Assembly: GCA_903902915.1 (NCBI GenBank)
Contig: CAIUWR010000049.1
Location: forward strand, 84,471 to 108,470
Length of the DNA: 24,000 nt
Direction: 5' to 3'
Origin: an uncultured Hyphomicrobiales bacterium
Lineage (GTDB): Bacteria; Pseudomonadota; Alphaproteobacteria; Rhizobiales; Beijerinckiaceae
Shown here: piece after piece, positions 1 through 24,000 of the stretch
How positions within the stretch are numbered: the stretch's first letter is position 1
Layout: every line of letters starts with the position of its first letter
The notes under the pieces: model-generated
What the model was told of the DNA's origin: nothing
The model's input: the letters and a program-made list of their open reading frames with translations, nothing else
The model's database searches: none
Program-made: the position numbers and the translations under genes

Positions 1-789
1 AACACGCTCGACGAACATCTCGACATGCTGATGGTCTGCCATCACCTCGATTCGTCGATCCCCGAGGATCTGGCTTTCGCCGAAAGCCGCATCCGCAAGG
101 AGACCATCGCCGCCGAAGACATCCTGCACGATCTGGGCGCGCTCTCCATGATGAGTTCGGACTCGCAGGCCATGGGCCGCGTGGGCGAGGTGATCATCCG
201 GACCTGGCAGACCGCCGACAAGATGAAACGCCAGCGCGGCCCCCTGCTAGAGGAGACCGGCGACAACGACAACGCCCGCGCCAAACGCTACATCGCCAAA
301 TATACGATCAACCCGGCCATCGCCCATGGCGTGTCGCGGCACATCGGCTCCATCGAGCCGGGCAAGCTGGCCGATCTCGTGCTGTGGACGCCCGCCTTCT
401 TCGGCGTGAAGCCCGATATCATCATCAAGGGCGGCGCCATCGCGGCCGCCGCCATGGGCGACCCCAACGCCTCGATCCCGACGCCCCAGCCGGTGCATTA
501 CCGGTCGATGTTCGGCGCCTATGGCGGCGCGGTGGCCTCGACCTGCCTCACCTTCGTCAGCGCGCTGGCGATGGACAGGGGGCTGGGGGCGAAGCTGCGC
601 GTCAACAAGCCCATGGTGGCCGTGGAGAACACGCGCGGCCAGATCAGCAAGAAAAGCATGATCCACAACGCCGCCACCCCGAAGATCGTGGTGGACCCCG
701 AGACCTATTCGGTGAGCGCCGACGGCGTGCTGCTGGTCTGCGAGCCCGCCGATGTGCTGCCCATGGCGCAAAGGTATTTCCTGTTCTAG
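1..789 (+). CDS. ureC: Urease alpha subunit, C-terminal part (5' end lies outside the window)
   Basis: Frame 1 is open from base 1 ([17 protein letters not shown]...). It contains typical UreC segments ([36 protein letters not shown]) and the canonical C-terminus [10 protein letters not shown] followed by TAG at 787-789. Confidence 0.95.
763..789. repeat. Left copy of a perfect 27-bp direct repeat (ATGGCGCAAAGGTATTTCCTGTTCTAG), equal to the last 8 codons plus stop of ureC
   Basis: The identical 27-mer was read at 2358-2384. This copy is in frame with ureC and completes it. It is about 44% G+C, lower than the flanking host DNA. Confidence 0.85.
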
Positions 790-1469
790 CCCGCGCCGCG
801 CGAGCGGTTGCAATAACTGTGGGTCAGTCTCGCATTTGACAGGTCGGTGCTTCCGCCCTGTGAATATGGGACGATGTGGTCCATCTCAGCATCATCTATG
901 TGCTCAATTTGCTGATGGCAGAGCCCGCACGTACGATCCTCGTCAAACCGCGCCTTTTTCTCTGAAAACGTATATAGCCGCCGCATCGCCACGTGTGGGC
1001 CAATTACATCATTTAACACGCTGTTCCATATCTCGAACCGGGTTTTAACCCGACTCTTGTCTGCCGTTCCTAGAGTGATTGCATCTGCGAACTCTCTACT
1101 CGTGGAACAAATATGAATAAACGCTTCGCGAATTGCGTCTTTCCGCTCTATGACGAGCCGCTTTTCAGCACGCGCAAACCAAAACATGATGACGTCGTAG
1201 ACCGCCTTGTTTATGGCTTTCTCCCAACTGCCTCCCACATGACCGGGCGAACCAGGCGAGTAACGACGGAAAGCCTTTTCGCCAAAAACTGTAAATGACA
1301 ATTCAATGGCTTTGTGAAAAACTTCCTTATATTTGTTTTCTCGCTCTGGTGAAATGGTGCGGTTTTCCTTCATATGATTATTTAAAAACGACCGCATCCC
1401 ATCATTATAGTTCAAATAGGTCGCCTCGTTGAATGCAAGAAATCGCAAAACTAATTCGACATCCTGCAT
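786..1469 (-). CDS. C-terminal fragment: helical middle region plus HNH endonuclease motif
   Basis: [45 protein letters not shown] is a classical HNH (His-Me finger) signature with a Cys pair. ELVLRFLAF-type middle region as in long DUF262 proteins. The stop codon (complement of 786-788) lies inside the left direct repeat and overlaps the ureC stop. Confidence 0.7.
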
Positions 1470-2357
1470 TCTAGCGACAGGGTTATTAACGCCAAGAATC
1501 GTCTGAAAGTTTTAGTCTTTAGCTAATTCATTCATCAATTGGTTATAGCTACCTCGAAAAATGCAGTTCCTTAATTCCTGATCGGACAAAGAGACGGAGC
1601 CCGTGTTAAGCCGCTCGAATATTTCAAATTTTACAACCGGATGAGAGTCTTTTGATATTTTTATCGTCGGAATTGTGAATTTGTTGAACGCGTTTTTTGT
1701 CGCCTCATCAAGTTCTGCATGACGCTTCCCATCCAGATGGGACAATATTTTTAGATTTTTCAATCGAAATGGTCGGTGTTTTACGTGTTCACCACGACTT
1801 TCCCGCTCCTCGTCTTTTTTTGAAAGCGGGAAAAATCCGTCTATAAACGCAAAGCACGTTGTTAATCGTTGCTGACCATCGATAACAACTTCCTTCCCTC
1901 CGTCTTCTTCAGCTGTATAAACAAGCGGAAGCGGCACATTTAGCAGAATAGACTCTACAAGCGTGCTGGCTTTTTTAGTATCCCAAACGTAGCCCCTCTG
2001 GAAGGCTGGTCTCGGGTCTATGTCCTTGTCTTCTTTGTACGCTCTGTAGAGGTCGATGATTCGCCGGTTAGAATTTGAGAAATTGATTGGTGTGAAATTA
2101 TCAAGCGCGAGCGGGCTCTGATCATCGTCCTCGGCCTCAATCGTAACCTCCGCCTCCTGAACATGAGCTTCAGGGGCTTCGTACTCTGCTTCTTGGTTTG
2201 CGGACATAATGAGAGCCCCTAACTTTACATAAGCTTAACAAATATGAACACCAATATTAAATCAAGCAGAAGTTGATCAAGCCTGCGGGCCTCGGTGGAA
2301 ACAAAGTCTGCCACTCCACGGTTCCCGGGGTGATGCAGCGGCTCTTGCGTTTCCCCA
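790..2357. mobile_element. Low-GC inserted cassette / genomic islet between the 27-bp direct repeats; single nuclease cargo gene, no integrase or transposase
   Basis: Sharp composition drop (hand-counted lines 30-43% G+C versus about 68% in the flanks). It is bounded by the perfect direct repeats and interrupts the ureC to ureE region. The only convincing coding capacity is the minus-strand DUF262/HNH reading frame. Confidence 0.6.
1512..2207 (-). CDS. DUF262 domain protein fragment (N-terminal ParB-like / GmrSD-N-like part)
   Basis: Contains the family hallmarks FQRGYVWDTKKASTLVESIL and VIDGQQRLTT (DGQQR motif). Starts at ATG 2205-2207 with AGGGG about 9 nt upstream on the minus strand. Ends at the in-frame TAA. 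Confidence 0.75.
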   Translation of the reverse strand: MSANQEAEYEAPEAHVQEAEVTIEAEDDDQSPLALDNFTPINFSNSNRRIIDLYRAYKEDKDIDPRPAFQRGYVWDTKKASTLVESILLNVPLPLVYTAEEDGGKEVVIDGQQRLTTCFAFIDGFFPLSKKDEERESRGEHVKHRPFRLKNLKILSHLDGKRHAELDEATKNAFNKFTIPTIKISKDSHPVVKFEIFERLNTGSVSLSDQELRNCIFRGSYNQLMNELAKD

Positions 2358-2384
2358 ATGGCGCAAAGGTATTTCCTGTTCTAG
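2358..2384. repeat. Right copy of the perfect 27-bp direct repeat (orphan duplicate of the ureC 3' end)
   Basis: Identical to 763-789. The sequence upstream of it is not ureC-like: the ureC frame hits TGA 9 codons upstream. It lies 26 nt upstream of the ABM gene start. Confidence 0.85.
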
Positions 2385-2410
2385 AAGAGGCTTCCGACCC
2401 CGGAGGCTTC

Positions 2411-2713
2411 ATGATCGTCGTCATCGCCCGCGCCAAGATCCGTCCCGAAAAACGGGATGACTTTCTTGCGGCGGCGGCGGCCTGCGTGGAGACGTCCCGC
2501 GCGGAGAGCGGCAATATCGCTTATGACGTCTATGAAAGCGCCACGGAGACGAACGCCTTCGTCGTTCTGGAGCGCTGGAAGAGCCATGAGGACAATCGCG
2601 CCCATCTCCAGAACGCCCATACGCAGGACTTCCTGCGCGCCATGGCGCAAAGCGTGGCCGAAATGCCCCGGATAGAGGCGATCACCCCCGCCAAGATCGA
2701 CATGCTCGCTTGA
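2411..2713 (+). CDS. Antibiotic-biosynthesis-monooxygenase (ABM / Dabb-fold) family protein, 100 aa
   Basis: [22 protein letters not shown]...[26 protein letters not shown] is a typical ABM-domain pattern. GGAGG at 2402-2406 precedes ATG 2411. The longer track ORF from 2273 runs through the repeat and island edge and is not credible. Confidence 0.8.
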
Positions 2714-2724
2714 GAGAGACCCCC

Positions 2725-3291
2725 ATGATCCGCGCCAATTTCATCAGCGCCCGAGGCGCATGGCAGGCCAAGCCCGCCGACACCGTCGTGCTCGATTTCG
2801 AAGCGCGCCACCGCCGCCGCGTCGCCATGACCGGCGTGCGCGGCCTCGAATTCCTGCTCGATCTGCCCGAAGCCGTGGTGCTGCGCCATGGCGACGCCTT
2901 GGTGCTGGAGGACGGGCGCCTCGTGGAAGTGGTCGCCGCGCCCGAGCCGCTGGCCGAGATCCGCATCGGCGAGCCGCGCGATCTCGCGCGCATGGCCTGG
3001 CATCTGGGCAACCGTCATCTGCCGGTGCAGATTCTCGCCAACCGAATCCGCATCCGCCGCGACCCGGTGATCGAGGACATGGCCCGCAAGCTGGGCGGCA
3101 AGATCGCCCTCATCGAAGGCCCCTTCGAGCCCGAGGGCGGCGCCTATGCGCCCGAACCCGAGCCTGCGCCGGAACCCGCACATGTGCATGGCCCGGGCTG
3201 TGGGCATGATCACCACGGGCATGATCACCACGCCCATGACGACCACGGCCACGACCACGCTGGCCATGGACACAAGCATTCTCATGACTGA
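2725..3291 (+). CDS. ureE: Urease accessory protein UreE (nickel metallochaperone) with His-rich tail
   Basis: [10 protein letters not shown] motif. C-terminal [39 protein letters not shown] at 2725 chosen; TTG at 2710 is an alternative. Sits in the ure cluster. Confidence 0.9.
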
Positions 3292-4009
3292 TCTGGCCCT
3301 CGCGCAGCGGCCTTCGCTTGTGGATACGCAAACCAGCGCAGGTTCCGCCCTGCCGCTGCACATCTGGCTATCGCCCGCTTTTCCGGTGGGCGCCTTCGCC
3401 TATAGCCATGGGCTGGAAGCCGCCGTCGATCATGGCGACATCACGAACGCCGCCACGCTGCAAGCCTGGCTCGACGATCTCGTGCGCTTCGGCTCGTTGC
3501 GCAGCGACGCCCTGCTGGTCGCCTGCGCCTGGCGCGCGGCTGTCGCAGGCGACATGGCTGGGGTCATCGAGATCAATGATCTGGCCCTTGCCCTGGCCCC
3601 TTCCAAAGAACGGCATCTGGAGACGGCGGCGCAGGGAAACGCCTTCATCGCCGCCGCGCAGGCCTCCTGGCCTTGCGATCTGCTTGCCGAACTGGCGGGG
3701 GCGGCGGACACCATCGCCTATCCCGTCGCGGTGGCCGTGGCGGCGGCGGCCCATGCTGTGCCGCTGGCCGCCCTTCTCGACGCATATCTGGTCGCCTTCG
3801 CGGGCAATCTCGTCTCCGCCGCCGTGCGCCTTGGCCCGGTGGGGCAGACCGACGGGCAGAAGATCATCGCGCGGCTTGTGCCCGCCCTGCGCGAGGCCGC
3901 ACAGTTCGCGGCAACTGGAACGCTGGACGATCTGGGCTCCGCAGCCCTGCGCTCCGACATCGCCGCCATGCGGCATGAAACGCAATATTCAAGGCTGTTC
4001 CGCTCATGA
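3284..4009 (+). CDS. ureF: Urease accessory protein UreF
   Basis: [23 protein letters not shown]... is typical of UreF. ATG 3284 overlaps the ureE stop (3289-3291) by 8 nt, indicating translational coupling. Confidence 0.9.
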
Positions 4010-4440
4010 CCCTCGGCTTGTGCCTCTTCGTCTTCGCCGTGCTGATGACGGTGGCGGGCCTTTACTTGTCCTGGGCGCGGGGCGGGCATTGGCCCGTTTC
4101 CAGCGAGATGGCGCTGGCTGCGGCAGTGGTCGGCGACCCGAAACTGCAACGCATGCCCTCGCCCCAACGCCTGCGGCTGATCGCCCTCGCCCACGCGCTG
4201 GGCGCGCTCAGCGTGCTGGCTCTGGGCTTCGACCTGCCCGGCCCGCTGCAACTGATCGCGACCTATTTGGGCGCGGGCTTTTGCGCTGTCTTCGGCCTGC
4301 GCGGCGTGCTCGGCTTCCTGCCGTTCTGGCGCAAGCATTTCACGGCGGAACCGTTCAACACCATTGACCGGATCATCTATTCGCCCTGCTATGTGCTGAT
4401 CGCCGAGGTCTATTTCTCGCTCATCTCCGACAGGTTCTGA
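4006..4440 (+). CDS. Small integral membrane protein, DUF3995-like, embedded between ureF and ureG
   Basis: About four hydrophobic segments. N-terminal LSWARGGHW resembles the DUF3995 WAxGG-W pattern (from memory, not searched). ATGA overlap with the ureF stop, and 3 nt before the ureG start. Confidence 0.65.
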   Translation: MTLGLCLFVFAVLMTVAGLYLSWARGGHWPVSSEMALAAAVVGDPKLQRMPSPQRLRLIALAHALGALSVLALGFDLPGPLQLIATYLGAGFCAVFGLRGVLGFLPFWRKHFTAEPFNTIDRIIYSPCYVLIAEVYFSLISDRF

Positions 4441-4443
4441 ACC

Positions 4444-5066
<623 letters not shown>

Positions 5067-5070
<4 letters not shown>

Positions 5071-5573
5071 CCCGGCAACAGGTCTTGCAGCCGCAGCAGG
5101 GCGATGCGGCTGATCTCGTCCAGCGCAGCGGCGAATTCCTGATCGCGGTCGTGAGCGATGCGACGCGCGAAGGCGCCCATGATCTCATCCTTGCTGCGGC
5201 CCTTCACCGCCATGATGAAGGGGAAACCAAAACGCGCCTTGTAGGCGTCGTTCAGTTCCGTGAAGCGCGCCCGTTCCTCGTCGGTGAGCTGGTCGAGGCC
5301 GGCGGACGCTTGCTCTTTCGTCGATTCCGCCGTCAGGCGTCCGGCGCGGGCGAGGCGCCCCGCGAGATCGGGATGGGCCATGATGAGCGCGAGCTTCTGC
5401 ACATCATCGCCCGCCATCATGGCTCGGGCCATCAGGGCATGCAGACCGCGCGCCGTCTCACAGCTGGAATCGAGCCCGGCGTCAAAGGCGGATTCCGCGA
5501 CCCAGGGCGAATGTTCGAAAACCCCGCCAAAGCGGTCCACGAAGGCGGCGCGTGAAAGGTCGCGAAGGTTCAT
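5067..5573 (-). CDS. uraD: 2-oxo-4-hydroxy-4-carboxy-5-ureidoimidazoline (OHCU) decarboxylase
   Basis: [42 protein letters not shown] are OHCU decarboxylase hallmarks. Start taken at MNLRDL (ATG 5571-5573) rather than the longer track ORF. Its stop overlaps the ureG stop in a TTAA. Confidence 0.9.
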
Positions 5574-5620
5574 CGGAAAACCTGTTTGATAGGGGCGGCG
5601 ACAAGGTTGTAAGCTTCGGT

Positions 5621-5636
5621 CATGCTGTTTAGCATG
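5621..5636. promoter_or_regulatory. Perfect palindrome CATGCT-GTTT-AGCATG in the uraD/hiuH divergent intergenic region; candidate operator
   Basis: Read directly from the sequence. Located about midway in the 98-bp gap between the divergent starts at 5573 and 5672. Confidence 0.3.
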
Positions 5637-5671
5637 CGACTCGGTTTTCACTATCTTATCAATGGTGGCGC

Positions 5672-6073
5672 GTGAGCGAAACAAAGACGCTTTCCCCGGT
5701 CGGCGCCCCGGCGCAATCTGGCCGCCTGACCACGCATGTGCTCGACACGGCCTGCGGCAAGCCCGCGCAAGGGGTGGCCATCAGCCTCTTCGCCGTTGAG
5801 GCCTCCGGCGCCCGGCGCTTGCTCAAAAGCGCGCGGACCAATGGAGACGGGCGCTGCGACGCACCTCTTCTGAGCGGCGCGGAGATGGTTGTGGGCGCCT
5901 ATGAACTCGTCTTCGAGGTCGCGGCCTATTTCCGCGCGGCGGGAGTCGCCCTGAGCGATCCGCCATTTCTGGACGTTGTTCCGATTCAATTCGGGATAGC
6001 CGAAGGCGGCGCGCATTATCATGTGCCGCTGCTCATCTCCCCCTATGGGTATTCGACCTATCGGGGAAGTTAA
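5672..6073 (+). CDS. hiuH: 5-hydroxyisourate hydrolase (transthyretin-like)
   Basis: [17 protein letters not shown], the [20 protein letters not shown]-terminus with the YRGS signature. GTG start at 5672; the exact start is uncertain. Confidence 0.9.
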
Positions 6074-6098
6074 TAAAGAACACTCAAGGGGAACAAAC

Positions 6099-7532
6099 AT
6101 GTCGGACGAGACGCACCCAGTAGATGAAATGCTGCCGCCTGCTCGCCTTGGCGCGCTGGGCTTGCAGCATGTTTTGGTGATGTATGCGGGCGCCATCGCC
6201 GTGCCGCTGATCATTTCCGGCGCGCTTGGGCTCAATCCCGAGCAGCGCGCGGTGCTGATCAACGCGGATCTTCTGGCCTGCGGCCTCGCCACACTGGTGC
6301 AGGCGCTGGGCTTCTGGGGCGTGGGCATCCGCCTCCCCGTCATGATGGGCGTCACCTTCGCCTCCGTCTCGCCCATGATGGGCATGATCGCAGCCGCCAA
6401 GAGCGGCGGCAACTTTCAGGCGATTCCCACCCTGCTGACCATCTATGGCTCGGTCATCGCGGCCGGCCTCTTCGCCTTCCTCGTGGCCCCACTGGTGGGC
6501 CGGGTGCTGCGCTTCTTCCCGCCGGTGGTCACGGGCACGATCATCACGGTGATCGGCCTGTCGCTGATGCGCATTGGCGTCGGCTGGGCGGAAGGCCCGC
6601 TGACGGTGGTGCAGATGGTGGATGGGGCGGTGAAGGTCATTCCCAATCCCAACCGCGACGCGCTCGACGGCCTCGCCATGGCGCTGTTCGTGCTGCTGGT
6701 GATCCTTGGAATCACCAAATACGCCAAGGGCTTCATCTCCAATGTGGCGGTTCTGGTGGGCATCATCGCGGGCGCGGTCGTGGCCAGCCTGGTGGGCGCC
6801 GAGTCGCCCAATGTGGCCATGAGCTTCGCCGATGTGGCCAAGGCCCCCTGGTTCGGCGTGGTCATGCCCCTGCAATTCGGCATGCCCACCTTCGAGGTGA
6901 CGCCCATCATCATCATGTGCATCGTGATGCTGGTGGTGATGATCGAATCGACCGGCATGTTCCTGGCGCTGGGAGAGATGACCGGCCGCAAGGTGGGTCC
7001 GGAGGATCTGACCCGGGGCCTGCGGGCTGACGGCGTCGGCACCATCATCGGCGGCGTGTTCAACACCTTCCCCTACACCTCCTTCTCCCAGAACGTGGGC
7101 CTCGTCGGCGTCACCGGCGTGCGTTCGCGCTATGTGGCGGCGGCGGGCGGCGTGATCCTGATCGTTCTGGGCTTCGTGCCCAAGCTCGCCGCCCTTGTGG
7201 GCGCGGTGCCCGTGCAGGTGCTGGGCGGCGCGGGTCTGGTGATGTTCGGCATGGTCACGGCCACCGGCATCCGCATTCTGGGCGGGGTGGACTTCAAGAC
7301 GAAGCGCCACAACCTGTTCATCGTGGCGATTGCGGTGGGCTTCGGCCTCATCCCGCTCATCGCGCCGAACTTCTTCAAGAACTTCCCCAGCGAACTGAAG
7401 CTGTTGCTGGAGTCAGGCATCATCCTTGCCTCCATCGTGGCCGTCGTGCTCAACGCTTTCTTCAACGGTCTGGGCTCCCGGACCGAGGCTGAAGCGCAGA
7501 TCGCGCAAGCGTCCGCGCAGGCCGACATCTGA
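6099..7532 (+). CDS. NCS2-family nucleobase:cation symporter (xanthine/uric acid permease type)
   Basis: GLQHVLVMYAGAIAVPLII, ESTGMFLALGEMTG, FPYTSFSQNVGLVGVTGVRSRYV are NCS2 signatures, with many TM segments. ATG 6099 is preceded by AAGGGGA. Substrate is inferred from the urate context. Confidence 0.9.
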   Translation: MSDETHPVDEMLPPARLGALGLQHVLVMYAGAIAVPLIISGALGLNPEQRAVLINADLLACGLATLVQALGFWGVGIRLPVMMGVTFASVSPMMGMIAAAKSGGNFQAIPTLLTIYGSVIAAGLFAFLVAPLVGRVLRFFPPVVTGTIITVIGLSLMRIGVGWAEGPLTVVQMVDGAVKVIPNPNRDALDGLAMALFVLLVILGITKYAKGFISNVAVLVGIIAGAVVASLVGAESPNVAMSFADVAKAPWFGVVMPLQFGMPTFEVTPIIIMCIVMLVVMIESTGMFLALGEMTGRKVGPEDLTRGLRADGVGTIIGGVFNTFPYTSFSQNVGLVGVTGVRSRYVAAAGGVILIVLGFVPKLAALVGAVPVQVLGGAGLVMFGMVTATGIRILGGVDFKTKRHNLFIVAIAVGFGLIPLIAPNFFKNFPSELKLLLESGIILASIVAVVLNAFFNGLGSRTEAEAQIAQASAQADI

Positions 7533-7543
7533 CCCAACTTTCA

Positions 7544-7568
7544 GCCAGCGGGCGCCATGCCCGCTGGC
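7544..7568 (+). other. Perfect 10-bp stem / 5-nt loop hairpin (GCCAGCGGGC-GCCAT-GCCCGCTGGC) between the permease and puuD
   Basis: Read directly from the sequence. It starts 12 nt after the permease stop and ends 19 nt before the puuD start. No U-tract follows, so it is not a canonical intrinsic terminator. Confidence 0.35.
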
Positions 7569-7587
7569 CTTGCATCCGGAGAGTCCC

Positions 7588-8796
7588 GTGGATTGGCGAA
7601 TTCTGTTTACCGAATGGGCGGATTTTCTGATCCGTTGGGTCCATGTGATCGCGGGCGTCTGCTGGATCGGCTCCTCGTTCTATTTCGTCCATCTGGATCT
7701 GAGCCTGCGCAAGCGCGACGGGCTGCCGCAGGGCGTGGGCGGCGAAGCCTGGCAGGTGCATGGCGGCGGCTTCTACCACATGATGAAATATACGGTCGCG
7801 CCGTCCCATCTGCCGCAGGATCTGACCTGGTTCAAATGGGAGGCCTACTGGACCTTCATCTCCGGTTTCTCCCTGCTGTGCTGGCACTATTTCGCCCATG
7901 CCGAACTTTATCTGATCGACCGGACGGTGATGGATCTGACGCCTGTCCAGGCGGTGTCCATCGCCATCGCCGTCTTGGCGCTGGGCTGGGTGATCTATGA
8001 TTTCCTGTGCCGCTCGAAGCTGGGCGACAGCGATCTGGCGCTCGGCGTGGTGGGCTTCGCCTTTCTCGTCGCCATCGCCTTCGGCCTGACGCGGGTCTTC
8101 AGCGGACGCGGCGCCTTCATCCTTCTGGGAGCCCTGATCGGCACGATCATGGTGGCCAATGTGGCGATGAACATCATGCCCAACCAAAAGAAAACCATCG
8201 CGGCCCTGATCAAGGGCGAGGCGCCGAACCCGGCCTATGGCAAGACGGCGAAGAGCCGTTCCCTGCACAACAACTACCTGACCCTGCCGGTCATCTTCCT
8301 GATGGTCTCCAACCACTATCCGCTGGCTTTCGGCTCGAAGTGGAACTGGCTGATCGTGACCCTGGTCATGGTGATCGGGGCCGTGGTGCGGCACTTCTTC
8401 AATTCCGAACACGCCCGCAAGGGCTCGCCCTGGTGGACCTGGGCGGTGGCGGCCGCCTGTTTCATCGCCATCATCGCGCTGTCGGGCGCCTCGCGCGAGG
8501 GCGGTGACGCGGCCCTCGCTCCGGCGCCCAAGGTCAAGTTCGCGCAGGTGGAGGAGATCGTCGTCTCGCGCTGCTCCATGTGCCACATGGCCGAGCCCGT
8601 CTGGGATGGCGTCAATGCGCCCCCCAAGGGCGTGATGCTCGACACGCCCGAGCGCATCCGCCTTCATGCGGAGCAGATCTATCTACAGGCGGTGATGACC
8701 CGCTCCATGCCGCCCGGCGGCAATCTGACCGAATTGAGCGAAGAGGACCGCAAGGTGCTGGCCGCCTGGGTGCAAGGCGGCGCGCAGGCGGACTGA
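7588..8796 (+). CDS. puuD: PuuD-type integral-membrane urate oxidase with C-terminal cytochrome c domain
   Basis: N-terminal [25 protein letters not shown] membrane domain and multiple TM segments. C-terminal CSMCH heme c binding motif. GTG 7588 is preceded by GGAGAG. Lies in the urate gene context. Confidence 0.8.
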
Positions 8797-8861
8797 GCCG
8801 GCCTGGTTGCCTCTGGCGCGGCAAGCGCCTAGAAACGCGACACTCGAAACAAGGTTCTCCC

Positions 8862-9578
8862 ATGCGCCCTTCCAAACGTGCGGCCGATGAAATGCGGCTG
8901 GTCTCGATCGAACGCAATGTCGCTCGCTATGCTGAAGGCTCCTGCCTGATCAAATTCGGCGAGACCCATGTGCTGTGCACCGCCTCGCTCGAAGACAAGC
9001 CGCCGCAGTGGCTGCGCGGTCAGGGCCGGGGCTGGGTGACGGCGGAATACGCCATGCTGCCGCGCGCCACCCATACCCGCACCCGCCGCGAGTCGACCTC
9101 CGGCAAGCAGTCGGGCCGCACCCAGGAAATTCAGCGTCTCGTCGGCCGCAGCCTGCGGGCGGTGGTGGATCTGCAACAGCTCGGCGAGCGCCAGATCGTG
9201 GTCGATTGCGACGTGTTGCAGGCCGATGGCGGCACCCGCACCGCCTCGATCACCGGCGGTTGGGTCGCCCTTTATGAGTGCCTGCGCTGGATGCGCCAGC
9301 GCTCCATCATCAAGGAAATCCCCATCAAGGATCACGTGGCGGCCATTTCCTGCGGCGTCAGCAAGGGCGTGCCGGTGCTCGATCTCGACTATGCGGAAGA
9401 TTCCGTGGCCGAGACCGACGCCAATTTCGTCATCACGGGCGCTGGCGGCCTCGTCGAGGTGCAGGCCACGGCCGAGGGCGCGATCTTCTCGCAAGAACAG
9501 CTGGACGCCATGATCGTTCTGGCCCGCAAGGGCGTGGGCGAGCTGATCGCCCTGCAGAAGGCGGCGGTCGCGGGATGA
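8862..9578 (+). CDS. rph: Ribonuclease PH
   Basis: [12 protein letters not shown]..., [35 protein letters not shown]; textbook RNase PH, 238 aa. Confidence 0.95.
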
Positions 9579-10213
9579 GCCCCCATCGTCGTCTCGCCGA
9601 GCGCGTCATCATCGCCACCCATAATGGCGGCAAGCTGCGCGAAATGCGCGAGCTGATGGCGCCCTATGGGATCGACTGCGTATCGGCCGGGGAGCTTGGC
9701 CTCCCCGAGCCCGAGGAGACCGGCGTCACCTTCATGGAGAACGCCCTGATCAAGGCGCGTGCGGCGGCCATGGCCGCCAACCTTCCCGCGCTGGCCGATG
9801 ACTCAGGGCTTTGCGTGGCCGCGCTCGACGGCGCGCCGGGCATCTATTCGGCCCGCTGGGCTGGCGAGGCCAAGGACTTCGCCGCCGCCATGGCGCTGGT
9901 GGAGGAGAAGGTGAAAGCGCTGGGCTGCGTCGCCCCCGAGCAGCGCGCCAGCTGGTTCATCTCGGCGCTCGCCATCGTCTGGCCCGATGGCCACGCGGAA
10001 GAATTCGAAGGCCGCATCGACGGCGTGCTGGTCGATCCGCCGCGCGGGACGGCGGGCTTTGGCTATGATCCCTGTTTCCTGCCCGAAGGCCACAGCCGCA
10101 CCTTCGGCGAAATGACCTCGGAAGAAAAACACGGCCTGCCTGCGGATGGCTCGCGCGCCCTGTCGCATCGGGCGCGCGCCTTCCAGATGCTGGCGAAGGC
10201 CTGTCTGGCCTAG
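9575..10213 (+). CDS. rdgB: dITP/XTP pyrophosphatase (RdgB/HAM1 family)
   Basis: [42 protein letters not shown] motifs. ATGA overlap with the rph stop; conserved rph-rdgB synteny. Confidence 0.93.
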
Positions 10214-10250
10214 AGCGGGGCGGAGTGACGTAACCTCATCCTCGCGCACC

Positions 10251-10282
10251 CGGAGGGACGACGTCCTCGTCGTCCCACTCCG
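10251..10282. repeat. GC-rich palindromic hairpin (CGGAGGGACGACG-TCCT-CGTCGTCCC-A-CTCCG)
   Basis: A 9-bp perfect core stem GGGACGACG/CGTCGTCCC, extendable to 13 bp with one bulge. Related in core pattern (GGGnCGACG-N3-4-CGTCGnCCC) to the hairpins at 10341 and 13521. Confidence 0.4.
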
Positions 10283-10340
10283 CCGCCAGCCTGGGGATCA
10301 GCATCCTGAATGGTGGCGCGCGGAGGGGCCTTCAATCCAA

Positions 10341-10380
10341 CGGGAACCGGGGCGACGGAACGTCGCCCCTCCCGGTTTTC
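10341..10380 (+). terminator. GC-rich hairpin GGGGCGACG-GAA-CGTCGCCCC with outer CGGGA/TCCCG pairing, followed by GGTTTTC; likely intrinsic terminator between the convergent rdgB and DUF1186 genes
   Basis: Perfect 9-bp stem read directly, with a 4-T tract on the plus strand. It abuts the stop codon of the minus-strand gene (10379-10381). Confidence 0.45.
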
Positions 10381-11284
10381 ACGCCGCCAGACAGCACTTC
10401 TTGAACTTCTTGCCGCTGCCGCAGGGGCAGGGATCGTTGCGGCCCACGTCCCGGGTGGGATTGATGACGGTTTCAGCGACGCCTTCGTCTTCGTCGGGCT
10501 GGCCGTCGTCATAATCCTCCGGCGATTCCTCGGCGGCCATCTGGATGGCGGCCTCCACGGCGGCCATCGAGGTGATGGCGTCGTCGAAGGGCGCGAGACC
10601 TTCGCGCTCGAAAGTCGCCAGCGGATTGCTCTCTTCGCGCGCGAGCGCAAAGATGTCCTCGAATTCCTCGAGGCTGAACAGCTCCTCGTGGATCAGCCCG
10701 CCCTCGAAGGCGGCGCGGGCGAGCGGCGCCAGATCTTCCGCGCCCAACAAGGCGATGGCGTGGGCGAAGCCGTCGAAGCAGCTTTCAAAGTCCTCCGCCT
10801 TTTCCCAAAGCACGGGCAGACCGATCATCCAATGTTCCAGCGCTGCGCGGTCAATCGCGCCGCTGGCGGCGGCATAGGCCAGGGCGATGAGGGCGCAAGC
10901 TTTCACTTCAGGAGCTGCGCCGGTGGTTTCGACGATGTCTTGCAGGGCGCGGGCGTCCTTGCCGAAATAGGAAATGAACATCGGCGTCAGCGTGAAGTCG
11001 ATGGCGTCGCCCAGAATGGCGGAGAGGCCTTCAGGCGATTTCGCCAGACGCGACAGCATGACGGCGCCGGAAGCCTCGCCCTTTTCGGCCATGAGATGCA
11101 GCAGAAAATAGCCCGCGATCATGTCGTGGTCGGCGGCGTTCTCCGGATCGCGGGCGCAGCGCGCCAGCACGAGGGAGGCGGCGGGACCAGCCACATCCCA
11201 ATTGTCGCGCAGCCAATGCAGCGCCTCTTCGGGCAGATGATCGCGCGCCGCGCCGAGATCCAGCAGTGCTGTGGCCAGGTTCAT
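10379..11284 (-). CDS. DUF1186 family protein with C-terminal SEC-C metal-binding motif
   Basis: C-terminal GRNDPCPCGSGKKFKKCC is the SEC-C zinc motif. Acidic linker (EESPEDYDDGQPDEDEG). The N-terminal region resembles DUF1186 proteins (from memory). The opposite-strand 352-aa ORF is Arg/Gly-rich shadow. Confidence 0.8.
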   Translation of the reverse strand: MNLATALLDLGAARDHLPEEALHWLRDNWDVAGPAASLVLARCARDPENAADHDMIAGYFLLHLMAEKGEASGAVMLSRLAKSPEGLSAILGDAIDFTLTPMFISYFGKDARALQDIVETTGAAPEVKACALIALAYAAASGAIDRAALEHWMIGLPVLWEKAEDFESCFDGFAHAIALLGAEDLAPLARAAFEGGLIHEELFSLEEFEDIFALAREESNPLATFEREGLAPFDDAITSMAAVEAAIQMAAEESPEDYDDGQPDEDEGVAETVINPTRDVGRNDPCPCGSGKKFKKCCLAA

Positions 11285-11403
11285 GGGAATCTCCTTGCGA
11301 CGCGCCTGCGTCGTCTGGCGGGCACCTTATCCTTCCGAAGTAGAGTTGCAATCGCCTCCCGCTCATGAAAACCTCGAGCCATTGCAGTCGGAGCCTTCCG
11401 CCC

Positions 11404-12546
11404 ATGACCTTTGCCCTGACCGGCGAGCAGATCGCCATTCGCGACATGGCGCGCGATTTCGCAAGAGCCCGCATCGAGCCCCATGCGCTGGACTGGGACG
11501 AGCAGAAGATTTTCCCCGTGGACACGCTGCGCGAAGCGGCGGCGCTGGGGATGGCGGGCATCTATGTGCGCGAGGATGTGGGCGGCTCGGGCCTGACGCG
11601 GCTCGACGCGACGCTGATCTTCGAGGCGCTGGCCACCGGCTGCCCCTGCGTCTCCGCCTATCTGTCGATCCACAACATGTGCGCCTGGATGATCGACGCC
11701 TACGGATCGGGCGAACAGCGCCAGCGCTGGCTGCCCATGCTCATGCGCATGGACCGGCTGGCGAGCTATTGCCTCACCGAGCCTGGCAGCGGTTCCGACG
11801 CCGCCGCGCTCGCCACGAAGGCCGAGCGCGAGGGCGACCATTATGTGCTCACCGGCCAGAAGCAGTTCATCTCCGGCGCCGGCAATCCCCACGATTTCTA
11901 CATCGTGATGGCGCGCACCGGCGAGGCTGGGCCGCGCGGCGTTTCCTGCTTCGTGGTGGAGGGCGGAAGCAAAGGCGTCTTTTTTGGCAAGGACGAGCGC
12001 AAGATGGGTTGGCACGCCCAGCCCACCCGCGCCGTGATCTTCGAAGGCGCGCGGGTCCCGGCCGCCAACCGGATCGGCGCGGAAGGCGAGGGCTTCCGCA
12101 TCGCCATGTCGGGGCTTGATGGCGGGCGGCTCAACATCGGCGCCTGTTCGCTGGGCGGGGGCGAGGCGGCGCTGGAAAAGGCGCTCAACTACATGGGCGA
12201 GCGCAAGGCCTTCGGCCGCAGGCTCGACCAGTTTCAGGCCCTGCAATTCCGCCTCGCCGACATGGCGACCGAACTGGAAGCCGCGCGCAGCCTCATCTGG
12301 CGCGCGGCGGCAGCATTGGACGCCAAAACGCAGGACGCCACGCAGCTCTGCGCCATGGCCAAAAGGGTCGCCACCGACGCGGGCTTCAAGGCGGCCAACG
12401 ACGCGCTGCAATTGCTCGGCGGCTATGGCTATCTGTCGGACTATGGGATCGAGAAAATCGTGCGCGACCTGCGCGTGCATCAGATTCTGGAAGGCACCAA
12501 CGAAATCATGCGCCTGATCGTGGCGCGCGAACTCGTGGGGCGTTGA
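11404..12546 (+). CDS. Acyl-CoA dehydrogenase, isobutyryl-CoA dehydrogenase-like (valine catabolism by context)
   Basis: YCLTEPGSGSDAA, KQFISGAG, GEGFRIAMSGLDGGRLNI, QILEGTNEIMR are ACAD hallmarks. Substrate is inferred only from the adjacent mmsB. Start at MTFALTGEQ (ATG 11404). Confidence 0.9.
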   Translation: MTFALTGEQIAIRDMARDFARARIEPHALDWDEQKIFPVDTLREAAALGMAGIYVREDVGGSGLTRLDATLIFEALATGCPCVSAYLSIHNMCAWMIDAYGSGEQRQRWLPMLMRMDRLASYCLTEPGSGSDAAALATKAEREGDHYVLTGQKQFISGAGNPHDFYIVMARTGEAGPRGVSCFVVEGGSKGVFFGKDERKMGWHAQPTRAVIFEGARVPAANRIGAEGEGFRIAMSGLDGGRLNIGACSLGGGEAALEKALNYMGERKAFGRRLDQFQALQFRLADMATELEAARSLIWRAAAALDAKTQDATQLCAMAKRVATDAGFKAANDALQLLGGYGYLSDYGIEKIVRDLRVHQILEGTNEIMRLIVARELVGR

Positions 12547-12568
12547 TCATAAAAAAACGGAGGGTGGA

Positions 12569-13459
12569 ATGGCCGCTGTCGCATTCATCGGGCTCGGCAA
12601 TATGGGCCTGCCCATGGCGCTCAATCTCGTGCGCGCGGGACGCCGCGTGAGGGGATTCGATCTTGCGCCGGGCGCGCGCGAGGCGGCGCTGGCGGGCGGT
12701 CTGGAATGGGCGGACAGCGCCCTTGATTGCGTGCGCGAGGCGCAGGTCGTCGTCACCATGTTGCCCGCCGGCAAGCATGTGCGCGCAGTGTGGGAGGAGA
12801 TCGCCAGCGCCGCGCAGCCGGGCGCGCTGCTGATCGATTCCTCCACCATCGACGTGGAAAGCGCGCGCGCCGCGCACGGATTGGCGGGCGCACGGGGATT
12901 GCTGTCGCTCGACGCCCCCGTTTCGGGGGGCACGGGCGGAGCGCGCGCGGGCACGCTGACCTTCATGTGCGGCGGCTCGGCGGAGGCCTTCGCAGCGGCC
13001 CAGCCGATGCTGGAGGCCATGGGCAAGCGCATCGTCCATTGCGGCGGCGCGGGGGCGGGGCAGGCGGCCAAGGTCTGCAACAACATGATTCTGGGCGCCA
13101 CCATGGTCGCCACCTGCGAGGCCTTCGTGCTGGCGGAGAAGCTCGGCCTCGACCATCAGGCCCTGTTCGACGTGGTCTCGACCTCGTCCGGCCAATCCTG
13201 GTCCACCACCACCTATTGTCCCGTTCGTGGCCCCGTGCCCACCAGCCCCGCGAACAACGGCTACAAGCCGGGCTTCGCGGCCGCCCTCATGCTGAAGGAT
13301 CTGCTGCTCTCGCAGGAGGCCGCCGCCAGCGCCGGCGCCGTGACGCCCATGGGCGCAGCGGCTGCGGGCCTCTACCAGCGCTTTGTGGCGGAGGGGTCCG
13401 GGGAGGTGGATTTTTCGGGGATCATCGGGTTTTTGCGGGAGGGAACCGTGGCCGAATGA
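12569..13459 (+). CDS. mmsB: 3-hydroxyisobutyrate dehydrogenase
   Basis: AFIGLGNMGLPMALNL Rossmann start, DAPVSGG, GAGQAAKVCNNM, KDLLL motifs typical of the HIBADH family. Confidence 0.92.
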   Translation: MAAVAFIGLGNMGLPMALNLVRAGRRVRGFDLAPGAREAALAGGLEWADSALDCVREAQVVVTMLPAGKHVRAVWEEIASAAQPGALLIDSSTIDVESARAAHGLAGARGLLSLDAPVSGGTGGARAGTLTFMCGGSAEAFAAAQPMLEAMGKRIVHCGGAGAGQAAKVCNNMILGATMVATCEAFVLAEKLGLDHQALFDVVSTSSGQSWSTTTYCPVRGPVPTSPANNGYKPGFAAALMLKDLLLSQEAAASAGAVTPMGAAAAGLYQRFVAEGSGEVDFSGIIGFLREGTVAE

Positions 13460-13520
13460 AGCGCTAAAGCGGGATCCGATCAATTTGCATGGAGCTGGCG
13501 ACAGCATGACATGATGAACA

Positions 13521-13556
13521 CGGGAGGGGCGACGTCTCGTCGCCCTCCCGGGTTCG
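13521..13556 (+). terminator. GC-rich hairpin CGGGAGGGGCGACG-TCT-CGTCGCCCTCCCG followed by GGTTCG; sequence-related to the 10341 hairpin
   Basis: Read directly from the sequence. It lies 62 nt downstream of the mmsB stop in a convergent intergenic region. The T-tract is poor, so the terminator call is tentative. Confidence 0.35.
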
Positions 13557-13609
13557 GTGCACCATGATCGGATGCCGCTCCAGGCCACGGTTTTGATCAG
13601 ACGAAGCGT

Positions 13610-14431
13610 CTAGTCAAACCGCACCTTGTGCTGCGCCACCGGGATCATGGCGCGCACGCGCGTCACGCGATCAGGTTCGATGCGGGCGGCGACATAGCCC
13701 ACGCCATCCGACGCGCGCGCCACCACATGGCCCCAGGGGTCGACCACCATGGAATGGCCCCAGGTGGTTCGGGTCTCATTGCCCTGCAAATGGTTGCCCG
13801 TCTGGCCCGTGGCGACGAAATAGGTTTCCGTCTCTATGGCGCGCGCGCGGCACAGCACTTCCCAATGGTCCTTGCCGGTCTGCAAGGTGAAGGCGGCGGG
13901 CAGGGCGATCATCTGCGCGCCCTTGTCGGCCAGCGCCTGAAACAGGCCGGGAAACCGCAAGTCGTAGCAGATGGCGCAGCCCACCGTGACGCCTTCGCAG
14001 TCATAGGTCACCACCGCGTCGCCCGGCTTCATGGCCGCGCTCTCGTGGTATGTCTTGCCGTCGGGCGCGGTGATGTCGAACATGTGGATCTTGCGGTAGC
14101 GCGCCAGCTCCTCGCCCTTGCGGTTGAAGACCACGGTGGTGTTGGCGACCCGCGCCTCGCCCTCGATGGTCTCCAATAGGGAGCCCGCGTGAATGAAGAC
14201 GCCGTTGGTGCGCGCCACATCCTGCAACATGGCGTAGGCAGGCCCGCCCGGCAGGGTTTCGGAGGCCGCGCGCTTTTCCGCCAGCGAGCCGCCCATGAAG
14301 TCGAAGACCTCCGGAAGGCAGATCCAGTCGGGCTTTTCCTCCGCGATGGCCCGCTCCATGAGGGCGCGGGCGGCGGCGAGATTGGCCGGCTTGTCGGCGC
14401 CGGAATTCATCTGGATGAGCGCGACTTTCAT
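13610..14431 (-). CDS. Carbon-nitrogen hydrolase (nitrilase superfamily, Nit1/Nit2-like amidase)
   Basis: MKVALIQMNS..., CLPEVF (catalytic Glu), YRKIHMFD (Lys), GCAICYDLRFP (Cys). Start at ATG 14429-14431. Confidence 0.88.
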   Translation of the reverse strand: MKVALIQMNSGADKPANLAAARALMERAIAEEKPDWICLPEVFDFMGGSLAEKRAASETLPGGPAYAMLQDVARTNGVFIHAGSLLETIEGEARVANTTVVFNRKGEELARYRKIHMFDITAPDGKTYHESAAMKPGDAVVTYDCEGVTVGCAICYDLRFPGLFQALADKGAQMIALPAAFTLQTGKDHWEVLCRARAIETETYFVATGQTGNHLQGNETRTTWGHSMVVDPWGHVVARASDGVGYVAARIEPDRVTRVRAMIPVAQHKVRFD

Positions 14432-14468
14432 GGGGCGATCCTGTTTCAAGTCAAAGGCGGGATATGCG

Positions 14469-15674
14469 TCAGTCCACGCTCTCCAATGCAAGCGCTATGC
14501 CTTGCCCGACCCCGATGCACATGGTCGCCAGAGCGCGCTTGGCCTTGCGGTCGTTCATTTCCAGCGCCGCCGTCAGGGCGAGCCGCGCGCCCGACATGCC
14601 CAGCGGATGGCCGATGGCGATGGCGCCGCCGTTCGGGTTCACATGCTCCGCGTCATCTGGCAGGCCAAGGCCGCGCAGGCAGGCCAGAGCCTGACAGGCG
14701 AAGGCCTCGTTGAGTTCGACGATGTCGAAATCCGAGATCTTGTAGCCGCGCCGCTCCATGAGCTTTTGGGTGGCGGGCACGGGGCCAAAACCCATGATGC
14801 GCGGGGGCACGCCCGCCGTCGCCATGCCGCTGATGCGCGCCAAGGGCTGCAAACCATAGCGCTCCACGGCCGCGCGCGAGGCGACCAGCAGGGCGGCGGC
14901 GCCGTCGTTGACGCCGGATGCGTTGCCCGCCGTCACCGAGCCGTCCTTGCGGAAGATGGGCTTCAGGCTGGCGAGCTTTTCCAGCGTCGTGGCGCGGGGA
15001 TGTTCGTCATGCTCGACGCGGGTGACATTGCCCTTGCGGTCGGTGATCGCATAGGGGGCGATCTCGCGGGCGAAGCGGCCGCTGGCGATGGCGCTGGCCG
15101 CGCGGTTCTGGCTGCGCATGGCGAAGGCGTCCTGATCGGCGCGGGAGACGCTGCGCTCCTGCGCCAGATTTTCCGCCGTCTCGCCCATGGCGTCCACGCC
15201 ATAATTCTCTTTCATGGCTGGGTTGACGAAGCGCCAGCCAATCGTCGTGTCGAAGATTTCGGCGTTGCGCGAGAAGGCCTCCGTCGCCTTGGCCTGCACG
15301 AAGGGCGCGCGCGACATGCTCTCGACGCCGCCCGCAATCGCCACATCGATTTCGCCCGCGCGAATGGCCCGCGCCGCCTGACCCAGAGCGTCGAGGCCGG
15401 AGCCGCAGAGGCGGTTCACCGTGACGCCGGGAATCTCCAGCGGCAGGCCCGCCAGCAAAAGCGACATGCGGGCCACGTTGCGGTTGTCCTCGCCCGCCTG
15501 ATTGGCGCAGCCCGCATAGACTTCGTCGATGGCCGCTGCGGGTAGCGCAGGCGCGCGCAGCATCAGTTCGCGGATGGCGTGCGCCAACAGATCGTCAGGG
15601 CGAACGCCCGACAGCGACCCGGCATAACGGCCGACCGGGGTGCGCACCCCCGCGCAAAGGAACACTTCGGTCAT
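14469..15674 (-). CDS. Acetyl-CoA C-acyltransferase (thiolase), PcaF/PaaJ (3-oxoadipyl-CoA thiolase)-like
   Basis: [32 protein letters not shown] (active-site Cys), [27 protein letters not shown]. Start at MTEVFLCAG (ATG 15672-15674). Confidence 0.92.
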
Positions 15675-15792
15675 TTTCCATTCCCCGGGCTGGCGTTTCC
15701 GCAAGTCATGAACCTGATTACAGCGGAACCCGATCATGTTGCAACGAGCGACGCCATGGCAGGGGGGCGAGACCCCGGGAGGGGCGTGAGCG

Positions 15793-17082
15793 TCAAGCGC
15801 GCAGCAGGGCCTCGCTCAACACAGCCGCGACAGTGCCGGTGAGCTGCTCCAGCTCGCCATCTGCGATCACGAAGGCTGGCGTCAGATAGACCACATTGCG
15901 GAAAGGCCTGATCCAGACGCCGCGATCAAGAAACGCCGCCTGTAGCGCGCGGGGCTCGGGCATGGCCTCCATCTCCACCACGCCGATGGCGCCCATGACG
16001 CGCACATCCGTCACGCCCGGCAAGGCGCGGCAGGGGGCCAGCCCCTCTTCAAGAAGGGCGGCGATTCGCGCCACTTGCGCCAGACGCGGCTCGCTCTCGA
16101 ACAGATCGAGTGAGGCGTTGGCGGCGGCGCAGGCCAAAGCGTTGCCCATATAGGTCGGGCCATGCATGAGCGCCTTGTCGGCCTCATCGCCCCAGAAAGC
16201 GTCGAACACATGTTTGCGCGCGAGGGTGGCGGCAAGGGGAAGCGTTCCCCCCGTCAGGGCCTTGGAGAGCGTGACGATGTCGGGCGTGACGCCAGCCTCA
16301 GCGCAGGCGAACATGGCGCCGGTGCGCCCGAAGCCGGTGAAGATTTCATCGAAGATCAGCAAAAGCCCGAAGTCGTCGGCGAGCTGGCGCAGATCGCGCA
16401 AGACCTGATCCTCATGAAACACCATGCCCCCGGCGCCCTGCACGCGCGGCTCCACCAGAATGGCGGCCAGTTCATGGGCGTGAGCCTCGACCAGTTGGCG
16501 CAAACCCGCCAGCGCCGCGCCATCGCGCGGCAGATCGCCGATGAGCTGGGGCGCGAAGACGCCCGCGAATTTGGCGTGCATCCCTTCCTCAGGGTCGCAG
16601 ACCGCCATGGTGGCGAAAGTGTCGCCATGGTAGCCGCCGCGAAAACTCAAGATTTTGGTGCGGCCCGCAACGCCTCGGTTCATCCAGTATTGAACCGCCA
16701 TCTTCATGGCGACTTCGACGGAGACCGAACCTGATTCGGTGAAGAACACGCGCTCCAGATCGCCCGGCAGCAGGGCGGCGAGGCGGGTCGCCAGCCGATA
16801 GGCCTGTTCATGGGCGAGGCCGCCGAACATCACATGGGGCAGGCGAGCGAGCTGCTCGCGCAGGGCTTCGGCGATATGGGGATGGTTGTAGCCGTGGCAG
16901 GCGGTCCACCAGCTGGCGATCCCATCCACCAACACGCGCCCGTCCGCCAAAGTCAGCCGCGCGCCTTCGCTGGCGACGACCGGGAGTGGCCGCGCGGCGG
17001 TCTTCATCTGCGCATAGGGTAGCCAGATGTGGTCGAGGCCTGCTTTGAGCCAGCGCGGCTCAGCGCAGTCCGGCGGCGCCAT
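15793..17082 (-). CDS. bioA: Adenosylmethionine-8-amino-7-oxononanoate aminotransferase
   Basis: [58 protein letters not shown] (PLP Lys). Its ATG at 17082 overlaps the 3' end of bioB by 23 nt. Confidence 0.93.
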
Positions 17083-18073
17083 CGGTGGTCATGCCGAGAC
17101 GCTCGAACAGCGCGCCATCGCGATCCTCGCCCGGGTTCGGCGTGGTCAGCAGCCGCTCGCCCGAAAAGATCGAATTGGCGCCCGCGATGAAGCAGAGCGC
17201 CTGCAACTCGTCGGTCATGTCCTCGCGGCCCGCCGACAGGCGCACCATGGAGGCGGGCATGGTGATGCGCGCCACCGCGATGGTGCGGACGAAATCGAGC
17301 GGATGCACCCGGCCCGTCCCCTCCAATGGCGTGCCCGCCACCTGCACCAGCAAGTTGATCGGCACGCTTTCGGGATGGCTGGGCAGGGTCGCCAGCGCAT
17401 GGACCATGCCCACGCGGTCATCGATGCTCTCGCCCATGCCCACGATGCCGCCGCAGCAGACGCTCAGCCCGGCGTCGCGCACCACGCTCAGCGTGTCGAG
17501 CCGGTCCTGGAAGGTGCGGGTGGAGATGATCTTGGGGTAATATTCAGGGGAAGTGTCGAGGTTGTGGTTGTAATAATCGAGGCCCGCGACCTTCAGGCGA
17601 CCCGCCTGCGGGGCGGTGAGCATGCCAAGGGTCATGCAGGTTTCCATGCCCATGGCCTTCACGCCCTCCACGAGTTCGCAGAGATCGTCCATGTCGCGGT
17701 CTTTCGGGGAGCGCCAGGCGGCGCCCATGCAGAAACGGGTGGAGCCGCTGGCCTTGGCCTCGCGCGCCGCCTCCATCACCGCCTCCACATCCACCAGTTT
17801 GGTGGCCTTGAGGCCCGTGTCATGTTCGGCGCTTTGCGGGCAATAGGCGCAATCTTCGGGGCAGCCGCCGGTCTTGATCGACATGAGGGTCGAGAGCTGC
17901 ACCTTGTCCGGATCGAAGCGCAGGCGATGCACGCTCTGGGCGCGGAAGATCAACTCGGGGAAAGGCAGATCAAACAGCGCGCGGATCTCGGCGCGGGTCC
18001 AGTCGTGACGCAGGTCGTCAGCGAGGTTTCCCGCAGGGGCGGTGCGATGGAGAGAGGCGTCCACGGCGTTCAT
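17060..18073 (-). CDS. bioB: Biotin synthase (radical SAM)
   Basis: [15 protein letters not shown] CxxxCxxC motif, [18 protein letters not shown]; textbook BioB. Confidence 0.96.
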
Positions 18074-18173
18074 CGTCTGTCCTTCAGTTGCGCGCTTCTA
18101 CATGCCTCTTTAGGGTCCGCCGGGCAAGCGCGAACCGCTCCGCTGCGGACCATCCGCGACCTTTGGATAGGGC

Positions 18174-19313
18174 ATGGACACTCTCGACGCATTCGCAAGG
18201 CGAAAGCTGGCGGCCCTGGAGGCGGCGGGCCTGCGGCGCGCGCTGGCGCCCACGGCGCGGCTGGACGGGGTGCATGTGCTGCGCGGCGGGCAAAAGCTGA
18301 TCAGCTTTTCCTGCAACGATTACCTCGGCCTCGCCCATGATCCGCGCGTGCTGGCCGCCGCCCATGGCGCGCTGGATGAGCACGGGGCGGGGGCGGGCGC
18401 TTCGCGGCTGGTCACGGGCGACCACCCATTGTTGAGCGCGCTGGAACGCCGCCTCGCCGCCTTCAAGGGCGCGGAGGCGGCCTGCGTCTTCGGCTCGGGC
18501 TATCTCACCAATGCGGGCGTCATCGCGACGCTGACGGGCGCCAATGATCTGGTGCTGCTCGACGAGCTCGTCCATTCGAGCCTGCTCAGCGGCGGCAAGC
18601 TATCGAGCGCGCGGGTGCTGACCTTCCGCCACAACGATGCGGCCCATCTGCGCGAGCTGCTCAGCGCCCATCGCGGCGGCGCCACGCGCTGTCTGGTGGC
18701 GACCGATGGGGTCTTCTCCATGGATGGGGATCTGGCGCCGGTGGGCGATCTGCTGGCGGCCTGCCGCGACCACGACGCCTGGCTGATGGTCGACGACGCC
18801 CATGGGGTGGGCGTGGTGAACGGCGGGCGGGGCGTCGCCCATGGCCATGCCGTGCCGCTGCGCATGGGCACGCTCTCGAAGGCGCTGGGGAGTTATGGCG
18901 GCTATGTCTGCGCCTCCGCGCCGGTGATCGACTATCTGAAGACCCGCGCCCGCACCTTCGTCTATTCCACCGCCTTGCCGCCCGCGAGCGCGGCGGCGGC
19001 CCTGGCGGCGCTGGAGATTGTAGAGCGAGAGCCCGAGCGGGTCGCCCAGCCCCTGCGCAAGGCGCGGCTCTTTACCGGCTTGATGGGCATGGACGAGGCG
19101 CAAAGCTCCATCGTGCCGGTGATCGTGGGCGAGGCCCGGCGCGCGGTGGAGCTGTCGCGCGCTCTGGAGAAGCGCGGCTATCTGGTCGGCGCGATCCGCC
19201 CGCCCACGGTTCCGCTGGGCGCCTCGCGCCTTCGAGTAACCTTCTCGGCGGCCCATGACGATGCGGATGTTGCGGGGCTGGCGCAGGCCATGCGCGAGGC
19301 CCTCGCCCCATGA
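18174..19313 (+). CDS. bioF: 8-amino-7-oxononanoate synthase
   Basis: FSCNDYLGL, GAGASRLVTG, DDAHGVGV, GTLSKALGSYGG (PLP Lys); alpha-oxoamine synthase family in a bio context. Confidence 0.92.
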   Translation: MDTLDAFARRKLAALEAAGLRRALAPTARLDGVHVLRGGQKLISFSCNDYLGLAHDPRVLAAAHGALDEHGAGAGASRLVTGDHPLLSALERRLAAFKGAEAACVFGSGYLTNAGVIATLTGANDLVLLDELVHSSLLSGGKLSSARVLTFRHNDAAHLRELLSAHRGGATRCLVATDGVFSMDGDLAPVGDLLAACRDHDAWLMVDDAHGVGVVNGGRGVAHGHAVPLRMGTLSKALGSYGGYVCASAPVIDYLKTRARTFVYSTALPPASAAAALAALEIVEREPERVAQPLRKARLFTGLMGMDEAQSSIVPVIVGEARRAVELSRALEKRGYLVGAIRPPTVPLGASRLRVTFSAAHDDADVAGLAQAMREALAP

Positions 19314-19981
19314 GCGCTCTCTTCATCACCGCCACCGGCACCGATTGCGGCAAGACCTTCGTCACGGCGGGGCTGCTGGGCCACCTGCGTGCGCTCGGCC
19401 TGACCGCCCGCGCTCTGAAACCCGTGGTGAGCGGCTTCGACGAGGCCGCGCCGGAGGGGTCGGACCCCGCCGAACTGCTTGCGGCCATGGGCCAGCCCCT
19501 CACCCCGCAAAACCTCGCGGCGGTCGCGCCCCTGCGCTTCAAGGCCCCGCTCGCCGCCACCATGGCGGCGCGGCTGGAGGGGCGCAGGCTGACGCTGGGC
19601 GATATTCTGCGCGCCTGCCAAACCGCCATGCTCGACCCGCGAGGCCCGCTGTTGATCGAAGGCGCGGGCGGGGTCATGTCGCCCTTCGCGGAAGGCGCCA
19701 CTTGCCTCGACGCGATCAAGGCGCTGGGCCTGCCGTCCCTGCTGGTGAGCGGAACCTATCTGGGCGCCATCAGCCACACCCTGACCGCGCTGGCGGCCAT
19801 GCGGGCGGCGGGCTGCGCACCCCGCGCGATTGCGGTGAATGAGTCGCTTGGGGGCAGCGTGACCCTCGCGGAGACCATGGCCGAGCTTGCCGCTTTCGCG
19901 CCGGGCGTGGCGCTGACGCCGATCAGGCGGGGCGAGCGGGACTTTGCGGCGCTGGCGCGGGCGTGTGGGCTAGAGGGTTGA
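19310..19981 (+). CDS. bioD: Dethiobiotin synthetase
   Basis: FITATGTDCGKTFVT P-loop-like start, EGAGG motif. ATGA overlap with the bioF stop. Confidence 0.9.
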   Translation: MSALFITATGTDCGKTFVTAGLLGHLRALGLTARALKPVVSGFDEAAPEGSDPAELLAAMGQPLTPQNLAAVAPLRFKAPLAATMAARLEGRRLTLGDILRACQTAMLDPRGPLLIEGAGGVMSPFAEGATCLDAIKALGLPSLLVSGTYLGAISHTLTALAAMRAAGCAPRAIAVNESLGGSVTLAETMAELAAFAPGVALTPIRRGERDFAALARACGLEG

Positions 19982-20186
19982 GGGCCGGGTGGGCCAAATC
20001 CCCCGCCAATCGCGTGGGCAAGCAGTCCCTTGCCGAAGCCTTGAGCCCGTGCCAGAACGCTGGCTCTGGTTTCGCCAAGGGTCCGCCGTGCCACGTTTCG
20101 CTCTCCCCCTGACCCTGCGCCGAGGTTGACGGCCGCGCGTCGCGCGCCGCCTCGCCATTGTCACATCTTCAGTTCAGGAAATGCTC

Positions 20187-21044
20187 ATGTCCGCCCAAGC
20201 CCAATATGTCCTCGCCCTGTCCTGCCCGAACCAGCCCGGCATCGTGGCTGTCGTGTCGACCTATCTGTTCGACCACCACAGCAACATTCTCGACGCGCAG
20301 CAGTATGACGATACGGAATCGACCATCTTCTTCTGCCGCATCGTCTTCGACCGCGTGGAGGATTTCGAGGCGCTGCATGCGGGTTTCGCGCCCATCGCCG
20401 AACGTTTCAACATGACCTGGCGCATGCATCCGCGCGACGAGAAGAAGCGCGTGATGATCCTTGTGTCGCGCTTCGACCATTGCCTGGGCGATCTGCTCTA
20501 TCGCTGGCGCATCGGCGAATTGAACATGGACATTTCCTCCATCGTCTCGAACCATCCGCGCGAGACCTATGCGCATCATGATTTCGACGGCGCGCCCTTC
20601 CATCACCTGCCGGTGACGAAGGAGACCAAGATGGAGCAGGAGACGCAGCTCTGGGAGCTGATCCGCTCCACCAAGACCGACATCGTGGTGCTCGCCCGCT
20701 ACATGCAGATCCTGTCGGATGGATTGAGCGCCAAATTGATGGGACGCTGCATCAACATCCATCATTCCTTCCTGCCGGGCTTCAAGGGCGCCAATCCCTA
20801 TACGCAGGCGCATCGGCGCGGCGTGAAGCTGATCGGCGCCACAGCTCACTACGTGACGGCGGATCTCGATGAAGGTCCGATCATCGAGCAGGATGTGGAG
20901 CGCATCTCCCATCGCGACACGCCCGACGATCTCGTGCGCAAGGGCCGCGACATCGAACGCCGGGTGCTGGCCCGCGCGCTGCACCACCACCTTGACGACC
21001 GGGTCATGGTGTCTGGCCGCAAGACCATCGTCTTCTCGGATTAA
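20187..21044 (+). CDS. purU: Formyltetrahydrofolate deformylase
   Basis: N-terminal ACT-like [18 protein letters not shown], then [41 protein letters not shown] 20187 is preferred over 20181 because of spacing from AGGAA (20176-20180); either start is possible. Confidence 0.92.
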
Positions 21045-21562
21045 TCGGGCGACGGCTGCGTGCGCAGCGACCAGGCGTCGAGAGAGGGCGCCGCCGCCGG
21101 GATCGAGGCTTCGAGCGAGGCCGTCGGCGCTTGTCGGCGCGAAGCGTCATGGATGGTGATCAAGGCCCCTTCCGCCTTCACCATGCTGAAAAGTCTGGCG
21201 GCGTTGGCGGGCGCCAGACGGATGCAGCCATGGGAGGCCGGGCGGCCCAGTTGCGCCACCGAACCCGTGCCGTGAATCGCATAGCCCGCATGGAAAAAGA
21301 TGGACCAGGGCATGGGCGCCATGTCGTATGCGCGCGAATAATGCATCTTTTGCAGACTATAGGGCGTGTAGGATCCGGGCGGCGTGACAAAGCCCTTGCG
21401 CGCGGTGGACACCGGCCAGGTCCATGTGTCCCCGGACGCGGATTGCACGCGCATGCGCTGGGTGGGAATGTCCACGTCGATGGTCACCGCCCAAGCCGCG
21501 TCCTGCCCCAACAGCAGGCCGCTCGAAAATACACACAACGCTAGCAACTGACGCATGACCAC
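21041..21562 (-). CDS. L,D-transpeptidase (YkuD domain), secreted
   Basis: Signal peptide [48 protein letters not shown] catalytic His/Cys motif. Its stop overlaps the purU stop in a TTAA. Confidence 0.88.
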
Positions 21563-21698
21563 CTCCGGCCTATGCGGCTATTGATAGGCTACCGGCGAAT
21601 GCCTTGAGCTTAACGATAAGGGAAGGCGCCCGTGAATTGGCCGTTTTTTGCTGGCTATGGTTGAGGATTGGTAAACCTCTGGTGTGAAGACTGCGCCC

Positions 21699-22619
21699 AT
21701 GACCACACGTCGCCTCGCCATCGCCCTCGCCGCGCTCCTTGTCGCTTCGTCTGCAAGCGCGCAGGACAAGGGCTCGCTGGAACCTCGCGCCCTGCCCCCG
21801 CTCGCAAGGCCCGACGATCCCGCCACCCCCGCCAAAGAGCTGTTCGGCCGCAAGGGAACACCGACGCGAGAAGCGCCCAAAGTGATCGGCTTCTACGCCA
21901 AAGGGTGCCTCGCGGGCGGGGAGGCGCTGCCCATCGACGGCGAGGCCTGGCAGGTCATGCGCCTGTCGCGCAACCGCAACTGGGGCCATCCGGCGCTGAT
22001 CGACTTTCTGAAGCGCACCGCAACTGACTTGCGCGCGGCGCAGGTCTGGCCGGGCCTGCTGGTGGGCGACATGGCCCAACCGCGCGGCGGGCCGATGATC
22101 ACCGGCCACGCTTCCCACCAGATCGGCCTTGACGCCGATGTCTGGCTGACCCCCATGCCGGACCATCGCCTGACCCGCGCCGAGCGGGAGGAGATGTCCG
22201 CCCTCCAGATGGTGCGGCCCGACGGGCTCGACGTGGACCCGGCGCGCTGGACGCCCGCCCATATGGCCATGCTGAAGGCCGTGGCGGAAAAGCCCGAGGT
22301 GCAGCGGATTTTCGTCAACCCCGCGATCAAGAAAGCCATCTGCCGGGACGCGCGGGGCGAGCGCGCCTGGCTGTCGAAGATGCGGCCCATGTATGGGCAC
22401 GACTATCACGTCCACATCCGCCTGTTTTGCCCTGCGGGCGAGGCTGGCTGCACCCGTCAGGACGCCGTGCCCGAGGGGGATGGCTGCGACGCGAGTCTGG
22501 CCTGGTGGTTCACCGACGAGGCGATGCATCCCAAACCCGACCCCAACGCGAAACCAAAGCCGCCCATCACCATGGCGGCCCTGCCGAACGCGTGCATGGC
22601 TGTGCTGAAGGCGCCTTGA
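21699..22619 (+). CDS. mepA: Penicillin-insensitive murein endopeptidase (peptidase M74)
   Basis: Signal peptide MTTRRLAIALAALLVASSASAQ. NRNWGHPALIDF, GHASHQIGLDADVWL, GHDYHVHIRL metal ligand motifs. GTG at 21684 is an alternative start. Confidence 0.88.
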   Translation: MTTRRLAIALAALLVASSASAQDKGSLEPRALPPLARPDDPATPAKELFGRKGTPTREAPKVIGFYAKGCLAGGEALPIDGEAWQVMRLSRNRNWGHPALIDFLKRTATDLRAAQVWPGLLVGDMAQPRGGPMITGHASHQIGLDADVWLTPMPDHRLTRAEREEMSALQMVRPDGLDVDPARWTPAHMAMLKAVAEKPEVQRIFVNPAIKKAICRDARGERAWLSKMRPMYGHDYHVHIRLFCPAGEAGCTRQDAVPEGDGCDASLAWWFTDEAMHPKPDPNAKPKPPITMAALPNACMAVLKAP

Positions 22620-22629
22620 GGGCGGCCCC

Positions 22630-23622
22630 TCACAACATGCTTGGCAGCACCCGGTCGGGCGGGCGGTGGCCGTCGAGGAAGGCCTTCACATTGATGATGA
22701 CCTTCTCGCCCATGTCGATGCGGCCCTCCTGGGTGGCCGAGCCCATATGGGGCAGCAGCGTCACCTTGCCCGCCTTGGCGAGCCGCACCAGCTTGGTGGG
22801 CACGGCGGGTTCATGTTCGAACACATCGAGCCCGGCGCCCGCGATCTCGCCGCGCTCCAGCATCTGCACCAGCGCCGCCTCGTCGATGATCTCGCCGCGC
22901 GCCGTGTTCACGATGATGGCGTTGGGACGCAAATGCTTGAGCCGCCGCGCCGACAGCAGATGATAGGTGGCGGGCGTGTGCGGGCAGTTGACCGACACGA
23001 TGTCCATGCGCGCCAGCATCTGATCGAGGCTCTCCCAATAGGTGGCCTCCAGCTGCTCCTCGATGGCGGTCGAGACCCTGCGGCGATTGTGATAATGGAT
23101 CGACAGGCCGAAAGCCTTGGCGCGCCGGGCGACGGCCTGACCGATGCGGCCCATGCCCACGATGCCGAGCCTTTTGCCGGTGATGCGCCGCCCGAGCATC
23201 CAGGTGGGCGACCAGCCGGTCCATTCGCCGCCAGGAATGACATGGGCGCCCTCGACCACGCGCCGCGCGACGGCCAGAATCAGCGCCATGGTCATGTCGG
23301 CCGTGTCCTCGGTGAGGACGCCGGGCGTATTGGTGACGGTGACGCCACGCTCGATGGCGGCGGCGACATCAATATTATCGACGCCGTTGCCGAAATTGGC
23401 GATCAGCCGCAGCTGGTCCCCGGCCTGGGCGAGGAGCGCGCGGTCGATCCGGTCGGTGACGGTGGGCACCAGCACGTCAGCCGTGGCTACGGCGGCCGCG
23501 AGTTGCGCAGCGCTCATCGGCGCGTCCGTTTCATTCAAGCGGGTCTCGAACAGCTCGCACATCCGGGTCTCGACGACGTCGGGGAGCTTTCTGGTGACCA
23601 CAACGAGCGGCTTTTTCCTCAC
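22630..23622 (-). CDS. D-isomer-specific 2-hydroxyacid dehydrogenase (glyoxylate/hydroxypyruvate reductase type)
   Basis: GIVGMGRIGQAVARRA NAD fold, NTARGEIIDEAAL, LDVFEHEP, PHMGSAT. Start taken at GTG 23620-23622 (VRKKPLVVVTRK) after AGGGAA. The longer track ORF adds an implausible Arg/Pro-rich leader. Confidence 0.88.
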   Translation of the reverse strand: MRKKPLVVVTRKLPDVVETRMCELFETRLNETDAPMSAAQLAAAVATADVLVPTVTDRIDRALLAQAGDQLRLIANFGNGVDNIDVAAAIERGVTVTNTPGVLTEDTADMTMALILAVARRVVEGAHVIPGGEWTGWSPTWMLGRRITGKRLGIVGMGRIGQAVARRAKAFGLSIHYHNRRRVSTAIEEQLEATYWESLDQMLARMDIVSVNCPHTPATYHLLSARRLKHLRPNAIIVNTARGEIIDEAALVQMLERGEIAGAGLDVFEHEPAVPTKLVRLAKAGKVTLLPHMGSATQEGRIDMGEKVIINVKAFLDGHRPPDRVLPSML

Positions 23623-23808
23623 GTTCCCTGACCTTTGCCATGAACTTCGCGGTAAGCGCGCGGGCGCGCGTTCACACCTCCTTAACCCGGCCGGGGCCAG
23701 ATGGGGGCGCAAGCCACGCCGCGTCGCTGTCCTCTTCTAACAGAAGGGCGGACCCGCAGAAAGGTGACGAAAGTGGTGGCTGCCGCACGTGACAGGAGAA
23801 CCGGACGG

Positions 23809-24000
23809 ATGTTGAGCGGAGGCGAACTGAGAGTCATTCCGGCGCGCCGGGTCAACTGCCGCTGGCTGATGCGCGGCCTGATCCTTTGCGTCATGGCGCT
23901 CGCCCCCATCTCGCTCCCCCGGTCCGCCGCGCGGGCGGCCGAGGGCGTGCAGACGGGCTCGGTCACGGGCCTGCGCCTGCCCCGCTTCGTCAGTCTGCGG
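23809..24000 (+). CDS. SH3-like domain protein (DUF1058/COG3807-like), N-terminal part; runs off the window
   Basis: Open frame from ATG 23809 (AGGAG at 23794-23798) to the window end. Signal-like MRGLILCVMALAPISL, then TGSVTGLRLPRFVSLR, which matches the conserved start of alphaproteobacterial DUF1058 proteins (from memory). Absent from the ORF track because no stop falls in the window. Confidence 0.5.
   Translation, partial: MLSGGELRVIPARRVNCRWLMRGLILCVMALAPISLPRSAARAAEGVQTGSVTGLRLPRFVSLR

What the first reader, a model, noticed from the sequence alone, without database searches (positions are those of the whole stretch)
763..2384. A 1.6-kb low-GC cassette inserted exactly at the ureC stop codon, bracketed by perfect 27-bp direct repeats, with no recombinase
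The 27-mer ATGGCGCAAAGGTATTTCCTGTTCTAG occurs at 763-789, where it encodes the conserved UreC terminus MAQRYFLF plus stop. It occurs again at 2358-2384 as an orphan copy whose upstream sequence is not ureC-like. Between the copies G+C drops from about 68% to about 30-43% (hand-counted lines). This is the footprint of site-specific integration into the 3' end of a gene (attL/attR-like duplication that restores the target). However, the element is only about 1.57 kb and carries a single nuclease gene, with no integrase, transposase or relaxase. Either it is mobilised in trans, or it is the stripped remnant of a larger island, or it entered by a nuclease-driven homing-like route. The repeat itself is unusually AT-rich and uses codons that are rare for this genome (CAA, AGG, TAT). 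Minimal defence-type islets targeting a urease structural gene are not something I can place in a described family.
Basis: partly seen in the sequence, partly recalled or inferred. Interest (0 to 1): 0.75.

Follow-up and report, generated by a model that had tools for sequence, protein, structure and literature searches.

The report
Dead defence nuclease wedged behind ureC
A 1.6-kb low-GC insert sits exactly at the stop codon of the urease gene ureC, bracketed by a perfect 27-bp repeat, and carries one now-inactivated anti-phage-type nuclease gene; relatives of the same nuclease sit at this same spot in several other bacterial lineages, while the closest relatives have a clean empty site.

Summary
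The 27-mer is exact at 763-789 and 2358-2384. The 1,568 bp between the copies have 46.5% G+C against 66.5% ± 1.9% elsewhere.

The insert carries one minus-strand reading frame (2207..786). It encodes a ParB-DUF262 + NsnA-like DNA-binding + HNH nuclease, resembling GmrSD/Menshen-NsnA/PD-T4-2. An in-frame TAA at 1512-1514 breaks it. Its stop codon shares the tetranucleotide CTAG with the ureC stop. No recombinase lies in the window or in any related locus.

The predicted empty site exists in three sets of relatives, including one with only about 6% nucleotide divergence in the flanks.

It is not a one-off integration scar. The same nuclease clade (61-90% identity) sits between ureC and ureE in at least four other lineages: convergent in three, co-directional in one. 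Copies are intact, decayed or absent. A 'Beijerinckia' MAG shares the junction and has a decayed copy of the orphan repeat.

Best reading (about 0.45): an old cassette tied to the urease cluster, gained and lost by host recombination across the ureC-end repeat, and now decaying. Homing-like or trans-recombinase targeting is not excluded.

The parts
1..789 (+). 3' part of ureC (urease alpha subunit), stop TAG at 787-789
   Evidence: ORF 25..789 matches Amidohydro_1. It is 83-90% identical to UreC of relatives.
763..789 (+). Left copy of the 27-bp direct repeat: the functional ureC end (MAQRYFLF*)
   Evidence: Exact match. Extends to 29/30 from position 760.
786..2207 (-). Nuclease pseudogene: one 473-codon frame with ParB-DUF262, NsnA-like DNA-binding middle and C-terminal HNH. 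Its stop TAG (786-788) overlaps the ureC stop in CTAG.
   Evidence: Translation. Pfam GmrSD_N 3.9e-32 and HNH 1.8e-11. PADLOC NsnA 2.5e-90 and PD-T4-2_A 2.7e-47. Full-length homologues of 444-491 aa end at the same place.
1512..1514 (-). Premature in-frame stop TAA (codon 232); the 90%-identical homologue P0001 has Lys here
   Evidence: The same stop is present in contigs L001-L003, which are 100% identical to the window.
1557..2015 (-). ParB-DUF262 (GmrSD_N) domain region, residues 65-217, with FQRGYVW, DGQQR and FERLN motifs
   Evidence: Pfam envelope. Invariant columns D110-R114 and F197-N201.
795..929 (-). HNH nuclease motif region, residues 427-471 (CxxC, DH, N, H, C all present)
   Evidence: Pfam HNH. 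Invariant C427, C430, D443, H444, N458, H463, C466. Foldseek matches only HNH domains.
2208..2357 (.). Non-coding right end of the insert, upstream of the nuclease start (presumed nuclease promoter/leader)
   Evidence: No ORF with a family match. Partly alignable with the equivalent stretch of L011. No sigma-70 consensus hit here.
2358..2384 (+). Right, orphan copy of the 27-bp repeat (displaced ureC end)
   Evidence: Exact match. The homologous but decayed copy in L011 matches at 21/30, p<0.0005.
2385..2410 (+). Native ureC-ABM spacer (AAGAGGCTTCCGACCCCGGAGGCTTC), which follows the ureC stop directly at empty sites
   Evidence: Empty-site junctions in L111, L096 and L102.
2411..2713 (+). ABM-family monooxygenase gene, a native member of this clade's urease cluster
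   Evidence: Pfam ABM 9.6e-21. Present next to ureC at empty sites.
2725..5070 (+). ureE (2725-3291), ureF (3236-4009), DUF3995 (4006-4440), ureG (4444-5070)
   Evidence: Pfam. Gene calls on identical contig L002. Same synteny in L096-L107.

Best explanation
What it is. The insertion is 1,595 bp: 1,568 bp of unique sequence plus a 27-bp duplicate of the ureC end. It carries one single-gene defence nuclease, with a ParB-DUF262 NTPase/sensor, an NsnA-like DNA-binding domain and an HNH nuclease. This is the domain logic of the type IV restriction enzymes GmrSD and SspE. The gene is convergent with ureC. In this genome it is a pseudogene (Lys232 to TAA).

How it behaves. This nuclease lineage has long been tied to the ureC|ureE junction of urease clusters in a group of alphaproteobacteria. 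The insertion seen here, duplicated ureC end included, goes back at least to the common ancestor with the 'Beijerinckia' MAG (L011).

Inferred steps. (1) It arose by host recombination without any element-encoded recombinase. The likeliest route is one homologous anchor in the conserved ureC gene plus an illegitimate join on the other side (homology-facilitated illegitimate recombination, or 'C-terminal displacement'). That route pushes the resident ureC end downstream as an orphan. (2) It is then inherited with the urease cluster, or exchanged by homologous recombination among relatives. (3) It is lost cleanly by recombination between the two repeat copies, which gives the exact empty sites seen in the nearest relatives. 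(4) Recombination also keeps or re-makes the repeat identity in this lineage. (5) The nuclease acts against foreign, probably modified, DNA and not in its own movement. Within this clade it is being inactivated repeatedly.

Shown: the insertion, the repeat, the empty sites, the domain make-up, the pseudogene state, recurrence at the same junction, the junction shared with L011, and the absence of recombinases.

Inferred: the recombination route, the defence function, and the reason for decay.
For: Anatomy.

Exact empty sites in relatives with the same synteny: L111 (ABM 97% identical, flanks about 6% diverged with no divergence gradient at the junction); L096-L101 and L102-L107.

Same junction in other lineages. 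Stop-stop overlap occurs in L005, L011/L090 and L094. L007 has a 5-nt gap.

Shared right junction. The L011 orphan matches the window 30-mer at 21/30 (p<0.0005). Both orphans start CCCAAT where ureC has CCCAT.

The nuclease tree agrees coarsely with the urease-protein groupings. The window, P0001, L011 and P0002 group at 100% bootstrap, and their hosts (window clade plus L007) are nearer to each other than to L094/L108.

Long purifying selection was followed by recent decay. Window versus L011 identity at codon positions 1/2/3 is 86/91/37%. There are four different inactivating routes: the window, L011, L090 and L005.

No recombinase in the window or in any related locus. No close relative on plasmids, phages or viral contigs, and no 27-mer in viral contigs.

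One-sided-homology insertion that leaves orphaned 3' ends is documented for T6SS/Rhs loci (PMC5361080).
Against: (1) The repeat is perfect here but 30% decayed in L011, although synonymous sites of the two nuclease copies are saturated. A neutral relic of the common ancestor should not be intact. If the window copy is ancestral, all 9 differences fall on the L011 branch (about p=0.004 under equal rates). This needs gene conversion, refreshment by recombination with empty alleles, selection on the orphan, or a re-insertion.

(2) Nuclease GC3 is 0.24-0.50 in hosts whose genes have GC3 0.45-0.91. That is odd for a long-term resident, although low G+C is a trait of the whole family, also outside urease loci.

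(3) L108 has the gene co-directional with ureC and ureE. Members not linked to urease (P0004, P0006) group with the urease-linked P0003 and P0008 (71% bootstrap), and monophyly of all urease-linked copies has 0% support. Some further mobility or site preference therefore exists.

(4) Pairwise nuclease identity among the window, L007, L094 and L108 is a flat 60-66%, although L094 and L108 hosts are closer to each other.

(5) No co-transferred ureC tract was detected.
Confidence: 0.45

Rival explanations
1. Homing-like spread driven by the nuclease itself. The HNH enzyme, or an intact relative acting in trans, cuts the conserved ureC end or the ureC-ureE junction of empty alleles. Repair from a filled allele then copies the gene in. 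Invasion, fixation, decay and precise loss would follow in a cycle, as for free-standing homing endonuclease genes.
For: The same nuclease clade sits at one junction next to a very conserved sequence in at least 5 lineages, in both orientations. Filled, decayed and empty states coexist among close relatives. There is no recombinase. Low G+C is seen everywhere. Urease-linked copies are not monophyletic. Free-standing HNH homing genes between conserved genes are known in phages (PMC2790892).
Against: The family architecture (DUF262 sensor + nuclease) is that of modification-dependent, not sequence-specific, defence enzymes. More than 4,000 homologues occur across all phyla, e.g. beside a type I R-M system. 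In the window the right junction rebuilds 30 nt of ureC end plus the native spacer, so a target centred on the empty junction would not be destroyed by insertion. No co-conversion gradient is seen in the flanks. The L011 copy stayed under purifying selection long after its repeat decayed. Homing between bacterial chromosomes would also need DNA transfer.
Confidence: 0.15
2. Site-specific recombination by a host or trans-acting recombinase (Xer-like or a distant integrase). The 27-30-mer would act as the att site and the cassette would excise as a 1,595-bp circle, making it a recombinase-less mobilisable module in the manner of IMEX or pdif modules.
For: Perfect 27-bp direct repeats lie at both ends. 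Exact empty sites exist. The same duplicated segment is seen in L011. A circle would keep the gene whole, because its stop lies inside the repeat. A young or re-made repeat in the window would follow naturally.
Against: Read directly, the 27-mer has no dyad symmetry or two-arm structure of a Xer or tyrosine-recombinase core. The only palindrome is around CTAG (I25). L094, L007 and L108 have no repeat. The 27-mer is absent from viral contigs. Every contig with the window's exact ABM protein that reaches far enough upstream to tell is filled, so there is no sign of excision polymorphism.
Confidence: 0.13
3. Stripped remnant of a larger integrase-bearing island that integrated into the ureC 3' end (attL/attR) and then lost everything except the nuclease.
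For: Direct repeats that restore the 3' end of the target gene are the classic footprint of such islands.
Against: All the independent filled lineages carry only this one gene between ureC and ABM/ureE. The nuclease stop lies inside the repeat and the gene is complete at both ends. No integrase fragment appears in 790-2357.
Confidence: 0.04
4. The nuclease-like protein has been recruited to a role linked with urease (for example metal handling or regulation), which would explain its repeated presence inside urease clusters.
For: In L108 the gene is co-directional, 31 nt after ureC and 10 nt before ureE, which looks like an operon member. The association recurs across lineages.
Against: In four of five lineages it is convergent with ureC. 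It is absent from the nearest relatives, whose urease clusters are otherwise intact. It is inactivated four separate times while the ure genes stay intact. All nuclease and NTPase motifs of a defence enzyme are retained. No literature link was found.
Confidence: 0.05

Closest known systems
GmrSD / BrxU / SspE-type single-protein type IV restriction enzymes (DUF262 + DUF1524)
   Same: N-terminal ParB-like DUF262 domain with QRxxxW, DGxQR and FxxxN motifs, fused to a C-terminal His-Me-finger nuclease in one polypeptide. Stand-alone gene with low G+C and a patchy distribution (PMC12065111).
   Different: The C-terminal nuclease is a canonical HNH (PF01844) with a CxxC zinc knuckle, not DUF1524. 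The middle matches the NsnA 'ParBDB' domain. There is no sequence match to any solved structure.
Menshen NsnA (sensor of NsnABC) and PD-T4-2 protein A
   Same: Best PADLOC matches. NsnA scores 2.5e-90 over residues 20-402, nearly the whole profile, and PD-T4-2_A scores 2.7e-47. The ParB-DUF262 + ParBDB core is as described in PMC12065111.
   Different: There are no NsnB (ABC ATPase/DUF3696) or NsnC neighbours and no HEPN partner. An HNH nuclease is fused to the sensor instead.
Defence hotspots between conserved core genes (P. aeruginosa core defence hotspots, PMC10250203; E. coli defence islands, PMC10121019)
   Same: A defence gene occupies a fixed slot between conserved genes, varies between presence and absence among relatives, and often has no mobility gene of its own.
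   Different: The slot here is inside an operon (the urease cluster). It holds one and the same nuclease lineage across several lineages, not a changing menu of systems. It is bounded by a duplicated gene end.
Homology-facilitated illegitimate recombination / 'C-terminal displacement' leaving orphan 3' ends (T6SS, Rhs, CDI loci; PMC5361080, PMC3240628)
   Same: A conserved gene serves as the homology anchor. Incoming DNA brings a new gene end plus cargo, and the old end is displaced downstream as an orphan. No recombinase is needed.
   Different: Only 27-30 nt are displaced here. The cargo is a defence nuclease on the opposite strand. The mechanism is inferred, not shown, and no co-transferred ureC tract was seen.
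Free-standing HNH homing endonuclease genes of phages (e.g. T4 mobE; PMC2790892, PMC2988022)
   Same: An HNH nuclease gene sits alone between conserved genes, in either orientation. Distribution is patchy, copies decay, and there is no recombinase.
   Different: It is chromosomal in bacteria, the protein is of the defence-sensor type, the target site is not destroyed by insertion, and no co-conversion was seen. Cleavage specificity is untested.

Membership tests
GmrSD-type type IV restriction enzyme | N-terminal DUF262 (ParB-like NTPase) domain with DGxQR, QRxxxW and FxxxN motifs | tested here: met
   PF03235 at 3.9e-32, residues 65-217. FQRGYVW, DGQQR and FERLN are invariant in the alignment.
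GmrSD-type type IV restriction enzyme | C-terminal DUF1524 His-Me nuclease domain | tested here: not met
   No DUF1524 hit. The C-terminus matches PF01844 HNH at 1.8e-11.
GmrSD-type type IV restriction enzyme | Cleavage depends on modified DNA (e.g. glucosyl-hmC, phosphorothioate) | not testable with these tools
   Needs biochemistry. In addition, the gene here is a pseudogene.
Menshen (NsnABC) | NsnA: ParB-DUF262 + ParBDB DNA-binding domain | tested here: met
   PADLOC NsnA at 2.5e-90, profile positions 21-383 of 385.
Menshen (NsnABC) | Adjacent NsnB (ABC ATPase + DUF3696) and NsnC effector genes | tested here: not met
   The neighbours are ureC and ABM/ureE in the window and in every urease-linked locus.
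Integrase-mediated island in the 3' end of a gene (attL/attR) | Direct repeats that duplicate and restore the target gene end, with an exact empty site in relatives | tested here: met
   27/27 repeat. Empty sites in L111, L096 and L102.
Integrase-mediated island in the 3' end of a gene (attL/attR) | Tyrosine or serine recombinase encoded in the element | tested here: not met
   There is only one gene between the repeats. No recombinase in the window or in L007, L011, L094 or L108.
Free-standing homing endonuclease gene | Nuclease gene alone between conserved genes, with filled and empty alleles among relatives | tested here: met
Free-standing homing endonuclease gene | Sequence-specific cleavage of the empty allele near the insertion point | not testable with these tools
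   Needs enzyme assays on L111- or L096-type junction DNA.
Free-standing homing endonuclease gene | Co-conversion of flanking markers, or disruption of the target by the insertion | tested here: not met
   Window versus L111 flank divergence is uniform, about 6%. Filled alleles do not share a closer ureC end. The right junction re-creates 30 nt of ureC end plus the spacer.
Xer-dependent modules (IMEX / pdif) | Flanking ~28-bp sites with two inverted 11-bp arms around a 6-bp centre | tested here: not met
   Read directly, the 27-mer has no such dyad. The only palindrome found is CCTGTTCTAGA/TCTAGAAGAGG, centred on CTAG at the right copy's junction with the spacer (2375-2390, I25).
Integron cassette | attC site (an imperfect palindrome of about 60-140 bp) and a nearby integron integrase/attI | tested here: not met
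   No long inverted repeat at either end. No integrase in the window.

The most novel reading that the evidence does not exclude
A lineage of GmrSD/NsnA-like HNH nucleases behaves as a recombinase-less, locus-specific mobile cassette. It repeatedly colonises the stop codon of ureC (the ureC|ureE junction) in different alphaproteobacterial lineages. It does so either by its own cleavage (a chromosomal free-standing homing element derived from a defence enzyme) or by using the conserved ureC end as a portable att or homology site. It then passes through an invade, decay and precise-loss cycle.
Probability: 0.2. Interest if true: 0.8.

Novelty: new variant of a known kind. Interest (0 to 1): 0.5.

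Why it matters
If the cassette is an ordinary defence islet, its value is as a clean natural example. One gene, a 27-bp target duplication, exact empty sites at about 6% flank divergence, and four independent inactivations together show how defence genes enter, persist in and leave a conserved operon without any mobility gene.

If the tie to ureC is active targeting, it would be a new way for a defence-type nuclease to move between bacterial chromosomes. It would also offer a handle on what DUF262-HNH enzymes recognise, because the 27-mer and the empty junction would be a ready-made candidate substrate.

The repeated recent inactivation also offers a test of the idea that type IV enzymes are discarded when a host acquires a conflicting DNA modification.

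Tried and rejected
- Sequencing error as the cause of the internal stop: rejected. The contigs from other metagenome assemblies that span the site (L001-L003) are 100% identical to the window, stop included.
- Foreign origin of the 27-mer, inferred from rare codons: rejected. The same AGG/TAT/CAA codons occur in ureC ends at empty sites.
- Larger island or neighbouring recombinase: none in 24 kb or in the related loci.
- Plasmid, phage or viral vector: only relatives below 40% identity on plasmids and phages, one 42% hit in viral contigs, and no 27-mer in viral contigs.
- Shared cassette termini or flanking repeats in copies not linked to urease (L009, L010, L092, L109, L110) and in L108: none.
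- Orphan repeat in L094 and L007: not detectable (p>0.1 against their own ureC end).
- Co-conversion or mosaic tract next to the insertion: none.
- Structure route: the AlphaFold model is poor in the N-terminal half (pLDDT 66, pTM 0.47). Foldseek against the PDB gave only HNH domains and a weak DndI hit. The PDB sequence search gave nothing.
- Host identity: the UreG homologue search returned only unnamed environmental sequences. The only label is 'uncultured Beijerinckia sp.' for L011.
- The metagenome scan added only L089 and L090.
- The first bootstrap script and the first shuffle script timed out and were rerun.
Full report
**Observation**

The 27-mer ATGGCGCAAAGGTATTTCCTGTTCTAG is present exactly twice, at 763-789 and 2358-2384. 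No further match appears with up to three mismatches, and none is expected by chance. Identity extends to 29 of 30 bases (CCC/CCA before ATG). The left copy is the end of ureC (…[11 protein letters not shown] at 787-789). The right copy has no ureC-like sequence upstream of it.

The 1,568 bp between the copies have 46.5% G+C. All other windows of that size in the 24 kb average 66.5% (sd 1.9, minimum 61.5). That is about ten standard deviations lower. The lowest 200-nt window is 36%.

**Content of the insert**

On the minus strand a single frame runs from 2207 to 786 (473 codons). A TAA at 1512-1514 interrupts it, so an ORF finder reports two pieces of 231 and 227 aa.

The conceptual protein has three parts:
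- A GmrSD_N/DUF262 ParB-like domain (PF03235, 3.9e-32).
- A middle part that, together with the DUF262 domain, matches almost the whole PADLOC NsnA profile (2.5e-90; PD-T4-2_A 2.7e-47).
- A canonical HNH domain at the C-terminus (PF01844, 1.8e-11).

NsnA is the proposed DNA sensor of the Menshen system and consists of ParB-DUF262 plus a 'ParBDB' DNA-binding domain (PMC12065111). Here there is no NsnB or NsnC. A nuclease is fused to the sensor, which is the logic of GmrSD and SspE.

All catalytic and nucleotide-binding residues are intact. Homologues of 444-491 aa end at the same residue, so the gene is complete at its 3' end. Its stop codon (786-788, minus strand) lies inside the left repeat and shares CTAG with the ureC stop.

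The homologue P0001 (90% identity) has Lys where the window has the stop. Four contigs from other metagenome assemblies are 100% identical to the window, and the three that span the site carry the same stop.

No integrase, transposase or relaxase is encoded anywhere in the window. Downstream lie ABM, ureE, ureF, a DUF3995 gene, ureG, urate catabolism genes and housekeeping genes.

**Empty sites**

Homologues of the adjacent ABM protein led to relatives with the same gene order (urtDE-ureD-ureAB-ureC-ABM-ureE-ureF-DUF3995-ureG) but no nuclease.
- L111: …CCCATGGCGCAAAGATATTTCATGTTCTAA AGAGGAGCCTCCGACCCCGGAGGCTCC ATG.
- L096: …ATGGCGCAGAGGTATTTCTTGTTCTAG AAAGAGGCCTCAATCCGGAGGCTTC ATG.
- L102: …ATGGCGCAGAGGTACTTCCTGTTTTAA GGGAGGGCCTCGTCCGGAGGCTCC ATG.

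L111 is very close to the window. ABM is 97% identical, the flanks are about 6% diverged, and third-position identity is 85-89%. The divergence is even right up to the junction.

The AGG, TAT and CAA codons are present at these empty sites. The repeat is therefore native ureC sequence, not imported sequence.

**The same nuclease at the same place elsewhere**

The nuclease has more than 4,000 homologues across bacteria and archaea. Its nearest relatives, however, are repeatedly found behind ureC:

| Locus | Nuclease identity to window | Arrangement | State |
|---|---|---|---|
| L005/L006 (P0001) | 90% | ureC end …TTCATGTTCTAG overlaps the nuclease stop, as in the window | 5' part replaced by unrelated DNA |
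| L011, L090 ('uncultured Beijerinckia sp.' MAG and a sister contig) | 81% | Same overlap; L011 continues with ABM-ureE-ureF…ureG | Broken |
| L007/L008 (P0002) | 65% | Convergent, 5 nt after the ureC stop, directly before ureE, no ABM | Intact |
| L094/L095 (P0003) | 62% | Convergent, 4-nt stop overlap, followed by a distant ABM | Intact |
| L108 (P0008) | 61% | Between ureC and ureE but co-directional, 31 nt after ureC and 10 nt before ureE | Intact |

Other members of the clade lie elsewhere: P0005 beside a type I R-M system, and P0004, P0006, Novosphingobium and a Sphingomonadales MAG in other contexts. Among 80 loci from species-representative genomes, only L011 is linked to urease genes.

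**Age and relationships**

Urease proteins place the window, L096, L102 and L011 in one clade (UreG 91-95%), with L011 outermost. L007 is apart (UreG 75-76%). L094 and L108 are nearer to each other than to the rest.

The nuclease tree gives (window, P0001, L011, P0002) 100% bootstrap. P0003-P0026 form a second clade (81%). Within it, P0003 and P0008 (urease-linked) group with P0004, P0006 (not linked) and P0012 (context not examined) at 71%. Monophyly of all urease-linked copies has 0% support. So urease linkage is either ancestral with later escapes, or was gained two to three times.

L011 shares the window's right junction. Directly before its ABM spacer lies CCAATAGCGGGAAGAGCCGTCCTGTTCTAA. 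This matches the window 30-mer at 21/30 (p<0.0005 by shuffling) and its own ureC end at only 17/30. Both orphans begin CCCAAT where ureC has CCCAT. L094 and L007 have no detectable orphan, and L108 has no flanking repeats.

Window and L011 nuclease copies are 86/91/37% identical at codon positions 1/2/3. That means long purifying selection and saturated synonymous sites. The insertion with its duplication therefore predates the window-L011 split.

**Decay**

Every copy in the window clade is inactivated, each in a different way:
- Window: Lys232 to TAA.
- L011: a +1 frameshift and a Gln to stop change in the HNH domain.
- L090: a Glu to stop change and a -1 frameshift.
- L005: a 5' truncation.

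L011 and L090 are 99.1% identical, yet four of their 14 differences are disabling. Copies in L007, L094 and L108 are intact. This points to recent relaxed selection, or selection against the enzyme, within one clade. Conflict with a newly acquired DNA modification is a known fate of type IV enzymes. That explanation is my inference and was not tested.

**What does not fit a simple story**

1. The repeat is perfect in the window but 30% decayed in L011, although both derive from one event. If the window copy is ancestral, all nine differences fell on one branch (about p=0.004). The window repeat must have been homogenised, for example by gene conversion or by recombination of the orphan with the true ureC end of empty alleles. 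Otherwise it was selected or re-made.

2. Nuclease GC3 is 0.24-0.50 in hosts with GC3 of 0.45-0.91. This is a family-wide trait also seen outside urease loci, so it does not date the insertion. It is nonetheless unexpected for a long-term resident.

3. The co-directional copy in L108, and the relatives nested in the tree that are not linked to urease, show additional movement.

4. Nuclease identities among the four main lineages are a flat 60-66%.

**Mechanism**

I rank highest a host-recombination model. The cassette entered by recombination anchored in conserved ureC, with an illegitimate join on the other side. This displaced the last 27-30 nt of the resident ureC downstream, as proposed for orphaned 3' ends at T6SS/Rhs loci (PMC5361080, PMC3240628). 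It has since travelled with the urease cluster, or by homologous recombination among relatives. Recombination between the two repeat copies removes it cleanly, which would explain empty sites in L111, L096 and L102 while copies with decayed repeats stay locked in. The nuclease is a defence enzyme and plays no part in the movement.

The rivals are ranked as follows:
- Homing by the nuclease itself. The patchy filled/decayed/empty pattern at a conserved sequence fits. The protein type, the intact target at the right junction and the lack of co-conversion do not.
- A trans-acting site-specific recombinase using the 27-mer. The perfect repeat and exact empty sites fit. The lack of a recombinase-core structure, the lack of repeats in three lineages, and the lack of any sign of excision do not.
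- A stripped integrase island. No lineage has more than the one gene.
- A urease-linked function. It is absent or dead in lineages whose urease clusters are intact.

**Comparison with known systems and novelty**

The protein works like a GmrSD/SspE-type fused sensor-nuclease but fails the DUF1524 criterion. It has an NsnA core but lacks NsnB and NsnC. It is an uncharacterised yet very common single-gene variant.

The locus resembles a defence hotspot between core genes (PMC10250203, PMC10121019). It differs in three ways: it lies inside an operon, it holds one nuclease lineage across several lineages, and a duplicated gene end bounds it. No paper in the library links DUF262 proteins with urease clusters.

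I class the finding as a new variant of a known kind. Interest is 0.5. The homing-like or att-like reading (probability about 0.2) would be of high interest if shown.

Noticed in passing
window 2640-2652: A third exact copy of CCATGGCGCAAAG (the first 13 nt of the extended ureC-end repeat) lies inside the ABM gene (…AMAQS…). L111's ABM has it too. It may be chance or a possible short-homology substrate.
   Followed up: no
L011 2096-4108 (-): A 670-aa ORF with no Pfam or PADLOC match sits between ureF and ureG, where the window has the DUF3995 gene. This looks like a second variable slot in this urease cluster. Its G+C is host-like.
   Followed up: partly
L005 1-52 / L006 1-29: The 90%-identical nuclease copy loses homology upstream of codon ~76 and continues into unrelated DNA (CAGCCACTCAAGACACTACATGTAGGGCTACCTGAGTCAACGGGATAAGCCTCG). 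The junction is the same in two assemblies. It may be the end of another inserted element.
   Followed up: partly
L092 about 3417-3426 (also L089): CTAGAACAGG, the reverse complement of the ureC end CCTGTTCTAG, lies 14 nt after the stop of the nuclease copy that sits beside a type I R-M system. It may be a relic of a former ureC junction or chance (rough p 0.01-0.02).
   Followed up: no
L011 vs L090 (nuclease region): The two copies are 99.1% identical, yet 4 of their 14 differences are disabling lesions, two different ones in each. This is more than neutral decay would give and hints at selection for inactivation.
   Followed up: partly
L108 3264-3304: A perfect 17-nt inverted repeat with a 7-nt loop lies inside the HNH coding region of the intact, co-directional nuclease copy. 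It is not present in the window copy.
   Followed up: no
L111 from about 810 onward (window about 2915): Homology to the window stops inside ureE, and the gene call is UreE_N + SlmA-like_C. This is either a rearrangement or a chimeric contig.
   Followed up: no
window 5067-8796: A urate-catabolism block (OHCU decarboxylase, HIUase, xanthine/uracil permease, PuuD-type urate oxidase) follows ureG directly. Relatives L096 and L102 instead have a dehydrogenase and an acyl-CoA dehydrogenase at that place.
   Followed up: no
L109 140-200: Two direct copies of GATTGGAAATTCGGTA lie upstream of the nuclease homologue P0004, which is not linked to urease.
   Followed up: no

Follow-up and report, generated by a model that had tools for sequence, protein, structure and literature searches.

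Our analysis of a 24,000-nucleotide stretch of DNA (the window) indicates that positions 786-2207 very probably hold a newly inactivated defense nuclease gene, one that encoded a stand-alone enzyme in a single polypeptide, lies on a dispensable islet, and has been lost repeatedly in the genomes that carry it. The original prediction had described two minus-strand open reading frames, 1512-2207 (231 aa) and 786-1469 (227 aa), as halves of one gene parted only by a TAA codon at 1512-1514. Our coordinates agree with this description in full, as the two frames are in register over 474 codons including the final stop, the TAA is the sole internal stop between 786 and 2207, and 14 open codons follow it up to the ATG at 1469. 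The motifs FQRGYVW, DGQQR, and CGLC...N...HSYCN on which that description relied were likewise all found. The TAA, at codon 232, falls between helices 1 and 2 of a helical middle domain, and the HNH nuclease domain lies downstream of it and is untranslated in the window allele. The statement that the gene bears no other decay held for the frame, which is otherwise open, but not for the HNH motif, in which a near-invariant residue is altered (R464S). This change is private to the window copy, and because Arg occupies the position in 99% of 113 full-length relatives and is kept in the sister alleles, we count R464S as a private, nonconservative change of the HNH motif.

The original prediction overlooked that the gene is part of a distinct islet of 1.6 kb, located at the stop codon of ureC (Table 1). 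The GC content of the islet is 37-50%, compared with 61-74% in the host flanks, and the palindrome CTAG (786-789) makes two stop codons overlap, the TAG of ureC (787-789) and, on the opposite strand, that of the nuclease gene. Two close relatives (L086 and L087) lack the islet and have a single repeat copy, leaving a precise empty site, and the islet is therefore dispensable. In the window, the nuclease gene is antiparallel to the urease operon, which continues after the ABM gene with ureE, ureF, a DUF3995 gene, and ureG. We detected no recombinase or integrase gene in or beside the islet, Rfam and tRNA scans of positions 1-6500 and of the whole window returned nothing, and a scan for consensus promoters and terminators gave counts no higher than those from shuffled sequence. 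One promoter-like match overlaps the ATG at 1469, so that a transcript from it would begin beyond that codon. No consensus promoter was called within 2208-2354, where the AT-rich stretch beside the start codon, with its blocks conserved with L092, is the presumed promoter.

Table 1. Coordinates of the interrupted nuclease gene, its parts, and the islet that carries it, in window positions
Feature	Position	Strand	Basis or remark
3' part of ureC (urease alpha subunit)	25..789	+	5' part of the gene lies outside the window; full-length gene of L001 matches PF00449 Urease_alpha
Proximal 30-nt direct repeat, last 8 codons and stop of ureC, CCCATGGCGCAAAGGTATTTCCTGTTCTAG	760..789	+	29/30 identical to 2355-2384
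Distal, noncoding copy of the ureC-tail repeat, CCAATGGCGCAAAGGTATTTCCTGTTCTAG	2355..2384	+	29/30 identical to 760-789
Inserted islet, 1,595 bp	790..2384		Equivalently 760-2354; composition, repeats, empty sites in relatives
Complete interrupted DUF262-helical-HNH gene	786..2207	-	473 codons plus stop
Premature stop TAA, codon 232	1512..1514	-	First codon base is 1514; ancestral codon AAA (Lys)
ParB-like DUF262/GmrSD_N NTPase-sensor domain, aa 65-217, with FQRGYVW and DGQQR	1557..2015	-	Pfam; alpha/beta fold in model
Helical middle domain, about aa 220-401, interrupted by the stop	1005..1550	-	NsnA profile covers aa 20-402; model helices
Canonical HNH (beta-beta-alpha-Me) nuclease domain, aa 427-471, CxxC...DH...N...HxxCN	795..929	-	Pfam; Foldseek match to Gme HNH 4h9d
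Codon 464, within the HNH motif	816..818	-	AGT (Ser)
5' noncoding part of the islet	2208..2354	-	AT-rich near the start codon, with blocks conserved with L092; GC-richer near the distal repeat
Native ureC-ABM spacer (26 nt, hairpin over GGAGG ribosome-binding site) and ABM-family monooxygenase gene (2411-2713)	2385..2713	+	

Profile searches with the joined 473-aa translation detected both domains that had been read from motifs, PF03235 GmrSD_N at aa 65-217 (E 3.9e-32) and PF01844 HNH at aa 427-471 (E 1.8e-11), and separate Pfam scans of the two fragments gave the same domain matches. The claim that a canonical HNH domain stands in place of DUF1524 was also borne out: at E values up to 1, the joined translation had no Pfam match to PF07510 (DUF1524), and its nuclease matches were to the HNH models PF01844, PF14279, and PF13395 only. 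The motif of DUF1524 is (D/E)HxxP. In the HNH motif of the joined protein, DHIVP lies inside CxxC...HxxC, whose zinc ligands flank the catalytic His and Asn/His, and residues C427, C430, D443, H444, N458, H463, C466, and N467 are invariant in an alignment of relatives. VIDGQQR is invariant in the alignments as well and agrees with (I/V)DGQQR, the NTP-binding motif by which the GmrSD family is recognized. More than 4,000 homologues of the joined protein were found in a database search at E < 1e-10. Judged from these matches, the DUF262-HNH feature is far beyond chance.

We compared the joined protein with defense-system profiles and with known structures. The best PADLOC profile was NsnA (E 1e-90), which aligned aa 20-402 with profile positions 21-383 of 385, followed by PD-T4-2_A (1.5e-47, aa 44-392). 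The PADLOC REase_II model matched both ends of the protein, and similarity to the HEC-05, HEC-06, and SspE models was limited to the DUF262 motifs (E 1e-7 to 1e-4). The GmrSD/BrxU/SspE-type architecture originally proposed is thus right as to the general plan of DUF262, helical region, and nuclease, but the nearest profile family is of the NsnA/Menshen type and not GmrSD proper. NCBIfam yielded no match at the level of a family; its only similarities, to the HNH of Cas9d and IscB, were weak. Since a PDB sequence search likewise returned only marginal matches to the DUF262 motifs, structure comparison was needed. An AlphaFold model of the homologue P0003 (pLDDT 80.5) has a disordered acidic N terminus, a DUF262 domain, a helical middle (helices 226-407), and a C-terminal HNH domain. 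Foldseek searches with this model placed BrxU (7p9k) on top (prob 0.99) and also found SspE (6jiv), ParB N-domains, and the Gme HNH nuclease (4h9d), the last of which matched the C terminus of the model with prob 1.0 and an rmsd of 1.8 Å. Foldseek TM-scores against BrxU and SspE were low (0.17-0.21) because the domain orientations differ. As modeled, the protein is a DUF262 N-domain followed by a helical middle and a canonical PF01844 HNH domain.

Comparison with related alleles dates the TAA. At the position of the stop, the intact 473-aa allele at the same site (P0124/L092) and two other relatives (L004 and L008) carry AAA (Lys). With AAA as the ancestral codon, the stop is a single A-to-T change. 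Purifying selection is evident over the whole gene (dN/dS of 0.037) and in its N- and C-terminal parts (0.038 and 0.035, respectively). We considered relaxed selection on the window branch and rejected it, as 20 nonsynonymous and 81 synonymous changes on this branch represent no excess of amino-acid change over the 29 and 58 on the branch to the intact L092 allele. The window copy also keeps 77 of the 79 columns that are conserved in at least 97% of relatives. Selection on both halves, a branch without excess change, and an intact sister allele uphold the very recent inactivation suggested in the original prediction. By these comparisons, the TAA is a very recent loss-of-function mutation and an instance of ordinary gene decay.

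Other copies at this site have fared differently. The L008 copy bears a +1 frameshift together with a CAA-to-TAA change within the HNH motif, and in L004/L093 the 5' end has been replaced by foreign GC-rich DNA. Very strong purifying selection and three different lesions among the copies sharing the site make an odd pairing, which weighs against the reading preferred here, although the intact L092 allele exists beside them.

Neighborhoods of the wider family were also compared. All-against-all clustering of neighbors across 79 related loci was searched for a conserved partner gene (NsnB/NsnC-like, HEPN, or methyltransferase), and such a partner was rejected, with nothing occurring in more than 10 loci. 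From these neighborhoods, the gene appears to act stand-alone, without partner genes. An HsdR-type gene lies nearby in 10 of the 79 loci, and P0005 adjoins hsdRSM. In the window, the gene is alone in a housekeeping operon and not in a defense island, a setting that counts against a role in defense.

It is possible, but in our view unlikely, that the islet belongs to the site-specific mobile or selfish elements, repeatedly entering the conserved 3' end of ureC, and that the stop reflects decay after fixation. Movement could proceed by homing-like HNH cleavage of empty sites, by excision of a circle via the 30-bp repeats and Campbell-type reintegration, or by a recombinase supplied in trans in the style of cis-mobilizable elements. 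Several features of placement agree with such movement. More distant relatives in at least three sub-lineages, at 61-65% protein identity, also lie directly after ureC, with different spacing and with the L094 gene reversed relative to the operon; similarly distant relatives lie elsewhere (after thiC, upstream of rho, beside rpsA, by a type I R-M system, and by a fasciclin-like gene); and precise empty sites are nested among occupied lineages. The sequences of the islets point the same way, as the repeat copies are near-identical and covary by lineage (CTG/TAG in both copies of the window and ATG/TAA in both of L092) while the islets differ by about 20%, and pS is 0.64 in the islet and 0.31 in the flanks. 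The GC3 of the gene is 0.24-0.50, whereas three of the hosts have 0.8-0.92 (L008 and L094 have 0.46-0.63), even though synonymous sites are near saturation.

Other evidence argues against mobility. Distances between the genes mirror those between host UreE and UreC proteins, as vertical codivergence predicts, and the window group and P0002 form one urease-linked clade with 100% support. In a neighbor-joining bootstrap tree comparing one with several ureC insertions, the deep nodes had 4-59% support, which leaves room for a single ancient insertion. Beyond the missing recombinase, no ureC-tail repeat was detectable in L094 or L097, and flanking direct repeats are no signature of the family, since over 64 loci their median of 10 equals that of the shuffled control, whose maximum was 11. 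The strong repeat scores of individual loci were set aside, those of L073 and L018 as conserved C-terminal motifs of neighboring R-M subunits and that of L052 as a tRNA 3' end; a 136-nt direct repeat at L075 was taken as a putative repeated intergenic element. Full-length relatives were absent from 50,697 phage records and few in plasmids, with the fused form essentially absent from both. Homing does not make target duplications, DUF262 proteins are not known as homing enzymes, and to our knowledge the known homing HNH enzymes lack DUF262.

We accordingly hold it doubtful that the DUF262-HNH clade forms a minimal recombinase-less islet that repeatedly colonizes the ultraconserved 3' end of ureC, whether by empty-site cutting or by repeat-mediated reintegration. 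If it did, one process would explain the use of the same intergenic point at 61-65% identity in both orientations, the nested empty sites, the young-looking repeats, the greater divergence of the islet than of its flanks, and a GC3 that has not ameliorated. Empty-site cutting would then be a chromosomal, bacterial form of intronless homing, and a family now read as type IV-like defense enzymes would have a role as selfish elements.

We find it very improbable that the two frames encode a naturally split, functional pair, with a DUF262 protein and a helical-HNH protein made by reinitiation at ATG 1469 in the manner of separate GmrS and GmrD proteins. Selection is equally strong in both halves, an in-frame ATG stands 14 codons past the stop, and GmrSD was originally reported as two proteins (PMC4619093 and PMC10952713), but a very recent stop would account for the low dN/dS, and ATG 1469 is merely the invariant Met-247 of the family, 42 nt from the stop and with no Shine-Dalgarno sequence ahead of it. 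The 14 codons that reinitiation would skip encode a middle-domain helix and include the invariant residues F234 and R246. Relatives are fused, as 119 of the 119 best database matches are single proteins (5 of them without a recorded HNH domain), 79 of 80 genome loci have one uninterrupted open reading frame, and the intact sister allele is of equal length. These findings speak against the reinitiation proposed in the original prediction and against the alternative it named, of homologues consistently encoded as two genes with the same boundary, since no homologue in these sets is split there. Stop-codon readthrough, which it had also raised, was rejected because TAA is the normal terminator of ureG and two neighboring genes.

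An artefact of sequencing or assembly, with the gene intact in the organism, is even harder to credit. The TAA is one base from the ancestral AAA, and all its carriers are 100% identical, but the same base was obtained from at least three assembly pipelines and in at least four accessions, and short reads have no hotspot of homopolymer errors in this context (GACTAAAAC versus GACAAAAAC). L001-L003 and a fourth record contain the split pair with 100% identity to the window, and 8 contigs from NCBI, ENA, and Logan list its products. The TAA-bearing assemblies include a MEGAHIT-style k141 contig, a Logan contig, a scaffolded ENA assembly, and an NCBI record with a 199.7-kb contig; being identical, they represent one clone and perhaps not independent biological samples. 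Recovery of the same 231- and 227-aa pair by different pipelines excludes the one-off sequencing error that had been put forward.

Scarcely tenable, finally, is a long-term function within the urease operon, for example as a regulator or DNA-maintenance factor and not in defense: placement directly after ureC recurs in diverged hosts, the co-oriented L094 gene is tightly packed within the operon (31 nt behind ureC and 10 nt ahead of ureE), and purifying selection is strong, but close relatives without the gene keep an otherwise identical operon, the gene is damaged in several carriers, is mostly antiparallel to the operon, and is foreign in composition, the wider family occurs at unrelated sites and in R-M islands, and the domains are those of defense nucleases.

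Recent inactivation of a defense nuclease remains the reading we prefer. The intact protein is most likely a type IV-restriction-like defense enzyme, to judge by analogy with GmrSD, BrxU, SspE, and DndI. Its DUF262 and helical module would detect some property of incoming DNA, probably a modified base or backbone, and nicking or cutting of that DNA by the HNH domain would follow once NTP had been bound and hydrolyzed. We found no experimental test of an NsnA-like core joined to a PF01844 HNH domain in the searchable literature, and the defense role and modified-DNA sensing therefore rest on analogy; literature searches on DUF262 fusions to canonical HNH domains or on urease-linked HNH genes likewise found none. 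The islet occupies a point precisely at the stop codon of ureC, and its insertion is accompanied by a duplicated 30 bp of the ureC tail. In the window genome, Lys-232 has become a stop, so that translation ends after DUF262 and neither the helical domain nor the nuclease is made, and R464S is a second private change, at a near-invariant HNH residue. Among islet carriers, the gene has been lost repeatedly, each time by a different lesion.

Read in this way, the stop is an ordinary, very recent knockout of an accessory gene and offers a clean example of rapid loss of a defense-type nuclease, as the copies at the ureC site comprise a nonsense allele, a frameshift-plus-nonsense allele, a 5' replacement, and one intact allele. 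The family merits more attention than the lesion. Its database relatives, spread across Bacteria and Archaea, join a Menshen-type DUF262/ParBDB core to a canonical HNH domain in one protein, showing that one DUF262 sensor core has been paired with four or more effector types, namely DUF1524, HEPN, the NsnB/NsnC pair, and HNH. The intact allele P0124 would be a small system in which to study the coupling of DUF262 sensing to cleavage. Repeated placement behind ureC, where relatives are found unusually often, together with the duplicated target and the precise empty sites, has not been reported before; if due to targeting and not to ancestry, it would represent a new way for defense genes to move.

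Like 3'-end integrase-type islands, the islet is a discrete piece of foreign DNA exactly at the 3' end of a conserved gene, whose end is restored by a 30-bp direct repeat. With such islands and with homing genes it further shares the precise empty sites of relatives and a nuclease gene as its only cargo. The comparison extends to the integrase-less derivatives of 3'-end islands, the cis-mobilizable elements. Unlike integrase-type islands, the islet contains no integrase, recombinase, or tRNA gene, and the nuclease gene is its only sizeable open reading frame (790-2384). As in the intronless homing concept for freestanding phage homing-endonuclease genes (PMC2988022), the islet shows presence/absence polymorphism and precise empty sites between conserved genes.

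The protein has the same DUF262 and helical core as the A protein of PD-T4-2, a two-gene system with a HEPN partner (PMC10952713), but its effector is a fused HNH domain, and the islet has no HEPN gene. It also shares a two-domain core, ParB-DUF262 and the helical "ParBDB" DNA-binding domain, with NsnA, the sensor of the antiphage system Menshen (NsnABC). The helical middle domain is the counterpart of ParBDB and of the linker domain of GmrSD, BrxU, and SspE (PMC12065111). NsnA has no nuclease domain and works with the partners NsnB (an ABC ATPase, DUF3696) and NsnC (an inPIN plus effector) (PMC12065111), whereas the window gene has a canonical HNH domain fused at its C terminus. NsnB- or NsnC-like genes neither adjoin it in the window, where its neighbors are ureC and ABM/ureE, nor are conserved across the 79 related loci, and distant plasmid homologues with DUF3696 neighbors lack HNH. 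With the GmrSD family (GmrSD, BrxU/HEC-05, HEC-06, SspE, and DndI), the protein shares its whole plan, one polypeptide with an N-terminal DUF262 containing DGQQR, a helical middle, and a C-terminal His-Me finger nuclease, and BrxU is its best full-length structural match, with SspE matching too. It differs in its nuclease, a PF01844 HNH domain with a zinc-type CxxC...HxxC motif, and in its length, as 473 aa is shorter than the 560-820 aa of GmrSD-like enzymes. Precedents for DUF262 joined to His-Me nucleases exist (PMC10952713, PMC11662687, and PMC4619093), and GmrSD-type systems cleave or nick DNA once its marks have been sensed in an NTP-dependent manner (PMC10952713, PMC11662687, and bioRxiv 10.1101/2024.01.29.577857). 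By analogy, this logic of NTP-dependent mark sensing followed by cleavage is likely common to the GmrSD family and the family of the window gene.

The gene behind ureC encodes a stand-alone DUF262-helical-HNH nuclease and was inactivated very recently, which upholds the main reading of the original prediction. We confirmed one frame whose sole internal stop, a TAA, is followed by 14 sense codons and then an ATG, and the DUF262 and HNH motifs quoted in that prediction were all present in the translation. In Pfam searches with the joined translation, we detected PF03235 (GmrSD_N/DUF262; E 3.9e-32, amino acids 65-217) and PF01844 (HNH; E 1.8e-11, amino acids 427-471), the latter bearing out the proposal that a canonical HNH stands in place of DUF1524. 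Scanning the two fragments one by one returned identical DUF262 and HNH matches.

Coordinates of the interrupted gene, its islet, the neighbouring genes and selected comparison loci (window positions unless a locus is named)
Feature	Position	Strand	Remark
Nuclease gene frame	786-2207	-	473 codons
Internal TAA	1512-1514	-	
ATG downstream of the TAA	1469	-	
Codon of R464S	816-818	-	
Direct repeat, 30 nt	760-789 and 2355-2384		29/30 identical; last 8 ureC codons + stop
Block conserved with L092	2340-2391		corresponds to L092 1-52
ureC-ABM spacer with hairpin	2385-2410		
ABM-family (YgiN-like) monooxygenase	2411-2713		ureC-ureE interval
DUF3995 membrane protein	4006-4440		ureF-ureG interval
OHCU decarboxylase PF09349 and 5-hydroxyisourate hydrolase PF00576	5067-6073	- and +	divergent pair adjoining ureG
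Family member at parE, L010	start ~9938		
Family member at parE, L011	start ~6031		
51-nt repeat, L073	9904-9954 and 11391-11441		flanks family member

To gather relatives, we searched approximately 5.8 billion proteins, of which more than 4,000 matched with E < 1e-10. The best 119 of these were all single polypeptides, mostly of 440-490 amino acids, and all but 5 had both DUF262 and HNH on record; likewise, the gene was an uninterrupted single ORF at 79 of 80 loci from species-representative genomes. The fused form is therefore the rule. The window stop codon corresponds to AAA (Lys) in the copies at sister loci L004 (82% identical) and L008 (72% identical) and in P0124, the intact allele of exactly 473 amino acids at L092 that shares a 90% cluster with the window copy, indicating that the lesion is one A-to-T change at a Lys codon.

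Other origins had been allowed for the stop. A naturally split version reinitiating at the downstream ATG is unlikely to be functional, because this ATG is the family's invariant Met-247, invariant F234 and R246 fall within the 14 skipped codons, no Shine-Dalgarno sequence was found upstream of the ATG, and a structural model places the stop inside the middle domain, between helices 1 and 2. Random sequence error was rejected: the 231-aa and 227-aa products are on record from eight contigs (NCBI, ENA, and Logan), and three contigs assembled by different pipelines match the window at 100% identity across 3.6-4.5 kb; the carriers are one clone and may not be independent biological samples. Readthrough finds no support, since TAA is a normal stop in this genome, ending ureG and two neighbouring genes.

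Compared with L004, the window copy had a dN/dS of 0.037 overall, 0.038 before the stop, and 0.035 after it. A rough parsimony count made base by base, with L008 as the outgroup for polarising substitutions, assigned 20 non-synonymous and 81 synonymous changes to the window branch and 29 and 58, respectively, to the branch leading to the intact L092 allele. Neither analysis gave a sign of relaxed constraint on the window copy. The low dN/dS in both halves and the absence of a non-synonymous excess on the window branch point to a very young knock-out, consistent with the recent inactivation originally proposed. The accompanying description of a single nonsense codon was correct, but that of no other decay was not. 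Conservation of at least 97% among 113 full-length relatives was seen at 79 columns, 77 of which are unchanged in the window copy; one mismatch is a conservative L-to-I change common to the intact sister, and the other, R464S, is private to the window and falls within the H-R-Y-C-N stretch of the HNH motif, at a position that is Arg in the sister alleles and in 99% of these relatives. R464S may have been a further functional hit, or may have attenuated the gene before the stop arose.

The nuclease gene occupies a 1.6-kb GC trough (37-50%, with host DNA around it at 61-74%) bounded by the ureC stop on one side and the ABM gene on the other, with ureE, ureF, the DUF3995 gene, and ureG beyond. 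A direct repeat of the ureC tail flanks this islet, and the ureC and nuclease-gene stops overlap in a CTAG palindrome. In L086 and L087, metagenome contigs of close relatives whose flanks are 85-92% identical to those of the window, the site is empty: the ABM start codon lies ~26 nt past ureC and the 30-mer is present in a single copy. The insert therefore measures exactly 1,595 bp and is accompanied by a target duplication of 30 bp. No recombinase or tRNA gene was found in the islet. In the native ureC-ABM spacer, a hairpin, GGCTTCCG-ACCC-CGGAGGCT, spans the ribosome-binding site (GGAGG) of the ABM gene; in L086 and L087, this hairpin is a perfect palindrome. ABM and the DUF3995 gene are two non-canonical members of the urease cluster; the DUF3995 protein is only 56-57% identical to the counterpart in close relatives (dN/dS ~0.5), its neighbours being far less diverged. 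The divergent pair adjoining ureG places urate-degradation genes beside the cluster.

The same islet was found in sister lineages. At L092, the gene is intact on a contig spanning repeat copy to repeat copy. At L004, L005, and L093, it is 99% identical to L092, but the first ~75 codons are swapped for GC-rich foreign DNA (L093 1-139; L004 1-52) beginning a divergent ORF, MAAARSLAQFQKAFADEAS, where the contigs end; this ORF looks like an IS transposase start at an insertion sequence end. The L093 ureC is 95.7% identical to that of empty-site L086, and thus empty sites are nested among occupied ones. The order ureC-gene-ABM-ureE is preserved at L008, which comes from a MAG labelled Beijerinckia sp. 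Here the gene carries a +1 frameshift and, within the HNH motif, a CAA-to-TAA change; the distal repeat has become degenerate. Within each lineage the repeat copies co-vary, both reading CTG/TAG in the window and both ATG/TAA in L092. When these two lineages were compared, conservation was 88% for the distal, non-coding copy and 62% for the remaining 5' non-coding DNA. The 88%-conserved block comprises the distal ureC tail and ~15 adjoining bases, TTGGGGAAACGCAAG on the minus strand. Gene conversion, recent insertions, or a functional site might account for this block and the co-varying repeats.

Unexpectedly, some more distant relatives also lie at ureC. P0002 (65% identity; L099 and L100) is antiparallel, right behind ureC and ahead of ureE; P0003 (62%; L097) is also antiparallel, the stops overlap, and an ABM gene comes next; and P0008 (61%; L094 1977-3413) sits in the ureC-ureE gap, co-oriented with the operon. 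P0008, 31 nt from ureC and 10 nt from ureE, with a GC3 of 0.24 in a host of ~50% GC, looks operon-embedded rather than islet-like. Relatives about as distant lie elsewhere: behind thiC with parDE adjacent (P0007), upstream of rho (P0026), next to rpsA (P0013), and behind a fasciclin-like gene (P0006). In two Rhodobacterales genomes (L010 and L011), a member lies directly against the 3' end of parE, the gene for subunit B of topoisomerase IV, another solitary insertion at a housekeeping-gene end. The L073 repeat encodes a conserved HsdS C-terminal region ending in KTGMMQQLLTGKIRLV and a stop, and the family member there appears to be enclosed by hsdS-like segments of a type I R-M locus.

Neighbour-joining placed the window group and P0002 together in a clade with 100% support, all urease-linked, and P0003 and P0008 fell into a weakly supported group (59%) also holding non-urease P0006. 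Pairwise gene identities (89 > 80 > 65 > ~61%) track those of the hosts' UreE and UreC, as long co-divergence predicts. Simple vertical residence is a poor fit to the gap in GC3 (0.24-0.50 for the gene versus 0.8-0.92 in three hosts, even though synonymous sites between copies are near saturation), the islet pS of approximately twice that of flanking genes (0.64 versus 0.31; 0.94 versus 0.65 in the L008 comparison), the co-varying repeats, and the conserved distal copy. Of two readings, we lean towards an old insertion followed by losses through the repeats, along with some gene conversion or constraint, and regard repeated site-specific entry of the islet at ureC as improbable. The fused form was essentially absent from the phage and plasmid records searched. 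The pseudogene itself is ordinary; modestly novel are this recurrent, precisely bounded placement behind ureC and the uncharacterised architecture, on which the literature searched held no experimental work.

No conserved partner gene emerged from neighbour clustering across 79 loci, where nothing recurred at more than 10 of them. The most frequent neighbour was an HsdR-type restriction helicase, and P0005 adjoins a type I R-M cluster (hsdR-hsdS-hsdM). Gene GC was at or below flank GC at 77 of 79 loci with flank sequence (L006-L085), often by 10-23 points; at these loci, which span many bacterial and archaeal phyla, the family is persistently AT-rich in any host.

The best PADLOC model was NsnA (E 1e-90, amino acids 20-402, near full-length on the profile), followed by PD-T4-2_A (1.5e-47), and the C-terminal 70 residues forming the canonical HNH lie outside both profiles. 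The GmrSD-like HEC-05, HEC-06, and SspE models matched DUF262 motifs only, and REase_II, a restriction-enzyme model, matched both ends of the protein. An AlphaFold model of P0003 (40-sequence alignment; mean pLDDT 80.5) has a disordered N-terminus, an alpha/beta DUF262, a helical domain at 226-407, and a beta-beta-alpha HNH; its first Foldseek match was BrxU, a GmrSD-family type IV enzyme (prob 0.99), and the next were SspE, ParB N-domains, and the Gme HNH nicking endonuclease. NsnA consists of ParB-DUF262 and a 'ParBDB' DNA-binding domain and acts as a sensor (PMC12065111), and the DUF262 of GmrSD, BrxU, SspE, and DndI is an NTPase coupling DNA-mark recognition to a His-Me nuclease (PMC10952713, PMC11662687, PMC4619093, bioRxiv 10.1101/2024.01.29.577857). 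These matches, along with the literature, suggest that a type IV restriction-like mechanism is most likely, in which the intact protein would, by homology, be a self-contained sensor and nuclease.

The GmrSD/BrxU/SspE-type architecture originally assigned to the gene thus stands as a plan, but by the DUF1524 criterion the gene is not a member of the GmrSD/BrxU family. NsnA, its closest profile, is the sensor of the three-gene Menshen system, whereas here an NsnA-like core has its own fused HNH; the nearest equivalent of the gene is a Menshen-type sensor joined to an HNH effector of its own.
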